From a virus (taxonomy: Duplodnaviria; Caudoviricetes), in the IMG/VR virus record IMGVR_UViG_3300014590_000001, positions 160,001-224,000 of that record: a DNA stretch of 64,000 nt; one strand, given 5' to 3'. The notes under the pieces are model-generated. The model had not been told where the DNA came from. It searched no databases and saw nothing but the letters and a program-made list of their open reading frames with translations. Shown here one piece after another: positions 1-64,000 of this stretch. Positions within the stretch are counted from its first letter, which is position 1, and every line of letters starts with the position of its first letter. The translations under genes and the position numbers were made by a program.

Positions 1-38
1 CACAACGTTTGCGTTTGCAACAGCGTAATGTGGCATGG

Positions 39-206
39 TTATTTCTCCTTTTCTTTAAGTGTTGATGAAAGAATCACGGAAAAAGATTGCTCAGGTTTGG
101 CAGAAACTTTTTCACGTTTGTTGGCGTGACGTTTTTCAGATTCTTGTTCCCGATCAAACTTGTTCAAACGAACAGGCGTAATTGGTGTAATGCGGGAAAG
201 TGTCAT
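39..206 (-). CDS. small hypothetical protein (55 aa, MTLSRITPITPVRLN...), absent from the ORF track
   Basis: Manually translated; GGAGGA RBS upstream; first gene after the promoter motif at 309-336. Confidence 0.6.
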   Translation of the reverse strand: MTLSRITPITPVRLNKFDREQESEKRHANKREKVSAKPEQSFSVILSSTLKEKEK

Positions 207-305
207 GCTGTAATCCTCCGTTGTGGGAAAGATACAGCGCTTCCCACGGGTTCGCGGTATTGCGTTCCCTGACTTAAATTTTACCTAAGTAAAGGCTCAA
301 TTCCA

Positions 306-339
306 AGCGGTATTTTGGACACTTATTTGCAGAGTTCTA
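306..339 (-). promoter_or_regulatory. putative phage promoter, long-form copy 1 (rc TCTGCAAATAAGTGTCCAAAATACC)
   Basis: 34 nt identical to 9418-9451; near-identical to 15883-15908 and 22250-22277; always upstream of minus-strand gene runs. Confidence 0.7.
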
Positions 340-1020
340 GCGTTTGGCGGCTACGCGTTTTTTGCCTGATTGCAAGGCAGCGGGAATAGCGGCAATGGTT
401 GATTCAACGGTATCGCCAGAGATCATAGAGAAGCCGTAAAGTTCCGTTAGCTTTTTGGTAAACTCAATTCCCCAACCGCCTTGCGATTCATGCGAAGAAT
501 CAAAATGCAACGGATCATAAAATATGTCGCATTCTTTCAGACCGTATGCTTCCGCCACTTTTCGAATGCGCCCACTTTGTTCGATACATTCAGTAGCCGA
601 CAGCGGATAATATTTCTGTTCGATGATCGTTTTAATGTTTGCAACTTCCGGAATCAACGTTGTGTTGAAGTGGAAATATTTTTCCAGCAGCGCGAACATT
701 TCTTTTTGTTTAAGTTTGAAAGTACCGAGATACAAAATGAGAGGAATTGCGTTGTGATGTTTGGATAACTCAAAACACATTTTATGATCGGGTTCCGGTG
801 CAACTTTGCCCTTCTTCATATTAGGATGAAGTTGGTGGCGATTCAGGTTGAGGTAGTTGGTTATTGTTTCAATATGTGCAGTGCTTGCACACAACTCACA
901 CATTTTTAATAAGCGCGAATCTTTCGCAGAGAATCCGCATATGACGTGAAGACGATCCAACTCAACATCATTCAACTGACCCAACGCAGCAAAGATAGGA
1001 GAGGTTAAATGTTCGTTCAT
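337..1020 (-). CDS. hypothetical protein
   Basis: 227 aa ORF co-oriented with neighbours. Confidence 0.75.
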   Translation of the reverse strand: MNEHLTSPIFAALGQLNDVELDRLHVICGFSAKDSRLLKMCELCASTAHIETITNYLNLNRHQLHPNMKKGKVAPEPDHKMCFELSKHHNAIPLILYLGTFKLKQKEMFALLEKYFHFNTTLIPEVANIKTIIEQKYYPLSATECIEQSGRIRKVAEAYGLKECDIFYDPLHFDSSHESQGGWGIEFTKKLTELYGFSMISGDTVESTIAAIPAALQSGKKRVAAKR

Positions 1021-1072
1021 AAAAATTTCCCACAGAAAAGAAAGCGGCCTGAATTAACAGGCCAACTTTGAT

Positions 1073-2977
1073 TTAGTTTTTAGCGACAAGACGATCCATC
1101 GCAGCAATAAAGATTTCAGCAAGACGCGGCGCACCAAGTTTATTTAAACTCTTGTCGCTGTATCCGCGTGACGCCAATTCTGCGATCAGTTCCTGACGCG
1201 ACAGCACCGGAATAACTTCACGATAGTTATCTGCGGTGACGTTGCGCGACTCAGGCGCGTTTTCCATTTCCGCTTCAGCGATGAATGCTTTCAGTTCGCT
1301 GGCGCTCATGGTACGAGCTTTTGTCGGCGGCATACCTAACGCAATCGCACGTTCGAAAGCAGCAGACGGCGCGGATTCGGTTTTAGTTTCTGCTACAGGT
1401 TCAACAGCAGGTTCTTCAGGCTCAACGCTGAAGAATGGAATGCCGTGTTTCGCAGCCAGTGCATTAACGCGAGAAACAAACCTGTACATTGCGTCAGCGT
1501 TTTCTTGTTCCAGACAATGTTCAAGCAGCCACTCTTCAGCTTCTTGCGCGTCGAATGAACTTGTGTCTTGTGCTGGCACAATGCTTTCGATCAACGGACG
1601 GAAGAATTGCAGACGTTTGAAATTGGTATCTTCTAACCACTCCTCGAACGCGGCCTGAAGTTTATCGCCGTAGTCAAAGTAATCTTCATTTACGTCATTG
1701 AAGAAAAGTTCCAGCAATTCGTAATGACGCTTTTCGCCAATCGTAATGAGCGATACATCTTTGCTCAGAACGTTTTCTTGCACGGCGCGGAACAACGCGG
1801 AACGCAGAGCAGAAGTTGAAGCAAGTGCGTATTTCTTTTCTTCGAGTTTGAATTCTTCGTCGTCTTCGCTCATTGCTTTCAGTGCTGCATAAAGTTCTTC
1901 GGCAGTTGCAGGAACGATTAGAGATTTACGTTTCGGAGAAGCAGGAGTTTCATCTTCATCCTCTTCATCTTCTTCGTCGAAGTCATCTTCTTCTTCGTCT
2001 TCCTCCTCTTCCTCTTCATCGTCTTCCAGTTCTTCATCATCCTTGTAGGCAGACGCGAAACGATCAATCAGTTCTTTTGCGTTGTCATCCAACTGACCGG
2101 AAACTTTTTCTTTGCCGTCGTGTACTGCAACCCAAAACGTTGCGATGATTTGCAGAGTTTGAATGAATGACAGATCGCTGAAGTGCATCCAATCGGCGTA
2201 CTGCGCAGAAGTGATCAGGTCTTTATCGTGCAGACGCTTCAGAACTTCCTGCGGGCCGATTGCACAAATTGAACGCATCAGCGCGTAGCTGCGATTTGAT
2301 GAATCGTCAATGTCGAGCATCTGAACTAACACGCGAAACGCTTCTTCGTTCCAGTGATCGAGTTCATCGCCAATATCGCTCAGGATAATATTGTCGTCCT
2401 GACGAACCAGCTTGCTCATATCCAAACGAGAGGCAAGTTGCTGCCAGCGATCCGATTCAGAATATTTATCGTAGGCGTAACGCTCACCGAAATAATTCAG
2501 CAGCACGTTAGCAGTTGGGAACATGTGCTCGTAATTGTTCAGGTTTGCATGAATGCGGCGCACCATCATCATACGCGGATCTGGATCAGATTGACGAATC
2601 ATGCGAGTTCCAATACCACACGCTTTCGCAATCTTTTCGATATTCGCATCAGACTCAAACGCCAACAGATCGTTAACGTCCATGATACGGCGCAGATTGA
2701 GGAATTCATCAATCACGTTGGACAGCGTTACGATATTGAATGCTTCGAATTCGGACGGCAGAGTTTCAGTGTCCGGATAAACGAACGCTAAAAACATTGC
2801 GGCTTCAGATCCGCGCAGTTGCTTTTGGATAAACGCCAGAACAGATTGCTCAGGCGTTGCGTTTTCAGACAGAGACTCTTCCGATTCAATCAGAGAGCGA
2901 AACAGAACAGCGATCTGGCGAATTGCTTTTACGCGAGTCTCGCCAGTTTTCGGCAGTTGGATATTAAAGTCTAACAT
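1073..2977 (-). CDS. large acidic hypothetical protein with C-terminal HeH/Rho-N-like helical modules
   Basis: 634 aa; D/E tract; C-terminal MSASELKAFIAE and LSRQELIAELASRGY...LGAPRLAEIF. Confidence 0.75.
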   Translation of the reverse strand: MLDFNIQLPKTGETRVKAIRQIAVLFRSLIESEESLSENATPEQSVLAFIQKQLRGSEAAMFLAFVYPDTETLPSEFEAFNIVTLSNVIDEFLNLRRIMDVNDLLAFESDANIEKIAKACGIGTRMIRQSDPDPRMMMVRRIHANLNNYEHMFPTANVLLNYFGERYAYDKYSESDRWQQLASRLDMSKLVRQDDNIILSDIGDELDHWNEEAFRVLVQMLDIDDSSNRSYALMRSICAIGPQEVLKRLHDKDLITSAQYADWMHFSDLSFIQTLQIIATFWVAVHDGKEKVSGQLDDNAKELIDRFASAYKDDEELEDDEEEEEEDEEEDDFDEEDEEDEDETPASPKRKSLIVPATAEELYAALKAMSEDDEEFKLEEKKYALASTSALRSALFRAVQENVLSKDVSLITIGEKRHYELLELFFNDVNEDYFDYGDKLQAAFEEWLEDTNFKRLQFFRPLIESIVPAQDTSSFDAQEAEEWLLEHCLEQENADAMYRFVSRVNALAAKHGIPFFSVEPEEPAVEPVAETKTESAPSAAFERAIALGMPPTKARTMSASELKAFIAEAEMENAPESRNVTADNYREVIPVLSRQELIAELASRGYSDKSLNKLGAPRLAEIFIAAMDRLVAKN

Positions 2978-3586
2978 TTATTCTGTTTCCTCTTCTTCAG
3001 TTTGAACTTGAGCACCAAACAGGAATTCAATAATAGATTCGTGTTCGGTTTCCGCGTTTGAAAGTTCGCCGGAGCTGCGCAGGAATGTGTCGTATTCTTC
3101 TGCGAAGTCCATGCCGTTCAGAGCTTCGATCAACCACTCACGATCTTCATGTTGTGGTTCGTTGCCGTTAATCGTGTACAGGTCACGCAGTTGTTCCAGC
3201 GTCAGCGCATCCAGTACACGGTCTTTGTGAATCTGCGGATCAACGTTGGTACTGAATTCCGCACTGATAATGTTTTGCGTTACCAGAGATTCACAATCAT
3301 TGAAGTTGAACCACAGTTCCGACTTGTGCGTAGGAATGTTGTTTGGCTTCAGGAAATGATCGTTGAAGTAATCGCGCAATGTGTCGATGTGCTTACCGCT
3401 TTCTGCGAGGCGTTGCGACAGAGCGAAAACAACTTTGGTACGCTCGACAGTGTGGGCGTTTTCAATTCCCATTGCAGCCATCAGCGCCGCCAGATCAGAA
3501 TCAGAGAACAGCGCCAGCGCGTACCACCACTCACCTTCATCGAGAAGACGAGCAATTACCAGATCGGATGTGATTTGTTGAGTCAT
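2978..3586 (-). CDS. hypothetical protein with HeH-like modules
   Basis: 202 aa; LTLEQLRDLYTING...DREWLIEAL. Confidence 0.75.
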   Translation of the reverse strand: MTQQITSDLVIARLLDEGEWWYALALFSDSDLAALMAAMGIENAHTVERTKVVFALSQRLAESGKHIDTLRDYFNDHFLKPNNIPTHKSELWFNFNDCESLVTQNIISAEFSTNVDPQIHKDRVLDALTLEQLRDLYTINGNEPQHEDREWLIEALNGMDFAEEYDTFLRSSGELSNAETEHESIIEFLFGAQVQTEEEETE

Positions 3587-3595
3587 GATTTTACC

Positions 3596-4414
3596 TTAAT
3601 CTTCGTTCGGGTTTGGAAGTTGCTTCAACATTTCAGCAGCAACTTCTTCAGTGAGTTTTTCGTATGCGTAAACCAGCGCCTCGAACACAGCAAGAGTTTC
3701 ATCTTCCGGTTTCCAGTTCGTCCAATCTACCCACTCCGCGTTGCCTTGCATTACGTCCAGTTCGTCCGTAATCATTTCAGAAGCAATGCGAGATTCTTCT
3801 AAATCTTCTTCGTAGTCTTCGTCATAAATATTAATGCCGAGTGAGCCGAGAAGATTGTCGCGTTGGCGAGTGTTCAGCGCCGTCTTCAGAAAGTCGTCAA
3901 TCTTTCTTTGCTGGCGCGTCACGTCAAAGTAATACACCGCCATTTCAAAAATATCCTGACGGTTGCGGCCTTCAAATTCTTCCGGCTGCGATTCAACCAT
4001 AAGTGCCATCAGACGTTGAGCAGACAACACAGAAACTTCTTTCGCGCTATCCTGCAAACGATCTTTATCAACCAGAACGTCACATGCACGGCAAAGGTTT
4101 TTCAAACTTTGCGAACCGATAGTCATCAGATAATCTTCGACATTCTGATCGGTAACGAATTGGAAAGCGCGTCCGAACATCGGATGTTTTTCGGCCATTT
4201 CTTTTAACTTTGAAAGTGCGTCAAAAGAGAGTATGCCATCAACGAGCTTGATTGCTGAATCTGCGAAATGGTGAACTTCACGCGGAGAACTACTTGCTTC
4301 CGCTTTATCCATTTCGTAATAGAAATATTGATCTTTGTTGCCAGAGGTACGTTCCACGGCAGTAATAAAACGAATGCCAGAAACGAGTTCAGATAAGGTA
4401 GCGTGGTCTTTCAT
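3596..4414 (-). CDS. hypothetical protein
   Basis: Track ORF 3596..4426; the ATG at 4414 has a GAGG RBS. Confidence 0.7.
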   Translation of the reverse strand: MKDHATLSELVSGIRFITAVERTSGNKDQYFYYEMDKAEASSSPREVHHFADSAIKLVDGILSFDALSKLKEMAEKHPMFGRAFQFVTDQNVEDYLMTIGSQSLKNLCRACDVLVDKDRLQDSAKEVSVLSAQRLMALMVESQPEEFEGRNRQDIFEMAVYYFDVTRQQRKIDDFLKTALNTRQRDNLLGSLGINIYDEDYEEDLEESRIASEMITDELDVMQGNAEWVDWTNWKPEDETLAVFEALVYAYEKLTEEVAAEMLKQLPNPNED

Positions 4415-4422
4415 TTTCGGCC

Positions 4423-4521
4423 TCACTTGTTATGAAGTTTTTCGCATTCTTTATGCAGACGCTGCAAGCGCCAGTTATTGAAACGGAAACGTAACTTACG
4501 GATAAATTGTTTAAAGGACAT
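4423..4521 (-). CDS. basic microprotein (32 aa, MSFKQFIRKLRFRFNNWRLQ...)
   Basis: Manually translated; fills the gap, GAGG RBS, overlaps the uvsE stop. Confidence 0.45.
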   Translation of the reverse strand: MSFKQFIRKLRFRFNNWRLQRLHKECEKLHNK

Positions 4522-5473
4522 TCTTTTGCCTCTTGAGTAAATCAACAACGGCAAGGTTTTTTGCTTTCGATTCGCACATGATATCGAATTGATCAAAAGA
4601 CAGTGCCCATTCGTTTACGAGTTGATTGTGGAAGTAATCTGCATGAGCACGTAGTTTCATTTTCGAAACAGAAAGTTTATTCTGATCCGGAAATTCATCT
4701 GACGGAACAAACTCAGGACGCGATACTGAATAGTGCATTGTGGGACGAACGCCACGCCAGCTATCTATTACCTTGTTTACAGTTTTGCTCTTAGGTTTGA
4801 TGTACTCGTTTGTCATAACCCAATGGTGATGAATATCCAGCACCACAGGAAGCAAATCAGATAGCGTTAGGCAATCGTCTACATGACTCGTCAATTCGTC
4901 ATTCTCAACAGTCAACATGCGACGACATTCAGGCGACAGACGCAGAAAGTTTTTTCTGAATCCTTGTGCGCCAAGTTTACCACTCAGGTGAATGTTGATC
5001 TTGAAGTCCTGAAACTTTTTACCATAGCCCATCATTGTTGCAATGCGCGTATGGTATTCAAGATCGCGAATTGAGTTTTCCACTACGTCCGGTCTATCAC
5101 TCGCAAGCACAGTAAATTGGCCAGGATGAAACGAAAGTCTGACACGATGCAATCGGGCAAACTCACCGAGCGCACGTAACTGATTTTCGACTTCAGGCAA
5201 AACATACTTGCGACTGACCACGCTAAAATCTTTATGCGTGAACAGCGGCAAGAGTTCGCTTGTGATTCGTACCATTCGTTTTGTCTCTGAACGGATCGCC
5301 ATCATTTTGATCATGCTTATCGTAGCGCGAACATTATGAGTTCCAATCTCAATCAGTTTTTCAATTTGCTCGTCGTGAGTTAAAAGTGACAAACGAGAAG
5401 CGGTGACGGTACGACACGGAAAAGGTTGTTTGCCATCCCTGCCCATATATTTACAAGCGAACCCTACGCGCAT
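4511..5473 (-). CDS. uvsE: UV-damage endonuclease UvsE/UVDE
   Basis: RVGFAC, RLSFHPGQFTVL, INIH, TVENDE, LDIHHHW, HYS, RAHAD, DIMCESKAK motifs. Confidence 0.95.
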   Translation of the reverse strand: MRVGFACKYMGRDGKQPFPCRTVTASRLSLLTHDEQIEKLIEIGTHNVRATISMIKMMAIRSETKRMVRITSELLPLFTHKDFSVVSRKYVLPEVENQLRALGEFARLHRVRLSFHPGQFTVLASDRPDVVENSIRDLEYHTRIATMMGYGKKFQDFKINIHLSGKLGAQGFRKNFLRLSPECRRMLTVENDELTSHVDDCLTLSDLLPVVLDIHHHWVMTNEYIKPKSKTVNKVIDSWRGVRPTMHYSVSRPEFVPSDEFPDQNKLSVSKMKLRAHADYFHNQLVNEWALSFDQFDIMCESKAKNLAVVDLLKRQKNVL

Positions 5474-5481
5474 TACTTACC

Positions 5482-5928
5482 TCAATGTTCTATGATGATA
5501 CCGAAATCACTTGCTGCAAAACTATCAGAGAGAATTGCAGAGAAGATACGTGCCTCGTAAAAATTGAATGACGCATCCGGACAAGTGTTTTCGTAAACGG
5601 TATCGGAAACTTTTCTGAAGTTTCGATCAACAAGAAACTTGTGAACGAATTCTTCCAACTTGTTTGGATCGAGTACCCACTCAAGCGAATATTTCATGAG
5701 AAGGTTTTCGATGCCTTTGCCAATCTCCGCATAATAGTAATCGGCAGACTGACCAGATTCTTGCTGGCGCAAATCAATGTACAGAGCTTGCGCCTCCATA
5801 AGCAAAGTGAATGCCTCAGCCAAATCAACTTTGACATTCTTCTCCATCTGCAAATGAAGTTCGCGCAGAACAATCGGTGTGATGGTGTCACAGCCAATCG
5901 TTTTCAGTTTAAAGTGATTCGGGATCAT
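5482..5928 (-). CDS. hypothetical protein
   Basis: 148 aa, coupled to neighbours. Confidence 0.7.
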   Translation of the reverse strand: MIPNHFKLKTIGCDTITPIVLRELHLQMEKNVKVDLAEAFTLLMEAQALYIDLRQQESGQSADYYYAEIGKGIENLLMKYSLEWVLDPNKLEEFVHKFLVDRNFRKVSDTVYENTCPDASFNFYEARIFSAILSDSFAASDFGIIIEH

Positions 5929-6764
5929 TCTTCATCCTCTTCAGCTTCTTCCAAATCTTCCAGATACGAAACCAGTAGACGACGCAGACGGTTTTCGGAG
6001 CAGCGCTCTACGGGCACAGACGAATGAACTTCGAAAACTTTAATCCAGTGCAGCAACTGATCGCGATTCATATTACGCGCTTCGTCGGCTGTAGGAGTGC
6101 AAGTATCTTCTCCGTTCTTAACGTCTTCGGTTTCAATTCCGGCTCGCTTCTCTACGTCGAGAACGTAGGCCATCAAAAATTCGCGACGTTTCTTGTTGGA
6201 ATATTCACGCAGCATAAGCGGAGTTTGAACTTTATATTTCTTCAGCCAGTAGCGAACATGATCATCTTCCATCGTTGCAACTTGCTTGCTGGAAATCATC
6301 GGAATCTTTCCGTCACTATCTTCTGTTTCTTCGATAGCCTGAAGAGAAACCCAAACCATATTTTCTGGCCCCGCGCGTTTGTGTACACGCGTTGCTTTGC
6401 CCCAACCAACAGCAACGAAACGCTCACGCAGTTCATCGTACACCGATTGAGGATCGATTGCGTCAAAGTGACACAGTTCCAAATGCAGCAGGTTCGGAAT
6501 CAGATCGAAAGTTTGTTGTGCATATTCAGATTCTAACCACTCGCAATATTCGGTGTAGTTCTTGACGTAATCGCCGCCACTGCCTTTGTGCTTGCCGTAG
6601 TACGGTGAAGGAATTTCGCCGCCAGCAATTTCAAGCAGACAACTGTTAGCGCGTTTGATTGCTTTCGCGATAAAGTCATCCTGCTTTTGTTTCTGTTCCG
6701 TTTTAAGTTCCTCAAACTGCGTTGGGGAAACTGCGTCACGCTGATCGTGTACTGGATGCCACAT
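5925..6764 (-). CDS. hypothetical protein with two tandem HeH-like repeats
   Basis: MEDDHVRYWLKKYKV...RREFLMAY and MNRDQLLHWIKVFEV...LRRLLVSY. Confidence 0.75.
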   Translation of the reverse strand: MWHPVHDQRDAVSPTQFEELKTEQKQKQDDFIAKAIKRANSCLLEIAGGEIPSPYYGKHKGSGGDYVKNYTEYCEWLESEYAQQTFDLIPNLLHLELCHFDAIDPQSVYDELRERFVAVGWGKATRVHKRAGPENMVWVSLQAIEETEDSDGKIPMISSKQVATMEDDHVRYWLKKYKVQTPLMLREYSNKKRREFLMAYVLDVEKRAGIETEDVKNGEDTCTPTADEARNMNRDQLLHWIKVFEVHSSVPVERCSENRLRRLLVSYLEDLEEAEEDEE

Positions 6765-6769
6765 AAAAT

Positions 6770-7027
6770 TTACCTCAGTTGAGAGTCTTTACTGCCCCGA
6801 CGATTATAGTAACTGACTTGAGTTCCATCGTGTTCGGCTTGATGTTTAATGCAATACTTCGCGTTAGGCATAGCTTTCAAACGCGCAGCAGGAATTTCGT
6901 TACCGCATTCTAAACAATGCGTAGAACCTTTACCGGAAAGTTGTGACCGCGCAAAATCAATTCCATTGTTTACGTTTGTTTCAATGGTGTCATTCACGCC
7001 GTCATCTTTTACAAAACCAACTGCCAT
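6770..7027 (-). CDS. DksA/TraR C4 zinc-finger protein (YbiI/TraR-like)
   Basis: CLECGNEIPAARLKAMPNAKYCIKH; C-terminal YNRRGSKDSQLR. Confidence 0.9.
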   Translation of the reverse strand: MAVGFVKDDGVNDTIETNVNNGIDFARSQLSGKGSTHCLECGNEIPAARLKAMPNAKYCIKHQAEHDGTQVSYYNRRGSKDSQLR

Positions 7028-7035
7028 TACTTCTC

Positions 7036-7344
7036 CTAATCAGGAATTCGCATCGCGCCCTGTACGTTCAGAATTTGCACGTCAGAGAAATGGAACCACA
7101 CAACAACCGGATATTTTAAATCCTCGCACTGTTCGAGTATTCTTCCTCGAACGAATTGCAGGTTACTGCGGTCATCGTTATTGGACACGAGATATTTATT
7201 TCGTGTGTACTGTTCAATCGCATCAGCAAGACCGATTGAGTTTTTAAGCAAGAACGCATCTTCGCCTAAACGAACACTGGCTTTATTCTTGCCCATCGCC
7301 TGAACAACAGTCGGATACGAACGCACAAATAATCTTTCAAACAT
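7036..7344 (-). CDS. hypothetical protein
   Basis: 102 aa, RBS present. Confidence 0.65.
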   Translation of the reverse strand: MFERLFVRSYPTVVQAMGKNKASVRLGEDAFLLKNSIGLADAIEQYTRNKYLVSNNDDRSNLQFVRGRILEQCEDLKYPVVVWFHFSDVQILNVQGAMRIPD

Positions 7345-7354
7345 TTTCTATTCC

Positions 7355-8515
7355 TTAGAAGCGACAAGAGGAACCGGAGAAGTGGAAGCGGCAACTTTCG
7401 TCTTCGTCACTCTCCCTTACAACTCGCGCACGTTTTTCGCGTACTGGCTTTTCAGGTTTCTCTGCCGGAGCGTCAACGATATCGAAATCAAACTTTTTCA
7501 GTTTTGGTTTCTTCGCTGCTTTTGCTTTCGCAGGTTTCTCACGTTGAACATTCTTAACGCTAGTAACCGGATCGTTACGTGACCAATCGTAATAAAGTTT
7601 GCCGTCCATATGGAAAACGTATTCGGTGTATTCACCTTCGTCTTCGTTCGGCTCGTAGGAACTTGCTTTCAACCATGCGCGGTTATGATTGATCCAGTTG
7701 CTAGGCAACGAGAAGCAAGACGCACACATATCAGGTTGTGGATCTGCGTCGTCATCTTCTTCAGGACGGTCAACATAGAAATGCGCAAGGAAAAGACTCA
7801 GAAGATTATCTCCATCAGACATAACATCATCTTCTGAACCCAAATCTTCTTCTTCGTACTCTTCGCGAATTTGTTTCGCGATGTGAGGCAGGTTGTAGTC
7901 AACACGAAACACAACGTCGATGTATGGATTCGCTTCCATGAACAAACGCGCTTGCTGCATTTCCCATTCGATGTTGTCAATGTTTTGAGGATTGATAACA
8001 AAGTTGATATGGAAACTTACTTGCTTACCAATCAGGCGACGGAAGCGAACCAGATCGGCGTGAGTGTAAGTGTATTCAGTTCCCATGATATCGTTGTTCA
8101 GATCCGGATCGAACGAGTGCATACTGATATTCAAGTGATGCAACTTGCTTTGCAGATCTTCGGTTGTGTTGCCGTTCAGGAAGCGCAAAATATCTTCCTG
8201 CTTATTCAGGAATCGACCGTTAGAAGTCAGGCCGATGTTTTTGATGTTTGTTGCTTCGCGAATTTCGTCCATTACTTCGAACAGATAATTCATGCGCAGC
8301 GTTGCTTCACCGCCGGATAAAGAAACGTGGTCAAACGTTCCTTCATGTTTGTTGATTTGCTCGATCAGGTTGTTCAGCCATTCACGTTGCCCTGCTTTCT
8401 TTTCCATTTCCTTTTCAGGACAGAACGAGCAGGACGCGTTGCAGGTTACAGGCAGAATCGCGGTGAAGTTGCGCATCATTTTGTTTTTCTTTTTACGGAT
8501 GTTTTTAGTTGTCAT
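7355..8515 (-). CDS. radical SAM protein
   Basis: CxxxCxxC (CNASCSFC), SGGEA, LTSNG, LNISMH motifs. Confidence 0.9.
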   Translation of the reverse strand: MTTKNIRKKKNKMMRNFTAILPVTCNASCSFCPEKEMEKKAGQREWLNNLIEQINKHEGTFDHVSLSGGEATLRMNYLFEVMDEIREATNIKNIGLTSNGRFLNKQEDILRFLNGNTTEDLQSKLHHLNISMHSFDPDLNNDIMGTEYTYTHADLVRFRRLIGKQVSFHINFVINPQNIDNIEWEMQQARLFMEANPYIDVVFRVDYNLPHIAKQIREEYEEEDLGSEDDVMSDGDNLLSLFLAHFYVDRPEEDDDADPQPDMCASCFSLPSNWINHNRAWLKASSYEPNEDEGEYTEYVFHMDGKLYYDWSRNDPVTSVKNVQREKPAKAKAAKKPKLKKFDFDIVDAPAEKPEKPVREKRARVVRESDEDESCRFHFSGSSCRF

Positions 8516-8517
8516 GA

Positions 8518-9345
8518 TTATGCCTCGTTGCGATTCTGGATAGTGATATTACGGATAAGACGTTTTAACTGTTCTTCGCTCAGGTGCGTAAGTTGCACGT
8601 CACGGAAAGGAAGAAGTTTCGACAGCACATAAACCATTTCGGCTTTAGGAATCGAATCAAGTTCCACGTCGCGACCACATGCGATAGAAACGTTCAGAGA
8701 AGAAACGACAGTGCGATCAATGAATGTGAAATTCAGAGGTTCGCACAGCGGCTGTCTAACTGAATCGAGATACTCAACAAGTTCTTCAGTAAGCATCATA
8801 CGATTCATGCGCGGAAATTCTTCTTTGCGATCCGGAATAACATCAATCAGCAAATCGCGCATAACGCCAACATCAACCATTTCAATATCAATCGCGTCAA
8901 CAGAAATCAAACGCACGATAACATCAGTCGGAAGAGAAATAGTTTTCTTCGGTTGCTTCGGCATATCATCTTTATTTGTGCAAAGATAAAACTTCAACCA
9001 GTTACGCGCATGTTGAACGCCGGAGAAAACTTGTGCTGTAAGTTTGTTGGTTGCGCGTAAAACAGTTTCATCGTCAACACGATCAACCATATCCATTCTT
9101 TCAATGGAATTTTCGTGTGCATCTAAAAGACCAACACGAACAGGTAAAGTTGTGTTCATGATAACGGTGTGTTCAGTTTGTCCGTTATCTGCAATCAGGC
9201 GAGCAAAACCAGTTCCGAAATAAATGATCAGTTCGTCATTGGTCAGGCCGTGTTTTTCGGCTACGGTTCCGACTGCATCCGTCAACTCGTCGAACGCTTC
9301 TTTGAGGAAAGGAGGCAGTTCAGCAGGGATATCTAGCGGTTTCAT
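8518..9345 (-). CDS. hypothetical protein with two HeH-like repeats
   Basis: 275 aa; RMNRMMLTEELVEY and HLSEEQLKRLIRN. Confidence 0.7.
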   Translation of the reverse strand: MKPLDIPAELPPFLKEAFDELTDAVGTVAEKHGLTNDELIIYFGTGFARLIADNGQTEHTVIMNTTLPVRVGLLDAHENSIERMDMVDRVDDETVLRATNKLTAQVFSGVQHARNWLKFYLCTNKDDMPKQPKKTISLPTDVIVRLISVDAIDIEMVDVGVMRDLLIDVIPDRKEEFPRMNRMMLTEELVEYLDSVRQPLCEPLNFTFIDRTVVSSLNVSIACGRDVELDSIPKAEMVYVLSKLLPFRDVQLTHLSEEQLKRLIRNITIQNRNEA

Positions 9346-9417
9346 ATGGTGGTTTCCTATGGGTTAAAATGACAAAAGGCTTCCCCTATAGAATACAGGA
9401 AAGCCTTTTGGATAGAC

Positions 9418-9451
9418 AGCGGTATTTTGGACACTTATTTGCAGAGTTCTA
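9418..9451 (-). promoter_or_regulatory. putative phage promoter, long-form copy 2
   Basis: Identical to 306-339. Confidence 0.7.
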
Positions 9452-9989
9452 CCGGATTCTCCGTGTGAATAAATTCAGGCGGCACTTCCTTAGTCAGCCA
9501 AACGCCGTTAGTGGAGCGGTAAACTTGATGCCCTGCTTCATGCAACGCTTTGGCGCGAATATACAACACACGGCAAAGAGCTTTGCGGCGCGAACCTACG
9601 TTTTCAGCAGTGACCCAATCTTGCGAAAGGTGAACGTGGTTTCGAGTTTGGCCTTTGAGTCCATAAACCAAAATCGAATTGAGATTGTTTACCGATGTTC
9701 CGTGATAAAGAATTTCTGGCGGCACCAAACTTTCCATATCAATTTTCACAAAGTCGAGCGAGTGACCTTGAGCGCAACGAATCTTTTTCAGATCCGGCGT
9801 GAATTCGAATCGACCTTTTTCGTCGTTCTTCACAATCGACAACAAATGATCCATGTCGATTACTTTGTTGCACTTGTTCACCAGATCTTTTGCATCGACC
9901 CAACCTTGCGAATCCATTTCCAAACCAATCTGACTTGGATTGTGTCGCAGGAAATAAGTTAGAGTAACGCCCGGACTTCTGCCTTTCAT
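9435..9989 (-). CDS. kptA: RNA 2'-phosphotransferase KptA/Tpt1
   Basis: LRH.P..IGL.MD..GW, KGRFE, IRCAQGHS, LYHGT, RNHVHLS, NGVWLT..VPP. Confidence 0.95.
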   Translation of the reverse strand: MKGRSPGVTLTYFLRHNPSQIGLEMDSQGWVDAKDLVNKCNKVIDMDHLLSIVKNDEKGRFEFTPDLKKIRCAQGHSLDFVKIDMESLVPPEILYHGTSVNNLNSILVYGLKGQTRNHVHLSQDWVTAENVGSRRKALCRVLYIRAKALHEAGHQVYRSTNGVWLTKEVPPEFIHTENPVELCK

Positions 9990-10612
9990 TTTTCACCTTC
10001 AGATTTTGTTGCAGTCATTACAAACTTTCCACTAATAGGAGAAGTTTTCTCAACTTCCATATCCAAAACAACTTCGTCAGTGGATTGAATACGCGCCAGC
10101 GTGTTAGCTAAATTCATATTCAACTTCATCCCGCAACGCTGCAATTGTTCCATCGTTTTGACTTTTTCAATTGCAATATGCGCAGCAATCATCGGATCGC
10201 CACAATCAACTTTATTGCGGAAGGAATACCAGCTAATAACATCAGCAATTTGTTTCATGCTGAAGTTACGGCTTACCAGAAACGCTATCTGGTAGTTCAG
10301 TTTCACAATAGACAATTGCTTTGTGACTGTAGCGAGGCGATCACGAATGTACTCAAGCGAACGATCATCGTTGCGAATATCCAGCACTTCTTGCCAGTAC
10401 AGAGTATTGTTCGCATCAACACGACTTGCATTCTTGCGCAGCGTGGCAATCGAGTTTCGTTTGCAGTGAATCGCTTTCACCAGATCTTTAAGTTCGGCTG
10501 AGAGTTCCATGCCGAGCAGATACATCTTTTCGCAGTAGTGACCGTGAAACAATTCGTGGTCTGCCGGACGTGCTTGTTTTTCACGGTGACGCGGAGTAAA
10601 TAAATGTGGCAT
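9986..10612 (-). CDS. hypothetical protein
   Basis: 208 aa, 4-nt overlap with kptA. Confidence 0.7.
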   Translation of the reverse strand: MPHLFTPRHREKQARPADHELFHGHYCEKMYLLGMELSAELKDLVKAIHCKRNSIATLRKNASRVDANNTLYWQEVLDIRNDDRSLEYIRDRLATVTKQLSIVKLNYQIAFLVSRNFSMKQIADVISWYSFRNKVDCGDPMIAAHIAIEKVKTMEQLQRCGMKLNMNLANTLARIQSTDEVVLDMEVEKTSPISGKFVMTATKSEGEK

Positions 10613-10620
10613 ACATTACC

Positions 10621-10848
10621 TTAAAAGTTTTCGTGTTTCTCTGACTTCTCACTTTGTGCATCTTTACGGGAGTAATAACGAGCGCGGGAAGAAGTCATCC
10701 ACAGCAGAGCAATGAAACCGATCCAAATCGCAACGTAGCGAAAAGTTTTTACTGGTTCCGTATTATAAATCCAATACATGAACCAGACGCCGACGATGAA
10801 GAATGCAAGTATCCAGAGAAGCATGAGAAGAAGTTCTTTGTGTTTCAT
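10621..10848 (-). CDS. small two-TM membrane protein
   Basis: Start reassigned to MKHKELLL (GGAG RBS); two hydrophobic segments. Confidence 0.65.
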   Translation of the reverse strand: MKHKELLLMLLWILAFFIVGVWFMYWIYNTEPVKTFRYVAIWIGFIALLWMTSSRARYYSRKDAQSEKSEKHENF

Positions 10849-10850
10849 AT

Positions 10851-11084
10851 TTATCTCCGTTTCGATTTTCTCGAACGACGAGGCAGCACTAAAGTTTTGT
10901 ACTGCCGTCGAGTCATCGAATGTGGCGCAGGTTTTTGAGAGCCAGAATAACACGCCGCCGAAAACTGATCGTCGTCTTGCGGATCGTTAAGCGTCTTTAT
11001 TTCTACAAATTTACCAGACTGACTTTCGGCATAACGACGATCAATGGCTGCGAAAAGTACAGCAAGGAGTGTTATTCGTGACAT
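10851..11084 (-). CDS. hypothetical protein
   Basis: 77 aa with basic C-terminus. Confidence 0.55.
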   Translation of the reverse strand: MSRITLLAVLFAAIDRRYAESQSGKFVEIKTLNDPQDDDQFSAACYSGSQKPAPHSMTRRQYKTLVLPRRSRKSKRR

Positions 11085-11170
11085 TGTATTTCCCTATCTA
11101 AATTTTTAATAGATTGCCATACAGCTTCCGCATGTTTTGGAAAGATCCAGAATAGGAAGAGAAGCGCGAT

Positions 11171-11305
11171 TCACTCGTCCTCCTCTTCTTGTTCGCCACG
11201 TTCCAGATCACAGGATTGGCACAGGTCATCCCACTCACCATACACCTCACCCTCATTCAGATCTTCGCCGCAATCAGTGCAACGGGAATACGCTTCTTTT
11301 GTCAT
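11171..11305 (-). CDS. CxxC..CxxC acidic zinc-binding microprotein (44 aa), absent from the ORF track
   Basis: MTKEAYSRCTDCGEDL...LCQSCDLERGEQEEEDE; ATGA overlap with the upstream stop. Confidence 0.6.
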   Translation of the reverse strand: MTKEAYSRCTDCGEDLNEGEVYGEWDDLCQSCDLERGEQEEEDE

Positions 11306-11976
11306 AAGGATTTTCTCTCATTAATCAAATCAACAACTTCTTGAGGAATGGATTCGATATCCTGATCGATATACACAGGATTGATTTTGATCGGGAAAGA
11401 AAGTCTTCCTTCCGCAACTCGTTTGCAAATTTCGCCCCAACGCATTCCGGCAGGAACATCCAGCGCGTGATCCCAAAAATCTTTTTGAAGCGCATCAATG
11501 TAGGACGACGCAAGTTTCACAAACGGTTTTATATGCAGAACGTAAATCGGAACCATACGTGAAAGTGTCGCACTTAGATTAAACTTTCGTTCCTGAACAT
11601 CAATAGCGATTGGGACAAGAAAACGCTCACCCTCTTTTGCTTGCCGCACGTTTGGAATAGTTCCCGCGAAAGCCATCGGAGTTTCATCAGTAACGACGCG
11701 AAGAATGTCCGTTGTGAAAACGGAAAGAATTCCGATAGAACGATTCACGATATCTTCCGATACATGCTGAACACGCAGCACAGGAATTTTCGTATAGTTC
11801 TTAACGTGTCTGCCTGAAACTTTTTGATCGGCAATCACAGGCAATTTAATTTCGCGCCCTTCTTTGGTAAGCATTGGCATCCAGAACAAACGCACACCAA
11901 TATAGTGACCGTTCAGCGCGAAGTATGAAGTTGTATTTAGATTTTCAGACACACGGAAATGTTCAAGAGGTTCCAT
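11302..11976 (-). CDS. hypothetical protein
   Basis: 224 aa. Confidence 0.7.
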   Translation of the reverse strand: MEPLEHFRVSENLNTTSYFALNGHYIGVRLFWMPMLTKEGREIKLPVIADQKVSGRHVKNYTKIPVLRVQHVSEDIVNRSIGILSVFTTDILRVVTDETPMAFAGTIPNVRQAKEGERFLVPIAIDVQERKFNLSATLSRMVPIYVLHIKPFVKLASSYIDALQKDFWDHALDVPAGMRWGEICKRVAEGRLSFPIKINPVYIDQDIESIPQEVVDLINERKSL

Positions 11977-12713
11977 TAGCGTTCCACCTTTACCTGTTCC
12001 GGATCTTCTTGCCCGTCAAAATCAGGCAGACACTGACACGATGCTGAATGGCATTTGTTGCACACCGATTCTTCATCAATATCGCAATCGCAATTACGGC
12101 AGCCGCAATGTTCGCAATCTGCATCCGCCCACTCTTCGTCTTCGTCTTCGTCTTCCTCGTCGTACTCTTCTTCGTTGCAGGAACAGTCATCGCCAATCTG
12201 ACCGCCACAAGTTTCACACCATTCAACGGCATGTTCCTGATACATGTCTTCGTAAGCATACGGCGTAGGTTCGATTTCAACCGGAACAAAACCAGTGAAG
12301 CGCACAACAGAGTCACGCGCATATTCCAGCATTTGCTCTTTGGTGTACGCCGGATAAGAATGATCCGCAAAGGTAGCCGCAGGTTTCGGCAGCACCGGAT
12401 AGCCAGTAGGCAAAGTTTCAACTTGCTGTTCATCTTCCGGATCAAGATGAATGCCTAAGCGATACATCGCGAAACAAAGTGCGCTCACTTCATCACTGAA
12501 AAGAATTTCCGCATCGTTCAGGTTCGACGCGACAATCATGATCTTTTCTTCGGCAGGAGTGAGAATCACGTTGCATTCGCCCATAATCGCAATGTTGTCT
12601 TCGTTCACACGAACTTCCAGATCGTTTGCGGGATCTTGCAGCACTGGTAGGAAAACGCCAGATTGTTCGTGAGTACCGATCATGATAGAAAGGAGTGCAG
12701 TGAATTTTCTCAT
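11976..12713 (-). CDS. hypothetical protein with Cys-rich acidic C-terminus
   Basis: Three CxxC-x(2-7)-CxC clusters. Confidence 0.7.
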   Translation of the reverse strand: MRKFTALLSIMIGTHEQSGVFLPVLQDPANDLEVRVNEDNIAIMGECNVILTPAEEKIMIVASNLNDAEILFSDEVSALCFAMYRLGIHLDPEDEQQVETLPTGYPVLPKPAATFADHSYPAYTKEQMLEYARDSVVRFTGFVPVEIEPTPYAYEDMYQEHAVEWCETCGGQIGDDCSCNEEEYDEEDEDEDEEWADADCEHCGCRNCDCDIDEESVCNKCHSASCQCLPDFDGQEDPEQVKVER

Positions 12714-13318
12714 TTTGAGCCTCGAATAAAGAAGTGGAGTGAAGAAATAATTAAACCGATTGTTGCCGAATAGATAGCAGGAACAACCATTGTCGGATCA
12801 TTGAAACGATAGGCACCGTGAATCAGAAAAGCGAGTACCGCAGCCCCAACGACGGCCTGAGTAGTAGCAACAATCTTGAAAGTTTTGCTCATACGTTCCG
12901 GACGCGCTACAAACATTTTCAATTTGTTTTGATCGCGCACTACAGTGAGTACGCGATAAAAGTTTTTGTCCAGACGAATACGGCGAGAGCCAAACCAGAA
13001 TGGATATGAAAAGATTCCACCAATCCAATCTGCGATCTGTTCATCAGTAAATTCCACGACAACAGTTTTGCGATCATGCTCGTAGATTTTACCTCCCAAC
13101 ACAGGAGCTATATAAACGCCGTGAAGCAAAACAGTTTTATATTGCATTTCATGCGGAAACTTACCCGTAGCCAGAGCGCGATCAATCGCATCAGTTTTGT
13201 CGCGAGCAAACAAACGATAAAACCAGAAACGCACTTCTGGATTCAAGATGTTTACGATCAAAATAGCAGCAAGCAAAACAATCAGAGCAGTGATCATATC
13301 GTTCATAGTTTCGCCCAC
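12710..13318 (-). CDS. hypothetical membrane protein
   Basis: N- and C-terminal hydrophobic helices. Confidence 0.7.
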   Translation of the reverse strand: MGETMNDMITALIVLLAAILIVNILNPEVRFWFYRLFARDKTDAIDRALATGKFPHEMQYKTVLLHGVYIAPVLGGKIYEHDRKTVVVEFTDEQIADWIGGIFSYPFWFGSRRIRLDKNFYRVLTVVRDQNKLKMFVARPERMSKTFKIVATTQAVVGAAVLAFLIHGAYRFNDPTMVVPAIYSATIGLIISSLHFFIRGSK

Positions 13319-14163
13319 TTTTTTAAACGGTCAATAACTTTGGTGCGTTTGTCTACGCGAGTAAATCGAGGCTCATTCAGAACGCATTCGATGATATCGA
13401 AACCGTCATCCCAATCCAATTGATCTACATCCGTATCGACTACGTACTTGTCGAAGAAATCAATCAGACAATCCATTTCAATCGACGCAATGGCGGCAAT
13501 GGTAGATTCTTTATCCATGCCTAACGTGATTCCAAAATCTTTCAACATGCGATTGAATGCGGGACGCTGGCTGTATTTATCGTACCAGTCGGAGCGTTTA
13601 CGCTGCGTCGATTCTCGATCCAACCGTTCCCAATTTTCACGATTTTCATCTTTGCGATCCTGTTCCGCAAAGAGAGCTTCAAGTTTATCGTGCTCGTCGT
13701 CGAAATCTTCGTGAAATTCACGTTCACATTCAGATTCGTCTTCATCAAGATCGTCGTCGTAATCGTTGAGATTGTTTTCATCAGAAACAACAGGCGCAGA
13801 GTTCGGACGTAACTCAACAAACAAATTGAATTGACCGATAACGGAAGTTGCGTAATAAAGCGCATCAGTCGAGTTATCGAAAACAATAGTGCGCTCGCGT
13901 GGAAGTTCACATTCATCAAAGAGAACGTCATCGGATTGTTGCGCTTTGACGCACACGTTGCCGTTTGCAGCACCGGAAAACTCAATGAAATAATTCACAT
14001 CATCTTCAGGATCGTTCGCGCAGATTTCAATTGTGTGGGGAGTGATTTTGATTTCACACATTTGAATCAATGCGCGAAGAGTTTGGACTTCGATGCTGTC
14101 AGTTTTATCTTCAGAAAATGCAGCAACGAAAAGAGAGGCGATTAGAGTAAGTTTGCTGTTCAT
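13303..14163 (-). CDS. hypothetical protein
   Basis: 286 aa; N-terminus loosely resembles that of 11976..12713. Confidence 0.7.
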   Translation of the reverse strand: MNSKLTLIASLFVAAFSEDKTDSIEVQTLRALIQMCEIKITPHTIEICANDPEDDVNYFIEFSGAANGNVCVKAQQSDDVLFDECELPRERTIVFDNSTDALYYATSVIGQFNLFVELRPNSAPVVSDENNLNDYDDDLDEDESECEREFHEDFDDEHDKLEALFAEQDRKDENRENWERLDRESTQRKRSDWYDKYSQRPAFNRMLKDFGITLGMDKESTIAAIASIEMDCLIDFFDKYVVDTDVDQLDWDDGFDIIECVLNEPRFTRVDKRTKVIDRLKKWAKL

Positions 14164-14186
14164 AGCAATTCCTTATTAAGAAGTGA

Positions 14187-14480
14187 TTAGCAGTGATTGT
14201 TTTGGGTAAAGATGCCGTGCTCGTCGTACTTAGCCAGAGAGAAGTGATCGTTCCAGACTTTTTCAGTCAACGAATACAGGTCACTCATTTCCGGAGGCAT
14301 GTTAAAATACTTGTTAAAATTCGTAGCGTCTTCCACACGATCAAAAAACACAACAACGGAACGAGCCAGATGGTATTCAATACCGCCTGGGATATACCAA
14401 ACTGAGCAAGCAGCAACACTTGTTTCAGTGCGAACAAAAGAACCATTATTTTCTTTAGCCTTGTCAGAAATTTCAGACAT
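14187..14480 (-). CDS. hypothetical protein
   Basis: 97 aa. Confidence 0.6.
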   Translation of the reverse strand: MSEISDKAKENNGSFVRTETSVAACSVWYIPGGIEYHLARSVVVFFDRVEDATNFNKYFNMPPEMSDLYSLTEKVWNDHFSLAKYDEHGIFTQNNHC

Positions 14481-14481
14481 T

Positions 14482-14925
14482 TTAGTTTGTACCTTTCAAA
14501 ATACGGAATTTTTTAGGTACAGGACTTTTAAGAATCTCCATACGCGGAAGTTTAAGTTCTTCGGCATTTTGCTTTTTGATAGCAGTTGCGAAACTTCTTG
14601 CTATCCTCTGCTTGTCGCCCATAGACAAGGCAGAGTAGGCAGGTGCTGAAGGAATGAGATAATAAAAATCTGACACAGCGTAATTCACGCCCTCGTCAAA
14701 ATCTTCAGAGGAAAGAACAAGCGCCAGAAGATCCTCTGCGTAGATATCGGCTACGTCTTTAGGCAAAATATCAGCAGTAGCGATGCCGCCGGATTCTTTG
14801 GCTTCCGCTGCCTTAGAAATAGCATAGGCCAAAAGATCGTTAACTGCCGTATTGAACGATTTGGTTTTGTCCATATTGAGAATATCTTTAACCAAACTGT
14901 CCGAAAGTTTCAAAGTAATCTGCAT
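14482..14925 (-). CDS. ribbon-helix-helix-type DNA-binding protein
   Basis: MQITLKLSDSLVKDI...KSFNTAVNDLLAYAI fits the RHH pattern. Confidence 0.6.
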   Translation of the reverse strand: MQITLKLSDSLVKDILNMDKTKSFNTAVNDLLAYAISKAAEAKESGGIATADILPKDVADIYAEDLLALVLSSEDFDEGVNYAVSDFYYLIPSAPAYSALSMGDKQRIARSFATAIKKQNAEELKLPRMEILKSPVPKKFRILKGTN

Positions 14926-14973
14926 TTTTATTTCCTTTAAGGTAGAAAGCCGCCCGTTAAGGCGGCGAGAAGA

Positions 14974-15399
14974 TTAATATTCGTTGTGGCGTTTGCCATC
15001 GTGACGGCGACGAATTGCACCGTGTTCATCGCGAAAGTAATATTGTTCGCGTGGAAAACCTTTCGGCGTACACCACAGATCTGGTTCGTCGCGATACGGA
15101 TCGATGTGTTCTTCGAAGTCGATGAAATCCGTAATCGGCTTTTCGTTTTCATCAGAGTAATAGAACACCGGAATCCATTCGCTAGTTTCGTAACGGTAAC
15201 GCCATTTCGAATCTGCGAACCCAGGAACAGTTAAAAGCTGTTCAGCGGTTACATGCGATGTTTGCAGACAGGCTTCAATTTTAGAAGCGTCTTTCGCGCG
15301 AACAACAAAGTTCAGCGAAGGGATATCGCGTAACTTCAGATCGTTTTCAATCTGAGCCAGAGTATAAACTTCGTTGCGCAGTGGATACATTTTTCTCAT
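14974..15399 (-). CDS. hypothetical protein
   Basis: 141 aa, AAGGAG RBS. Confidence 0.7.
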   Translation of the reverse strand: MRKMYPLRNEVYTLAQIENDLKLRDIPSLNFVVRAKDASKIEACLQTSHVTAEQLLTVPGFADSKWRYRYETSEWIPVFYYSDENEKPITDFIDFEEHIDPYRDEPDLWCTPKGFPREQYYFRDEHGAIRRRHDGKRHNEY

Positions 15400-15491
15400 T
15401 TCGATTCTCCTTTGACCGGACTTATCCGCGTCGTAGTTAGAGTTAGTTTACACATTTCAAAAGGCACTCGTTAGAATGCCTTTCACAATGT

Positions 15492-15800
15492 TTATCGAAT
15501 GTGACGAAAGATTAACATCACGCCAGCGTAAACTTCTTCAGGCGCAGGATTATATTCGTTGCGATCCTCTTGCGCTCGAATCTCTTCCATCAACATTAAG
15601 TTGACTAAGTTTCGATGCCAGAGAGGAAGTGCATTCTGGAATTTAATTCCGTACATGCAATCCATCGCTTTCTGACGTTCCCAAATTTCTTCTCTGTTCT
15701 CTTCGACGTAGAAACGATCAGCTACATCGCGAGATCCCAACGTAACGGTGAACGTTGTGTTGTTGGAGAAGTTCATGGTGATTTCAGTAGTTGAGGACAT
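15492..15800 (-). CDS. hypothetical protein
   Basis: 102 aa, AAGGAG RBS, first gene after promoter copy 3. Confidence 0.7.
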   Translation of the reverse strand: MSSTTEITMNFSNNTTFTVTLGSRDVADRFYVEENREEIWERQKAMDCMYGIKFQNALPLWHRNLVNLMLMEEIRAQEDRNEYNPAPEEVYAGVMLIFRHIR

Positions 15801-15882
15801 AAAGGACTCCTTGATAAATGGGTTGTTTTTTGGTGTGCAGCCTTCCCCTCTATTTTGCCTAAAAAGCCTGAGACTTTCTACC

Positions 15883-15908
15883 GGTATTTTGGACAGCTAT
15901 TTGCAGAC
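15883..15908 (-). promoter_or_regulatory. putative phage promoter, long-form copy 3
   Basis: GGTATTTTGGACAGCTATTTGCAGAC. Confidence 0.7.
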
Positions 15909-15913
15909 TTGTC

Positions 15914-16255
15914 TTAGCTCCAGCGCGGGAATCCGTTCTCGTCATACAGGACAATAAGAGCCGTTGACGTGTGGCGATGCCCGACCAGCGATTGCTGAAG
16001 TTCTTCATCAGGGATTTCTTTGAGGTGCGTAGCAGTCTCATAAAACTTTCTTGCTGCCGCAGAGTCGGAGAAACACCAGCGATATTTCATGATCTCCATT
16101 TTGGTTATGCCGACACAAACAGCTAACGAAAACGCGAGAGAAATAATCCCAATCCATTCCCCATCAGGAAGACGACGCACACAATGAAAGTTGCTTTCGT
16201 TTTTCAACCACGCTTCAACTTCTTCGTCGGTCATATCAGGAAATGCGTTAACCAT
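15914..16255 (-). CDS. hypothetical protein
   Basis: 113 aa. Confidence 0.65.
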   Translation of the reverse strand: MVNAFPDMTDEEVEAWLKNESNFHCVRRLPDGEWIGIISLAFSLAVCVGITKMEIMKYRWCFSDSAAARKFYETATHLKEIPDEELQQSLVGHRHTSTALIVLYDENGFPRWS

Positions 16256-16318
16256 TTTTATACTCTCTTTGCAGGTGAAACGAAAAATGGGAATGAGCTT
16301 TCGCCCACTCCCAATGTT

Positions 16319-16567
16319 TTATTTTTGGATGGAATCTACAACATCGCCCAAACCCATCGCACGTAAAAGTGCAGCCGGATCGTTTTGCTGTTCATCCCAA
16401 CCTTTTCCGGTTCGAATTTCCGCAGACTCAACACGATCAACGTTGACCATGAAATCTGCGAGAGCATTACGAAACTCTGCTTCAGTTTCGTTTTCGTTTG
16501 GTTGACGGAAACCGCGTTGTGCTGCGCGAGCTTTCAGAGAATCGAAATCAGGAAATGACATTGGCAT
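16319..16567 (-). CDS. hypothetical protein
   Basis: 82 aa followed by a hairpin terminator. Confidence 0.7.
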   Translation of the reverse strand: MPMSFPDFDSLKARAAQRGFRQPNENETEAEFRNALADFMVNVDRVESAEIRTGKGWDEQQNDPAALLRAMGLGDVVDSIQK

Positions 16568-16577
16568 AACGTTTACC

Positions 16578-16931
16578 TTAGTAGAGAAGTTTTAAACGGT
16601 AGCAGCGGCCTTTGAAACCGCCGTTGTAAAAATTGCCGCGCTCGATAGAGGCTTGCGACCATTCTTGTTCGTCTTTAACACGTCGCTCAACTTCACGCAT
16701 ATCGTCATGCGAAACATTGGCGAGGATTTCGAAATCAGGAAACAATACCTGAATTCCTTTTTCGCCGTCTTCAACCTGTTCGTGAGTGAAGCCAGCAATA
16801 ACAGGGAAGCCGGAAGCGGCAAGAATCGCGAATTGAACAACGCAATCTAACGTGTCAGCCTCGGACAACTCTGAACGGAAACTATTTTCTTTTAAAACCA
16901 ACTCTCGAAAGATTGCGCTGTTCATTTTCAT
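16578..16931 (-). CDS. hypothetical protein
   Basis: 117 aa, GAGG RBS. Confidence 0.7.
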   Translation of the reverse strand: MKMNSAIFRELVLKENSFRSELSEADTLDCVVQFAILAASGFPVIAGFTHEQVEDGEKGIQVLFPDFEILANVSHDDMREVERRVKDEQEWSQASIERGNFYNGGFKGRCYRLKLLY

Positions 16932-16942
16932 ACTACACCTCT

Positions 16943-17308
16943 TTAGGATTCTTGCAGACAGGCAGGAACGGAAACAACCACACCTGCATAGTCATTGATT
17001 AAAACTTTGTACGCAGCGTGTGCCATCTTTTCTGCGCGTTGGATGTTTCGAGTTTCAGGCGATTGCGCCGTCCACCCGTCGGTACTGTTCCAACTAAATT
17101 CGATATGCTTCTCTTCGACTTCATGGAACAATTGGAAATCAACAGTGCGTGAAGCGGAGAAATGTTTCACGCCCGTAACGATGCCGTTAGCGTCTTCAAC
17201 ATAGCGCGTAGAAACAATTGGATTGCAGCCGTTCATCTTTGCCAGATACCAGTGCATTGCTTCTTCCGAAAGATCCGCTACGTGAACAATAACCATTTCG
17301 TTTTTCAT
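16943..17308 (-). CDS. hypothetical protein
   Basis: 121 aa, GAGG RBS. Confidence 0.7.
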   Translation of the reverse strand: MKNEMVIVHVADLSEEAMHWYLAKMNGCNPIVSTRYVEDANGIVTGVKHFSASRTVDFQLFHEVEEKHIEFSWNSTDGWTAQSPETRNIQRAEKMAHAAYKVLINDYAGVVVSVPACLQES

Positions 17309-17314
17309 AATCCC

Positions 17315-17686
17315 TCACACGATGTTGTTATGTTTAGCGCCGACTTCCCAAATCCACGGACGATGAAGATCGCTGCGATGTTTGGAAAGTTCTTTAGCGT
17401 ATGCTGCATCAACCTGAACAAGTTCAGTGTTTATGATTTCAGAATAGCATTCGCCTTGCGAAAGTTGTTTTTGTTGTTGGATAAAACTTTTGAACGCTTC
17501 GAGATTTTGTTTTGTTTCGAGATAAACAAAACCGTCAGGACGTTTACCCACACCGCGCTCACGTTCGATCATGTGACACACGATAACAATGTTTGGAATG
17601 CCGACAGCAGGACGAAGTTCTTCGCCAGTGTTCGGACAGAAATGTTTAGTATCCGACATCATCAGCCATCCCCTGCGTTTGAACAT
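17315..17686 (-). CDS. hypothetical protein (start uncertain, probably about 17659)
   Basis: Co-oriented ORF. Confidence 0.6.
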   Translation of the reverse strand: MFKRRGWLMMSDTKHFCPNTGEELRPAVGIPNIVIVCHMIERERGVGKRPDGFVYLETKQNLEAFKSFIQQQKQLSQGECYSEIINTELVQVDAAYAKELSKHRSDLHRPWIWEVGAKHNNIV

Positions 17687-18230
17687 AGACAGAATCTTTC
17701 TTCCGATTGTAATCGGCGGTCACGGTTACAACCATGTTGTTAGAAAGATGAACGCGACCTTTCCAGAATCCAGAATACTGTTCGGAAAAGTTATAGGCAC
17801 GTAGGCACGTAATGTTTGCGTCACGGTAAATATCAATCGTACTGACGACAGGACAAACATCAGCAGCAACGCGATCTGGATTTTTAGCATCGTCAATTTT
17901 GAATGACGTAAGCAAGTAGATAATCAGAATAACCAGATACGCCCACGCGACGTTTAAGTTTTTCTTGCCAGCACGTTTCTCACGCTTGAACATGTAGACC
18001 GGCATAAGCAGACACCAGAAAACATTTGGCGGGTTATCGACACCGTTTTTCATTAGTGTTTTCTGATCGCTATGAATGATCGCCATATTCATAATAACAG
18101 TGGCAACTGCGCCCCACACGAAATACTGATCAGGAACAGCGAAGTCCATAATCGAATACACGATGAAGATTAAAAAGAACGCTGCCAGATTCAGGCCATC
18201 GAAAGAACGTAAATCAAAAAACTTTTTCAC
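17646..18230 (-). CDS. hypothetical membrane protein
   Basis: Several TM segments plus a soluble C-terminal domain. Confidence 0.7.
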   Translation of the reverse strand: MKKFFDLRSFDGLNLAAFFLIFIVYSIMDFAVPDQYFVWGAVATVIMNMAIIHSDQKTLMKNGVDNPPNVFWCLLMPVYMFKREKRAGKKNLNVAWAYLVILIIYLLTSFKIDDAKNPDRVAADVCPVVSTIDIYRDANITCLRAYNFSEQYSGFWKGRVHLSNNMVVTVTADYNRKKDSVYVQTQGMADDVGY

Positions 18231-18240
18231 AGGATTTTCC

Positions 18241-18336
18241 TCAGTTGAGAGAGATAACTATTAATAATGCAAGTGCAAGTAAAGTCCAAAACTTGCGCGT
18301 TGACATGCGGTATTTGATTTCACCGTACTGAACCAC
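18241..18336 (-). CDS. membrane microprotein (31 aa), absent from the ORF track
   Basis: GTG start with GGAGG RBS; ...RKFWTLLALALLIVISLN. Confidence 0.5.
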   Translation of the reverse strand: MVQYGEIKYRMSTRKFWTLLALALLIVISLN

Positions 18337-18337
18337 G

Positions 18338-18592
18338 TTAACGCCTCCGAGGGAATGGAAACGCTATTGCTACAGAGAATCCAAAATACATTGTGTACAA
18401 ACTTATCACCGGAATTTTAATATACGGCGGCAAGTGCCAAACTTTCACGTCCACATAAATGAACAAGAAATACAGAGCGAGGCCAGCAAAGAAACTAATT
18501 CGTGCCTTTGCTTTGGTGCCGAATAAGATCCGATACAAAGGAGAAGAAATCTTCTTTAGCGAAGACGATACTTTCTGAATCAAGATTGACAT
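18338..18592 (-). CDS. small membrane protein
   Basis: Two hydrophobic segments; overlaps the upstream gene. Confidence 0.5.
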   Translation of the reverse strand: MSILIQKVSSSLKKISSPLYRILFGTKAKARISFFAGLALYFLFIYVDVKVWHLPPYIKIPVISLYTMYFGFSVAIAFPFPRRR

Positions 18593-19256
18593 TGTGCTTC
18601 TCCAGCATGTGTTGAATCGCCTTTACCTCATGGCGTAAAAGTTTTGGCAACGCATCTTCGACAGGGCCACCGCCAAAAAGAATGTACGTGGCTTTATCGA
18701 TCAACTGCGCATCAGTTTGCGGTTCGCAACAGAAACACTGTTCACCCTTCACATACAGGCAAAGTCGCACACGTTGATTTGCGCCCGTTTGCTGAATGTG
18801 AAGTTCTGTAGAATAGTTTACAGTTTTGTCGCGAATGATGATTCGATCCGGAAACTCCGAAACAGATACGCCGCTCGCAGTATTGTTTTTCAGTGACTGC
18901 GCATAGACAACAGCAGTTTCAAAAAGCGGTGTGCGTTTGAAACTTTGTGCAGCGAGATATTTATAGATCGCGTCCATCGCCTGTTCCATTGTTTCGGCGT
19001 GAACCATATCGCTGAAAGTTCCCTGCGTACAAATCACATTCACGTAATGCAGGTCACTACGCATGATTGCGATTTCGCGCAAGTCGGCTGCGTCCTCATT
19101 CCACACAGCAGGACGCAACACCAATTTAAACTGCAACTGCGTTACAACTTTCGGCACAGCTACGCGCAGAATATCTTGCGTCTGCGCGTCCGGTTTGCTG
19201 CCTAAGAATTTAACGTACAGTTCATCAAACAAAGTTTCTTTTTTCTGCTTAGGCAT
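18495..19256 (-). CDS. hypothetical protein
   Basis: 253 aa. Confidence 0.7.
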   Translation of the reverse strand: MPKQKKETLFDELYVKFLGSKPDAQTQDILRVAVPKVVTQLQFKLVLRPAVWNEDAADLREIAIMRSDLHYVNVICTQGTFSDMVHAETMEQAMDAIYKYLAAQSFKRTPLFETAVVYAQSLKNNTASGVSVSEFPDRIIIRDKTVNYSTELHIQQTGANQRVRLCLYVKGEQCFCCEPQTDAQLIDKATYILFGGGPVEDALPKLLRHEVKAIQHMLEKHNVNLDSESIVFAKEDFFSFVSDLIRHQSKGTN

Positions 19257-19257
19257 T

Positions 19258-19488
19258 TTAGTCTCTCGTCATGATGGAATTTTTCAGACGCTTCAGCGCA
19301 TATTCGTTTTCGCGTTGCAGCATTTCGTCGGCGTCTTTCTGCGCGTCCAGAATATCGTTGACCATTTCTTCTTTCGAAGGTTCATCGTCATCATCCTGTA
19401 GATCGTCATACAGGCGATATTCATCCGCAACATCATGCAGAGTTTGGAGATCCATTGCCTCCAGTTCTTCGCGAGTTCTCTTACTCAT
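19258..19488 (-). CDS. Rho-N/HeH-like small acidic protein
   Basis: REELEAMDLQTLHDVADEY...SKEEMVNDILDAQ fits the Rho N-terminal HeH pattern. Confidence 0.65.
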   Translation of the reverse strand: MSKRTREELEAMDLQTLHDVADEYRLYDDLQDDDDEPSKEEMVNDILDAQKDADEMLQRENEYALKRLKNSIMTRD

Positions 19489-19765
19489 TTGGTTTACCTT
19501 TACCGATGTATCCGATTTTCATTGTGAACAACAGGAACGTAATCACCAGCAGATTAGCGTTTAAGTTTTTCTGCGGTGACGGCATTTGCGTAAGTCCGAT
19601 ATGCAGCAGATGATGAATGCGATAGTCATTGTGCTTTCCGGAGCGCGTGAAATACCAGAGTTCCCAACCGATGCCTAATTCCAAAACGGCGCGACCAAAG
19701 AACCACGTTCCTTTAATTGATCGCTTGCCGTCTTTATGAATGTGCTTGCGCAGAAACTTTTTCAT
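19481..19765 (-). CDS. hypothetical protein
   Basis: 94 aa, coupled. Confidence 0.6.
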   Translation of the reverse strand: MKKFLRKHIHKDGKRSIKGTWFFGRAVLELGIGWELWYFTRSGKHNDYRIHHLLHIGLTQMPSPQKNLNANLLVITFLLFTMKIGYIGKGKPNE

Positions 19766-20181
19766 TTCTTTTGATGCCTAAGTCTGAAAACTTCCAGTAC
19801 GTAGCCGCCTGTCAGTCGCGTATCGAAACGACACTGCCACTGCGAATAAATATCCGTAAGGTGAGCATTTGCAAACTGCAATAGTTCGTGTGTTCCGGTA
19901 AAGCGCAACGAAACACGATAGCCGTGAAGTCTGCCGAAAAGGTTATCCACAAATTCTAAAAACTCTTTGCAGGAAACCATAGGGCAATCTTCAAGAACGG
20001 CAACAATCAAATACGAATCCGTTTTGACCGTCACGTTCGTTGTGCCGTCGCCAAATGAAACAGGCACAGCATTAAAAACGCGCTCAGTATTTCGAGCGCA
20101 ATCACGTACCATCCCCGAAATCAGGTTGCTTGCGTAATTATTCTGCATTGCGGTACGCCTCGATATTATAGAAAGGTTCAT
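19762..20181 (-). CDS. hypothetical protein
   Basis: 139 aa; true start possibly about 20148. Confidence 0.6.
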   Translation of the reverse strand: MNLSIISRRTAMQNNYASNLISGMVRDCARNTERVFNAVPVSFGDGTTNVTVKTDSYLIVAVLEDCPMVSCKEFLEFVDNLFGRLHGYRVSLRFTGTHELLQFANAHLTDIYSQWQCRFDTRLTGGYVLEVFRLRHQKK

Positions 20182-20656
20182 CGCTGATCTGACCTTCTTT
20201 CAACGGGCTGTAATACGTGCCGAGGCCAAACGGATCTTTGAAGTAGCAAACAAATCCTAAATCGAGGAGGAAGTTTTGGAAGAAATCTTCCAACGGATTT
20301 TCAACTGACAGAATAACTTTTCGTTCCTGACACTCTGCCATCAATGCGTACAGCAACGCAGTGAATAAATTTTTGCGGCGTAATGATTCAGGTAACTCGA
20401 TATTCGAAATGCAAAGATAGGAGTGACCGAAACGACCGTAACGCATCGCACCATAACGCATATAGCAACTGATTTTGCTGATCGGCTTGATGTATTCCGA
20501 TTCTGATTTGATAAACTTACGTTGCTCGACTTTTGCCAACTTGTCGAAAACTTGATTGACGAATGAATTAATGATCGGTTCAAATTCTTCCAGCGCAGCT
20601 TTAACGCGATTGATACGAGCAGCAGGAACGAGAGCCAGAATTTTATCAGTGTTCAT
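20138..20656 (-). CDS. GNAT-like acetyltransferase
   Basis: LCISNIELPESLRRKNLFTALL (motif A-like) and ENP..FQNFLLDLGF (motif B-like). Confidence 0.55.
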   Translation of the reverse strand: MNTDKILALVPAARINRVKAALEEFEPIINSFVNQVFDKLAKVEQRKFIKSESEYIKPISKISCYMRYGAMRYGRFGHSYLCISNIELPESLRRKNLFTALLYALMAECQERKVILSVENPLEDFFQNFLLDLGFVCYFKDPFGLGTYYSPLKEGQISDEPFYNIEAYRNAE

Positions 20657-21138
20657 TAGCAGAATCCTTTTTCAAATGTGTGAGCTTTTTCCCAACCAAA
20701 GAACATGCGAACAATTTCAACTTTATCTTCGCATGATTTATCTTTGCGGTTCAACCAAACGCGGAAGCAGTCGCGCAGTTCTTGCGTAGTTCCTTCTTCC
20801 GGTTCACCAATGCCTACCATCACTTCGAAAAGTTCGTCATGCGAGGCTTCGTCAAGCAGACGATCAACCACTTCTTGTCGGCGGCGATCTTTATCTTCTA
20901 AACAATTACGTTCGCCACGCAACACAGCTTGCACGTTGCTGGCAAAACGGCTTGATGCCAACATGCCTTGCTCAACCTCTTCAACAGACATGCAGTAATC
21001 AACACGCAGACGTTTACCTTCATAGTTGAAATAAACGTAGGGGTTGCCGTGACGTTCAACCATATCAATTTTGGTAACGGTGTGAACATCAGGCAGACGC
21101 GAAATGATCGCCTGAACGATTTCATTCATGGAGTACAT
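20656..21138 (-). CDS. hypothetical protein
   Basis: 160 aa. Confidence 0.7.
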   Translation of the reverse strand: MYSMNEIVQAIISRLPDVHTVTKIDMVERHGNPYVYFNYEGKRLRVDYCMSVEEVEQGMLASSRFASNVQAVLRGERNCLEDKDRRRQEVVDRLLDEASHDELFEVMVGIGEPEEGTTQELRDCFRVWLNRKDKSCEDKVEIVRMFFGWEKAHTFEKGFC

Positions 21139-21190
21139 AATATTTTTCCTTAAACGATTTAAGCGCCCGACCTACGAGCGCACGAATTAG

Positions 21191-21790
21191 TTAGGCAACG
21201 AGTGCAGTGATCGCGTCAACATGTTTCGCATCGCAACAACCTTCAACGAAAACGAAAGGACGCAAACCAAGCTGATTGTTTGACTTCATCATGAAGTAAT
21301 AAACAGCGTCGTCAACATACAGCGTTACGACAGGCTTAGTTAGTGAGAAGTGGAACGCAAAGTTAGTGCCTACCAGTTCCTGAATTTTGTACCAGACCGG
21401 AGCCAGCTTATTAATCACCGACTCAATGAGCATTTTGTTAATGAGTTTTTCGTCGCTCAGATCGGCAATGCAGGAATCCGACAGATTAGGTTCCTCGTCA
21501 TCAAACGTATTCATCAGGCCGTGAAGTTCTTTCGACAGCGGAGTGATAACGCGTTTAGGAAACATTTCATCTTCTGATTCTTGCAGCGCACAAGTGCGTC
21601 CATAAGAATCGACTGCAATAACTTCGTTGCCGTCACGGAACCAGAATTCAGTTTCGTCAATGCGCGGAACCCATTTGAGATCTTGCAGCGCTGTTACGTT
21701 CGGATGATTTTTGAAAATGCGCGTAACGATGGAACACGCAAATGGAACAGACAGAACACGCGGATCAACATTATCGGCTTTCTTGCTCAT
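21191..21790 (-). CDS. hypothetical protein
   Basis: 199 aa, AAGGA RBS. Confidence 0.7.
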   Translation of the reverse strand: MSKKADNVDPRVLSVPFACSIVTRIFKNHPNVTALQDLKWVPRIDETEFWFRDGNEVIAVDSYGRTCALQESEDEMFPKRVITPLSKELHGLMNTFDDEEPNLSDSCIADLSDEKLINKMLIESVINKLAPVWYKIQELVGTNFAFHFSLTKPVVTLYVDDAVYYFMMKSNNQLGLRPFVFVEGCCDAKHVDAITALVA

Positions 21791-21847
21791 GGTTTTTCCT
21801 TAGTAAAGTTTGGTTAAAGTTTTTGGTTGCAGGTGAAAAGTTTTTAG

Positions 21848-22168
21848 TTAGCTGCGATTGAATTGATTGCGATCCATCATTTCCATATAGAAGTGATAAT
21901 CGGTTTTGGAATAGTGCTTCGACAGAAAATCTTCGACCGCATTCCATTCACCGCGCAAAAGGAATTTTGTTTCTTCGCCACATTGAACAGTGATTGAAAC
22001 TGTCACGTCGCTTTGTTCCAAATCTTCGGCGCGAATATGATTCAGATCTTCGCGCTTCATAACAACATAGTTTGGGAGAGTTGTTGCGACCTGCCCGACG
22101 TGAATAGTGAGCGGTTCAACGGTTTTCAGGGAGTCGATCATGGATGCGATACGTGGAATAACGAGCAT
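21848..22168 (-). CDS. hypothetical protein
   Basis: 106 aa, first gene after promoter copy 4. Confidence 0.7.
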   Translation of the reverse strand: MLVIPRIASMIDSLKTVEPLTIHVGQVATTLPNYVVMKREDLNHIRAEDLEQSDVTVSITVQCGEETKFLLRGEWNAVEDFLSKHYSKTDYHFYMEMMDRNQFNRS

Positions 22169-22249
22169 GGCGGTTTCCTTTATATAGGTGCAAATGGGCA
22201 GTGCGCCCGTGAGCCTCTATAGTATCAAGGATTTAAGCCAAATTCGAGG

Positions 22250-22277
22250 GGTATTTTGGACAGAGATTTGCAGAGTT
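22250..22277 (-). promoter_or_regulatory. putative phage promoter, long-form copy 4
   Basis: GGTATTTTGGACAGAGATTTGCAGAGTT. Confidence 0.7.
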
Positions 22278-22330
22278 GGAAGGGTAATGCAGTGGGAAAT
22301 TTAAAGGGCAGTTCCATTGCCCTTTGAGGA

Positions 22331-23656
22331 TTACGAGGAAAGCAGAGGACGATAATGCTTACGATAGCTTTTGGCGATCTTCTCTTTGGCAATATCGTAA
22401 TGTTCGTGACCTATTCCAATCAAATGGCGATTCAGTTTAGCGCACACAACACCGATTCTTCCTTTACCGATGTTTGGCGAGAAAACAGTTTGACCTTCCG
22501 TTGTGTTCGATAGAATAAGTTCGGTTAATTCTTCGACCGAGAGTTTTCTATCCAAGACAAAAGCGGAACCACCTTCTGATTTGATTCGAGAGATTTCGGA
22601 AATAGGCAGATCTGTTTTCTCAGCGATAACGAGATCAACACTTCCTTTTTTCACCTTGCGAATCTTTTTGCTGTCACGGAAAAGAACGAGTGGAACTTTC
22701 TTCTTCGCCAGATATTTTTCTGCAACATCATCAACGCGAGTTTTAGTGAGTGCAGCAAATTCTGGATTCAGTTCGCAAAGAATTGCGTTGCGATTTAAGA
22801 AAACTGAAACAGCGCCTGTAGTTCCTGAACCGCCAAACGGATCTAAAACCGTATCACCTTCTCGCGATCCTGCAAGAATACACGGCTTGATTAAATCCGG
22901 TGGATAAACTGCAAAGTGTGCGCCTTTAAACGGCTGACTTGCTAAAGTCCACACGCTACGTTTATTTGCTTTCGCATAACTTTTCTCAAGTCCGGAATGC
23001 GGCGTTAATCCGGTTCCTTCGTTGTGATATTTTCCATCCTTACGATTGCGAACGCCCCAATCTTGTTTGACCGGAGTTTTGATCGCTTCGTTATCGAAGT
23101 AGTATTTAGGTTTCTTCGACAGCAGGAAAACATATTCATGCGAACGCGTACAGCGATCACGAACGCTTTCCGGCATAGGAGAAAGTTTCTGCCAGATAAT
23201 ATCTTGTCGCAGATACCAGCCATCGGCACGTAAGGCAAAGGCCAGCATCCACGGAATGCCAATCAAATCTTTCTCTTTATATCCTTCCAGCTTCTGACCG
23301 CGCTTAGTTTGCGTTGTGTCTTTAGGCATCCCACGTTTATTCTTCGCAGTACGTTCACCGCCAAAACTATGAGCCGGATAATCCTCTTTGCTGCCTGGCC
23401 GATAGTTGTAATAGCTATCGCCAATGTTCAGCCACAACACGCCGTCATCTTTTAATGTGCGTCTTACTTCACGGAAAACTTCAACCAAAGATTGAATGTA
23501 TTCTTCCGGAGTTTTTTCTAATCCGATCTGCGCGTCATTTCCATAATCACGCAGACCATAATAAGGAGGACTAGTTACGCACATTTGAACACTGCTATCA
23601 GGAATCTTTTTAAGTTTCTTTTTGCAGTCTCCTACTAAAACTTTTAGCTTCGCCAT
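22331..23656 (-). CDS. beta-class N4-cytosine/N6-adenine DNA methyltransferase with a degenerate duplicated C-terminal MTase domain
   Basis: TSPPY (motif IV) precedes VLDPFGGSGTT (motif I); HFAVYP; about 125 aa tail paralogous to the core. Confidence 0.9.
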   Translation of the reverse strand: MAKLKVLVGDCKKKLKKIPDSSVQMCVTSPPYYGLRDYGNDAQIGLEKTPEEYIQSLVEVFREVRRTLKDDGVLWLNIGDSYYNYRPGSKEDYPAHSFGGERTAKNKRGMPKDTTQTKRGQKLEGYKEKDLIGIPWMLAFALRADGWYLRQDIIWQKLSPMPESVRDRCTRSHEYVFLLSKKPKYYFDNEAIKTPVKQDWGVRNRKDGKYHNEGTGLTPHSGLEKSYAKANKRSVWTLASQPFKGAHFAVYPPDLIKPCILAGSREGDTVLDPFGGSGTTGAVSVFLNRNAILCELNPEFAALTKTRVDDVAEKYLAKKKVPLVLFRDSKKIRKVKKGSVDLVIAEKTDLPISEISRIKSEGGSAFVLDRKLSVEELTELILSNTTEGQTVFSPNIGKGRIGVVCAKLNRHLIGIGHEHYDIAKEKIAKSYRKHYRPLLSS

Positions 23657-23835
23657 CGGGTATCCTTTATCCAAAGATTCTTGCCACTCGCTAAAACACG
23701 CCGCTTGAATTCTTCATCCGTGATAGGCATGTAGTGCCAATTATAGTCAGAAGTTTCATACGGCGAATAGGCTGCAATAGCAGTGCCGCGATATAACGCA
23801 GCATTTATGCAGAGGGCAAGAATTTTCTTGTTCAT
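23644..23835 (-). CDS. hypothetical protein
   Basis: 63 aa, AAGGA RBS. Confidence 0.55.
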   Translation of the reverse strand: MNKKILALCINAALYRGTAIAAYSPYETSDYNWHYMPITDEEFKRRVLASGKNLWIKDTRWRS

Positions 23836-23844
23836 TTGTATCCT

Positions 23845-24144
23845 TTAATTATCGTTAGTAACCATCATTTCAACTTTCCAATCAGTAGTTGGAAGTTCAA
23901 ACGTATAGCGCCAGCGTTTTTCCCCTACGCGCTCGATCAATCTTATTTTCCAGTTGCTGCCAATCTTACGCAGCACACGCGAAATATAAAACGTGCCAAG
24001 CGATGCACCTGCAACGAACCCAGGAATTAGCGGAACAATATCTTTCGAATCGACCGTTACAACTTTGTCTGCGAAATTTAATCCGGTAGGCAAAATTACT
24101 TTGGTAACGCCGAAAGAAATAAAAGCTAAACGTGCTTTATTCAT
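23845..24144 (-). CDS. hypothetical protein
   Basis: 99 aa. Confidence 0.6.
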   Translation of the reverse strand: MNKARLAFISFGVTKVILPTGLNFADKVVTVDSKDIVPLIPGFVAGASLGTFYISRVLRKIGSNWKIRLIERVGEKRWRYTFELPTTDWKVEMMVTNDN

Positions 24145-24769
24145 CAGCAGCCAGCGCCAAATGTGAATTGCGGGAGGCTTCGAGAATCAGATCGCGAAGT
24201 TGTTGTGCTGTCATTAGTACCGGACAGTTAAGCGACTTGATGTGATTCGAATTGAAATCATCTTGCCAGATCCAATAATCTTTGCGAAGTGCGGCACGGT
24301 GAAGATTTAATTCTTCTTGTTGTGCTTCAATCGTTTTATCTTTCGCTGCCAGATGTTCAGAGTAGCCAGCAACGCGTGTTAAGATCTGGCGATTCTGAAT
24401 GATCGGAAGATCCATCATTCGACTACGTGCTGAAATTTCAGAAAGACGTTCTTCACACAAAACAAAATCTGAATGAATAACTGTTTCGCAGAAATCTGTC
24501 TCAAAAATTCCAGTGCCGGGGTAACGAGCCAGAGCGGTGCCGCTATTTGGAGAGAAGCGGATGAAATATTCGCTGCCGTTAAAATCAATTTCCGCAAAGT
24601 GGCAGAAGTGAATTTTGTAATCGTGGTTCGTGCCATTTTGAACAAACACGCAAAGAATCTTAGGAAGACTCTCGACAATCTTTTTCATTGTCTGTTCATC
24701 AATTGTGAACGAGCGATTGATCCATTGCTGTTCATTCATTTTTAAGTAGAGCGCAGAAACTTTTTGCAT
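24137..24769 (-). CDS. hypothetical protein
   Basis: 210 aa, GAGG RBS. Confidence 0.7.
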   Translation of the reverse strand: MQKVSALYLKMNEQQWINRSFTIDEQTMKKIVESLPKILCVFVQNGTNHDYKIHFCHFAEIDFNGSEYFIRFSPNSGTALARYPGTGIFETDFCETVIHSDFVLCEERLSEISARSRMMDLPIIQNRQILTRVAGYSEHLAAKDKTIEAQQEELNLHRAALRKDYWIWQDDFNSNHIKSLNCPVLMTAQQLRDLILEASRNSHLALAADE

Positions 24770-24778
24770 GTTCTTTCC

Positions 24779-25417
24779 TCAGATGATCCACTGTTCGTAC
24801 CAGAGCGGAATTGGTTCTAACATTAACGCCATTGCGATGCAGAATCCGTGACCAAATTTTTTATCCGGATTGTTCAGCGCATATAAAAATGGATGGCGCG
24901 ATTGGTCTTTGTACGCTTTCACTGCGTCGTAAGTATCGTAATCACGAATCACAATGTTAGCGCCTTTCTTATATTGCTTTTGTAACTTACGGAATTTTGT
25001 GCAAGGCAAAAGAAGTTTCGCATATTCCGGAACGTAGATTTGTTTACGCGCAGAAATATAGGACAGGCGTTGATTTCCCCACTTAGAGAAAATCGCTTTC
25101 TTTCCTTTACCCATCGGATAGCGAACGCCCTTGCGAGTTCGCGCACCTTCCAAATGCCAGCGAAACCACTCAGCGGAAACTTCACCACTCAACAAAGTTG
25201 AATCGTGTTCTAAATGTTCTTCATAGACTTTGCTGTACTGCCACATGTTTTCAAAGTTGAAAAACAAAATGCCGTCAGGAGTTCGGCAAGGGCCAAGTTT
25301 AAACGGACTCAGCGCTGACCATTCTGCGTCAGTTGAAACAGGCGTTATATCCAGATCAACATTCTTCGGCGCTTTGTCCTTCAGTGATAGCACCGTCACT
25401 GTTCCCATTTTCTTCAA
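24779..25417 (-). CDS. DUF6939-like protein (possibly NADAR-related)
   Basis: LSPF..GP, ENMWQYSKVY, LSYISARKQIYVPEY, FGHG motifs recognised by eye. Confidence 0.55.
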   Translation of the reverse strand: MKKMGTVTVLSLKDKAPKNVDLDITPVSTDAEWSALSPFKLGPCRTPDGILFFNFENMWQYSKVYEEHLEHDSTLLSGEVSAEWFRWHLEGARTRKGVRYPMGKGKKAIFSKWGNQRLSYISARKQIYVPEYAKLLLPCTKFRKLQKQYKKGANIVIRDYDTYDAVKAYKDQSRHPFLYALNNPDKKFGHGFCIAMALMLEPIPLWYEQWII

Positions 25418-25637
25418 GATACTTCTCCACGATTTCGCACATCAAAGTACGCAAAGAAATATCACGCTTGTTCGCAATCTTTTGCAGACGTGCTTTATTC
25501 TCAATCGTACCGTAGGCTGGCAGATGTTCAGTCTGCCGTTTGATATTCTTTTTCTTAGTCGCCGGAGGAACAAACGCATGGCGATTCAAACGCACACCCA
25601 TCGGAATTTTCATTTGTATCCTTACGCAAAATACCAA
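25356..25637 (-). CDS. ribbon-helix-helix-like DNA-binding protein
   Basis: ENKARLQKIANKRDISLRTLMCEIVEKYL. Confidence 0.55.
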   Translation of the reverse strand: MVFCVRIQMKIPMGVRLNRHAFVPPATKKKNIKRQTEHLPAYGTIENKARLQKIANKRDISLRTLMCEIVEKYLEENGNSDGAITEGQSAEEC

Positions 25638-25846
25638 AAGATTAAATAAAGCAGATAAGATACAGCCATTACAATTGCCGTGCTGTTCGTACTTTTATTC
25701 ATTACCTCTGCAATCTTTTTTCCGAAAACAAATTCCAGATCAACGCCGAGGTGAAGAAGACGCAATCGAACGAGAGTCGAAATCACAGCAGACAAAACAT
25801 TGAGACAGAAGATTGCATAAAACAGACAGGCAAGAAAGGCGCACAT
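25622..25846 (-). CDS. small membrane protein
   Basis: Two hydrophobic segments. Confidence 0.55.
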   Translation of the reverse strand: MCAFLACLFYAIFCLNVLSAVISTLVRLRLLHLGVDLEFVFGKKIAEVMNKSTNSTAIVMAVSYLLYLIFWYFA

Positions 25847-25849
25847 ATT

Positions 25850-26392
25850 TTATTCCGTAGGTATAGGTTCGTAAGTCATAGTGTAACCACGGCGTTTCAT
25901 TTCTTCGATCATTTCGCCAATGGTTGCGGATTTTAAAAACGGGTTGCGCTCAACAGTGCGACGAACTTGCTTGCGCGGCGTAGTTGTTTTTGGATCGACA
26001 AAGAAACGCATACAGTGAGACAGACCGATACCTGCATTCGCATCCAGTGCCGACTCTGTATAGCCTTTATCTAATCCTGCATTTGAATTCAGGAAATCTA
26101 CTACAACACGCTTACGCCACGGAGCAAACATAGTGTCGTTTGAAATTTCCGGACGCTCTTTCCAAGTGATCGTAAACGGTTTATCCGTGTGAGAAGCACC
26201 TTTGATATTTGCAAAGTAATAAACATCGCGCAGCAGATAAAACTCGTACTCACCTGCATCCTCAACAGCCAGCAACACAGACGCGACAGTTGAAAGTTTT
26301 GATTTGATACGCAGGAACGAAAAAATTTCCTTTGCTTCAAACTGTCTTTTACTGCATTTAATTACCAAACACGAAACGGTAGACTTACCCAT
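25850..26392 (-). CDS. hypothetical protein
   Basis: 180 aa, GGAG RBS. Confidence 0.7.
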   Translation of the reverse strand: MGKSTVSCLVIKCSKRQFEAKEIFSFLRIKSKLSTVASVLLAVEDAGEYEFYLLRDVYYFANIKGASHTDKPFTITWKERPEISNDTMFAPWRKRVVVDFLNSNAGLDKGYTESALDANAGIGLSHCMRFFVDPKTTTPRKQVRRTVERNPFLKSATIGEMIEEMKRRGYTMTYEPIPTE

Positions 26393-26448
26393 AAAAATTT
26401 ACTCCAGAAAATGAAAAAGGGAATGAACCGAAGTCCACTCCCTTATAT

Positions 26449-28227
26449 TTACACTTTTTGAATGATCATCGCATCCAGCATAACTTTGTCACGAACTTGC
26501 GCAGTGCGGCAAGCGATCTTAAAGTTGTTCGGAGCAATGATATCAAGGGTTGCAGCACCGTCCGAGTTATCCAAAGCATTGCGGAAACGACTTTGATAAA
26601 TCGCGCCTACAGTTGCCGGAGCGCCTGTAAGGAAAATGGAGTTTCCGGTAATGCGGAGTTCACATTTTTTATCAAACGTCATAATAACAGTTTCAGGTTC
26701 CGGATTGTATGCGCGTCCGTCAACCAACACATAACGCTTGCTGGAACTGGCGACAAAATTCGCCACAGTTGAGACAAGACCTTTCACAAACTTATGCGTG
26801 TTGTGTGCAATGCCCGGAGTGAGAACTTTGAAAGCCGGATGATTGTTCAATGCAAAACTGAATCCAGATTTCGAATTGAAACGCAAACGAATCGGAAGCG
26901 AAACACCAGTAGGCATTTTGTACGTGCAATCCCAAACAATAGTTTCGTTGTCTGTCAGATTTGGCACAGGCACTTCATCGAAAACTTTCAGAGAAGAAGT
27001 TGCGATCATCGACATTAACTCTTCTTTGGCGCGAAGCAGTTTTGTGTTCATTGTGCCTACAGCTTTCTGTTTGGAAACTTTGTTCTTATCAATCGCGAAC
27101 ATTTCCAGCAGCGTATCGATCACATGACCTGCATCGTAGAACTGACCAATATCTTTGATCGCGTGAGTGCGTTGATACGGCGTGAGCGTCCAACGTTCTT
27201 TCTCAAACGTCAGAGTACCGAAAGCACCGGAGCCGTAAGTGAGTTCCATGCCAGCGCCTTTAACATGGCACTTCAGCCCAGGAATATTACGGCAAAGGTT
27301 TTGTGCAATCGCGTTGAAATGATCTGCATACTTGTCGGTATTCTTCGCGAGCGTTTGCGGCATCACGTCAGAAATTTCATCGATCAATGCGAGTTCAGTT
27401 TTCTTCGGAGCGGTGCCAGCAGTAGTGTTGTTACCTGCATTCTGTTTATCAATCGCAGCTTTCAAACGCATACACGCATTGGCGAGATTCACGTTATCCT
27501 GAAACTCAGTGCCAACACCTTTTTCGTTGTAAGCACCGTGACTGAATTTTCCATCGCCGTGAATCTGAAGCGCCCAACTCAGTTTAGGATCATCTTTCTT
27601 CGGCTGAAGAACAATCATCGTGCTACCGCGTGGCGTTTTCACAATGTCATGATCGTTAACAGTCAGGCCAAGTTTCACCAGAATGCGAACGGCAATATTA
27701 ACCGTGTGCGCTTGAATTGGTTTTTTATCACGATCAGGAACTTCAGGCCAACTCATTGTGATCGGTTTGTCTTGAGTCTTCGGCGGCGCAGGAGCGGGTT
27801 CAGAAACTGGCGCAACTTTCGGTTCTTTTGGCGGCTTAACTTTTGGCACAGGCTTAACAACGTTTTTAGTTTTGCCCGCAGCCTCTTGCCATTTCTTCGC
27901 GACCTTAATACCGCTCAGTGCTTTGAGACTTGTCTCCAGAGTTTTCGCTTTCAGAAGATCTTGCATTGCTTTGATCGTTGCTTTGCCGGAAGCGAGTTTT
28001 TGGAATTTGATAATCTCGTCATCTTCCGCATCACGCAGCATAAGCAGGAAACCGCGAAGGTTTGGAGACAGAACGATTTTTGATTTAGAAAGTTTCTCAA
28101 TGCTTTCCAGAATTTTCAGGTAGTTCTTACCTAAGAGATATTTTGCCGCCTCTTTTTGAGCAACAGTTGCTGACAGAGAGATCACGTCAACAGCGGAGTT
28201 CAAGTGAGGCAAAGAAATAGTTGTCAT
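26449..28227 (-). CDS. large basic protein with ISLSA leader (probably virion-associated)
   Basis: Start reassigned to MTTISLPHLNSAVDVISLSAT (GAGGA RBS); Pro/Lys-rich linker. Confidence 0.7.
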   Translation of the reverse strand: MTTISLPHLNSAVDVISLSATVAQKEAAKYLLGKNYLKILESIEKLSKSKIVLSPNLRGFLLMLRDAEDDEIIKFQKLASGKATIKAMQDLLKAKTLETSLKALSGIKVAKKWQEAAGKTKNVVKPVPKVKPPKEPKVAPVSEPAPAPPKTQDKPITMSWPEVPDRDKKPIQAHTVNIAVRILVKLGLTVNDHDIVKTPRGSTMIVLQPKKDDPKLSWALQIHGDGKFSHGAYNEKGVGTEFQDNVNLANACMRLKAAIDKQNAGNNTTAGTAPKKTELALIDEISDVMPQTLAKNTDKYADHFNAIAQNLCRNIPGLKCHVKGAGMELTYGSGAFGTLTFEKERWTLTPYQRTHAIKDIGQFYDAGHVIDTLLEMFAIDKNKVSKQKAVGTMNTKLLRAKEELMSMIATSSLKVFDEVPVPNLTDNETIVWDCTYKMPTGVSLPIRLRFNSKSGFSFALNNHPAFKVLTPGIAHNTHKFVKGLVSTVANFVASSSKRYVLVDGRAYNPEPETVIMTFDKKCELRITGNSIFLTGAPATVGAIYQSRFRNALDNSDGAATLDIIAPNNFKIACRTAQVRDKVMLDAMIIQKV

Positions 28228-28283
28228 AAATCCTCGCTGAAAATAAAAAAGGCTACCGCCCATAAGAGAAGTAGCCTTTGTGT

Positions 28284-28535
28284 TTACGTGATTAATCGAA
28301 ATTGTGTTCCATCTTCGACCCACACGACTTGACCAATCAGTGCATTCTTACGGTAGTAAGAAATTACCTTCCTGTCAGTGGATTGTTCAGAAACACAATC
28401 AGTTGTGCAACGGACAAACATACGGCAGTCAACTTCCCGAAAAGTTTTCACAGTCGAAATTTCTTCCGGCTCTTTTGAAAACCATTCAGAACGTCGATTA
28501 TTATATGCGAGTCTAAGTTCACCGCGATTCGCCAT
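28284..28535 (-). CDS. hypothetical protein
   Basis: 83 aa, GAGGA RBS. Confidence 0.6.
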   Translation of the reverse strand: MANRGELRLAYNNRRSEWFSKEPEEISTVKTFREVDCRMFVRCTTDCVSEQSTDRKVISYYRKNALIGQVVWVEDGTQFRLIT

Positions 28536-28639
28536 AACAATGTCCTCATTCTATTTTGTAGTGACAATACTATGTCACCTAAATAAATTAGGAACAAAGT
28601 TAGGAAATTGTTAGCAGCCTAAGTGAAAGTTTTTAGTGT

Positions 28640-29146
28640 TTATTTTGCACTAACAGTTGAAGAAATCGCGAACAGATCGTGCAGCAGATCAATTTGTTTG
28701 ATCAGAATCTTTTTGTGAGCGTCACTGAAATTGTCGAACCGTTCCGCGTGACCTTCACCGAGGAACGCTGCAACAACGCTTTGATTGCGCGTAGAGATCG
28801 TGGTGCCATCTTCATCTTCAATCACTTCCTCTTCGTCAATTTGCTCAGGCTTCTTGAGCATTTCCAGAGTGAAACTAACCTGATATTCCCGACCGCGTGA
28901 GCCAGGCATTTCGACTTGTTGGTAGTTGCCGATTTGGACAATTTCAAAACCGTCCGGATAGTTAGTGCGGAACCATTCAGCGTCTTCAGAAATAATATTA
29001 AAGTTATTACTGAATTCATTCACACTCACTTTAAAGTGTGCAGTAATTTTAACGCCGCTTTCATCTGAATCAAAATTTGGCGTAGCCTTATAGTTGGCAA
29101 CGAGGTGTTCAATCAATGCGTGAATTGCGTGATTAGAGTCAATCAT
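28640..29146 (-). CDS. hypothetical protein
   Basis: 168 aa. Confidence 0.7.
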   Translation of the reverse strand: MIDSNHAIHALIEHLVANYKATPNFDSDESGVKITAHFKVSVNEFSNNFNIISEDAEWFRTNYPDGFEIVQIGNYQQVEMPGSRGREYQVSFTLEMLKKPEQIDEEEVIEDEDGTTISTRNQSVVAAFLGEGHAERFDNFSDAHKKILIKQIDLLHDLFAISSTVSAK

Positions 29147-29783
29147 TTTTCAGTCCAAATAGATCAGTGAGAATTGGATTTAAACTATGCACCGTTCGAG
29201 AAGAATAGCGCCCATCAAAAATAACTGTCATGAGTAACGTGTGGTAATCAACGTACACAGAAAAGTTATGCAGCTTGACCGTGTAGCCGCGCAAGTCTTC
29301 TTCGACATGAATATACACATCGTGGCGGCATTTCAGTTTTGTTTCTTCTGCAATCTTCGCAACAGAATACGTAACTGAACGTGCGAGTTCTACGCGAGGA
29401 CAGCGCTTAAACGCATCGGCTTGCGTAATGATTTCCTGATAAACTTTTGCAATCAGAACAACAAAGTCTAAAGGCAATTCGTCGAAACCATTTCGAGTAA
29501 GGCCGACAACATAGTGAGGTGCAGGAACGTAACCACCGTCCATTGGAACGTTGATACCACGCAGTTTAAGATCGTCACGGACAATCTGCGGTACGTTTAT
29601 CCAGTGGCTTCGAAAATCAATCTCGTTCCAAAATCCGCTAACTCTTTCTTTTAGTTCGTCAGAGTTCACGTACACAGAGAAACCAAATTGCGGTTCATGA
29701 TTCACGTCAGTAACGAATCTGATTTGTGGTTTGCATTGAGCAGAAATAATCTTTTGACAGAATTCATCCGTGGTAAGAATCAT
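29139..29783 (-). CDS. hypothetical protein
   Basis: 214 aa. Confidence 0.7.
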   Translation of the reverse strand: MILTTDEFCQKIISAQCKPQIRFVTDVNHEPQFGFSVYVNSDELKERVSGFWNEIDFRSHWINVPQIVRDDLKLRGINVPMDGGYVPAPHYVVGLTRNGFDELPLDFVVLIAKVYQEIITQADAFKRCPRVELARSVTYSVAKIAEETKLKCRHDVYIHVEEDLRGYTVKLHNFSVYVDYHTLLMTVIFDGRYSSRTVHSLNPILTDLFGLKND

Positions 29784-30541
29784 ACAATCGCCTCAGAGAT
29801 TGAAATGTAGTTACGCATAACATAACTGCGGAAACGTGAAGTCGGAATATACAGATGTTTTTTATTTACCTTTAATGTTCCTGCAACGCGAGTGATCATT
29901 TCATCGGAGAGAAATTTGCACAGGTCTTCTTCGATAACAATGTAATCGAGATCTTTCACGCGACCTTTGATAAAGTTCCCTTCAAGGAAGCAATCAAAGA
30001 ATTCACGATACGTAATATTCTGTACGAGATCGTCAACATTAGGCATATAGTTCAGGCCACGAGTGTTGCGGATATCGTTGGTGTGGAGATTGAACAACGC
30101 TTCCTTCAGGCAGTAGATAAGTTTCTCACTAAGTTGTGCGGAAGCGATGTAACGAATTTGAGTGCCGCTAGAATTGGTTGCATTCCAAACGGATTTAAAC
30201 ATTTGAGACAACGCACGGATAAATTTTTCTTTATCGAGCACGTCGAGGTTGTCAGAGAAAATAAACGTTGGGCGAACTAACGTGTTGCCTCGAATAACAT
30301 GATCGGTCTGGAAAATTCCAATCGGAACAATATCGGCAGGAGGATCGCGGCGCAGCGTACTGAAGATAGAACCCTTTGCAGCGTTCTCAGTTACGTCAAC
30401 GTAATACAAAAGATTTCCTTTAGCTTCTTCGAGAGAAAGGCCGAGATCGTCTTCTGATTTCGAACGGTGATAAGTACCGTGAACGATTCCATCAATCACG
30501 AACTGATCTTTGAACAATACAACTTCGATGAAGTTTTGCAT
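29780..30541 (-). CDS. hypothetical protein
   Basis: 253 aa, AGGAG RBS. Confidence 0.7.
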   Translation of the reverse strand: MQNFIEVVLFKDQFVIDGIVHGTYHRSKSEDDLGLSLEEAKGNLLYYVDVTENAAKGSIFSTLRRDPPADIVPIGIFQTDHVIRGNTLVRPTFIFSDNLDVLDKEKFIRALSQMFKSVWNATNSSGTQIRYIASAQLSEKLIYCLKEALFNLHTNDIRNTRGLNYMPNVDDLVQNITYREFFDCFLEGNFIKGRVKDLDYIVIEEDLCKFLSDEMITRVAGTLKVNKKHLYIPTSRFRSYVMRNYISISEAIV

Positions 30542-30578
30542 ACATAATCTCCTGTCCGGATAGGACTATCGAGAGTTT

Positions 30579-30605
30579 AAAAAAGAAGGGAACCGAAGTT
30601 CCCCC
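30579..30605 (-). terminator. intrinsic terminator
   Basis: rc GGGGGAAC-TTCG-GTTCCCTTC-TTTTTT. Confidence 0.75.
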
Positions 30606-30636
30606 GCCAAATGGCGCTACACACAGCACCTTAGTG

Positions 30637-31068
30637 CTATTCTTTATTTACAGTTTCCGGTGAGAAATCTTTTGAAAGCTGGCAAACAGAATCAAGCCAA
30701 CCATCAGGCGAAAGATGGAACACAGAAACGCTTAACGTGTACGGCGAAACTTCGCTGTCTTTATAAATCGGGCAACCTAACAATGAGCCGAGCAGCGGAG
30801 ATTTTATTTCAGTGTTTGGATCGATATATCCGTAGAACGTTCCTTGATTTTCAAAATCAACCGCCATGTTTTCAAACACAGTTGCTATTTCTTCGCCTAC
30901 GAAAATAACAAGGTGATCTTCTGAAACAGCTTGCGTCTGCGCGTCAATGACTAGTTTTGAAACTGCATTAAACGACAGTGGAACATCAGAACGTTCGGTA
31001 GCAGAAAAGATTTTAGTGCCAGCACGAACCTCTTCAGGTTTAAAGATTTTTTCCATTAGAAACTCCAA
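30637..31068 (-). CDS. hypothetical protein (weak resemblance to a major-capsid A-domain fragment)
   Basis: 143 aa; LVIFVGEEIA...LLGSLLGCPIYKD. Confidence 0.65.
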   Translation of the reverse strand: MEFLMEKIFKPEEVRAGTKIFSATERSDVPLSFNAVSKLVIDAQTQAVSEDHLVIFVGEEIATVFENMAVDFENQGTFYGYIDPNTEIKSPLLGSLLGCPIYKDSEVSPYTLSVSVFHLSPDGWLDSVCQLSKDFSPETVNKE

Positions 31069-31092
31069 GCGCCCCCGAAGGAGCGCTTTTTA

Positions 31093-32598
31093 TTAATCGT
31101 CGTCGCCACCATCATCGGAAGATGATTTGCCTTTTGCAATAATACTTGCGCGAAGCATTTCACGACCTTTAGGTGATACGATGAATTTGAAACACCACGC
31201 ACGTAAGCTGTTAGGCTTAACGTCCATCTTCTTGCAGATTTTCGTAATCTGTTCTTTGTTGCCATTGATCAGAGTACGGAATTCCTGCCAGTCGATTGCA
31301 ACTTTACTTGCGAGAGGACACGGCGCGACAAACTTAATGCGGTTACGAGTACCAGCGATCAGCCCGATAGTTTTCATGTAGTGCCATGTATCGAACACCG
31401 GATCGAAACCACGCGCTTCACCTTTACCGTCAGATTCCCACAGACGAACCCACGTTGTTTGGTTTGGAATGCCGCCCATTTTATTTTTGATTGTGCGAAT
31501 CGCAATAAAACGATAACGGTCAATGCCACCTTCATGAGTTACGCTGTCTTCACCAACGATTCCCGGCGCATCTTTCAGTACAGGCCAACCTTGCGGAACA
31601 GCACGGCTTGCCATACGTAGACGAACATCAGAATAAAACTTCAGTGCATCGCCGCACGGTTCGTATTCCGGAGATCCAAACATCGTCGCAGGTTTTTGAC
31701 GCAACTGGTTAATACCAATGATCGTCATCATCTTACGACGCATACCACCACGGAAACGTTTGATACCGTCAGAGAACATACGCGCTTGCAACGCCATTGC
31801 TTTTGAACCTTCGTCATCATCGACTTGATCCGGCATCATTGCAGGATACGAATCGACGAGCGTAAGACTTTGCATGTGTGCATCAGGCGCAGGAACTTTG
31901 AATTGGTTGTGAGCACTGAACCACTTCTTATCGAAATGGCTGCCGACCAGCTTTCTGTTTTCTTGCGTATTTTCGAAAACAAAGAATGCTTTGCCGTCCT
32001 TCTCAACAACTTTATCCGGAAGACGACGACGCAGACCAGACATGTAATCGAAGAATTTCTCTCCGTTGTCTGGTGCATAATAACGAATACGAGGACGAAT
32101 TAACCACTCGCCTGTTTCGTCATCTTTCACGCCGAAGATTTCTTGCGGATTAATTTTAACGCCGAGCGTTTTCAACTGGTTCGCTGCATACTGTTCATCA
32201 GCAGAACCTTCATAGTCAAAGTAGCTCGTAGTGCCACGGAAGTTTTGTTTGATCAATGCCGCCGCGATACACATCGCCAGCGTTGACTTACAACTTTGCT
32301 CGCCACCTGCAAACGTATACCAACCACCCGCAACGATACCGCCATCAAGGTACATATCGAGCGCGAGAATTCCGGTACTGATACGTTCAGCGTAACGCAT
32401 CATGTTTTGCGAACTGATTTTTGTTTTCTTCTCGACAACTTCGATCACGCTATCGAGATACGCATTCATATCAATGCCAAAAGCAAGCTGTTCGGTCACT
32501 GATTTCTTTGCGTTGGCAACGACGAGATCCCCACCCTCAACGGCTTTGGATTTCTTCTTTGCTTTAACAGGTTTTTCTTTCTCTTTGGTCTTAGCCAT
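31093..32598 (-). CDS. recA: RecA/UvsX-like recombinase
   Basis: ISTGILALD..L.GG, Walker A GGEQSCKST, FDYEGS, LVDS, ALQARMFS, INQLR, GDALKFYSDVRL. Confidence 0.93.
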   Translation of the reverse strand: MAKTKEKEKPVKAKKKSKAVEGGDLVVANAKKSVTEQLAFGIDMNAYLDSVIEVVEKKTKISSQNMMRYAERISTGILALDMYLDGGIVAGGWYTFAGGEQSCKSTLAMCIAAALIKQNFRGTTSYFDYEGSADEQYAANQLKTLGVKINPQEIFGVKDDETGEWLIRPRIRYYAPDNGEKFFDYMSGLRRRLPDKVVEKDGKAFFVFENTQENRKLVGSHFDKKWFSAHNQFKVPAPDAHMQSLTLVDSYPAMMPDQVDDDEGSKAMALQARMFSDGIKRFRGGMRRKMMTIIGINQLRQKPATMFGSPEYEPCGDALKFYSDVRLRMASRAVPQGWPVLKDAPGIVGEDSVTHEGGIDRYRFIAIRTIKNKMGGIPNQTTWVRLWESDGKGEARGFDPVFDTWHYMKTIGLIAGTRNRIKFVAPCPLASKVAIDWQEFRTLINGNKEQITKICKKMDVKPNSLRAWCFKFIVSPKGREMLRASIIAKGKSSSDDGGDDD

Positions 32599-32648
32599 TA
32601 CTGATTCCTGAAAAGAAAGGGCGACTCAATGCCGCCCTGTAGATTTAC

Positions 32649-33866
32649 TTACTTTTTCTTTTTCTTTTTCTTGTCGTCAGAAGAAGATTTCTTTTTCTTC
32701 TTAGGCTTTTCATCTTCGTCGTCATCATCGTCATCAGACTTTTTAGATTTCTTCGAGGACTTCTTAGACTTCTTATCGTCAGAAGATTTTTTCTTTTTCT
32801 TCTTCGGTTTTTCGTCTTCGTCATCGTCGTCATCTTCATCGTCGTCATCTTCATCGTCGTCTAACAGCTTACGCGACTTCGATTTCTTCGAAGATTTTTT
32901 AGACTTACGATCATCTTCATCGTCGTCTTCGTCATCATCTTCGTCTTCATCGTCATCCAGTGTGCGACGTTTCTTACCGCCTTTGTCTTTCTTACCGGAT
33001 TTCTTTTTCTTGCCGAGCGACATGGAATCATCGTCATCGTCGTCTTCGTCATCGTCACCATCTTCGATAACGCTACCGCCGATAATATCCATGCGTTTGA
33101 ATTCAGTGAGAGCCGCTTTCTCGTCCAGACGACCGAGCGCGTTATAAATTTCTTCCCACTTGTCGAAATCCCACGTCAGATATTCTGATTCTTCTTCAGT
33201 AATCGGACGATGCTTGCCGCGCTCAACAGTGTATTTGTTCGCTGCCGCAGCTTTCGCGTCGTACTTGATCTCAACGTCGCAGCCGTATTTCGGATCGTTA
33301 ATCGGGAATGCTTTTTCAACTTTCTTACCGGTTTTCTTATCCTTCACTTTATGGAAGTTACGTTCACCGAGTTGCTTGATCTTGTTCGCGAGGCTGTTCG
33401 TAATCGGAACGACAACAACCGGAGTCCACGAATCAGAATCTTTATCTTTCTTACCGGTTTTTTGTTCCTGCTTAGAGTGCTTAGGAAGTTTACGCGGTTT
33501 CGATTCTTGCTCGTCGCGAGAGATCGCCTGAACGAACCATTTGAAATCGTACTGCGCTGGCGCACCAGATTTATCGTCGCCGTGTTCCAGAGCGCACCAC
33601 GGACACTTCATACCACGCAGCGGATCTTTGCTGTCCGGATCGAAGCTGACGCACATCATCGGAATTTTGACCAGCTTATCTTTTTCTTTGCCAGCCATAA
33701 TGCGAACCCAATGCTTCTTGATAGGCAAGAAGTCGAGCGATAAAATGCGAAGCGTTGTCCACTGTCCTGCCGCTTTCTTCGCGAGCGGGTAGATTTCCCA
33801 CAGATCGCTTTCACGTAAATTGTCGCGACTGGAGTTATCAGAAACGGCATCAAAACCACGGGCCAT
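32649..33866 (-). CDS. putative single-stranded DNA-binding protein (gp32-like) with a long D/E-K block tail
   Basis: LRIL..KHW..CVS..CPWC core, DPKYGCDVEIKY; adjacent to recA; low-complexity charged tail. Confidence 0.65.
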   Translation of the reverse strand: MARGFDAVSDNSSRDNLRESDLWEIYPLAKKAAGQWTTLRILSLDFLPIKKHWVRIMAGKEKDKLVKIPMMCVSFDPDSKDPLRGMKCPWCALEHGDDKSGAPAQYDFKWFVQAISRDEQESKPRKLPKHSKQEQKTGKKDKDSDSWTPVVVVPITNSLANKIKQLGERNFHKVKDKKTGKKVEKAFPINDPKYGCDVEIKYDAKAAAANKYTVERGKHRPITEEESEYLTWDFDKWEEIYNALGRLDEKAALTEFKRMDIIGGSVIEDGDDDEDDDDDDSMSLGKKKKSGKKDKGGKKRRTLDDDEDEDDDEDDDEDDRKSKKSSKKSKSRKLLDDDEDDDDEDDDDDEDEKPKKKKKKSSDDKKSKKSSKKSKKSDDDDDDEDEKPKKKKKSSSDDKKKKKKK

Positions 33867-33893
33867 GTTAAATCCTCAATATTGAGTTGAATC

Positions 33894-33916
33894 GGTATAC
33901 TTGATGTTTACAGATT
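33894..33916 (-). promoter_or_regulatory. putative phage promoter (rc AATCTGTAAACATCAAGTATACC)
   Basis: TCTGTAAA...ATACC motif upstream of the SSB/recA genes. Confidence 0.6.
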
Positions 33917-33926
33917 CGTGTTAGTT

Positions 33927-34973
33927 TTACGACAAGTCTTGTCGGCGCATGTAGGCTTTCATGAAATCCAATTCTTCCTTTTCGAACGCTTCCCGAATAT
34001 CCATAGTCAGGCGAGCAATTCCGAATGGATCAACACGTTTCACCAACAGGCCAAGTTTCTCTGCCTGTCTCGTTCCATTGACTGAATCTTCAAGGTTTTC
34101 GCTGCCCATTTTATTGTGAAGGGATGCGTCCATCCCCTCGTCAGAAGTTTCATTCGTTGGAGTATCAAGACTGACAGAAAAATTCACGGATGTAGTGTCT
34201 TCTTTCGTCGCCAAACGTTTCTTCTGCGTTTGCGGAATAGTGTATGCGATACCATATTCGTGATCGCTACTGCTACACGTTTGAGCGTTGAGAATCCACC
34301 ACTTAACATAACTAACGATTGCGCCTTTCGCACTATCGTATTTATTTATTGCGATTAAAACGTTGCGCAGGAAATTCTGGTTAACATCCTTGCTGTCAAA
34401 TTGTTTTCCTTTGTTCGTGTCGATATAGAACTTCGCATGTTTCTGACACAGGCGATAGAAATCTGATACGACTGAATGGAAGTAGTCTTTGAATAAAGGC
34501 AACATATCATTCAAACGAACAAGCGCTACGAAAAGTTTGGAACGAGATTCTGCGCCAGTAGCACGAACAATCGCGTCCAAACGCTTCGCATAAATTTCGC
34601 GCTTATCGCTGTCCGTCGTTGAAATAAACATACGGTACAGATCAACGTAAGTGCGATAATATTTGTTCAGAACATTTTCTAAAAAGATGTAGATGAAGTT
34701 TCGCTCCATCTTAACTTCCACCAAATACTGCATTCGCATTTCACGCGGAGTTGTCAAAGTTTTAATAACCAGACTAATGGCACGTTCGCGAGTTTCAGCA
34801 TTGTAGGGCTTTCGTTTTTTGTTGGAAGTAATCAGACTAAGGAGGTAGATCAACTGAACGTCAAACAAGTCTGTATTCTCTACAATCTCGCGCAACGAAT
34901 CATAAAGCAGCGTATCTAAAACGTCCTCAGTCTGACCGCCCGTAAGATTGGACTTGTCAGACATGTTTCGCAC
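33927..34973 (-). CDS. phage-encoded sigma70-family RNA polymerase sigma factor
   Basis: Region 2-like DVNQNFLRNVLIAINKYDSAKGAIVSYVKWWI; region 3.2-like VSLDTP. Confidence 0.75.
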   Translation of the reverse strand: MRNMSDKSNLTGGQTEDVLDTLLYDSLREIVENTDLFDVQLIYLLSLITSNKKRKPYNAETRERAISLVIKTLTTPREMRMQYLVEVKMERNFIYIFLENVLNKYYRTYVDLYRMFISTTDSDKREIYAKRLDAIVRATGAESRSKLFVALVRLNDMLPLFKDYFHSVVSDFYRLCQKHAKFYIDTNKGKQFDSKDVNQNFLRNVLIAINKYDSAKGAIVSYVKWWILNAQTCSSSDHEYGIAYTIPQTQKKRLATKEDTTSVNFSVSLDTPTNETSDEGMDASLHNKMGSENLEDSVNGTRQAEKLGLLVKRVDPFGIARLTMDIREAFEKEELDFMKAYMRRQDLS

Positions 34974-34997
34974 CCACGAATAATTAACTTATCCACT

Positions 34998-35008
34998 ATT
35001 TACAGATT
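34998..35008 (-). promoter_or_regulatory. putative phage promoter core (rc AATCTGTAAAT) upstream of the sigma gene
   Basis: Same core motif. Confidence 0.5.
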
Positions 35009-35284
35009 TCGATTTGTTTCTCGATCAGTGTGAGCAAGTTGTTCTTCTAAAGTTTCAAACTTCTCAGGCTTGAACTTTCCGAGGTCGGAAGGAGGCGGAG
35101 GATTGTCCTGTTCACGCTTTTCTTTCTTCAGCGCTTCCTTTTCCTCTTCCTTCTTCTTCACTTCATCTTCAGGCATATCGCCATACTCACGAAGTTTTCT
35201 GCGTTCTTCGAAACGATCTTGTGCGCGTTTTGCGTTGCCTGAAAGTTCCGGAGTTTCGCCAGTGAGATCAATTTCGACTTTCAT
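35000..35284 (-). CDS. small charged protein with MKVEIDLT leader
   Basis: 94 aa. Confidence 0.65.
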   Translation of the reverse strand: MKVEIDLTGETPELSGNAKRAQDRFEERRKLREYGDMPEDEVKKKEEEKEALKKEKREQDNPPPPSDLGKFKPEKFETLEEQLAHTDRETNRNL

Positions 35285-35717
35285 CGATCATTTCCCGTGA
35301 TTCGTTATGCAGAACAATTGACAGAGGCGGGGCAATCGGAGACATAACGATGTTATGCAAACACTCCAGTTCCGCTTCAGTCGCGTTGTGCGCGATAGTG
35401 ATGTGAGGACGATACGGAATAAAATCAAACGACACGTCCGGATTTGCGTGGATACGCGCGTGTTCATTTTGCAGGTCTTCAGATTCCAACAGCAGAACCA
35501 GAATGTTTGAATCAGCGCCGAACAATTCCACACCGGAGATCGTTGCGCGGAAATCCGCGTTGCTCAACGGAATATCGTTTTCCGGATTGGTTTTATCGTA
35601 AGCCAGTGTTACGTGCAGATCATCCATTTCTTCCGGAGAAGCAACGGCGCTACAGATAGCGTGAATGATTTCGGTAGAACGAGCAGAGGGAACAACTTTC
35701 CAGTAACCTTGATTCAT
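35268..35717 (-). CDS. 2H phosphoesterase, T4 gp57B/Acb1-like
   Basis: Two HxT motifs: LHVTLAY and YRPHITIA; 149 aa. Confidence 0.8.
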   Translation of the reverse strand: MNQGYWKVVPSARSTEIIHAICSAVASPEEMDDLHVTLAYDKTNPENDIPLSNADFRATISGVELFGADSNILVLLLESEDLQNEHARIHANPDVSFDFIPYRPHITIAHNATEAELECLHNIVMSPIAPPLSIVLHNESREMIDESRN

Positions 35718-36268
35718 TTTGTTTTACCCACAGGAGGATGGAATTGACCGAACACAATTTCAGTACCGCATTTGAGACAAGACGACTTCCCTTCTGCGGT
35801 CATGTATTCAGGATGTAGGGTACACGGATAATCTGCATCAGCGTGTACGCGGAAAACAACAGCCACTAACTTTTCTTCTTTATAAAACTTGAATGGCCTT
35901 ACATGGAAGCCATTTTTATTTACTACACCATGCACGAAATTAAAAATTTCAGTACACTGGCTTTCAAACATTTCGAAATCATCCTGTTCCGGACGCATGT
36001 TAAACACAATATCCAGAACAGGTTTCGCTTCGACCGGATCGTTGCGATGGAAATAATGAAACGTTTTGTGATCAGGAGTAAGCACCGTGGGAACCGCGTG
36101 GCTGTCTCTGGCTACGAAATTAAACCAACGTGCAGAGCGTTGCTCGCGTAATGCCAGATGCTTAACTAATGAAACAAAACTTATTGCATTAAGACGATCA
36201 ATCATCGGATTAGTCATTTGTGTTCTCAACAGTGCCGCAATTACACGGCTGTTCAACCGTATCAGCAA
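35714..36268 (-). CDS. hypothetical protein (start probably about 36217)
   Basis: C-terminal C..H...CLKCG zinc site. Confidence 0.6.
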   Translation of the reverse strand: MLIRLNSRVIAALLRTQMTNPMIDRLNAISFVSLVKHLALREQRSARWFNFVARDSHAVPTVLTPDHKTFHYFHRNDPVEAKPVLDIVFNMRPEQDDFEMFESQCTEIFNFVHGVVNKNGFHVRPFKFYKEEKLVAVVFRVHADADYPCTLHPEYMTAEGKSSCLKCGTEIVFGQFHPPVGKTK

Positions 36269-36437
36269 ACGCTGAAGGTTCAGAAACTTTTCCGCATTTC
36301 ACACAAGTGCGCACCCAACCATGAGCAGTAAGTTTCGCTGCGCTCATTGTGTTTGAAATCGGAGTCGGATCGGGAAGGGAAACCGTTTCACGCATAACCA
36401 ATCGCCGTCTACGGTTCCCGCATGTTGCACATGCCAT
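36210..36437 (-). CDS. small Cys-rich zinc-binding protein
   Basis: CATCG, CVKCG, CNCG; AGGAG RBS. Confidence 0.65.
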   Translation of the reverse strand: MACATCGNRRRRLVMRETVSLPDPTPISNTMSAAKLTAHGWVRTCVKCGKVSEPSAFADTVEQPCNCGTVENTND

Positions 36438-36446
36438 TCAATTCTC

Positions 36447-36731
36447 CTACGCTATGCCGACAGGAAAATTCGGTAGCTCCCATTCAGTTTGCAAGAAAGT
36501 CACACAAGGCCGCGAGCAAATACTGAAAGAAACTTTAGGGAAGCTATTTCTTTCTTGAACGATCTCAAAACCCAAAAGATACAGATCTTTGTGTTTTTCA
36601 ATGTCATGGCAGAAAGGAGTGAGAAGTTCAATCGCTTCATTATCAATACGCACTGACGAATAAAACGGTTCGTTCTTCGCAATCAACTTCGCCCATGCCG
36701 CATACAATGCGTTGACATGATCGATGGACAT
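36447..36731 (-). CDS. hypothetical protein
   Basis: Start reassigned to MSIDHV (GAGG RBS). Confidence 0.6.
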   Translation of the reverse strand: MSIDHVNALYAAWAKLIAKNEPFYSSVRIDNEAIELLTPFCHDIEKHKDLYLLGFEIVQERNSFPKVSFSICSRPCVTFLQTEWELPNFPVGIA

Positions 36732-36738
36732 AAATACC

Positions 36739-36900
36739 TCAGAACAGTGAAACTGATTTCGGCTTTTTGGTTGTGGCGCGACGAACTTCACCGCTCCGAC
36801 GACCGCGTGGTTTTGTTTGGAACACTTCACGCACAACATCTTTCAGTTGTGCTTTTTCTTCCGTGTTTAAATCAAAAGAAGGAGAAACTGCGAAACGCAT
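36739..36900 (-). CDS. basic microprotein (53 aa), absent from the ORF track
   Basis: MRFAVSPSFDLNTEEKAQLKDVVREVF...; fills the gap exactly. Confidence 0.5.
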   Translation of the reverse strand: MRFAVSPSFDLNTEEKAQLKDVVREVFQTKPRGRRSGEVRRATTKKPKSVSLF

Positions 36901-36902
36901 TT

Positions 36903-37562
36903 TTAATCACCGTTGTTTTTAATCTTCACGGCAAGAGCTACAGCATGTTTACACAGCGCAGGAATATGCGCAGGGTTAGTGTAATCAGGCGGCTCGCCAT
37001 TACCGTAAATAATTCGACCAGCGCCGTGTTCAGCATTAGCGTACTCCCACATAAAGACGTAGTTAGCACACGGACAACTTACCATGACACGTTTTTGTTT
37101 TGAGATAGGTTTATTAGGATCATCCAGACCCACAAACATAACATCGTAATCACGAACTTCTTTGGAAGGACGCAACGGATCTTTGTGGCGAACTTTTGCC
37201 ATAACGACCGGAAGCGCTTTTCCTGTTTTAGTTTTCTTGTAGCCGCGAACATAGCATTCAGTGCCGTTCTCTCGCATAAGACGCGGAGTGTTTTTTATCA
37301 GCGTTGCTAAGTTCACGCCCTTATCCATTTTCGGAGTGCGTGGCGGTTGAGGAACTTTCTTCGGCACAAACGGAGTTGCAGTTGCAATTCGTTTTTCACC
37401 GCTCGTCATACGGCGCGATTTGTCTTTCGACGCGCTAATAGTTTTAACGCCTTTGCCGTAGTTTCCTTTTTGAATTTGTTTTATTCCTTTCTGCCGCTGT
37501 TCGGCCTGTTTAGCAGCAGGACTCTTTTTGGTTGGCTTGGCGAGTGATTTATACTTAGCCAT
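36903..37562 (-). CDS. basic SWIM zinc-finger protein
   Basis: VSCPCANY...LCKHAVAL (CxC-xn-CxH). Confidence 0.75.
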   Translation of the reverse strand: MAKYKSLAKPTKKSPAAKQAEQRQKGIKQIQKGNYGKGVKTISASKDKSRRMTSGEKRIATATPFVPKKVPQPPRTPKMDKGVNLATLIKNTPRLMRENGTECYVRGYKKTKTGKALPVVMAKVRHKDPLRPSKEVRDYDVMFVGLDDPNKPISKQKRVMVSCPCANYVFMWEYANAEHGAGRIIYGNGEPPDYTNPAHIPALCKHAVALAVKIKNNGD

Positions 37563-37996
37563 TCGAAGATGATCTCCTTCGGTGCATAGAATTTAATTCG
37601 ATGTTTATCGGAAAGAAATTCTAACGAGGCGCAAGACGCAGGATGGTTAACACGCACGTAATTAAAAATGCTATCGCCTGATTCAAAGTTACGACGAGAA
37701 GCATTGCCAATCAATGTGCTGTTAAATCCGCTATCAAGAATGATTGGAATGAGATCGTGATAAAGAGCAATCGCCTCAACGGTTTTAATTAACCATGCTG
37801 TATTAATGAGAGCGCCAGTTTCTTTTCTGAAGCGCTCCTGATCGCAAGGTTTCCCATAGAACCAAATATTCTCTACCACAAGAAAGTTATTTTTGCGCGT
37901 GATCTTAACACTGGAAATGCGCGGATACACACAAGCAGTTTTAAGAAGAGTATCAAGCGCAATCAAACTTTCAATCAGGCTATCATGATCGCCCAT
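37481..37996 (-). CDS. hypothetical protein
   Basis: Start reassigned to MGDHDSL, downstream of the 38019 stop. Confidence 0.5.
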   Translation of the reverse strand: MGDHDSLIESLIALDTLLKTACVYPRISSVKITRKNNFLVVENIWFYGKPCDQERFRKETGALINTAWLIKTVEAIALYHDLIPIILDSGFNSTLIGNASRRNFESGDSIFNYVRVNHPASCASLEFLSDKHRIKFYAPKEIIFEWLSINHSPSQPKRVLLLNRPNSGRKE

Positions 37997-38018
37997 TCCA
38001 TTTTCGAACGGAGAAAGA

Positions 38019-38444
38019 TTATTCTTCTTCGTCCTCAGAATCTTCTCCAGCGTCATCAGACTCTTCATCCGAGTCTCCGCTTTCGTCATCTTCTTCGTCT
38101 GAATCCGCAGACTTATCTTTTCCTTTGCCCTTTCCACCGGAATTGGTGTCATCGTCAGCTCCAAAGCCATCTGAATCATCATCGCCAAAGCCCTCGTCGT
38201 CAGAGTCTTCTTTCGATTCTTCTGCGCCGTCAGCGTCAGCGCCTTTCTTACTTTTTACAGATTTCTTCGGAGTGATCTTTTCTTCAACTTTCTGCTTCGA
38301 TTTTTCTTCTTCGTGCTGGCGTAAACGTTTCTCCAGATTCGAATATTCAGAAAGATCGGTGCGCGTTGTGCTGGATTCAGGAGAGTCTAAACTAGACTTT
38401 CGTTTGTCGGCAGTGGTTGCGCTAAGTGCGATTAAAATTTCCAT
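38019..38444 (-). CDS. acidic low-complexity protein with MEILIALS leader
   Basis: 141 aa, GAGG RBS. Confidence 0.75.
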   Translation of the reverse strand: MEILIALSATTADKRKSSLDSPESSTTRTDLSEYSNLEKRLRQHEEEKSKQKVEEKITPKKSVKSKKGADADGAEESKEDSDDEGFGDDDSDGFGADDDTNSGGKGKGKDKSADSDEEDDESGDSDEESDDAGEDSEDEEE

Positions 38445-38451
38445 GCTTACC

Positions 38452-39528
38452 TCAGATTTGTAATTGCTTAACGATTCGCTTCTCTACCTTCAGTTTCTTC
38501 GGCATCAAACCTTCTTGCTTTTTACGGGCAGCGGAAGGATTCGATTTGACTACCTCAACAAACGACAGAGAAGGATCAGCCATAATTCGTTTTTCCATTT
38601 CTTCGAGGAACTCCGTAATGCGCGAAGTAATGAAACAGTGATCCACAAATGGGCATGGATCATAAGTGTGAAACTTTTCCCAATAAAACTCAGGAGAGCT
38701 ACACGGTTTCTTCTCGATAGCGTAGGAAGGATCTTTCTTGCGAACGGATTTAATCACGGCATCCCATGCGTTGATTTGTTTCATCATAAACTTGTAAGCA
38801 GTTTTAGATTCTTCTTCATCAAACACAAATGATTTCTCAACAAACTTTTTCGGGTTGTCGCGAGGAACGTACACCAGCGTGTAATCCACGATGTTGTAGC
38901 CGTAGCGCTTTTTGAGAATGTAGGCGTAAGTTGCGATCTGATAACGATGATACTTAACGAAGAAAGTTCCATCTGCCGCTTTCGTGACAGTGGTACTTTT
39001 CAGATCGATAAGGCTATAGGTTCCATCAAGGTTGTCGATCAGTCCATCCACAAATCCTTTCAGACTTTTGTAGAGAACTTTTAACTCACTATACGCCATT
39101 GCTTTTTTGCATGACGGACAAATGTTGTCGCACGAATGCTTGCGCGTATATTTTCCTTTCTTGATACGCACACCATTTTCATAAACGCTTTTTGTTTTGG
39201 CGTGTTCTTTGCAATCGGTGTTCATACATTTCCAGTGTCCTACCATCTGACCTGTATGACCCAAAGCGTTCTGAATGCTTTCGTGCATTCCGGTTCCCGC
39301 TTTCGCAAAGATGTTCAGCATAGTTCCATTTTCACCAGTAAGGAACTTGTTATGCTTTTCGTAAATTCGTGCAGCGTATTCCCTAATGCTACAAATGGGA
39401 AACATTGACGGACTAACGCGCTTTTTAGGCCAGCGTTTTTCCGGAACAGTTTGATCTAATGCTACGTTGATCAAATTGCCTATGCGAGACAGAATTCGTT
39501 TATCGTATAAGTCGCGGATTTGTCGCAC
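38452..39528 (-). CDS. PD-(D/E)XK exonuclease, Cas4/AddB-like
   Basis: SPS..PIC, GTGMHE, GFVDG, LIDLKS, QIATY, C-terminal C...CPFVDHC. Confidence 0.8.
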   Translation of the reverse strand: MRQIRDLYDKRILSRIGNLINVALDQTVPEKRWPKKRVSPSMFPICSIREYAARIYEKHNKFLTGENGTMLNIFAKAGTGMHESIQNALGHTGQMVGHWKCMNTDCKEHAKTKSVYENGVRIKKGKYTRKHSCDNICPSCKKAMAYSELKVLYKSLKGFVDGLIDNLDGTYSLIDLKSTTVTKAADGTFFVKYHRYQIATYAYILKKRYGYNIVDYTLVYVPRDNPKKFVEKSFVFDEEESKTAYKFMMKQINAWDAVIKSVRKKDPSYAIEKKPCSSPEFYWEKFHTYDPCPFVDHCFITSRITEFLEEMEKRIMADPSLSFVEVVKSNPSAARKKQEGLMPKKLKVEKRIVKQLQI

Positions 39529-39835
39529 TGTTCACCTCAATTGAAATGTTCCCTTCGAAATAATACACGTCAAAGAAATAAGCGTTTTGCTTAATCACAG
39601 AATGACGCACAGGATCGTTTGTCTCAGACACACGTTGAAGCGTGAAGAATTTCTTATCAAATTCCTCAATAAACTTTTCACGATCTTCTGGAATCGGAAT
39701 ATTTAGGCCGATCAGCTTTCCCTCGACAAAGACTCCTATATCGCGAATCTCCAGCTCTAAAACTTTACAGAATCGCATCCAAAAAGCGGGATATATGCGG
39801 TATACAATATTCGATGCAGCTACAGGTTCGCTCAT
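39500..39835 (-). CDS. hypothetical protein
   Basis: Probable start MSEPVAAS. Confidence 0.6.
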   Translation of the reverse strand: MSEPVAASNIVYRIYPAFWMRFCKVLELEIRDIGVFVEGKLIGLNIPIPEDREKFIEEFDKKFFTLQRVSETNDPVRHSVIKQNAYFFDVYYFEGNISIEVNSATNPRLIR

Positions 39836-39842
39836 AGTTAAT

Positions 39843-39852
39843 ATCTGTAAAT
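39843..39852 (+). promoter_or_regulatory. putative phage promoter core ATCTGTAAAT upstream of the primase
   Basis: Motif family member. Confidence 0.5.
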
Positions 39853-39898
39853 TGTAGTTAATCAATACTGAAAATTAGTATTTCAAACAGGTGTATTT

Positions 39899-40987
39899 AT
39901 GAGTAACGACGTTCACCAGATCGTGATGGAAGAAATTTCCAAAATCCCAGGCGATAAAAAGTTTGCAGCAGAATCTATCATTGTGTGTTGTCCTTTCCAC
40001 GACGACCGATCACCGAGTTGCGGAATCTATACTTCCGTTGGTATGGAAATTCCGTTGGGAACTTATCACTGTTTCGGTTGCGGTGTTAAAGGTGGATGGA
40101 ATGACATTGCAAAGAAATTAAATCTCCAAGAGATTCAAGATTGGAGAATGAAAGATGCTGGTGAAAACTCTCTGTCTGCATTGCGTCAAACTTACGATAA
40201 GATTTCAAACAAAGTCGGAACGTATAACACGGTTGCACTTTTGATGAAAGCGTTACGCCGTGATAGTTATATGGAATGGCCTGAAGATGTTGAATGGCGA
40301 ACTTACCCAGGAACTTTAGTTCGTGCGGCAGGTGGTTTGTTGAATGCGCAGCGTACCGGAACAAATATTTGTTTCTTCCCGTGCAAAGTGGGAACGAAAT
40401 ATATTGGCGGCGTGGCGGCATACCTAACAAAGCAAATGAACGGAACAAGTTACGTTAACTCACAAGGCGATTGGGCGAAGTCGAAAGGTTTATTCCCGAT
40501 TCAACTTGTACGTGACGTGCTGAAGAAATACGGATTGCGTTATGTTGTTTTGGTTGAAGGGCCACGCGATGCACTTGCGTTATTAAGTTACGGAATTCCG
40601 GCGCTTGCGGTATTAGGTGCGGAACAGTTTGGCAATGAGAAACGTCGCATAGTTGAAATGATGGGAGTCAGCACAGTTTACACCATGACCGATAATGACG
40701 GCGGCGGTAAATTGTTGCGGAATAAAATCGCGGCGGAGTTTGGCAAGTCATCTTTGATTCGCGTTAAGCATTTTAAATTGCCGCGTGAGTATGACGAGAA
40801 AGGAAAGTTGATCAAACTCGATCCAGACAATGCGCCGTTGAGTATCATCAAGGAAGTGAAGGAATGTTTGAAAGGAGTTCACGGAGATAAGTGTCTTATT
40901 CCGGCGAAGAAGTTAGGATGGAAACGAGAAGTAAAGAAAATCGAAGTAGATGTAAAGCGTAAGAAAAAACTCACCAACAAAAAATAA
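39899..40987 (+). CDS. DNA primase (CHC2 zinc finger + TOPRIM)
   Basis: CPFHDDRSPS...CFGCG; LVEGPRDAL; TDNDGGG. Confidence 0.92.
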   Translation: MSNDVHQIVMEEISKIPGDKKFAAESIIVCCPFHDDRSPSCGIYTSVGMEIPLGTYHCFGCGVKGGWNDIAKKLNLQEIQDWRMKDAGENSLSALRQTYDKISNKVGTYNTVALLMKALRRDSYMEWPEDVEWRTYPGTLVRAAGGLLNAQRTGTNICFFPCKVGTKYIGGVAAYLTKQMNGTSYVNSQGDWAKSKGLFPIQLVRDVLKKYGLRYVVLVEGPRDALALLSYGIPALAVLGAEQFGNEKRRIVEMMGVSTVYTMTDNDGGGKLLRNKIAAEFGKSSLIRVKHFKLPREYDEKGKLIKLDPDNAPLSIIKEVKECLKGVHGDKCLIPAKKLGWKREVKKIEVDVKRKKKLTNKK

Positions 40988-41007
40988 AGGGGCGAAAGCC
41001 CCTTTTT
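40986..41007. terminator. bidirectional intrinsic terminator
   Basis: AAAGGGGC-GAAA-GCCCCTTTTT between convergent genes. Confidence 0.85.
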
Positions 41008-41028
41008 CATTTCCAAAAACGAACGATG

Positions 41029-41688
41029 TTATTCGTCGTCTTCTTCCTCTTCCTCTTCGTCATTCATTTTTTCCTGAAGCGCTTCAAGAATCATTTCAGT
41101 CAGAGCAGGACGTTTAACTTCTTTACGCAGACGTTCCAGATCTTCCAGAGACAGAACGTGCTGGCGAGTCAGAAACTCACGTTGCAGCGAATCGTCGTCT
41201 TCGTCATTGTCGTTAGCGCGGTCGATCATCGCGGTGATGAAATCGTCATGAGCGGAAACTTTTTTCTTCTTTTTCTTTTTGGAATTAGAAGAGTCGCCAG
41301 TGTCCATATCAATTTCTTCTTCAGAGTTACGTTCTTCTGTAACCACTGAACCAACGATGTTGTTGATACGCTGATATTCTGCGCGGGCGCGAGGCGTAGA
41401 AAGATATTCTTCCGCTTCATCTTTGCGCACGATTACCAGTTGGCCTTTGGCCAGGATCTGACGAAGGACAGAACTTTTCAAAAGATTTTCGAGCGGTGCC
41501 ATCGTGGTAAGGTCAATCGGAATAAAAGTCGCCAAGACCACTACCGGAATAGTGACGTTAAGTTCATTGATACAGTTGAAAGCGATGTTCCCGTTAGGGT
41601 TCGAACGGTTCAACACGTAAAAAGGAGCTACAGGATCGTTACCGTATTCCTTATTGAACTGCGTCAGATTGATGGGACGAATTTTCAT
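41029..41688 (-). CDS. hypothetical protein sharing its N-terminal domain with the Ig-domain protein
   Basis: PIDLTTMAPLENLLKS vs AVDLTDYAPLANLLAS. Confidence 0.75.
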   Translation of the reverse strand: MKIRPINLTQFNKEYGNDPVAPFYVLNRSNPNGNIAFNCINELNVTIPVVVLATFIPIDLTTMAPLENLLKSSVLRQILAKGQLVIVRKDEAEEYLSTPRARAEYQRINNIVGSVVTEERNSEEEIDMDTGDSSNSKKKKKKKVSAHDDFITAMIDRANDNDEDDDSLQREFLTRQHVLSLEDLERLRKEVKRPALTEMILEALQEKMNDEEEEEEDDE

Positions 41689-41792
41689 TTGGTTACTCCA
41701 ACATTAAATTTTTCAGTAGGCACATCCGTGTGCAGAGGGTTTTATTTGGTCATGCTTACATTAGCAAGATCAATTCATGATCGCTGAAAAAT

Positions 41793-43550
41793 TTATTCAG
41801 CAGGTTTCGCTGCAACAGTAATCTCAAACGAATTTGAAATGAATCCACGCTTGCTAACTTCCAGCGTAATCTTCTCAGCTTCCACGGCAGGAGCGTCGAG
41901 AGTTACAGTGAACAGGCCAGCGCCGTCGATTGTCACATTGGCAGCGCGAGCACAAACGATAGTCGCATTCGGTTCAGTAGAACCTGTCAGCGTAGTATCG
42001 TCAGCAACGATTGGATCATTCATCAGAATCAGAGTTTGCAGCGCTTCAGGCGTTACCACTAACGTTTTGTCTGCGTAATGTTCTTTGCGGAACGTGAGAG
42101 TTTCAGCAGAGTTCATCGCAGGGCCAGTCAGTGAGTAGGTTCCATCGAGCATCACAGTACCGACGTTTGCGCCGTCGATATAAATTTCTGCGCCGACTTC
42201 ACCAGTACCATTGATATCAGTTTCACCAACATAAACTTTTTGTGCAGTTGGATTAACTTGTACCAGCAGATCTTTAACTTCGAAGTCCAAAGTTTTGGAA
42301 TCGAAGAATGCGCTCGTGATCGTAACAGAAGCATCACCAGCATTCAGAGCAGGAACATTGAAACTAAACGCGCCGTTCACAACGTTAGCATTGTGAGTGC
42401 CGTCCAGAGTTACCAACTCAGCTTTCACATCGTTAGCATTCGGACTAACAACCACAGTACCGGAAACAACAGTTTCACCTTCGTAAACTTCAGCGACAGT
42501 CACCGCACCGAAAGTATTTTTATTCGGAGTGCGAGTTACAGAAGTTTCGGTGAAGCCTGTAGATTTCACAGTGACTTTCACATCACCTTCAATAGCGCCG
42601 CATACCACTTCAAACTCAGTAACGCCATTCGGAATTGCGTCAGTAATCAGAGGCTGTCCAGCGATTTCAATTTCAACATAAACACCAACTGGCTGCGCTT
42701 CGGTCAGCGTAAGAATCACATGCTCGTCCAGATAGTCCGGAGTTTGCATACCGATGTTTGCAACACGATCCGCCTGATCAACAGTTACGGTCACGTCGAG
42801 ATAATCTTCGTGAACAAACTTGATTGTCAGAACGCCAGCAGGTTGAGTAACAGTAAGTTCAAACTTACCATCAACACTCACAACGTCTGCATCCATAACG
42901 TTGCCGTCATTGAACAGAGTTACAGCAGCGCCAGCAATTGTGGTGCCGGAAACTTTGTCACCGTAGATCGTGTACGCATCAATTGTCGGCTGCGGGAACG
43001 GTTGCAGTGCCGGAGCTTCAACAGTGAACGAAACTTTTTTAGTTTCGAATTTATCTTTGATGAAACTTACTTCAACCAAAGCACCGGAAGTTAAACCAGT
43101 TGCCGGAATGCTAAAAGTATTTCCAGCTTCGGCAAACACTGCCAGAATATTCCCACCAACAACCGCCTGAACTTGCGTACCTACCGGAGCCAAACCAGCA
43201 ATGTGAGTATCGCCAGCAGTTACCGGAAGAGTTACGTTCGTGTAAGCAGGGAATTTCTGATCGTTCGGTTCAGGCATATCCTGCGGGTTAATCAGTTTCA
43301 GTTGGCGGCTTGCGAAAACTTGTTTCAGTTCAGCAGATGCCAACAGATTTGCCAGCGGTGCGTAATCAGTCAGATCGACAGCAGCACCGGAAACCGGAAT
43401 GATCACGTCGCGCATACGGAAGTCAGAACCGAGTACGCGGAAAGAAATTTGCCCACGCGGGAAACTGTTATTGCGTACCCACATGGAAGGATCAGTCAGA
43501 ATATTCGTTTTCAGAATTTGTTCAAACTGATCGAGAGTAATATAACTCAT
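41793..43550 (-). CDS. virion protein with tandem Ig-like repeats
   Basis: Beta-rich repeats (GDTHIAG, GDKVSGTT, GETVVSG, GETDINGTG, DDTTLTGSTEPNATI). Confidence 0.75.
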   Translation of the reverse strand: MSYITLDQFEQILKTNILTDPSMWVRNNSFPRGQISFRVLGSDFRMRDVIIPVSGAAVDLTDYAPLANLLASAELKQVFASRQLKLINPQDMPEPNDQKFPAYTNVTLPVTAGDTHIAGLAPVGTQVQAVVGGNILAVFAEAGNTFSIPATGLTSGALVEVSFIKDKFETKKVSFTVEAPALQPFPQPTIDAYTIYGDKVSGTTIAGAAVTLFNDGNVMDADVVSVDGKFELTVTQPAGVLTIKFVHEDYLDVTVTVDQADRVANIGMQTPDYLDEHVILTLTEAQPVGVYVEIEIAGQPLITDAIPNGVTEFEVVCGAIEGDVKVTVKSTGFTETSVTRTPNKNTFGAVTVAEVYEGETVVSGTVVVSPNANDVKAELVTLDGTHNANVVNGAFSFNVPALNAGDASVTITSAFFDSKTLDFEVKDLLVQVNPTAQKVYVGETDINGTGEVGAEIYIDGANVGTVMLDGTYSLTGPAMNSAETLTFRKEHYADKTLVVTPEALQTLILMNDPIVADDTTLTGSTEPNATIVCARAANVTIDGAGLFTVTLDAPAVEAEKITLEVSKRGFISNSFEITVAAKPAE

Positions 43551-44197
43551 TTCGTTTTCTCCAAAAGAGAGTTTAAGGCGAAACAGAATATCTGATATTT
43601 TTTCGGAGTCAGTCCGAGCGCGTTGCCCAAACTAAATTCCGTCGAAGTAAGTGTTGAGGTTACTTCAGCAAAACGCGCTTCGTCACTCATATGTTGCAGC
43701 ATCCAAATCTGATATTCAGGAAATGTTTGCTGCAAGAACGAATGCACATAATCGACAGACGGAACAGTACCGACGTTGTAATCAAAGTCTCTTTCCTTGC
43801 AAGAAAGATCCAGAACATTGATAAACGTACTCAAACAAATTGCAAGACGCGCACGAGTCTGCGCACGACGCACAGTTGCCTCCAGTTGCTTTTGATCAAA
43901 CTCACCAAGTTCGGAAAACAATCCTTTCTTGTAATAAGCGATCTCTTTGCTACTGATAGGACGATCAGAACTTTCTTTTCTATCCTGCGCAAGACAACCT
44001 GTTTCGGTTGCAGTCGTGCAATACTGGCAACGAGTCATCGGGCACATACCGCGATAGCGGAACGGCGTTGAGGATTCTTCCAGTTCAGGACAAAGGTTGA
44101 TCGGACGTGTATCAACTTTAATCGGAATGCTTTTCTGTTTGCGTTTCTTTGCCACTTTCGGCAAATCATTTTTGCGTTTCTTTACTGCGGTCGCCAT
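43547..44197 (-). CDS. hypothetical Cys-cluster protein
   Basis: CPMTRCQYC...GC; basic N-terminus. Confidence 0.7.
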   Translation of the reverse strand: MATAVKKRKNDLPKVAKKRKQKSIPIKVDTRPINLCPELEESSTPFRYRGMCPMTRCQYCTTATETGCLAQDRKESSDRPISSKEIAYYKKGLFSELGEFDQKQLEATVRRAQTRARLAICLSTFINVLDLSCKERDFDYNVGTVPSVDYVHSFLQQTFPEYQIWMLQHMSDEARFAEVTSTLTSTEFSLGNALGLTPKKYQIFCFALNSLLEKTK

Positions 44198-44252
44198 CTT
44201 GAGAATCCTGTATACAGATTTATCTATTAGTATCTATTTACAGTTAAAAGTT

Positions 44253-44912
44253 TCAAAACTCAGGATGTGCAATCGCATATTTCAAAGAGGTCACGTTGCG
44301 TTTCGGCTGATCGTGGTACGTAGTTTTATGATCGAGAATATAAATCGTCGCACTCTGTTCATAAGCATTTGCCAGCCCGAAAATAAATTGAGAGGCTCGC
44401 GTCTGAAGTTCAGTAATGCCGTACCACGCAAAGGAAGTTTCAATCACACGCAATTCTTTTCCGTTGCGATCTTTCGGAATTTCATTTTCTGCAACATTGA
44501 TTGTGTGCGTTCCGGTAGATTCGATCATTCCGATCACAACATCTTCCGGAGAGAAATAGCCAGCAGGTTTTTCTTCGGCAACGTAGCCCAACGGATCAAC
44601 AGAAAAGATAAATGACGTGTAGTTTTTATCTTCCACCCTCTCAGTAACAATTCCGCGAAGGATAAGTTTGCATCCTATATCTGGATTTACAACAGGCCAA
44701 ACTTGTTTGCCGACAATCTGGTGAATATCTTTGATAAGTTTTTTAACGTCAGTCCACGTAGAACAAAACTGAAATTCTTCCAGTTGAGTTCCATGTGTAG
44801 TTTTCGAAACCTGCCCAGGCGCAATGTACTCAATCTTAGCATTGAACAAAGATTCAAGAAGAGACAGAGCCAGTTTGTTGCACTGCGGAGGATTGAAAGA
44901 AAGGTCGGTCAT
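44253..44912 (-). CDS. hypothetical protein
   Basis: 219 aa. Confidence 0.7.
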   Translation of the reverse strand: MTDLSFNPPQCNKLALSLLESLFNAKIEYIAPGQVSKTTHGTQLEEFQFCSTWTDVKKLIKDIHQIVGKQVWPVVNPDIGCKLILRGIVTERVEDKNYTSFIFSVDPLGYVAEEKPAGYFSPEDVVIGMIESTGTHTINVAENEIPKDRNGKELRVIETSFAWYGITELQTRASQFIFGLANAYEQSATIYILDHKTTYHDQPKRNVTSLKYAIAHPEF

Positions 44913-44923
44913 TTTTATCTCGC

Positions 44924-45472
44924 TTATAGTTTGGGGGAATTGAGGAAGCGATCGATTAACTTATGTATCTGCTTCTGAATTCCAGCAAAGGGTGTGAGTT
45001 CGTTGAGCTTATAAAACGTGTACACTCCAATCAACATGGCATCAAATTCGTGAATCGCTTTCTTACTCTTTTTGGAAGTAAGATTGTATTCAGCGTACAG
45101 CGCCTTTAAATTCTCATGTCGATTGAAAGCGTTTTTCCATTGCGATGCAGTGATCACAAAGAATGGAATTTTCTTCTTGTGGCAATAGAATGCCATTACA
45201 CCGAGCATGATACTGATTGCTTCGATGGTGTTACCGCCGAGGCCGCGTGATTGGAAGCGTTCAAAACACATCGCATCAAACGGGCCATATTGTTTGTCGA
45301 TTGAGGAAATTTCATCAATGAATTTTTTCGTCACGCTGCGAAGATCGCCAGTCAAATTTTGAATTGGACTGCCAAACATTCGTGTCCCAATGATATCAAG
45401 TTTATTGCCGTCAACATTGAGAACAGAGAGAGCGAAGTTCACTTTTCCTGGGTCGCCAGATAAAATGCGCAT
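44924..45472 (-). CDS. ruvC: RuvC-like Holliday junction resolvase
   Basis: ILSGDPGKVNFA, FERFQ, ITASQWK, HEFDA. Confidence 0.8.
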   Translation of the reverse strand: MRILSGDPGKVNFALSVLNVDGNKLDIIGTRMFGSPIQNLTGDLRSVTKKFIDEISSIDKQYGPFDAMCFERFQSRGLGGNTIEAISIMLGVMAFYCHKKKIPFFVITASQWKNAFNRHENLKALYAEYNLTSKKSKKAIHEFDAMLIGVYTFYKLNELTPFAGIQKQIHKLIDRFLNSPKL

Positions 45473-45590
45473 ACGAATCTCCTTTTATTTGTCCTTATAA
45501 ATAATCATTCGTACAAGCAAAGGTAGAATAAAATATTATCAGTAATTTTCAGCTAGGTGGTACATAGCGTGCTATTAGAGGAAAGCAATT

Positions 45591-46706
45591 ATGAGTTGGT
45601 TAACTGGAGGAAAGCAGCGCAACACATACAAGCGACATAAAACTTATGAACATGATCGCGTTCAGAAAAGATTGGACAGTGTAATTGAAATTGTCCAATC
45701 GAAAGTTGAACAGGCGTTGTCGGTAGACAGCACCAAAGTGATCATTTTCAAGAAAGCGAAATTCGGTTTGGTATGTAGCTGCAACCGCGTAGAAAATAGT
45801 TTCGATGATGTGCTTGAAGGTGGCATGAAAAGTGTCATGAGCGAAAGTGACGGCGAAGCGCGTGGAAACGGCATTGAAGTTAAGCCCGTTGGAAACACAA
45901 TGTTTGGCGGCAAAAATCGCGGAGCAATTGCACTGGATGATATGATTCCTGCGAATGCTCACGCGGTTTTAGATGCAGCCGATATGTTGAGTGATGGCGA
46001 AGATGAAGATCAACGTTGGGATGGCGGTAACGTAGTTAACTGCGGCATTTGCTATCGACAAGGTTTTCAGCCTGGGTTCCAATCTACGGGTTATATCTAC
46101 AACGTAATGACGCATCACCACGTTCAAAAACTTTCAGGTTACACTCTGGATCAATCTACCGCGCCAACAACGTTTCGTCTTGAGCGTAAAACTGGTTACG
46201 TGGAATTCGATACACTGATTCCAAAGTATTTCAAGAAAGCGCAGTTTAGTATTCGCGTGAACGATGTTGTTCTTTCTCCTTCGAAAAAACTTCTCGCTGT
46301 TATCAATGGAACTGAAACTGCGTTGAGTATGGATTTGCTGAAGAAGTATAAAGGCCAGCACATTCGCATTCGCGTGAAAGATATTGAAGCGTTCACACAC
46401 GCCACTTTGATTTTTGATTTGGGTGTGGATGATATCAATGGAAACATCAGCGAAGAAGCAAACATTTTAAACTACGATCAAGAATTGACAGTCGGTAATA
46501 TTACGGTAGTGCTTCCTGCGCGTAGTGGTATGATCGAACCTGAAGATATTCTCGTTCTGCCGTTTAAACGTTATGTTTTAAAAGTGACTGAAGCACCAAA
46601 GAAACGTACTGCGAAAAATCAGTCGTGGGAATGGGTTGTCACAACGCGTCCGGTACAGCGAAAGGAATTGCAGTACAACATTAATAAAGGATATGACTTG
46701 AGGTAA
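45591..46706 (+). CDS. hypothetical protein (possibly virion structural)
   Basis: 371 aa; CSC...CGICY; first gene after the strand switch, preceded by AGTAATTTTCAG. Confidence 0.7.
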   Translation: MSWLTGGKQRNTYKRHKTYEHDRVQKRLDSVIEIVQSKVEQALSVDSTKVIIFKKAKFGLVCSCNRVENSFDDVLEGGMKSVMSESDGEARGNGIEVKPVGNTMFGGKNRGAIALDDMIPANAHAVLDAADMLSDGEDEDQRWDGGNVVNCGICYRQGFQPGFQSTGYIYNVMTHHHVQKLSGYTLDQSTAPTTFRLERKTGYVEFDTLIPKYFKKAQFSIRVNDVVLSPSKKLLAVINGTETALSMDLLKKYKGQHIRIRVKDIEAFTHATLIFDLGVDDINGNISEEANILNYDQELTVGNITVVLPARSGMIEPEDILVLPFKRYVLKVTEAPKKRTAKNQSWEWVVTTRPVQRKELQYNINKGYDLR

Positions 46707-46708
46707 TC

Positions 46709-47248
46709 ATGCAGACACAAATCGTTTTAAATGCGCCCGATCCGGTTGACGATATTCCAAAGGATTGGTACGCGAAAAACAAACTGACTAACGAAAGTTT
46801 GGTTGAAGATGATTCGCGTGAAGGTACAATTTCGCTACGCAAAGATCATGTGCGTCAGGCCGATGCCGTTGATGTTCGTGAAACGAGTGTACGTGCGGTG
46901 AGTGACGCGGAAGAGTGTCGCTTGCGTGAACTGTATAGCGTTCCGGAAGGGCAAGAAGTTACTCCGATCCAACGTTTGTTTGCTGGCCTCGCGCAAGATC
47001 TGCAAAACATTGTGCGCGGATCTGTTCAGCGTAAATCAGGCATTATGCAAAGTGAATCGAAAGCAAAATCTAAGAGCGCATTAGCTCGCAGTAAAATGCT
47101 GAAGATGATCATGCCTGAATTGAGCCGTGAACAAGGCGAAGCATTGGCGAATGCCATTGGAAAGAACGATGGCGATGCTGTAGCGTCGATTATGACGCAG
47201 ATCGGGCGTAAACTTCAAAAACAACTAAACGAGAAAAAACGAAAGTGA
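46709..47248 (+). CDS. hypothetical protein
   Basis: 179 aa, GAGG RBS. Confidence 0.75.
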   Translation: MQTQIVLNAPDPVDDIPKDWYAKNKLTNESLVEDDSREGTISLRKDHVRQADAVDVRETSVRAVSDAEECRLRELYSVPEGQEVTPIQRLFAGLAQDLQNIVRGSVQRKSGIMQSESKAKSKSALARSKMLKMIMPELSREQGEALANAIGKNDGDAVASIMTQIGRKLQKQLNEKKRK

Positions 47249-47666
47249 GTAGAATAGGGTCACGGGGGCGTTTTAAGGCACTTCTACACAACTTCGTGAT
47301 CCGCTCTTTTTAAGAGTCAGACATTCTTCTCATAAATCAATGACTTACAGAATCAAGCAAAAATTACGCACGAGTTTCGTTTGACGAGCTTTCGCCTTCT
47401 TTTGAGTAGATTGCTGTTTCTACGCTGTCTAGGGTAGGGTGTACTGAGTAGAGGTATAGTGTGTAGTTATACCTACAGCGGAGCGCAATGCCGGGAGCCA
47501 CCAGGCCCATGCCAGCCCGGCCCAGCCGTACAGCGCAGAGGATATAGGTTCTATATTCTGTTATCCTCTAAATGTTTTTAAAATAAAAGATACAAAAAGA
47601 AAAGGCGCGGATCGGGATCGAGGTTCGGGAAAATTCTGTAAAGATCCATTGGTTTCTCGTTAAATC
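47249..47666. other. 418-bp structured intergenic region; candidate replication origin or ncRNA locus
   Basis: Largest gene-free gap; several inverted repeats, G-rich, C-rich and A-rich blocks, IHF-consensus match at 47335-47347. Confidence 0.5.
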
Positions 47667-49328
47667 ATGTTTAGGTATGTTATGGATACTTTCATCATTA
47701 AGAATCCTGCATATCAGGAACTTTCCACGGTCGAATGGGTTCGCAAGAATGTTATCTTTGCGTGTCCTTATGACGGGCCAGCAGAAAAAGAGTGGGAATT
47801 CAGGGATCAGATTTCTACTTTCTTCTGGCATATTCTCCACTGCACACTTTATAACAGCAAGTTCAAAAACGTTAAGCGTCTTCCTGCTATTCCTTTCCCG
47901 TTTGTTTTAGGTTCCGCTAAACTGCCTTTAGTTTTCGGATCTGGAAGTGAGACAACGGCGAAAGCGAATTATTCAGGGAAATCGTCAACGGCAATTACTC
48001 GCTCTTTGAATTGGCTTAGGGAAAATGTTCTGGATGTGTCAGGTTATAAGTTTGGCGCAGCAGGATCGGAGTGTAGAACTTTCCGCATCAAACGTGAAGT
48101 GTTTGAGGGTATGTATCCGCACTGTCCAAAAACTCCGGATGAAATTCTCCGGAAGACAAGATATTGCAGTCCTAAGTTTTTACGCAGCACTCCTATTGGG
48201 AAAACGCTGACTGATATTCTCGCAAAGAAATCGGTTAACGCTTTAGGTTTGCCATCACACGATTTTGAAGCGCTGCATCGCAGTACGGATCGTGAGGCAC
48301 GAAAACTTTATAAGGAAGTTTTATCTCGTCAGGAACCGATCACGTTAACGCTTCTTCCAATTGCGGAAGAGTTGAGTCGCCTGAGCAATTTCTTTAGTAT
48401 GCAAGGACGCTCGCGTTATCGTCTTGTGTTTTCCAACACAATGAATATTTTGTCCGGAAAGTTTACGTGTCACAATCTGGATGAAATGAAAATTTCTTAT
48501 CTGCCTACATATCGTGTGAGTCCAGTTGGCGGTCGTTTGTATGAATGCGGTGGCGGTTTTCAAAACATGCCGCGCAGCATTAAAGAGCGGTGCCACATTA
48601 AAGGCTACAACCACGATATGAAAAGCAGCCAACTAAACATTTTAAAACTTGAGTTCGAGCGCAACAATATTCGTTGTAACTCAATTCGAGATTTTAAAAG
48701 CGTTGCAGATTTTGGCGCACCTTACGGTTTGTCGAAAGAGGATACGAAAGTTTGTTTCTATGCGACGGTGTTTAGTATTGGTCAAGCGCTTCACTCAAAG
48801 TCTTGTTGGCATAGCGAACCTCTACGCGTGATTGCAAAATCAAAACGCGCTGAGTGTATCCGTCGTGCGGCGAAACAATTGAAGAAAAAATATAAGGATC
48901 TTTCAATGCTACAACCTGTGATCGATAAGGCTCGCAAGTTGATGGTCAAAGAAACTTTCCGTATTCGTGATATTTGGAACAAAGAAAATGAATCTTTAAC
49001 TCTGGCGCTTGAAGCATTGTGTGATACGTATATTTCTAAGGCTCGCAAGGTCAAAGAAAATTCCGTGTTAACTAATGCAGTCGGTGTGCGATTCTCTTGG
49101 CGTTCCGATTCAATTGACTACAAAATTCGCAAACAAATTCTGAGTCACATGATCACTGGAATCGAAACAAAACTTTTGTTCGATATGATTTTGTCAAACA
49201 ATGTTAAAGTCTTTTCCTTTGAACACGATGGCGCGTTAATCAGTCGAGCGAAAGTTTCGTCTGAGGGTATCGAATGGGTTCGTAAACCTTTCGATGAAAC
49301 TTCTTACCAATATTTCAAAAATCTGTAA
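47667..49328 (+). CDS. divergent superfamily-A nucleic-acid polymerase (TV-Pol-like), no exonuclease domain seen
   Basis: GGRLY...FQNMPR, motif A HDMKSSQLNIL, motif B-like TKVCFYATVF, motif C FEHDGALI. Confidence 0.7.
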   Translation: MFRYVMDTFIIKNPAYQELSTVEWVRKNVIFACPYDGPAEKEWEFRDQISTFFWHILHCTLYNSKFKNVKRLPAIPFPFVLGSAKLPLVFGSGSETTAKANYSGKSSTAITRSLNWLRENVLDVSGYKFGAAGSECRTFRIKREVFEGMYPHCPKTPDEILRKTRYCSPKFLRSTPIGKTLTDILAKKSVNALGLPSHDFEALHRSTDREARKLYKEVLSRQEPITLTLLPIAEELSRLSNFFSMQGRSRYRLVFSNTMNILSGKFTCHNLDEMKISYLPTYRVSPVGGRLYECGGGFQNMPRSIKERCHIKGYNHDMKSSQLNILKLEFERNNIRCNSIRDFKSVADFGAPYGLSKEDTKVCFYATVFSIGQALHSKSCWHSEPLRVIAKSKRAECIRRAAKQLKKKYKDLSMLQPVIDKARKLMVKETFRIRDIWNKENESLTLALEALCDTYISKARKVKENSVLTNAVGVRFSWRSDSIDYKIRKQILSHMITGIETKLLFDMILSNNVKVFSFEHDGALISRAKVSSEGIEWVRKPFDETSYQYFKNL

Positions 49329-49346
49329 ATAAGTTTCAGATACCGC
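49321..49346 (+). promoter_or_regulatory. putative phage promoter ATCTGTAAATAAGTTTCAGATACCGC
   Basis: Close match to the long-form consensus TCTGCAAATAAGTGTCCAAAATACCGC. Confidence 0.65.
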
Positions 49347-49364
49347 AGTGTTGGAGATTATATC

Positions 49365-50537
49365 GTGCCTACTAAAAAAGCACGGCAAAAACCGTTAACA
49401 GAAGAGGAAATGCGTAAAGAGGTGCTATTAAAGTCTCCGCTTCCTGCGTGGCAGAAAGAAGAGATTCGCGCTGGTCGCATTCCTGAAGCGTCGGAAACAA
49501 AGGCTGTAAAGAAAGTTAAGAAAGTAAAATCGAAACCTGAAGAAAAAGAGGTTGCTGATAAAAAGGTGAAACCCAAACCGAAGGTGAAGATTAAAAAAGA
49601 GAGGACGTTGAAAATTTATCAACTGGCTGCGCTATACGAGTATTATCATCGTAACACCGTGCTGGAAGATTATTCGCGCTGTCCTCCAATAACGATTGCA
49701 GAGGCTACGGAACTGGTCAAAGATATTAAGTCTTCTGATCTGGAATCGTGGCCTGAAGTTGATCGTTTATTTAAAAATCATCCAACACCTTCACGCGAAA
49801 ATAAGAACGTTCTCGTGCAACATCAATACGATGACATTCGAGAGTTTCGACACGCTCTTATCGAGAAGGAAATTTATGTCGGTATCAGTATTCCGTTGTT
49901 CATCGAACATTTGAAAATCGATCTGGATGATCCGATCATGCTAAGTTTTTCTTACGTGTGGTCTGGTTACATTAAGACGATGATCGAACGTAAAAAGAAG
50001 CGCGGCGATATTCTTTCGCGTCACGCATCTACCGTTAAGGACGGAGTGTATTGTTTCGAGATTGAGTGTAACGCAGAGCAAGCAAAAATCTTAGACCGCT
50101 ATTGTGAAGTTGCGCATGGCACTTTGATCGCTGCCCGTGATTATCTCAAGACTTTAGGCAAACGCGCTCCGTACAAGCTGGACAAAATCAGCAATAAACT
50201 TGCTACTCAAATTCGCGCAGAGCATGGCTTCGAAGATGTTCCGCGCAGTTTGGTTGTCAGCGCCCTTAACGGCTACGCACATAAAGTAAAATTCGATCCT
50301 AGCAAAGAGTTTAAAAAAGAACTCTCTCGGTTCTACCTGAAAGATTCTTTTAAACTGCAAGAAGATTCTCTGACTGTCGGTAAAGCCAAAGATATTGCTA
50401 TTCGAAAAGTTGTGAGCGGTGAACCACTGACGTTTAAAGTTGTTGGCGTGAGTTTCCAGCGCGTTTCTCCTTTGGTGTATACGGTCGCGATTCAGTATTG
50501 CGATATCGAATACCAGCGGAGTAAATTTTCTAAATAG
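49365..50537 (+). CDS. fusion protein: Lys-rich/unknown N-terminal half + TnpB-like WED/REC half, lacking RuvC
   Basis: aa ~227-385 align by eye with the IS200/IS605 TnpB N-terminal half; the ORF stops where RuvC-I would begin. Confidence 0.6.
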   Translation: MPTKKARQKPLTEEEMRKEVLLKSPLPAWQKEEIRAGRIPEASETKAVKKVKKVKSKPEEKEVADKKVKPKPKVKIKKERTLKIYQLAALYEYYHRNTVLEDYSRCPPITIAEATELVKDIKSSDLESWPEVDRLFKNHPTPSRENKNVLVQHQYDDIREFRHALIEKEIYVGISIPLFIEHLKIDLDDPIMLSFSYVWSGYIKTMIERKKKRGDILSRHASTVKDGVYCFEIECNAEQAKILDRYCEVAHGTLIAARDYLKTLGKRAPYKLDKISNKLATQIRAEHGFEDVPRSLVVSALNGYAHKVKFDPSKEFKKELSRFYLKDSFKLQEDSLTVGKAKDIAIRKVVSGEPLTFKVVGVSFQRVSPLVYTVAIQYCDIEYQRSKFSK

Positions 50538-50540
50538 TTT

Positions 50541-50565
50541 AAGCCTCTTCGGAGGCTTTTCTTTT
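50541..50565 (+). terminator. intrinsic terminator
   Basis: AAGCCTC-TTCG-GAGGCTT-TTCTTTT. Confidence 0.85.
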
Positions 50566-50589
50566 ATCTTATTTTCGGGAAAGATAATT

Positions 50590-51054
50590 ATGAGTAGTAA
50601 CGAACGTTTAGCGGAATTGATCCGCGAGCGTCATGCTCTTATGCGCGAAACTTTCTGGAACACTTTCAATGCCTTCGAAAAATCATTCGCTATCACTAAC
50701 GATCCTTTCTTCCCTGATGCTGAGTGGCTGCTTACTAAGCGCAGTATGCACTTACGCATGGGCAAGGGAACCGGTCATAGTACGTTTGCAAAAGAACTGG
50801 CAGAGAAACACAACGCCTTTCTTTTAACAATGGATCACGAATCAATTACTGGTGAATATTCTTTCACTCATAATCGGTTGCGTGAGTTATACCATAAAGT
50901 TTTTGAATCTGGCGACAAGCCTACCCTGTTCGTTATTGACGATGCTTATCAGTTTGGTGGACGGATTGAATCCCTCGCACAAAGACTCATTAAGTTCCGC
51001 GACGTTTTAGGTGAGGCTTACATTCAGCAGGTTCGCTTTGTGCTTCTAAACTAA
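50590..51054 (+). CDS. hypothetical protein with degenerate P-loop-like motifs
   Basis: MGKGTGHST...LFVIDDA. Confidence 0.7.
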   Translation: MSSNERLAELIRERHALMRETFWNTFNAFEKSFAITNDPFFPDAEWLLTKRSMHLRMGKGTGHSTFAKELAEKHNAFLLTMDHESITGEYSFTHNRLRELYHKVFESGDKPTLFVIDDAYQFGGRIESLAQRLIKFRDVLGEAYIQQVRFVLLN

Positions 51055-51065
51055 GGAGACAGAAA

Positions 51066-51560
51066 ATGTCTGATCTTACCATCGAGCAATTAAATCCGGT
51101 TCAACGTTCAATTCTGAATGTGATCGAAACGAGTATGAACTACTCAAAACAAATTCGCGAAATCACTGCGCCGAAAGGCTTCACTGATCATCGCGTCATT
51201 CGTGACTACTGCCGCATCGCCGTTACTGTTCCGCAACGTGCTGGCGTGTCGGTGTTGTCTCAATTTCTGGCAGACTATCTGTTAGAAAAATTCCCTGAAG
51301 CAAACATTATTCGTTTGGGTCAGGAAGAACGCGTTTACGGTGACACCATCGAACCGCGTATTGATTTTATTCGCGTTGACACTCCTGCCGATTACGGTCG
51401 CGCGCGTCAGCGTATTCGTGACAGCGAAAAGAAATATTCTTTCGTTATCGTTGACCAATCCGAATGGATCTGCGGTCAAGACAATCGTTTCGAAAAACTT
51501 GCGGAAGATATGTTCCGTGTTGGCGTTGATGATCAATACCTGATCAACCTGTCTACGTGA
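51066..51560 (+). CDS. hypothetical protein, probable paralog of the upstream gene
   Basis: VPQRAGVS...FVIVDQS; TAAGGAG RBS. Confidence 0.7.
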   Translation: MSDLTIEQLNPVQRSILNVIETSMNYSKQIREITAPKGFTDHRVIRDYCRIAVTVPQRAGVSVLSQFLADYLLEKFPEANIIRLGQEERVYGDTIEPRIDFIRVDTPADYGRARQRIRDSEKKYSFVIVDQSEWICGQDNRFEKLAEDMFRVGVDDQYLINLST

Positions 51561-51566
51561 GGCACT

Positions 51567-52064
51567 ATGAGCGTAACGATTGAAGAAATTCTGGAAGGTC
51601 TGGAGCCTGTATTTGCGGCGCACACTTTCACTGAAAGCAAACAGCATTTCAATGTCGTCAGCTTCAAAGTTGAATCGCTGTTTCAGGATATGAAAGTTCA
51701 TCTGATGCCGAAAGAAGATTCAGAATTTCTCGGTAAGATTCGCGGCACGATTCCAGCGCCTGATTCGATTCGCTGTCTGCGACTTGTTTTCGAAGAGTAC
51801 AAGTACAGCCGTCAAAAACGTTTCGAACGTTGTGGCGTAACAACCGGACGCACGAGCCATCAAAATTTGAATCGCTCTGCGCCGCCTCGTAGTGAAGCGC
51901 GTAACGAAACTTATCAGCAAGTTTATGCTGGCGATGTTTCGCATACCATTCATCACGATCACGTAACGCATCACACTCCATCACCTGCATGTTCGCCGTC
52001 ATACGATTCAACTCCTTCTGATTCTGGAGGTAGTGATTGTGGCGGCGGTGGCGGTGGCGATTAA
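51567..52064 (+). CDS. hypothetical protein with His/Ser/Gly-rich tail
   Basis: HHDHVTHH...SDSGGSDCGGGGGGD. Confidence 0.7.
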   Translation: MSVTIEEILEGLEPVFAAHTFTESKQHFNVVSFKVESLFQDMKVHLMPKEDSEFLGKIRGTIPAPDSIRCLRLVFEEYKYSRQKRFERCGVTTGRTSHQNLNRSAPPRSEARNETYQQVYAGDVSHTIHHDHVTHHTPSPACSPSYDSTPSDSGGSDCGGGGGGD

Positions 52065-52072
52065 GGAAAGTT

Positions 52073-53050
52073 ATGAAACATCGTACTGGTGAATATCTTG
52101 TTGTTCGCAGTGGCAACAAAAATGTTTTGGTTCTCGCAACTGGTAAAAGCGTTGGCTATCTGGTCAACACTCTTGCAACTGCCGATCCAACTACAATCAA
52201 GTTCAGCGCGAAATACGATATCCTCGCCATCCTCGGAAAAGATCCTGAGCCTGGCCAAAAAGTTTTCGGTGTGAGCGTAACGCCGCACGTTGGACTGAAA
52301 CAAATTGCAGGAATGCCCGCGCTCAATCTTTACGGACGTGAAGAACAAGTTGGTAAAGCTATTCGCATCGCGTGTAAAAAGTTTCCTGCGTTTGTTGAAA
52401 AGTATGGCGTTGCCGAAGCGCTGCGTCGTTGCAAACAGATTAACTTTAATCAGGTGAGCGGCGGTAGCAAAACGCATGACTTCAAAACGAAATTCCAGAA
52501 AGAAGAATGGAATGACGTGTTCAACATTTGCGTGACTAAGGATAGCTTGTCGCAAGACGTTACCAACAATATGTTGCTGGCGCTCGGTGAATCTGTTTAT
52601 CAGCATTTGGTTCCGACCAAACGCAAAATCAAATGGATTCTTTTGCTGAACAAATTGCGTAACGTTCAGAAACTTGATCAAGAAACTTTGATCGGTTTCC
52701 TCGACGACTTCATTAAAACTGGCGATGCAAAGGATGTGAAAAATTTAGTGTCGGAAGAACTTCTGCCGTTCACTGATATCATTCTGCGTAGCATTGCGCG
52801 TCAGCGTTTGATGACGGTGAAAGAACTTGAGTTGATTGCTCAAAACGACTCTGAGCAAATCGTTAAGTTCTGGCCCGCTGAATTGGAAGTCAGCGATGCT
52901 CGTCCTGATATTGAGAAGTCAGCTATGAAAAGTGCGCGAGCTTTATTTGCGTATTCATTCTGCCGATTTGTTCAGGGTGTGGATCTCGGTAAAACTCTAA
53001 ACAAACAGGTGCGCCTTACTGTTAAGGAGTTTCGCGGGGATGTTGAGTGA
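52073..53050 (+). CDS. hypothetical protein
   Basis: Start reassigned to MKHRTGEY (AAGGA RBS). Confidence 0.75.
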   Translation: MKHRTGEYLVVRSGNKNVLVLATGKSVGYLVNTLATADPTTIKFSAKYDILAILGKDPEPGQKVFGVSVTPHVGLKQIAGMPALNLYGREEQVGKAIRIACKKFPAFVEKYGVAEALRRCKQINFNQVSGGSKTHDFKTKFQKEEWNDVFNICVTKDSLSQDVTNNMLLALGESVYQHLVPTKRKIKWILLLNKLRNVQKLDQETLIGFLDDFIKTGDAKDVKNLVSEELLPFTDIILRSIARQRLMTVKELELIAQNDSEQIVKFWPAELEVSDARPDIEKSAMKSARALFAYSFCRFVQGVDLGKTLNKQVRLTVKEFRGDVE

Positions 53051-53372
53051 CGCACTGAATCGCAAAGGGGAAGATAATCAAGTCTTCCCTATTACTTTGG
53101 ATACTCCGCTCGTAATATACGAAACGGACGGTATGATATTTGTTGGCTCTCTTGCTGATTACGGTGACGGCATTTGGATTTTAGATCCGCATCTGTACAA
53201 CACTGAAACCGACTCATACACTCCGGTAAAAATCTCATTCAAGTTTAATGCTGGCGAAGATATTCGCAAAGTTCTCAACTCTGATGAAATTCGCTTTTAT
53301 GCGAGGACTGCCAATTTTAATCTCGGAATGATCTCTGGCGTTCCGTTTGTTTTCGATACAAGGATTCATTGA
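53040..53372 (+). CDS. hypothetical protein
   Basis: 110 aa. Confidence 0.65.
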   Translation: MLSDALNRKGEDNQVFPITLDTPLVIYETDGMIFVGSLADYGDGIWILDPHLYNTETDSYTPVKISFKFNAGEDIRKVLNSDEIRFYARTANFNLGMISGVPFVFDTRIH

Positions 53373-53947
53373 TGAAACTCGTTTTTGATTGGGATGATAC
53401 TGCGCTGCTTACGCATCCTTACTACGTTAAAGTTCTGAAAGAAACTCACGGCGATGATCTGCCGCTCGATCAGTATTTCACGAAAGACAACGGCGGCTCT
53501 GGTTTCCTCGGTCTGATGGAATCCGGTAGCTTCATGGATAAAGTTGAAATTCGCTCTGGCTTTATCGAAATGATTCGCCGTCTGGTTGCAGAAGGTCACG
53601 AAGTTTATTCGTGTTCGCATCGTGGTTATCATCGCATGGGTCACGTACTCACGCGTAAACTTTTCACCGAAGAAGAGTGGAATCTTTTCACTGAGCATTA
53701 CTTCCTCGATCCGTTTGTTGCACCAAACAAAGTTGAGTTTCTGCAAGAAGTGTTCGACGGCGAAGATTTTATTATCTTTGATGATCGACCTCACTTCACC
53801 TGCGAGCACAACGAAGAAGATGCTGAACATATTATTCTGTTTGATCAGCCGTGGAACAAAGAACTTCCTTTCGACCGCGTGTTTGCATTCGACGAAAACT
53901 TTATTTCTGTTCTGGATAAGAAGTTGGAAATTTATTCTAATTTCTAA
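53369..53947 (+). CDS. HAD-family 5'(3')-deoxyribonucleotidase-like protein
   Basis: FDWDDT, SHRG, K, IFDDRP, FDQPWN motifs. Confidence 0.85.
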   Translation: MMKLVFDWDDTALLTHPYYVKVLKETHGDDLPLDQYFTKDNGGSGFLGLMESGSFMDKVEIRSGFIEMIRRLVAEGHEVYSCSHRGYHRMGHVLTRKLFTEEEWNLFTEHYFLDPFVAPNKVEFLQEVFDGEDFIIFDDRPHFTCEHNEEDAEHIILFDQPWNKELPFDRVFAFDENFISVLDKKLEIYSNF

Positions 53948-54226
53948 TCTCGCACCGCAAGAAAAAAGTTTCGTTGTGGTACGGCGAGCTTGCATATGTG
54001 CGTTTACACGGAGCGCACAACATGGCAGTAAGACTCGCCAAGTGCCTATCACGCTAAGGCACTTTAATCTGCGTGGGGGTTTGTTCGGAGGTTCCGACAG
54101 CTTACGGGCAAACTCCAAAGCGACTAACAAAAAGTTTCTTTGGAGTTTGTCCAAAACTAAAATGATGAAATAAGATTTAACTTTACCCTGGAGGGAACCG
54201 AAGACGACGCGGTTCCCTTTTTTTTT
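53948..54226 (+). ncRNA. putative structured ncRNA (~280 nt; five stems, possible pseudoknot, terminator)
   Basis: Back-to-back inverted repeats including a 15-bp stem; G-U pairs favour the plus strand; ends in hairpin + T-run. Confidence 0.6.
54192..54226 (+). terminator. intrinsic terminator
   Basis: AGGGAACCG/CGGTTCCCT followed by a T-run. Confidence 0.85.
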
Positions 54227-54232
54227 GATCCA

Positions 54233-54257
54233 AATCTGTAAATTCCATGTATACAAT
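54233..54257 (+). promoter_or_regulatory. putative phage promoter AATCTGTAAATTCCATGTATACAAT
   Basis: Motif family member between the terminator and the dnaX-like start. Confidence 0.6.
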
Positions 54258-54280
54258 CAATCCGGTATGGAACTGAAAGA

Positions 54281-55504
54281 ATGGCGAAAGTAAAGAAACG
54301 CTCTTTTGACGGCGAAGGTAAAGTTGTCAAGAAGAAGAAAAAGTCAGGCGTAGAAATGGAAGTGCTGTCTACGATTAACTTTGCAAACAAGTATCGTCCG
54401 ACCAGCATTAAAGATTTCATCGGTCAGCCTCATATTCAAAAACAATATGCAGGTTGGTTGAAAACTAAAACTTTCCCATCGGTTATTTTAATCAGTGGGC
54501 ATTTGGGTTCCGGCAAAACTACGTTCGCAGGTATCATCGCTAAAACAATTAACTGCGATACGCTTGATGCTTGCGGTGAATGTCCGTCGTGTAAAGCGTA
54601 TGATGCAAAATGTCACCGCGATGTTCTCACCTACGATATGGGTAACGACAGCGGTAAAGTTGACGGCGCTCAACGCATTATCGAAAGCAGTAACTTGTCT
54701 CCTATGTATCGTCGCCGCGTATACATTCTTGATGAAGCGCATTTGATGACTTCTCAAGCGGAATCGAAATTCCTTATTCCGTTAGAGAATCCGGCACCGC
54801 ATACTGTTTGGATTCTGGTGTCAACCGATCCGCAAAAGATTAAGAGCACAATTCTTTCTCGCTGCGTTAAGCTGCCAATCAACCCAATCGATCCGGAAGT
54901 GATAGCTGAACGTATTCGTTATCTGGCGAAGAAAGAAAAGATTCTGCCGAAAGACAAGAAAGAACTGAAAGCGGCAAACGAAGCGATTGAAACTATCGCT
55001 GAATATTCTGGCGGCCAGTTGCGTGGCGCTATCGGTTTATTCCAGACTGTATACAGCGCGGTGAAAGGTGGTGAAACTTTCAATAATGATTTGGTGCTGG
55101 ATATGGCGGCATCCGATCCGGAAATCAATTTAGGTGATCTGGCTGTAGAATTTACGGCAGGTTATTTGAAAATGGATCTGGTTGAAACTATTCGCACCAT
55201 TCGTTCGACAGGTGATATTCGCGGTCTGCTGCACAAGACACGCTGGCTCTTGCATTATATCCTCGGTGATATTGCGAAGACGAATAAGTTTCAAACTGCT
55301 GAACTGCGCAAATTCTATGACGTGCGTAAAAAGAACAAGTTTGAAATTTCCCCTATCTCTGTAATCTATTTGCAGAAAGCGTTGTGTGATATTGAATTGG
55401 CGATCAATAGTTCCAGCATTCCCGTAGAAGTGATGTTTGAAAGTACAATCACTGGTTTAATGTCGGATATCTATTCCGGTAAACTTTCAGTCAAATTGAA
55501 GTAA
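54281..55504 (+). CDS. dnaX: DNA polymerase III gamma/tau-like clamp-loader subunit
   Basis: KYRP..F.GQ.H, GHLGSGKTT, C..CGECPSC, ILDEAHLMT, LENP, TILSRC, GGQLR. Confidence 0.92.
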   Translation: MAKVKKRSFDGEGKVVKKKKKSGVEMEVLSTINFANKYRPTSIKDFIGQPHIQKQYAGWLKTKTFPSVILISGHLGSGKTTFAGIIAKTINCDTLDACGECPSCKAYDAKCHRDVLTYDMGNDSGKVDGAQRIIESSNLSPMYRRRVYILDEAHLMTSQAESKFLIPLENPAPHTVWILVSTDPQKIKSTILSRCVKLPINPIDPEVIAERIRYLAKKEKILPKDKKELKAANEAIETIAEYSGGQLRGAIGLFQTVYSAVKGGETFNNDLVLDMAASDPEINLGDLAVEFTAGYLKMDLVETIRTIRSTGDIRGLLHKTRWLLHYILGDIAKTNKFQTAELRKFYDVRKKNKFEISPISVIYLQKALCDIELAINSSSIPVEVMFESTITGLMSDIYSGKLSVKLK

Positions 55505-55507
55505 AAC

Positions 55508-55536
55508 AAATGGGTGGCCTTGTGCTGCCCATTTTT
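55508..55536 (+). terminator. intrinsic terminator
   Basis: AAATGGGTGGC...GCTGCCCATTTTT. Confidence 0.8.
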
Positions 55537-55588
55537 CGTTTCGATAGTAATTTCATGGTACAAGGACAATCACAGGAATTACGTCAAA

Positions 55589-56065
55589 ATGCAAATCGTC
55601 TTATCTCTTTCTAAAGTTTCGGAGGAACTGCTCTGGACAACTTATTCTGAGCATTTAAATCCTATCGAACTGAAGCATATCTGCAAGAAGATTTTTGGTA
55701 ATAATGTTGATTGCCGAAAGTCTCCTATCGGAATTCTGAAGTCTCGCACAAGCGAACTGAAGTTTGTTCCGTCAGGTGACGAGGGTGTTGTTTGCATTTT
55801 CAACGACAAGACCTTTAAACAGGCATCCGACTTTATGAACGCGATGAAGCCTGTTCCGGTACGCACTCCTTTCGGCGCAGGGGATTTCTATCTCTCGTTT
55901 GAATCCGAAGGCCGCAAACTTGCCTATCTCGTATGGAGCAAGATGAAAGATCAGTTAGTTTATTTTCCGGATGTTAGCGCACTCGAAGAATACTATTCTA
56001 CGCTCGGAGTTTCTCCAGGCGTTGATCGCATGAAGTCGTACCCAAGCCGGAGAATCTTCGGCTAA
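55589..56065 (+). CDS. hypothetical protein with MQIVLSLS leader
   Basis: Start reassigned downstream of the terminator; AGGA RBS. Confidence 0.7.
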   Translation: MQIVLSLSKVSEELLWTTYSEHLNPIELKHICKKIFGNNVDCRKSPIGILKSRTSELKFVPSGDEGVVCIFNDKTFKQASDFMNAMKPVPVRTPFGAGDFYLSFESEGRKLAYLVWSKMKDQLVYFPDVSALEEYYSTLGVSPGVDRMKSYPSRRIFG

Positions 56066-56173
56066 TAAGGAGGTGATCCCTATCTCTTCTTTACTGCCAA
56101 GAAGTAAAACTTCGGCGGGAGGTACGTTGTGCCGAAATCTATTTTCCAAAGGCGGGAGCAATCCCGCTTTTCT
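56066..56173 (+). promoter_or_regulatory. intergenic element: 14-nt perfect complement of the 16S rRNA 3' end followed by three hairpins
   Basis: TAAGGAGGTGATCC at 56066-56079; last hairpin GGCGGGA-GCAA-TCCCGCTTTT is terminator-like. Confidence 0.5.
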
Positions 56174-56188
56174 TATAGGAACTGAATC

Positions 56189-56866
56189 ATGGAAATTTTA
56201 ATCAGTTTGTCGAAAGCTGTTTCGGCATTTTCAGAAAAAGATCGAGCGGCTTTCGACAAATGGTTTGGAAAGTCCGTTGTAAAAGATCCTCAAGGCAATC
56301 CGCTTGTTGTGTATCACGGCACAACAGGAGACTTTGATACGTTTGATAAAAAACGTTTGAGCGCCGGTAACGATGAATACGGCATCGGATTTTATTTCAC
56401 TGACTCACCTGAGTTTGCGCAATACTATGCCAAGAATAGCGGCAGTACGCTTCCAGTGTATTTGAAAATCCAGAAGCCGATCATTTTTGAAAAGCAACCG
56501 CGCATGACTCTTATGCAAGCAACAAGAATTGCAAACGGATTAACTCGTCCTCACTTCAATCGCTTCCTTGCTGAAAACTACGATCTCGATTATCAAGGTT
56601 TGGCAAGCGCGAAACAAGAATATCTGGAAAACTTCGTCGGCATGGATCTGATCGACGCAGGGAACAACCTGTTCCAAGATATTTATAAAGGTGAGCCTGA
56701 ACAGTGGCGCTTCTCTGAAGTGTTCGCTGCTGCAACCGGAAGGGATGGCATCATTGCAAAACGTGGACAGCATTTCTTCTACGTTGTGTTTAGTCCTACG
56801 CAAATCAAATCGGCAGTAGGAAACAAAGGTACGTTTAAACCGCGCACCGAAAACATTCTGGAGTAA
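56189..56866 (+). CDS. ADP-ribosyltransferase-like protein (ART-PolyVal type) with MEILISLS leader
   Basis: PLVVYHGT..FDTFD, GIGFYFTD...A..YA, PVYLKI.KP, DGII, YVVFSPTQIKSA.GN.GTF. Confidence 0.75.
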   Translation: MEILISLSKAVSAFSEKDRAAFDKWFGKSVVKDPQGNPLVVYHGTTGDFDTFDKKRLSAGNDEYGIGFYFTDSPEFAQYYAKNSGSTLPVYLKIQKPIIFEKQPRMTLMQATRIANGLTRPHFNRFLAENYDLDYQGLASAKQEYLENFVGMDLIDAGNNLFQDIYKGEPEQWRFSEVFAAATGRDGIIAKRGQHFFYVVFSPTQIKSAVGNKGTFKPRTENILE

Positions 56867-56869
56867 GCT

Positions 56870-57304
56870 ATGGAAATTCTAATCAGTCTTAGCAAGATGG
56901 TTAGCCCGTTGCCGAAACAAAAAGTTGTTTTGCAGAATGCGAAAAGCAATGAAGAGAAAGCAAAGCGCAGTGTTAAGCTGGCGCAAGATACTCTTCAGCA
57001 ACGACAACAGGAAAACCGGAATGTTGATGGTGCCAAAAAAGAATTGGGAATCCGTAATAAGATACGTCGTCGCGCAACCGAAGTAGTAAGAACGCAGCAA
57101 CAACGTACCGGACGTGCCGCCACCGTTGATCGCCTTATTGCAGAACTCGAACGTCTGGAGAAAGTTGAAGACAACGAGACTAACAAAAAGACGAACGAAG
57201 AACGCCGCACGAAATTGCGTGAACAGATTGCAGAAGCACGTAAGGCAATGCAGAAAATCAAATTGCCTAAATCTACAATCAAGCGCAAGAAACGTCGTTA
57301 CTAA
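56870..57304 (+). CDS. basic coiled-coil protein with MEILISLS leader
   Basis: 144 aa, GGAG RBS. Confidence 0.75.
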   Translation: MEILISLSKMVSPLPKQKVVLQNAKSNEEKAKRSVKLAQDTLQQRQQENRNVDGAKKELGIRNKIRRRATEVVRTQQQRTGRAATVDRLIAELERLEKVEDNETNKKTNEERRTKLREQIAEARKAMQKIKLPKSTIKRKKRRY

Positions 57305-57313
57305 GGAATCACT

Positions 57314-57547
57314 ATGCAAATTTATGTGTCGCTTTCCAGCGCCCCGAATCTCGCGCAGCAAAGTTGGGATTATACTTTTCTTTGTTACGTAGATGAAACA
57401 GCACGTAAATGGCCAGCCGACTTAGGCGCATATGGCGAACGCTATATGAAACTTCTGAAAGAAAAACTTCGACTCGAAGCCGTGACGGGGCCATTTCTTT
57501 TTGACGGCTATTACGACAAAGATCAATTCTTCACGGAACTTCCGTAA
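57314..57547 (+). CDS. small protein with MQIYVSLS leader
   Basis: 77 aa, TAAGGA RBS. Confidence 0.7.
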   Translation: MQIYVSLSSAPNLAQQSWDYTFLCYVDETARKWPADLGAYGERYMKLLKEKLRLEAVTGPFLFDGYYDKDQFFTELP

Positions 57548-57552
57548 CTTTG

Positions 57553-57576
57553 AGGGTGGCTTAGGCTGCCCTTTTT
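57553..57576 (+). terminator. intrinsic terminator
   Basis: AGGGTGGC-TTAG-GCTGCCCTTTTT. Confidence 0.8.
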
Positions 57577-57584
57577 AACGCCCA

Positions 57585-57594
57585 AATCTGTAAA
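57585..57594 (+). promoter_or_regulatory. putative phage promoter core AATCTGTAAA
   Basis: Immediately after a terminator, upstream of the sbcC gene run. Confidence 0.55.
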
Positions 57595-57633
57595 AAGATG
57601 AATATAGGTTTAAACTTAACTAAGGTATTCATT

Positions 57634-57834
57634 ATGTTTGCATATGCTCGCCCTACTCCATGTTTCCATATTTGCCGTCACGCTCTGGATATCAATCCGT
57701 ACACCAATGAACCTGAAACACAAAAAGAAATCGTTGGTCAGGTGTTCGCGCATCCGGAAAAGGAATTGGAAAAACTTTCGAAAGATTATCCGAACGATAG
57801 TCTATGGTTTGAACCTGCTGATGTTTGGATGTAA
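57634..57834 (+). CDS. hypothetical protein
   Basis: Start reassigned to MFAYARP (TAAGG RBS). Confidence 0.6.
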   Translation: MFAYARPTPCFHICRHALDINPYTNEPETQKEIVGQVFAHPEKELEKLSKDYPNDSLWFEPADVWM

Positions 57835-57836
57835 CT

Positions 57837-60137
57837 ATGCCTGGGATTTCTCTCAAATCAATTGAACTCAATAACGTTGTGGTGTTCAAAGAATTAAAGC
57901 TGACTGAACTTGATCAGCAAGGATTCGTAACTATCTCCGGTTACAACCACGACAGCCCAAACGTTCGCAACAATAAAAACGGTGTGGGAAAAAGTCTGAT
58001 GTTTGGTTCGCTTCCAAATTTATTTTATGAAGCAGATCCGCTTGCGCTTACCAAACGCAGCAAAACAAATATGCTGAAGAAAGGAAGTTCAATCTCACTT
58101 GAGTGGCAATCTCCTTTAGGTCAGATGATCAAAATTGAACAGACGGCAAGTAAGTATAAAGTTTCTTTGGACGGCGAAGACCAAAAGGTTGAGCGTCAGG
58201 ACGTAGCGAAGACGTGGATTAAAAAACATTTCCCGCTTTCGCAAGACGAGTTTTATTCGTACTGCTATATTCAAACGCAGATCGCACATCCGTTCCAACG
58301 TGCGAAACCTTCTGAGCGTCTGAAATATTTGACTGAACTGTTTGGCCTCGATGTTTATGATCGTATTCGTAGCGCAGTCAAAATCAAACTGGATGCTGCG
58401 AAAGACGCAGAGAAAGAAAGCAAAGGCGTTGCCGATCTTTACGACGTTACTGCACGTAAGCAGGACTCTCTGAAGGTAACAGACAAGACGCGCAAGAAAG
58501 CTAAGAAGCTGGAGAAAGAAAGCGATGCACTTAAAGAGCAACGCAACGATCTTTATGAACGTTTTGCTGAACTGACTTCTGAGCGCAAGGACGCTCGCCG
58601 CTACTACGAAATCATGGCAGAGATTTCTGCTCTGAAGATTGTGTCTGAGAATCCGAAGAAGGAACTGGAAAAACTTAATGCGGTGTTAAAGCGTATTGAG
58701 AAATTCGAAGACTATCAGGAAGCGCTGAAGAAATATAAAAAGCGTTTGGCTGAATTCAAAGCGCAGTTGAAAGAACTTCCGGAATCTGAAGCAGATCCTA
58801 AAGCACTCTCAAAGAAACATTCTAAGCTGGTTTCCGAAGAGGAAGAGATTGAAGAACTGCTTGAAAGTTTGGATGAAGAGATCGAGGCGTACACCGAATG
58901 GAAAGACGATATCAAACGTTTGACCAAAGCACTCGGTAAATTGAAGAAGCCGAAGAAAACTTCTGAAGAACTGGAGGAAGCATTTACTGAAGCGCAGTCG
59001 GTTGTACGCGCTTACGAAAAACTTTCTCACAAGGTTGACGGCAAGACTTGTCCTACGTGCGGTCAGGACGTGAATCTCAAAGCGCTGAAACGTGCTGCTG
59101 ATAAAGCTGAAGAAGAGATCAAAAGTCTGCGCAAGCAACAAGAGTATTTCGATTGCAAAGAAGAATTGAAAGAACTCGAAGGGAAGAAAGTTAAGAAGCC
59201 TAAGCACGACAAAGAAGAGTTGCAAAAACGTTTGAAGAAGATCGGCAAGCAGATTGATGCTATCGCTGATGAATTCGAAACGATTAAAAAACGTGATGCA
59301 ATTCAGGCCAAGCTGGATGCTCTGGAGAAGCCGGAAGAAGTTGCTGAACCGAAGAAGCCGTGTAAGAACGTTGAAAAACGTATCGAGCAACTGGAACAAC
59401 TTCGCGATCTTAATCAGTCACTGAAAGCATTCAAGCGTCCGTCTAAGTCGGCGCAGGAAATTGATGAAGAGTATCACGCAGTCGATAAGAAGATTAAAAA
59501 GCTCACCTCAAGTATCGGTGAACTTGAGCGTGAAATGCAGAAAGTGATTTCGAAAGTTCAGGAGTACGATCATTACGAAGACACGTTAGTTGAAATGCGC
59601 ACAAAACTTTCTAAGTTGCAGCCATTGATTGACAAGCGTGTGTTGTACGAAACACTTTATAAAGCGTACAGTGGCACGGAATTAAAACTGAAAGCAATGG
59701 AAGGACGCTTGCAGTTAATTCAAGACAAGCTGAATGAGAACAGTCATTTGGTTTACCCTGAGAATATGAAGTTCAATCTATTCACTTGTCCTCAAGGCGT
59801 TGGTGCAACTGTTACTCGCGTGTCGTCGGATACCACAACCGATATCAGTATTATGAGCGGCGCAGAAACTAACTGCTTCCGTTTGTTGTGGGCGATCAGT
59901 ATTCTTCCGTTTGTGCCTGAATCTCGTCGTACTGACTTCATGATTCTGGATGAACCTGAATCGAACTGTAGTGATGCCGTTCGTGATCACTTAATCGAAA
60001 ACTTCCTGCCCATTCTCACAAAGATTGTTCCAAACGTTTATTGGATCTCTCCATTGAGTGTTGATAGTTTCAGTGACAAGCAATGGATAGTTGAGAAGAC
60101 AAAGGGCGTTTCCAAACTTGTTAGAAAGGAAATGTAA
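57837..60137 (+). CDS. sbcC: SbcC/Rad50 (gp46-like) SMC-family ATPase
   Basis: Walker A NGVGKS, Q-loop, coiled coil, zinc hook CPTCGQ, signature MSGAE, Walker B ILDEPE. Confidence 0.92.
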   Translation: MPGISLKSIELNNVVVFKELKLTELDQQGFVTISGYNHDSPNVRNNKNGVGKSLMFGSLPNLFYEADPLALTKRSKTNMLKKGSSISLEWQSPLGQMIKIEQTASKYKVSLDGEDQKVERQDVAKTWIKKHFPLSQDEFYSYCYIQTQIAHPFQRAKPSERLKYLTELFGLDVYDRIRSAVKIKLDAAKDAEKESKGVADLYDVTARKQDSLKVTDKTRKKAKKLEKESDALKEQRNDLYERFAELTSERKDARRYYEIMAEISALKIVSENPKKELEKLNAVLKRIEKFEDYQEALKKYKKRLAEFKAQLKELPESEADPKALSKKHSKLVSEEEEIEELLESLDEEIEAYTEWKDDIKRLTKALGKLKKPKKTSEELEEAFTEAQSVVRAYEKLSHKVDGKTCPTCGQDVNLKALKRAADKAEEEIKSLRKQQEYFDCKEELKELEGKKVKKPKHDKEELQKRLKKIGKQIDAIADEFETIKKRDAIQAKLDALEKPEEVAEPKKPCKNVEKRIEQLEQLRDLNQSLKAFKRPSKSAQEIDEEYHAVDKKIKKLTSSIGELEREMQKVISKVQEYDHYEDTLVEMRTKLSKLQPLIDKRVLYETLYKAYSGTELKLKAMEGRLQLIQDKLNENSHLVYPENMKFNLFTCPQGVGATVTRVSSDTTTDISIMSGAETNCFRLLWAISILPFVPESRRTDFMILDEPESNCSDAVRDHLIENFLPILTKIVPNVYWISPLSVDSFSDKQWIVEKTKGVSKLVRKEM

Positions 60138-60430
60138 TGTCCAGTATCGATCAACTTTGTGAAAGCGCTTATTTGTTTAACGGCTATCGTTTGATTGAAG
60201 ACGCCACAATGACGCAAAACAAATTTGTTCCTATCGAACGTAACTGGTTTATGCGTATCGTTGCGAAAGTTTTCAGACTCAAGAAAGAAACGGTAGTGGT
60301 TGAGCCGCTGCCCACTTTCTACTTGTGCCATGACTGCATCATCGCGCATCCGGAAAACATCAAACGAATTCGTGATGCCGTTGAACAAAGTAAGAAGAGT
60401 TTCAAAACTTCTTCGGTAACTGTTTATTAG
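60137..60430 (+). CDS. hypothetical protein
   Basis: 97 aa, coupled to sbcC. Confidence 0.65.
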   Translation: MSSIDQLCESAYLFNGYRLIEDATMTQNKFVPIERNWFMRIVAKVFRLKKETVVVEPLPTFYLCHDCIIAHPENIKRIRDAVEQSKKSFKTSSVTVY

Positions 60431-60440
60431 TGAGGAACGT

Positions 60441-61154
60441 ATGCCAGTAGTAGCGGTTACGAAACAAAGCCCTGAGCAAGTTCTCGGTTGGTTGAAGCAA
60501 GAAGATCCTGATGTTCGTGTGACTTACTGCCCTCAAGGAATCGCACTCGATCCGGATAAGAAATATCGCAAACATATTTTCGTGATTGGAACGAAAGAGT
60601 TCGACCGAAACGCGGTGAGCATTCGCCAAATGCCTCAACACATTTTCTTTGTGTTTGGTCATAGCGTTCTTCTGGAAAAGTACGGTCTGGAAGTTGATAA
60701 GCGAGTTCAGGAACTTGAACCTATTCGTCCGAAGTTGGTTCCGGTTGGATCTTATTTGAAAGATCTGAAACATCGTGCGATTGAGGGAAGTCTGTTCTAT
60801 GATTTAATGACTTTCATTTATACGATGCCAAGTAAGACGCACCAGAAACCAATCACCAGTTTGATTTGCAAATGGATTTACACCGGATGCAAAACAGATA
60901 TTCGCGAGGATATTGAAGCTCTGGATTTACGCATTAGCAATAGCAACATGGCAAAGCTAATCTCTATTCTGGAAAAACCTGTTACCTATCGTTTGCGTGA
61001 TGCTTTTATTGATTTGAATAAAGGCGTTTGTTCTACGATGGGTCAGGCAGTAATAAAACATCGTGTTCAGGTTTTCGAATTGGGCTACATCAAAGGTAAC
61101 GTTGAGAAAATCGCAAACGTCACCGATGAACTAGTTTCCAATCGGGGGATCTAA
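60441..61154 (+). CDS. hypothetical protein
   Basis: 237 aa, GAGGA RBS. Confidence 0.75.
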   Translation: MPVVAVTKQSPEQVLGWLKQEDPDVRVTYCPQGIALDPDKKYRKHIFVIGTKEFDRNAVSIRQMPQHIFFVFGHSVLLEKYGLEVDKRVQELEPIRPKLVPVGSYLKDLKHRAIEGSLFYDLMTFIYTMPSKTHQKPITSLICKWIYTGCKTDIREDIEALDLRISNSNMAKLISILEKPVTYRLRDAFIDLNKGVCSTMGQAVIKHRVQVFELGYIKGNVEKIANVTDELVSNRGI

Positions 61155-61164
61155 ATTTTAATAC

Positions 61165-61190
61165 AAAGGGTGGCTTCGGCTGCCCTTTTT
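61165..61190 (+). terminator. intrinsic terminator
   Basis: AAAGGGTGGC-TTCG-GCTGCCCTTTTT. Confidence 0.85.
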
Positions 61191-61238
61191 CATTTCTAAT
61201 GCTAATTTTTATCGTGTATAGCTTATTGGAGAATTCAA

Positions 61239-61808
61239 ATGATTAACGCATTAAGTACGCGAGCAATCATTGAAGTCATCGAACGTGAAGGTGGCTCAAA
61301 ATATACGAACCGTGCTGCCGACCGTGGTGGCCCGACTCGTTGGGGAGTCACTGAAAAAACTGCTCGTGCGTATGGGTATACAGGCAGTATGGAAACCTTA
61401 CCTCAAGAAGTTGCGATTGAAATTTTCCGCAAAAACTTTTGGGATTTCTGCAAGTGCGATCAGCTCGCTAAATTCAGCGAAGAACTTGCTGTATGGGTTT
61501 TCGATTTTGCCGTTAACTCTTCACCTGCAAACGCAATTGCTCCGCTGCAAGGTCTGCTTAATGTTCTGAATGATCGTCAGAAACTTTATCCGGACTTTGC
61601 ACCTGCCGCGAACATCGGGCCAAAAACTATTGCTGCGCTTGAGTCGTATTCGAAAGTGCGCGACGTGAAAATTCTTGCGCGTGTATATAACGGTCTGCGT
61701 CTGTCATTCCTTTATAACATCGCTGCCAAAGATGAATCACAAGAATCCAACGTGTACGGTTGGTTCAATCGTGTCGTTAATATTACTGCTAACGTGGGCG
61801 TGAAGTAA
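61239..61808 (+). CDS. glycoside hydrolase family 108 lysozyme with C-terminal peptidoglycan-binding domain
   Basis: EREGG, DRGGPTRWGVT, FDFAVNS, LQ..LN, IGPKT, YGWFNR. Confidence 0.92.
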   Translation: MINALSTRAIIEVIEREGGSKYTNRAADRGGPTRWGVTEKTARAYGYTGSMETLPQEVAIEIFRKNFWDFCKCDQLAKFSEELAVWVFDFAVNSSPANAIAPLQGLLNVLNDRQKLYPDFAPAANIGPKTIAALESYSKVRDVKILARVYNGLRLSFLYNIAAKDESQESNVYGWFNRVVNITANVGVK

Positions 61809-61834
61809 CGCCAAATATATTACAGGAAAATAAA

Positions 61835-62701
61835 ATGAAAGTAAGTTTAGATCTTTCTGGCGCTGCTGTTTCTACTTCTGCCCCGAAAGCAAAAATCAAC
61901 GCCAAACTCATTACCTCTAAAGGTGAGCGTGTTCTGGTATTCCGCTCTGGCATGAAGCCTGTTATCGCTACTGTAATGTCGAACCTGAAAACCATCAAAC
62001 AGAAAGTTGGTGCTCTGGTTAAAGCTGAACACGACGAACATAGCGCAGACGTTGCTATGGGTCAGGCCAAAGATCCGGCACGTAAGAAACTGCTCAAAGA
62101 TAAAAAGAAAACTTCGGGCACTACTGCTAAAAATCTTCGCGCAGAAATGAAAAAGCTGTACAGCGATTCTCATGCCCTGCTGCGTAAAAATAATCTGTCC
62201 AGCGTTTCTCTGCCGATCATTCAACGTGATCTGGAAGGTAACGCCAAGAGTATTAAGTCAGATCTGGATCGTCTGGATTTGAAGAAACTGCGCTTTAAAA
62301 ATCTGCATAGTATTCCTGGCCATCGCGATCCGGATTACACGCCGAAATTTATGGCTGACGAAAAGTTTGAAGCTCTGGAAGCGGCACCTACCAAACTGCG
62401 CTCGGTTAAAAAGCCTGAAACAGTTGGACGTAAACGCGTGAAACCTTCAGGACGCACTGCCGATTCAAAAGGTAAGGCGATTTCTCCTGCAACTGTTATC
62501 AAACGTTTGGGTGAAGCCTTTGGTGAAAAATTCACTGCAAGCCAATTGAAAGCCTACTCGATTGTTGAATCGAATGATGGTGGTCTGATTATGGTTCCGC
62601 CAACTGGTAAGAAATTGAAAATGTCTCGCGCCAAACTCGCTAAGTTCAACGTAACTCCTGCTGATGCTGAGTCTCTGAAACCTACCCGCCGTGTGCGTTA
62701 A
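61835..62701 (+). CDS. Lys-rich basic protein with MKVSLDLS leader
   Basis: 288 aa; paralog of the next gene. Confidence 0.8.
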   Translation: MKVSLDLSGAAVSTSAPKAKINAKLITSKGERVLVFRSGMKPVIATVMSNLKTIKQKVGALVKAEHDEHSADVAMGQAKDPARKKLLKDKKKTSGTTAKNLRAEMKKLYSDSHALLRKNNLSSVSLPIIQRDLEGNAKSIKSDLDRLDLKKLRFKNLHSIPGHRDPDYTPKFMADEKFEALEAAPTKLRSVKKPETVGRKRVKPSGRTADSKGKAISPATVIKRLGEAFGEKFTASQLKAYSIVESNDGGLIMVPPTGKKLKMSRAKLAKFNVTPADAESLKPTRRVR

Positions 62702-62719
62702 TATTTAAGGGAAACCAAA

Positions 62720-63691
62720 ATGAAATTGATGATTAATCTTGCAGAAGAAACTTCTTCTCTGTCTGCTGCTAAAACCCCAAAGTTCAAAATCACCAAAGTT
62801 GGCGCAAAGAAATCTCTGACGGTTGCTAAGTCTGCTTCCCGTGATTTCAAGAAAGCTCTCGGCCTTGCAGCTAAGGCACATAAAGGCGTTGGCGTTCTGC
62901 AAAAGCAACGTGCAAATCTGGAAAACGCGCAGGAAAAACTTTCCAAAGCAACTGCGATGAACAAAGATCATATGCGCGGTCTGGTGAAAACTGCAAAAGG
63001 TAAAATTGCAGACACCAAAAAACTGATCAAGCAGTATAACTCTGAAGCGTCAAAACTTCTGAAATCGAACTTCGGTTTGGCTATCACTGTTCCGTTCTCC
63101 ACTGAAGATCTGTGCTCACCAACGAAAGCAAAATCTGCGAAGATGAAAACTTTCGAAGGTCTGAAAGTTAAGGGCATGTCTGGTTTTGTTAAGACCATCG
63201 TTTCTGTGAAAGACGATGTTATCACTGGCAAAACTGTGAAAGAAGTGAAGAACAAAGACGGCTCTACTCGCAAGTCTGGTTTCAAATCTCTGGACGAAAT
63301 CGAAGACAGCATGGTATCAACTCCGGCTAGTCGCCGCCGTCGCGAAGATTCAAAAATTCGCAGCAACGCAGAAGCAAAGAAACGTACTAAAGCTCGCGTA
63401 GAGGACGCGCGTAAGATTGCCGCCAAAGTTGAAAAACAGATGCCTAAGATTCTCGATGACGTAGGCATTACTTTTGACCAGACCAAAAAATCTGGCAAAC
63501 TGATGTATAACATTCAGGGCGAACGCAAAACCTCCGTGGGTAAAAATAACATCGTAATGACCGAAATGCAGATGCACTTGGAAGATAAAAAGATTCCAGT
63601 GACTAAGCTGAAAAACGGATTCGAGATCCCCGGTATTATTCGCTTTACGCGAGGCGAAAATGGCGTGACGTTCAAACGTCTGGATAAATAA
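62720..63691 (+). CDS. Lys-rich basic protein with MKLMINLA...SLSA leader
   Basis: 323 aa. Confidence 0.8.
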   Translation: MKLMINLAEETSSLSAAKTPKFKITKVGAKKSLTVAKSASRDFKKALGLAAKAHKGVGVLQKQRANLENAQEKLSKATAMNKDHMRGLVKTAKGKIADTKKLIKQYNSEASKLLKSNFGLAITVPFSTEDLCSPTKAKSAKMKTFEGLKVKGMSGFVKTIVSVKDDVITGKTVKEVKNKDGSTRKSGFKSLDEIEDSMVSTPASRRRREDSKIRSNAEAKKRTKARVEDARKIAAKVEKQMPKILDDVGITFDQTKKSGKLMYNIQGERKTSVGKNNIVMTEMQMHLEDKKIPVTKLKNGFEIPGIIRFTRGENGVTFKRLDK

Positions 63692-63714
63692 TCACTGCTC
63701 AGTGTGAGGCACAA

Positions 63715-64000
63715 ATGGAAATTTTTATTTCCCTTTCAGCGAACCTGTCTGATCGCGCCTTGCAAGAAGTTTTGAACCGTGGAAAACTTGATGTTCGCGT
63801 TGTTGCTTCCCGTAAGATCAGCAACACGCTTTATCTTTTCGCATATATAAATGCAGACGGCGATTACGTTGTCTGCCGCGCTACTCTGTCACAAGCTGGA
63901 CTTGTAGCGAATAAATTTGTGCTGCGTAAAGTTGAACCTCTTTCTACGGAAGAAACTCTTTGGCACGTAGATAAGGCTTTCGATAAATTTGATAGCGCTG
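63715..64000 (+). CDS. partial CDS with MEIFISLSA leader (runs off the window)
   Basis: GAGG RBS; open to the window end. Confidence 0.7.
   Translation, partial: MEIFISLSANLSDRALQEVLNRGKLDVRVVASRKISNTLYLFAYINADGDYVVCRATLSQAGLVANKFVLRKVEPLSTEETLWHVDKAFDKFDSA

Follow-up and report, generated by a model that had tools for sequence, protein, structure and literature searches.

What might a jumbo phage that already holds a normal replicative polymerase and a primase do with a further, minimal DNA polymerase, placed between a long non-coding leader and a protein with a TnpB-like lobe? Precisely because such enzymes are already present in these phages, the role of the additional one becomes a testable question. 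We have examined it computationally in a window of 64,000 nucleotides (the whole stretch of DNA analysed) from a jumbo phage of plant-pathogenic enterobacteria with a genome of 256,657 bp (256.7 kb).

The cassette and its surroundings

An earlier note on this DNA had described three co-oriented adjacent elements near a strand switch, closed by a terminator, and this arrangement was confirmed. All the elements of the cassette (47249-50558) lie on the + strand, ca. 1.7 kb past the divergent strand switch at 45472/45591. A 179-aa gene directly precedes the non-coding gap (47249-47666), and at the other end a hairpin followed by a T-run, resembling an intrinsic terminator (50541-50558, + strand), closes the cassette, the next gene beginning beyond it. 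The separate DnaG-type primase mentioned in the note was also found, as a Toprim_2 match at window positions 40547-40795, and the sole PF00476 match of the genome is again a different gene, a classical PolA at genome positions 246329-247459. The cassette polymerase, with all its catalytic residues intact, comes in addition to both.

Several neighbouring genes have annotations related to DNA metabolism. A DNA_pol3_delta2 domain, i.e., a clamp-loader homologue, is encoded near the cassette in the relatives L002, L004, and L006, and the JA11 record labels this gene “putative DNA polymerase III” and another neighbour as a putative Holliday-junction resolvase. No helicase or recombinase gene adjoining the polymerase was seen by Pfam, phrog or the JA11 annotation, and inside the cassette there is no transposase, integrase or resolvase. 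The cumulative GC-skew reaches its minimum 2-8 kb upstream of the cassette. However, this minimum falls at the strand switch in transcription and is by itself no marker of an origin.

A TV-Pol-type polymerase

The polymerase gene (47682-49328, + strand) codes for 548 aa, or 553 aa if the start is at 47667. The first ca. 195 residues have no assigned fold, and residues ca. 200-548 make up the thumb, palm, and fingers. In the AF2 model (pLDDT 91.7), residues 200-547 superimpose on residues 375-832 of KlenTaq with a Z of 15.1 and an rmsd of 3.8 Å over 283 residues. The top 50 matches in VIA-align were all family-A DNA polymerases, with KlenTaq the best, and Foldseek gave a probability of 1.0 to Taq and the apicoplast polymerase, with T7-like RNA polymerases matching too. 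The hairpin arginine R290 (in G-G-R) is found in 91 of 92 homologues and is flanked in the model by strands 282-284 and 291-293. The metal-binding aspartates of the palm, D317 and D521 (in N.D....Q and H-D-G contexts), are present in 91 and 90 of the 92, and K361 of the fingers in all of them; the first position of the RxxxK motif (357) is V, K or R, being Lys here. Further conserved residues are Q322, Y365, G498 and E500 (QG.E), H520-D521-G522 (HDG), and K540. From the alignment, Q322 appears to occupy the position of the steric-gate Glu of Pol I, and F369 that of Y766.

A profile of the 92 homologues matches gp030 of the Microcystis phage Ma-LMM01 (E 9e-38). Iyer et al. 2008 (PMC2579912) name Ma-LMM01 as a TV-Pol holder, in the text cited here by the phage rather than the gene; gp030 adjoins IS605-type genes, in agreement with their description. 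The Atlas neighbours of the polymerase are D5_N/DUF5906 fusions of Preplasmiviricota and DNA_pol_A clusters. Pfam, including PF00476, gave no match for the polymerase (E up to 0.1) or for the 92 aligned homologues (E up to 0.01), and no exonuclease (proofreading) domain was detected, the fold matches beginning at about residue 195. The protein belongs to phrog_30690 (“unknown function”) and is a “hypothetical protein” in all 43 phage records. With the fold, the conserved residues, and the TV-Pol profile match, the minimal PolA-superfamily polymerase of the earlier note stands firm, and it is very probably a family-A DNA polymerase of the TV-Pol type.

The partner protein

The following gene (49365-50537, + strand) encodes a partner of 390 aa in three regions. 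Alignments delimit a disordered Lys/Pro-rich tail (residues 1-78, nt 49365-49598) and a helical domain of no known fold (residues 79-224, nt 49599-50036), and fold searches a TnpB/Cas12-like WED-REC-WED lobe (residues 225-390, nt 50037-50534), all on the + strand. Four fold searches with two independent models led from residues 225-390 to the N-terminal WED/REC lobes of TnpB and Cas12. In the ESM Atlas, residues 223-384 matched PF12323/TnpB clusters (TM 0.58-0.66 depending on the target), and the top Foldseek match was 8ex9_A, the ISDra2 TnpB (probability 0.97, E 0.038). The top 14 matches VIA-wide were all N-terminal parts of TnpB, Cas12 or Fanzor (Z 6.4-3.7), the best aligning residues 225-390 with TnpB 3-180 (Z 6.4), values that fall below the level excluding common arrangements. 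The AF2 model searched against the Atlas pointed to TnpB/Cas12 N-lobes as well. An SSB-type fold was not among the best matches. The AF2 model of the partner is of low confidence (pLDDT 58.6). Along the chain the motifs are co-linear with those of TnpB: a strand, the N.EQ helix, the DVPRS helix, FKK..SR.Y, and the G.AK.I.I strands.

Sequence profiles gave a different picture. There was no Pfam match, neither PF12323 nor PF01385 was found, a PDB HMM search had no match, and hhalign against the full-length TnpB of Ma-LMM01 gave a probability <1%, with one local match between the two proteins that was co-linear and non-significant. The nuclease-less TnpB-derived lobe of the earlier note is thus upheld at the level of fold and not by sequence profile, and from the models we consider it likely that residues 225-390 are homologous to the WED/REC lobe of TnpB. 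RuvC and the TNB zinc finger are absent, the chain stopping 12 residues past the last WED strand. As for an omega RNA, there was no Rfam match, no covariation in the leader, and no space downstream of the partner gene, and the RNA-library contigs over 47292-47536 give a hint at most.

The leader and the promoter motif

The leader (47249-47681) measures 433 bp to the second ATG, or 418 bp to the first (up to 47666), and is the third-largest stretch without ORFs of at least 60 aa in the 256,657 bp scanned. Aligned in five phages, it has a mean column identity of 78%, with invariant blocks. The gap is indeed non-coding, but the hairpin-rich, structured character once attributed to it did not hold. 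The + strand folds no better than shuffled sequences (z -0.99) and the - strand marginally better (z -2.0), the covariation term of RNAalifold for five related phages is positive (penalising) on both strands, and Rfam gave no match to the leader. A structured RNA is unsupported, because the leader folds like its shuffles and shows no covariation. The hairpins located right after the stop of the upstream gene (47257-47317, + strand), with stems in both the MFE and the centroid folds, probably mark where the upstream operon ends; at this site a different hairpin, then a T-run, is found in JA11, L015, and L016.

What is conserved in the leader are short boxes. Box L (47336-47353, - strand), 18 invariant nucleotides, contains the promoter box as an imperfect copy in inverted orientation (TCTGTAAG when read on the - strand). 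Box L is identical in the five phages, recognisable in L004 and L006, and unique within the genome, and it pairs with 47633-47641 as inverted repeat I7. The central region (47475-47536), also unique in the genome, consists of an invariant box, AGCGGAGCGCAATG (47477-47490), and after it a C-rich patch made up of short repeats resembling GCCCAG/CCAGGCC. Comparable C-rich patches are found in the leaders of distant relatives, and gaps of 367-736 bp precede distant homologues as well. Iterons were not convincing. RNA-library contigs from two studies run over 47292-47536 and end at 47533-47536, which we note as a weak hint.

Box R (47633-47654, + strand), ca. 45 nt before the polymerase start, is the phage promoter motif (an A-rich stretch, then TCTGTAAA) with a conserved stretch downstream of it. 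The motif also stands before the polymerase gene of JA11, L004, L006, pEa_SNUABM_18, L002, and L008. As the earlier note had it, both genes have the same core, TCTGTAAA, at 47635 before the polymerase and at 49322 before the partner, the second copy (49322-49329, + strand) lying across the stop codon of the polymerase gene, 36 nt ahead of the partner gene. There are nine copies in the window against 2.85 expected, a number reached by none of 100 shuffles, and with its A-rich context the core precedes many genes genome-wide. The polymerase and the partner have their own promoter copy each, with no translational coupling in this clade.

Conservation and exchange of the cassette

The order gap-polymerase-partner is kept in JA11, JA13, JA29, L004, L006, L014-L016, Yoloswag, and pEa_SNUABM_18. 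The TnpB-like partner was found in 22 phage records, and in every examined record that has it the partner directly follows a polymerase of this family. However, it is not universal, which counts against the reading in the note. Relatives of the Alexandra/Y3 type keep the polymerase and have a small, acidic, unrelated protein in the partner slot, which means that the TnpB lobe is dispensable for some polymerases of this family.

In another respect the synteny turned out to be stronger than expected. The flanks of the cassette in pEa_SNUABM_18 and Alexandra (Alexandravirus) are ca. 83% identical in DNA and the flanking proteins 66-93% identical, whereas the polymerases share 20.5% identity and the partners are unrelated. 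The DNA homology breaks off where the upstream gene ends and sets in again right after the partner gene. Since two near-identical backbones carry alternative versions of exactly this block, leader, polymerase, and partner have been exchanged as one unit. Among related phages, every record matching either protein has one version or the other at this locus, a set made of 43 records with a close polymerase and most or all of 16 Erwinia partner records (two of them checked), and no empty site was found among the records matching the polymerase or the partner. The cassette is a conserved, exchangeable, three-part element of the Salmondvirus/Alexandravirus/Yoloswagvirus group of jumbo phages, and very likely leader, polymerase, and partner form a single genetic module. 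The natural swap is in itself a ready-made genetic experiment, with one backbone and two versions of polymerase, partner, and leader. The TV-Pol is here a fixed gene across cultivable jumbo phages (Dickeya phages JA11, JA13, and JA29; Erwinia phages Alexandra, Y3, Yoloswag, and others); to our knowledge, CcPol is the only TV-Pol characterised biochemically.

Possible functions

CcPol needs the protein MP for ssDNA binding and priming and acts at a site beside its operon (PMC7581432; PMC10061031). Like CcPol and MP, polymerase and partner might work jointly, as a primase-polymerase or as an enzyme that initiates synthesis. The partner would provide DNA binding by way of its basic tail and TnpB-derived lobe, possibly in a site-specific manner and possibly to an RNA-DNA hybrid, the polymerase would begin or extend a DNA chain, and the leader would supply the promoter and perhaps also the cis site of initiation. 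From the comparative analysis, we tentatively put this explanation as a whole, an exchangeable primase or initiation module of a polymerase and a DNA-binding partner, somewhat short of an even chance, and the priming or initiation function by itself at about the same level or slightly lower. It is improbable that the TnpB-derived WED/REC lobe is the targeting subunit of a TV-Pol primase-polymerase, reading a duplex motif of the leader or an RNA-DNA hybrid of its transcript and starting phage DNA synthesis there. If true, such targeting would add a new type of machine for initiation at a specific origin, and for TnpB itself it would be a fate not seen before.

The polymerase could instead be an auxiliary enzyme of repair, gap filling or lesion bypass, with the partner as a DNA-binding accessory or regulator and the leader as nothing more than the upstream operon's terminator with the promoter and 5′ leader of the polymerase gene. 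A phage already equipped with a replicative PolA and a Toprim primase, a polymerase without a recognisable proofreading domain, the putative Holliday-junction resolvase annotated beside the cassette in JA11, and a leader with terminator-like hairpins and a promoter but no RNA covariation would all fit this scenario, which we nevertheless find unlikely, as it leaves unexplained the invariant, locus-unique boxes in mid-leader, the co-swapping of the leader with both genes, and the gaps of 367-736 bp before distant homologues. It is more improbable that the two proteins are neighbours with separate roles, the partner being a TnpB-derived regulator (guide-less or RNA-guided) or nucleoid protein unconnected to the polymerase, an outcome like that of TldRs. 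Nuclease-dead TnpB transcription factors are known, also in phages (bioRxiv 10.1101/2023.11.30.569447; PMC13418256), the partner has its own promoter copy, and the Alexandra/Y3-type phages keep the polymerase without it. However, in the records examined it always directly follows a polymerase of this family, both types switch together in the swap, and TldRs retain the RuvC fold that is wholly missing here.

The sharp boundaries of the swap could also be those of a domesticated or still selfish element, derived from a TV-Pol transposon that once had an IS605-type TnpB and persisting by recombination or homing, not through any service to the phage. TV-Pols are typical of transposons and were observed beside IS605-type genes (PMC2579912), and in Ma-LMM01 TnpA-TnpB lie directly upstream of the TV-Pol. 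This origin has about as little probability as separate roles, since the same locus is filled in all related records matching either protein and empty in none, the cassette has no transposase, integrase or resolvase, and the catalytic residues of the polymerase are conserved. That the polymerase makes RNA, as a minimal single-subunit RNA polymerase for the TCTGTAAA promoters of the phage, is scarcely probable at all. T7-like RNA polymerases have Gly at the steric gate and T7 RNA polymerase needs Tyr639 for ribose selection, whereas here the steric-gate position of motif A is Gln and motif B carries Phe. In favour of the idea, Foldseek gave its five best E-values (about 2e-4) to mitochondrial and T7 RNA polymerases, the genome has no Pfam RNA_pol or Rpb2_6 match (the null for PF00940 is uninformative because its control search matched nowhere), and a phage-specific promoter motif is present. 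However, the RNA polymerase alignments of Foldseek have an rmsd of about 20 Å, the top 50 VIA-align matches are without exception DNA polymerases, and CcPol, a TV-Pol, prefers dNTPs (PMC7581432).

Comparison with known systems

The earlier note knew of no description of the combination, but it is partly precedented: PMC2579912 already placed TV-Pols beside IS605-type genes in 2008, Ma-LMM01 has a TV-Pol next to a full TnpB, and CcPol-MP-Cch2 is a TV-Pol-plus-partner primase with a cis site close by (PMC7581432). With the TV-Pol family of Iyer et al., the polymerase shares the minimal family-A core with thumb, hairpin Arg, two Asp, and fingers Lys, no detected proofreading domain, an extra N-terminal domain, and the occurrence in viruses, besides the profile match to gp030 and the D5-helicase fusions of virophage-like viruses among its structural neighbours. 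It differs from that family in that neither a D5-like helicase nor a resolvase, integrase or transposase was seen linked to it and the Arg position of RxxxK varies; moreover, it is a fixed core-locus gene of jumbo phages of ca. 250 kb, whose genomes encode a classical PolA as well.

The priming or initiation module that we tentatively favour has its closest model in SCCmec, with CcPol-MP, and in mobile elements of Bacillota, with their PolA-SSB pairs; there a TV-Pol-type gene is likewise followed by a partner of no recognisable sequence family. As here, these partners are variable and have been repeatedly replaced in evolution; MP provides the DNA binding that makes a primase of the polymerase, which acts at a site adjoining the operon (PMC7581432; PMC10061031). 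In contrast to a small OB-fold SSB, the partner here comprises 390 aa in which a basic tail and a helical domain precede the TnpB-like lobe. Its operon has no helicase, unlike CcPol-Cch2 or TV-Pol-D5, and the module resides in a lytic jumbo phage that infects Enterobacterales.

The lobe has the WED-REC-WED topology and motif order of the N-lobe of TnpB, Cas12, and their nuclease-dead derivatives (TldR, Cas12k, and the Cas12f-like transcription factors). The partner would be another domestication that lost cleavage, phage-encoded like some TldRs. However, nothing of the RuvC and TNB/zinc-finger half is left, not even in an inactivated form, and about 225 unrelated residues precede the lobe. The search for an omega-RNA-like element was negative, and there is no sequence-profile similarity. 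As far as we know, it would be the first TnpB derivative to keep the nucleic-acid-binding lobe alone, so that the known results of TnpB domestication would no longer be limited to Cas12, TldR, and RNA-guided transcription factors. The gp032-gp031-gp030 genes of Ma-LMM01 (TnpA, TnpB, and TV-Pol) offer a parallel, also in a tailed phage, with a TV-Pol adjoining a TnpB-family gene on the same strand. There, however, a full-length TnpB (OrfB_IS605 and TNB) lies upstream together with its TnpA, probably as a simple IS element, whereas here only the lobe remains, downstream of the polymerase and fused to other domains.

Genome Setting

The virus record is 256,657 bp long (the window being genome 160001-224000), carries direct terminal repeats and is ca. 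77% identical at the DNA level to Dickeya phage vB_DsoM_JA11 (genus Salmondvirus). Downstream of a divergent strand switch at 45472/45591 come two + strand genes (371 aa, then 179 aa) and then the cassette, on the same strand: a non-coding leader (47249-47666/47681), a polymerase gene (47667/47682-49328) and a partner gene that starts with GTG at 49365 and codes for 390 aa. A terminator-like hairpin (50541-50558) follows. The first gene past it (50590-51054) codes for 154 aa with a weak match to AAA ATPases (E 1.5e-4, just above the Pfam cut-off).

The polymerase ORF has 553 aa, or 548 aa from a second ATG, which is the start chosen by gene callers in relatives. Both candidate ATGs and the 12 nt between them (47667-47690) are invariant in five phages (the window, JA11 and the related loci L014, L015 and L016), so conservation cannot pick the true start; a weak AGG is found upstream of the second ATG only. 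In the GenBank records of JA11 and JA33 the polymerase is annotated as 405 aa from an internal ATG (JA11 locus L001, CDS 6048-7265), which creates an artificial 862-bp "gap" in those records, although JA11 has conserved the whole 553 aa as an open frame (L001 5604-7265).

A TV-Pol-Type Polymerase

The 553-aa protein was recognized by neither Pfam nor PDB sequence searches and is assigned in PHROGs to phrog_30690, of "unknown function". A word-indexed search gave 11 close relatives, and a profile search of 1.84 billion representatives gave 309. The AlphaFold2 model, made from an alignment of 92 homologues, was confident (pLDDT 91.7, pTM 0.89). Foldseek matched it to mitochondrial and T7 RNA polymerases with an E of ca. 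2e-4 yet an rmsd of ca. 20 Å, and to apicoplast Pol, Taq and Klenow at probability 1.0. On re-scoring with VIA-align, family-A DNA polymerases filled the whole top 50, the best match being KlenTaq in its closed ternary complex (Z 15.1, rmsd 3.8 Å over 283 residues, model 200-547 against Taq 375-832).

Essentially invariant across the 92 homologues are R290 (in a G-G-R hairpin), N315/D317, Q322, K361, G498/E500, H520-D521-G522 and K540. G498/E500 (Q-G-x-E) correspond to the "QGxAAD" of Pol I. By alignment with motif A of Pol I (D-Y-S-Q-I-E-L-R), Q322 is presumably at the steric-gate position, and in motif B Y365 and F369 would stand, we assume, at the places of Pol I F762 and Y766. Among the structural neighbours in the Atlas are D5_N/DUF5906 fusion proteins of Preplasmiviricota, which have the Sputnik-type TV-Pol-helicase architecture. 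The 92-sequence profile matched one ORF of Microcystis phage Ma-LMM01, gp030 (E 9e-38), and this phage is among the holders of the TV-Pol family in the list of Iyer et al. (PMC2579912). Because of the folds, the conserved residues, the match to gp030 and these Atlas neighbours, the 548/553-aa protein is filed as a TV-Pol-type family-A polymerase, with the caveats that the "RxxxK" motif lacks a conserved Arg and that the fold assignment covers the protein from ca. residue 200, with none for residues 1-195. Since the same phage also encodes a classical PolA (a 1055-aa frame at genome 246329-247459) and has Toprim_2 matches elsewhere, one of them at window 40547-40795, the TV-Pol-type enzyme is an extra one and, as the earlier note had argued, not obviously needed for ordinary priming.

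A Partner with a TnpB-Like Lobe

In the large protein collection the partner had no more than 14 relatives, and neither Pfam, PHROGs nor PDB sequence searches gave a match. Rescanning divergent homologues with Pfam and searching the PDB with phmmer/hmmsearch likewise yielded nothing for polymerase or partner. It consists of a poorly conserved Lys/Pro-rich tail (residues 1-78), a helical domain (79-224) and a last region made of a strand, helices and then five or six strands (225-390). A weak Gad1 match (E 0.066) falls in the Lys-rich tail and was therefore dismissed, and an Atlas search with the middle domain (79-222) gave nothing above noise.

It is the last region that resembles TnpB. The ESM Atlas's own model of the partner aligns over 223-384 with PF12323/OrfB_IS605 clusters (TM 0.58-0.66 by target), and our AlphaFold2 model, itself weak (pLDDT 58.6), again retrieved TnpB clusters from the Atlas. 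The three best high-probability structural matches in Foldseek were ISDra2 TnpB, with a probability of 0.97 and an E of 0.038 for 8ex9_A, in which only WED and REC are resolved. In an exhaustive VIA-align comparison with 48,161 chains, the first 14 rows were TnpB, Cas12g, Cas12f, Cas12k, Cas12n, Fanzor2 and relatives, and in each of them it was the N-terminal part that aligned with partner 225-390 (Z 6.4-3.7). When divergent Erwinia homologues were added to the family alignment, the conserved motifs came in the same succession as in TnpB, opening with a hydrophobic strand that is followed by N-x-E-Q plus a helix, then by a D-V-P-R-S helix that is invariant, by F-K-K..S-R-x-Y and by G-x-A-K-x-I-x-I with the closing strands. 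As the protein ends right after the last WED strand, it is without the RuvC or zinc-finger part.

The earlier note had described a nuclease-less, TnpB-derived protein. The lobe, found in four fold searches that agree, and the absence of RuvC bear this out at the level of the fold, but the AlphaFold2 model is weak and no sequence method reached significance against TnpB: hhalign of the partner family with the Ma-LMM01 TnpB gave no significant match, and pairwise BLAST gave a single co-linear match with an E of 0.22. A search for more TnpB sequences returned near-identical copies only. Taking all this together, we consider homology of the lobe to TnpB probable.

The Leader and Its Probable Promoter Motif

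Only two stretches of the genome that are free of ORFs of 60 aa or more are longer than the leader. Its mean identity in five phages is 78%, and their coding DNA differs by ca. 20%. It contains box L (47336-47353), 18 nt invariant in the five phages; the invariant box GC (AGCGGAGCGCAATG, 47477-47490), with short repeats in a C-rich patch behind it; and box R (47633-47654), invariant together with the 5' leader after it. None of these boxes occurs a second time in the genome, and box L repeats box R imperfectly in inverted orientation.

Box R holds an A-rich + TCTGTAAA motif that is very probably a phage promoter. There are 9 copies of TCTGTAAA in the window against 2.85 expected, a number reached by 0 of 100 shuffles, and genome-wide the motif is found 25-55 nt before many start codons, oriented with the gene and often just after terminators. 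Window copies of the form A-rich + TCTGTAAA(t/a) are at 33914(-), 35006(-), 38261(-), 39771(-), 39844(+), 54235(+) and 57587(+). A second copy in the cassette extends over the stop codon of the polymerase gene, at a distance of 36 nt from the start of the partner gene, so the claim that both genes have the same promoter core held. This is likely a phage-specific promoter class that has no obvious -35/-10 layout; Pfam RNA_pol and Rpb2_6 detected no phage RNA polymerase in the genome, and a scan for sigma-70 promoters and terminators found no enrichment. Outside the window, the longest run of the genome without ORFs (1,065 bp, genome 46092-47156) has copies of the motif near its start (46097, 46206), inside (46650) and past its end (47796).

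The leader had been proposed as a hairpin-rich structured locus, which our results do not bear out. The folding z-scores were -0.99 (+ strand) and -2.0 (- strand), neither Rfam (E up to 1) nor ARAGORN detected an RNA gene, be it at 45-52 kb or elsewhere in the window, and the covariation term of RNAalifold on the five leaders was positive on both strands; the long-range pairing that it draws is simply that of the invariant inverted promoter boxes. The leader is thus not demonstrably a structured RNA. Coverage by contigs from RNA libraries (three runs, two studies) extends to both genes and to a portion of the leader, although neither strand, ends nor true transcription can be read from such contigs and their uncovered stretches carry no meaning. 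Metatranscriptome contigs from a wastewater and a seed study run from 47292/47324 to 47533/47536 and both end there, where a DNA contig continues. These ends are just before a hairpin (47537-47569), and DNA carry-over is possible; they give only a weak hint of a discrete transcript from 47292-47536.

Exchange of the Cassette as One Block

By tblastn, the polymerase was found in 43 phage records (Dickeya JA11/JA33/JA29/JA13/AD1, many Erwinia amylovora jumbo phages and one Yersinia phage) and the partner in 22, with 51-59% identity in four Salmondvirus genomes and ca. 26% over residues 81-378 in 16 Erwinia records. The partner-bearing Erwinia records listed are absent among the 40 polymerase matches listed of the 43. 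In the two that we examined, Yoloswag and pEa_SNUABM_18, the gene immediately before that of the partner codes for a 552/559-aa protein that belongs, as a divergent member, to the polymerase family (hhalign probability 98.6%, E ca. 1e-15), with both catalytic Asp kept and a classical motif B (K-T-L-N-[FY]-G-G-I-Y). The leader is there as well (500 bp in Yoloswag, 331 bp in pEa_SNUABM_18), in the latter terminating in the same promoter box.

Alexandra, the Y3-type phages and the metagenomic locus L002 have a 525-aa polymerase, 36% identical to that of the window, and their partner slot is filled by an acidic protein of 165-167 aa whose gene overlaps the polymerase gene. The distant homologues L008, L009 and L010 have gaps of 367-736 bp before the polymerase and overlapping small genes after it. 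Such overlapped genes are at L002 7575-8078, L019 6087-6584, L008 2219-2650 and L010 6592-6951. In L002 and L008 the C-terminal half of the small product is strongly acidic and aromatic-rich, ending in P-W-x-x-L-x-[LI]-K. The small proteins encoded downstream of distant polymerase homologues (P0177, P0178 and P0179) had no Pfam match and resembled one another and the partner only marginally; an Atlas search with P0177, the acidic one, gave nothing above noise. The small acidic protein could stand in for the partner or mimic DNA.

The comparison of pEa_SNUABM_18 with Alexandra, both Alexandravirus, is the most telling. Their flanking proteins are 66-93% identical, the polymerases 20.5%, and the partners are unrelated; the DNA homology (ca. 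83%) breaks off at the stop codon of the gene before the leader and is back from the first base past the partner gene. Such sharp limits between similar flanks indicate that leader, polymerase and partner were exchanged as one block. The three-part synteny, whose conservation the earlier note had proposed as a check, is kept in Yoloswag and pEa_SNUABM_18, as a block that can be swapped, but in Alexandra and the Y3-type phages the partner is replaced.

Proposed Function and Alternatives

The closest characterized system is CcPol-MP of SCCmec, in which a TV-Pol-type polymerase extends primers unaided. For de novo priming with dNTPs it must be bound to the protein encoded by the following gene, from which its ssDNA binding comes; synthesis preferably starts at a site adjoining the operon (PMC7581432). 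Partners of this type have been replaced repeatedly (PMC10061031). By analogy, the phage partner would bring the polymerase to DNA, and the leader would act as promoter and perhaps also as a cis site. The N-terminal lobe of TnpB reads a short duplex motif and cradles an RNA-DNA hybrid; the contact with DNA could be made through the basic tail of the partner and its TnpB-like lobe. The clamp-loader homologue found near the cassette in relatives, the putative Holliday-junction resolvase gene that is annotated there in JA11, and the minimum of the cumulative GC skew, which falls at genome 199-205 kb, 2-8 kb before the cassette, are consistent, if weakly, with such an initiation role; the skew minimum, however, coincides with the transcriptional strand switch.

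The same genes could instead encode a repair polymerase with an accessory protein, or the enzyme could be an RNA polymerase; as to the latter, its motif A/B pattern, read in the light of what is established for Pol I and T7 RNA polymerase, looks like that of a DNA polymerase rather than an RNA polymerase. Polymerase and partner might also be independent neighbours, the partner being a regulator, or the cassette could be a selfish one. A complex prediction of the polymerase with partner residues 79-390, run without controls, scored 0.03 and carries no weight either way. The one-block exchange is the best available evidence that leader, polymerase and partner belong together.

Relation to Known Systems

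TV-Pols and polymerase-partner primases are known, as are nuclease-dead TnpB derivatives (bioRxiv 10.1101/2023.11.30.569447; PMC13418256), and an occasional linkage of TV-Pol to IS605-type genes is mentioned by Iyer et al. (PMC2579912). The combination, for which the earlier note knew of no description, thus has partial precedents. What is new is the recognition of a TV-Pol in a core gene that an entire group of jumbo phages carries without annotation, a regular neighbour of it in which a TnpB-like lobe, its nuclease half deleted, is fused behind other domains, and a three-part cassette that exists in natural alternative versions.

In Ma-LMM01 the TV-Pol is downstream of a complete TnpB with its TnpA, whereas in the window cassette the nuclease half has been deleted from the TnpB-like lobe. 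The cyanophage locus (L013 5747-9130) has gp030, without Pfam match, directly downstream of gp031 (TnpB, with OrfB_IS605 and TNB); the divergent gp032 is a Y1 TnpA and makes up, with gp031, a full IS200/IS605 unit beside the TV-Pol.

Follow-up and report, generated by a model that had tools for sequence, protein, structure and literature searches.

Comparative evidence for a previously uncatalogued pseudoknotted RNA family in jumbo phages of Enterobacterales

INTRODUCTION

Well-supported new classes of structured RNA are rare, and most of those known are riboswitches, ribozymes, or the cores of RNPs. Small ribozymes are common in phages; in the phi29-type pRNA, by comparison, loop complementarity that covaries between related phages served as the key evidence for the architecture. 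Phage T4 encodes the stable RNAs C and D (species 1 and 2), which are structured, lie in the tRNA cluster, are processed like tRNAs, and have no assigned function. The GOLLD (RF01998) and ROOL (RF03087) RNAs of phages and prophages are large, intricate, and pseudoknotted, with no known biochemical function. The enterobacterial small RNAs derived from 3′ untranslated regions (UTRs), such as CpxQ and SroC, are 60 to 160 nt long, act by seed pairing, and have no pseudoknots. Lastly, the omegaRNA of ISDra2 is a long, structured, pseudoknotted RNA that has a protein partner; the RNA lies at, or overlaps, the 3′ end of tnpB and carries a 16-nt 3′ guide, and its pseudoknot is formed from nucleotides −5 to −3, with the 3′ strand placed 1 to 2 nt before the guide (PMC10097598).

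Here we analyze an intergenic locus at positions 53948 to 54226, on the + strand, of a 64,000-nt stretch of viral DNA (the window; the phage that it comes from is called the window phage below). A preliminary description, made from the letters of this stretch alone, had proposed a structured RNA at this site. Five of the seven elements that it listed stand, namely, those that we term P1, P2, and Pa, the pseudoknot, and the terminator. We regard it as very probable that the locus represents a real structured RNA family. This family was previously uncatalogued, and its architecture agrees with none of the classes that we considered.

RESULTS AND DISCUSSION

Genomic setting of the locus

The window phage is a jumbo phage with a genome of 256.7 kb and direct terminal repeats, and it shares about 77% DNA identity with the Dickeya phages JA11, JA13, JA29, and JA33 (Salmondvirus; the JA phages). 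The surroundings of the RNA constitute a replication and nucleotide metabolism module, with clamp-loader and SbcCD-like genes. On its left, the locus directly abuts an ORF at 53369 to 53947 (+ strand), and on its right it extends to the clamp-loader gene at 54281 to 55504. The upstream ORF codes for a 192-aa HAD-type phosphatase with a weak likeness to PNK: it gives weak matches to PHROGs 16292, 420, and 415 (“polynucleotide kinase”), and its relatives found with tblastn are annotated as HAD, 5′(3′)-deoxyribonucleotidase, or phosphoglycolate phosphatase proteins. A search for related loci with this protein returned matches in JA29 and JA11 only, and in the JA phages the gap is conserved at the level of the flanking genes.

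The promoter-like motif TCTGTAAA is found at 54235 to 54242 (+ strand), outside the RNA and before the clamp-loader gene. About 50 sites of this motif are present in the genome, mostly intergenic and 35 to 60 nt upstream of start codons, and the copy behind the RNA indicates where the following transcription unit, that of the clamp loader, begins. No such motif occurs directly upstream of the RNA in the window phage, where the nearest on the + strand is at about 49322.

Neither a known RNA class nor a tRNA-like gene was recovered at the locus. At the gathering thresholds, Rfam 15 had no matches in the whole 64 kb; at an E value of ≤10, the window gave only noise, the best local scores being ≤18 bits against thresholds of 41 to 100 bits; and five relatives searched at an E value of ≤1 likewise gave no matches. 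The classes covered by this library include riboswitches, ribozymes, RNase P, 6S, SRP, tmRNA, and pRNA, and further ToxI, C4, GOLLD/ROOL, HEARO, and RAGATH. ARAGORN detected no tRNA or tmRNA gene, whether run on the window or on the full genome of 256.7 kb. These searches with Rfam 15 and ARAGORN bear out the earlier statement that the element matches no known tRNA, tmRNA, or ribozyme, and we did not find a description of the RNA family in the literature. The locus is single copy, and there are no tandem repeats between 53800 and 54400. With regard to an antitoxin mimic, which had been entertained as one possible role, ToxI-like tandem repeats are absent from that interval, as is any ToxI-like Rfam match. 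A protein sponge, also named earlier, is a possible role; for a sponge of CsrA in particular, the four to five GGA motifs in 279 nt are at the level expected by chance.

Evidence for a folded molecule

The + strand of 53948 to 54226 has a minimum free energy of −104.6 kcal/mol, compared with −73.6 ± 4.7 kcal/mol for dinucleotide shuffles (z-score, −6.6; 0 of 200 shuffles). Taken as a single sequence, the − strand has a z-score equal to that of the + strand. The strand can be told from the homologs: G-U pairs are frequent or dominant in many covarying columns of our main alignment (A6) and would be A-C on the opposite strand, and such pairs at covarying positions identify the + strand as the folded molecule.

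Alignment A6 comprises 25 sequences aligned with a covariance model. In it, 91.0% of the cells in paired columns hold standard pairs, as opposed to 44 to 47% when the partners are offset by one or two columns. Double changes are seen in 21 of the 34 pairs, and none of 500 shuffles equals any of the five measures, a control that overstates the significance because the family is confined to one clade and its sequences are therefore not independent. The claim of a structured RNA on the + strand thus holds with respect to the folding energy, the covariation, and the G-U-rich covarying columns; the comparison of homologs that had been suggested as a check comes out in its favor, with regard to the paired cells, the doubly changed pairs, and the shuffles alike. 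As judged from these substitution patterns, the 3′ core of the RNA is under RNA-level selection on the + strand.

Architecture of the RNA

All elements described in this section lie on the + strand. The members of the family can be distinguished as small types, comprising the window phage, the JA phages, and the metagenomic contig L109 (mg109), which have P1 and a short hairpin in P2, and large types, found in Erwinia and Yersinia phages. Across genera, the 3′ core is constrained in length to 142 to 149 nt, and the 5′ domain is variable, with about 85 nt in the window phage versus 120 to 250 nt in the Erwinia phages.

The 5′ domain begins with the P1 hairpin, in which 53954 to 53960 pair with 53974 to 53980 around an inner 4-bp stem, as supported by both the fold and the homologs. 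This is the pairing ACCGCAA/TTGTGGT of the preliminary description (53954/53974), which survives with one- and two-sided changes in the homologs; in JA29, JA11, and L109 these include changes from G-U to A-U and from A-U to G-C. The P2 domain spans 53983 to 54039 and is closed by a helix of 53983 to 53988 with 54034 to 54039. The corresponding pairing GGCGAG/CTCGCC (53983/54034) had also been noticed earlier and is corroborated by its covariation between genera. Inside P2 lies the variable hairpin P2a (53993 to 54025), a variable insertion site at which the large-type phages of Erwinia and Yersinia have 60 to 170 nt of extra helices in its place. The 3′ side of P2 contains a near-invariant, unpaired bulge, UAAGAC (54029 to 54034), kept in 24 of the 25 aligned sequences, with fHe-Yen9-02 as the exception. 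The pairing CTTGC/GTAAG formerly drawn through this purine-rich stretch is not conserved and has to be replaced by the bulge.

Next to P2 is the Pa hairpin, which forms stem 1 of the pseudoknot and pairs 54040 to 54047 with 54057 to 54064 around a 9-nt loop, as recovered in the parse of 27 homologs described below. The stem AAGTGCCT/AGGCACTT, as it had been written before, corresponds to Pa and is affirmed by double changes in four of the five pairs of this helix (helix 1) in A6. The loop nucleotides 54050 to 54054 pair with 54071 to 54075 to form the pseudoknot helix, and the A-rich linker at 54065 to 54070 crosses Pa. In the family as a whole, an A-rich linker of 6 to 10 nt connects Pa with the pseudoknot's 3′ strand, and 1 to 2 nt precede the loop strand. 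Right after the pseudoknot comes a conserved G-run (54075 to 54079), GGGGAG in most members, with three invariant columns and near-invariance over the run. This G-run may form a long-range pairing of 3 bp with a CUC near the 5′ end, which would be invariant and hence give no covariation signal.

The pseudoknot strands were followed through 27 homologs by automatic parsing with a script of our own. Nine distinct pairs of loop and downstream strand are found, and each of them is complementary. If the loops and strands of all lineages are crossed in a matrix, each row has its longest Watson-Crick run at the diagonal, tied in some rows with other cells, and shuffles of the single loops equal the observed run in 6 to 249 of 5,000 trials per lineage. 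In A6, five of the six pseudoknot pairs are doubly changed, a conservative count, since that alignment misplaces Pa and the pseudoknot by one column in several lineages. The covariance models leave the pseudoknot unregistered in the small-type and Yoloswag-type sequences, SNUABM_14, and fHe-Yen9-02, and the family-wide counts are for this reason taken from the script. The H-type pseudoknot that had been offered as a potential feature is thereby substantiated: nine compensated variants and linkers of adequate length place the element in that structural class.

The Pb helix (54080 to 54113) pairs 54082 to 54087 with 54105 to 54110, is extendable by 3 bp, and includes a small inner stem. Its two helices in A6, numbered 3 and 4, have 96% and 87% of their cells paired, and six of the eight pairs are doubly changed. 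The apical loop at 54094 to 54099 is conserved as CCGACA, or CCGUCA in the large types (consensus CCGWCA). A TCGGA/TCCGA hairpin, which was previously placed in this region, is specific to the window phage, and the homologs form Pb there instead. The following Pc hairpin (54111 to 54147) has an invariant base, ACUCCAA/UUGGAGU, whose lower 7 to 8 bp never vary, and a covarying top, in which 54122 to 54125 pair with 54133 to 54136. In A6 it is 98% paired, with seven invariant and six doubly changed pairs. RNAalifold independently recovers Pb and Pc, as well as P1 and P2 in the small types. As a separate matter, an operator role for the invariant inverted repeat was considered and rejected, as its half-sites show no enrichment at other places in the genome.

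The 15-bp stem of the preliminary description corresponds to Pc in its upper approximately 10 bp, which are conserved along with the apical 4 bp; the lower 5 bp, of 54106 to 54110 with 54148 to 54152, are restricted to the small-type phages and draw on nucleotides that also make up the 3′ strand of Pb. In the window phage, the JA phages, and L109, the strand 54106 to 54113 can thus pair either with 54079 to 54087 or with 54146 to 54152. Each of the two pairings persists through sequence changes in the three small-type lineages, and the large types have Pb only. This alternation of Pb and extended Pc may be a real conformational switch or else the by-product of a short duplication.

The 3′ ends of the two types differ. 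In the small types, Pc is followed by a largely unpaired, A/U-rich tail at 54153 to 54189 (alignments A1 and A5), which contains UUACCCUG; this element is conserved in all small-type members just 5′ of the terminator. The tail is absent as such from the large-type members. The intrinsic terminator (54190 to 54226) consists of an 11-bp hairpin and U9, with a free energy of −16.6 kcal/mol. It had been listed before and is confirmed as a hairpin with U9 in the window phage, the JA phages, and L109. A scanner for consensus promoters and terminators reported nothing in the window, and it missed this terminator because the loop comprises 9 nt. In the large types, the upstream gene is separated from the RNA by a terminator. 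A conserved hairpin with a GGAG loop precedes this terminator, and no clear promoter is found from the terminator to the RNA. Downstream, the order is promoter-like motif and then a 65-aa ORF in the large types, versus terminator and then promoter in the small types, the promoter-like motif being present 3′ of the RNA in relatives of both types.

Distribution of the family

The same core can be seen by eye in the syntenic gaps of Yoloswag, SNUABM_5, SNUABM_14, SNUABM_16, SNUABM_30, SNUABM_52, Alexandra, Y3, and AD1 and in that of the Yersinia phage fHe-Yen9-02. R1, a covariance model built on the 3′ core, scores all of these syntenic-gap relatives at 80 to 126 bits and recovers further members in contigs from IMG/VR and metagenomes (L109, L151, L152/L162, L164, and L223). 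There is one copy of the RNA per genome, always in the order phosphatase gene, RNA, and clamp loader, such that the phosphatase ORF is the syntenic left neighbor in every family member. The carriers include Salmondvirus, Alexandravirus, Sasquatchvirus, Yoloswagvirus, Rivsvirus, fHe-Yen9-02, and unclassified or metagenomic relatives, amounting to at least six genera. Among 185,579 prokaryote genomes, screened with an exact-pattern prefilter covering the large type only, there were just false positives at the level of single hairpins, with ≤31 bits. In the more distant jumbo phages Moabite and KpLz-2_45, the phosphatase gene is present, but both the synteny and the RNA are absent. The family hence appears to be confined to one clade of Enterobacterales jumbo phages, as far as collections prefiltered by exact patterns can tell.

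Possible functions

The role of this RNA has to be approached through its architecture and context. The core is conserved, but the upstream and downstream contexts differ by subtype, and there is no conserved cis target; this favors an RNA that acts in trans. Further, the invariant base of Pc next to its covarying top fits sequence-specific recognition by a partner. By analogy, a knotted scaffold with a few invariant unpaired nucleotides and a sequence-invariant helix would be typical of protein-binding RNAs. Taking these points together, we propose as the best explanation overall, though one with only about an even chance of being correct, that the locus encodes a new family of noncoding RNA serving as a trans-acting RNP scaffold or decoy. 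The mode of action taken by itself, that is, action in trans through binding of a protein, is put forward a shade more tentatively on the basis of the comparative data. In the window phage, the RNA would be the 3′ end of an operon that starts at about 49322, with its own 3′ end set by the terminator at 54226, and cleavage may release it as a stable species of about 280 nt. Acting in trans, the knotted scaffold would then display UAAGAC, the G-run, the CCGWCA loop, and ACUCCAA/UUGGAGU to a conserved protein of the phage or the host. It would thus operate as an RNP scaffold or decoy and would be neither a programmable guide nor a riboswitch for the next gene.

The foremost alternative is a regulator acting in cis, i.e., a riboswitch-like switch, an attenuator, or a processive antitermination element that controls read-through into the clamp-loader/replication operon, which we consider unlikely. 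It would agree with the position of the RNA between two transcription units and beside terminators in all members, and the combination of a pseudoknot with few invariant junction nucleotides is reminiscent of the conservation of aptamers. However, the terminator is 3′ of the RNA in the small types and 5′ of it in the large types, and the promoter-like motif that follows the RNA in both implies that the next gene has its own promoter. The mutually exclusive pairings of 54106 to 54113, which the three small-type lineages preserve despite sequence changes, also point toward such a switch, but the alternative that extends Pc is missing from the large types, and no riboswitch model is matched. Similarly, the Pb loop sequence GGUUCC could pair with the 5′ strand of the terminator in the window phage and the JA phages, but this antiterminator pairing (GGUUCC/GGAACC) is lost in L109.

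We also see an outside chance that the RNA is the core of a new RNA-based mechanism of replication or gene control in jumbo phages, in the form of a catalytic or conformational-switch RNA. As a switch, it would act on the replisome, on RNA polymerase, or on the ribosome through UAAGAC, the G-run, and ACUCCAA/UUGGAGU. The base helix of Pc combines an SD-like GGAG with an anti-SD-like CUCC, and the G-run provides a second GGAG in most members, though not in the window phage. Were this to be true, the catalytic or switch RNA would be the founding member of a new functional class of RNA that is neither passive nor a generic regulator.

In our view, it is quite improbable that the RNA is a self-processing ribozyme, cleaving the polycistronic transcript at the boundary of the operon. 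The compact, length-constrained core, with its pseudoknot and handful of invariant unpaired nucleotides, would be compatible with one, as would the location at the junction of transcription units. Nevertheless, the models for the hammerhead, twister, pistol, hatchet, HDV-like, and glmS ribozymes and the other Rfam models remain unmatched at an E value of ≤10, no candidate cleavage site can be defined, and the RNA is larger than typical self-cleavers. We take an equally reserved stance toward a passive 3′-UTR stabilizer, whose stable hairpins would shield the mRNA of the upstream operon from 3′ exonucleases. The RNA does come directly after the stop codon that ends at 53947, without a promoter motif before it, and it ends in the operon terminator, but a covarying pseudoknot and invariant bulges and loops would be superfluous for such a role, and in the large types a terminator separates the RNA from the upstream gene.

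It is very unlikely that the conserved entity is a single-stranded DNA element, such as a signal for initiation or priming of replication, or an origin-associated R-loop transcript. The locus is inside a replication gene cluster, and each strand folds equally well when taken singly; on the other hand, G-U pairs that favor one strand and a pseudoknot with an A-rich linker, as seen here, are typical of RNA, the minimum of the cumulative GC skew is about 16 kb away, and there are no iterons or repeats.

The preliminary description had further suggested that the RNA might be a scaffold or guide for a TnpB-like protein encoded at 49365 to 50537, after the manner of an omegaRNA. This is extremely unlikely, and the phyletic pattern has largely refuted the link of this protein to the RNA. 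To be sure, the protein gene and the RNA probably belong to one transcription unit, given that the closest promoter-like motif on the upstream side is at 49322; both are restricted to the same phage clade; and omegaRNAs share the length and the pseudoknot. However, Pfam and PHROGs do not recognize the protein as TnpB. By tblastn with the window protein and its SNUABM_16 homolog, the protein family occurs in only 22 phage records (84 to 100% identical within Alexandravirus where present), and most members of the RNA family have no TnpB-like protein. At least 11 phages bear the RNA, at 80 to 133 bits, without the protein: Alexandra, AD1, Y3, SNUABM_30, and fHe-Yen9-02 have no detectable homolog of it, and the same holds, putatively, for SNUABM_1, SNUABM_2, SNUABM_3, SNUABM_17, SNUABM_22, and SNUABM_33. 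Y3 lacks it even though SNUABM_52, a sister isolate of the same species, has it. The layout is also at odds with that of the omegaRNA. Here, the RNA is not adjacent to the protein gene, from which 3.4 kb and six ORFs separate it, and about 75 nt of conserved structure, made up of the G-run, Pb, and Pc, come after the 3′ strand of the pseudoknot (54071 to 54075), which thus does not adjoin a guide. The candidate guide itself (54153 to 54191) is not hypervariable; it is conserved like the scaffold among the JA phages and is nearly identical in JA11, JA13, and JA29, in contrast to a variable guide. A search of the phage genome for targets of this tail gave no match of ≥14 nt; the only matches were of low complexity, measured ≤14 nt, and lay outside the tail.

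Finally, there is next to no probability that a small protein-coding gene overlaps the RNA region: JA29, JA11, and L109 do have a + frame that runs through the region free of stops (97 to 99 codons), and small ORFs are annotated inside the homologous regions of Yoloswag and SNUABM_5, but this frame has stops in the window and no counterpart in the large types, the open frames of the window and JA29 are out of phase over 135 of 267 aligned columns, the ATG-led frame common to the JA phages and L109 ends after 11 codons in the window, and the start of the Yoloswag ORF is lost in SNUABM_5 and L164 (mg164), with indels that are not multiples of 3. The “hypothetical protein” ORFs called within the RNA of Yoloswag and of SNUABM_5 can probably be regarded as spurious.

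Irrespective of function, the annotation of the locus is corrected by these results, and the attractive but mistaken association with the TnpB-like protein is set aside. The carriers are jumbo phages of plant pathogens (Dickeya and Erwinia) and of Yersinia that are in development for biocontrol, and several of them are cultured, which makes genetics and biochemistry feasible.

Comparison with known RNAs

Among the RNAs considered at the outset, the 3′-UTR-derived small RNAs share with the RNA of the window phage the use of the operon terminator, the position directly after the last stop codon, and an A/U-rich stretch followed by a terminator with a long U tail. The RNA of the window phage differs in having a knotted body of 230 nt, and the large types of the family are devoid of the 3′-UTR arrangement altogether. 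The T4 RNAs C and D are unrelated to it in sequence, and the window phage genome has no tRNA genes among which such an RNA could lie. GOLLD and ROOL are 600 to 800 nt in length, compared with about 230 to 400 nt for the present family, which is not matched by their models; their host range is different as well, the family described here being found in Enterobacterales jumbo phages only.

The phi29-type pRNA (RF00044) resembles this RNA in being a phage-encoded, stable, structured RNA. The two differ in size and fold, and the window RNA has no match in the Rfam library, which includes the pRNA model. Moreover, the pRNA is encoded at the genome end beside the packaging genes, whereas the window RNA belongs to the replication module of a myovirus-type jumbo phage. 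For the loop pairing of the window RNA, the linker lengths fit an intramolecular H-type knot, and this pseudoknot, in its nine compensated versions, lends the family unusually clean comparative support.

Alternative pairing and coding potential of the structured RNA

The small-type RNAs, typified by the one at positions 53948-54226 of the window (plus strand), contain a three-strand arrangement (window 54079-54087, 54106-54113, and 54146-54152) whose middle strand is able to form a helix with the strand on either side of it. All three strands change in step across the three small-type lineages, with the key position reading G/C/G, A/U/A, and U/G/C.

A stop-free plus-strand frame of 97 to 99 codons spans the entire RNA region in the Dickeya phages JA29 and JA11 and in the metagenomic mg109 (L001:2474-2766, L002:2474-2771, and L109:772-1062). 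Despite this frame, the region is noncoding in these three relatives, illustrating how structured RNAs rich in G+C may look like ORFs. Two "hypothetical proteins" annotated within homologous RNAs, HOR66_gp203 ("gp204") of Yoloswag (L004:1609-1773) and MPK73_gp214 of SNUABM_5 (L005:2099-2224, minus strand), are probably misannotations; for HOR66_gp203, neither the start codon nor the frame is retained in SNUABM_5 or mg164.

Elements flanking the RNA

Immediately after the stop codon of the phosphatase gene, every large-type phage carries a conserved block (L011:1890-2016 in Alexandra). It comprises a sigma-70-like element (TTGTCT-N17-TCTAAT) and a hairpin whose apical loop includes GGAG, followed by a strong terminator. 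As all these parts lie upstream of the RNA, the block may represent a separate small RNA of about 90 nt or an attenuator gating the RNA.

On the other side, in the interval that separates the RNA from the clamp-loader gene, Alexandra, Y3, AD1, and SNUABM phages possess annotated ORFs of 65 to 69 amino acids, to which an unannotated 67-codon ORF in Yoloswag (L004:2408-2611; starting MLRSCYRVVVDL) is similar. No such ORF is found at this position in the window phage or the JA phages.

The motif (A/T)CTGTAAA, usually with AAA just 5' of it, occurs at window 54235-54242, at 49322, 47635, and 57587, and at about 50 other genome sites on both strands. Many start codons on both strands have it 35 to 60 nt upstream, and the copy upstream of the clamp-loader gene is kept in relatives. 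It is probably the phage's own promoter element, perhaps of the middle or late class.

Genomic context and the TnpB-like protein

The complete 256.7-kb genome (G000) has no tRNA or tmRNA genes, and its cumulative GC skew reaches a minimum near 198 kb (window ~38 kb) and a maximum near 86 kb. The family of the TnpB-like protein (window 49365-50537) is patchily distributed: within one species, SNUABM_52 possesses it and Y3 lacks it; within one genus, it is present in SNUABM_16, -18, -28, -35, and -36 and absent from Alexandra, AD1, and SNUABM_30. This patchiness is compatible with a swappable cassette.
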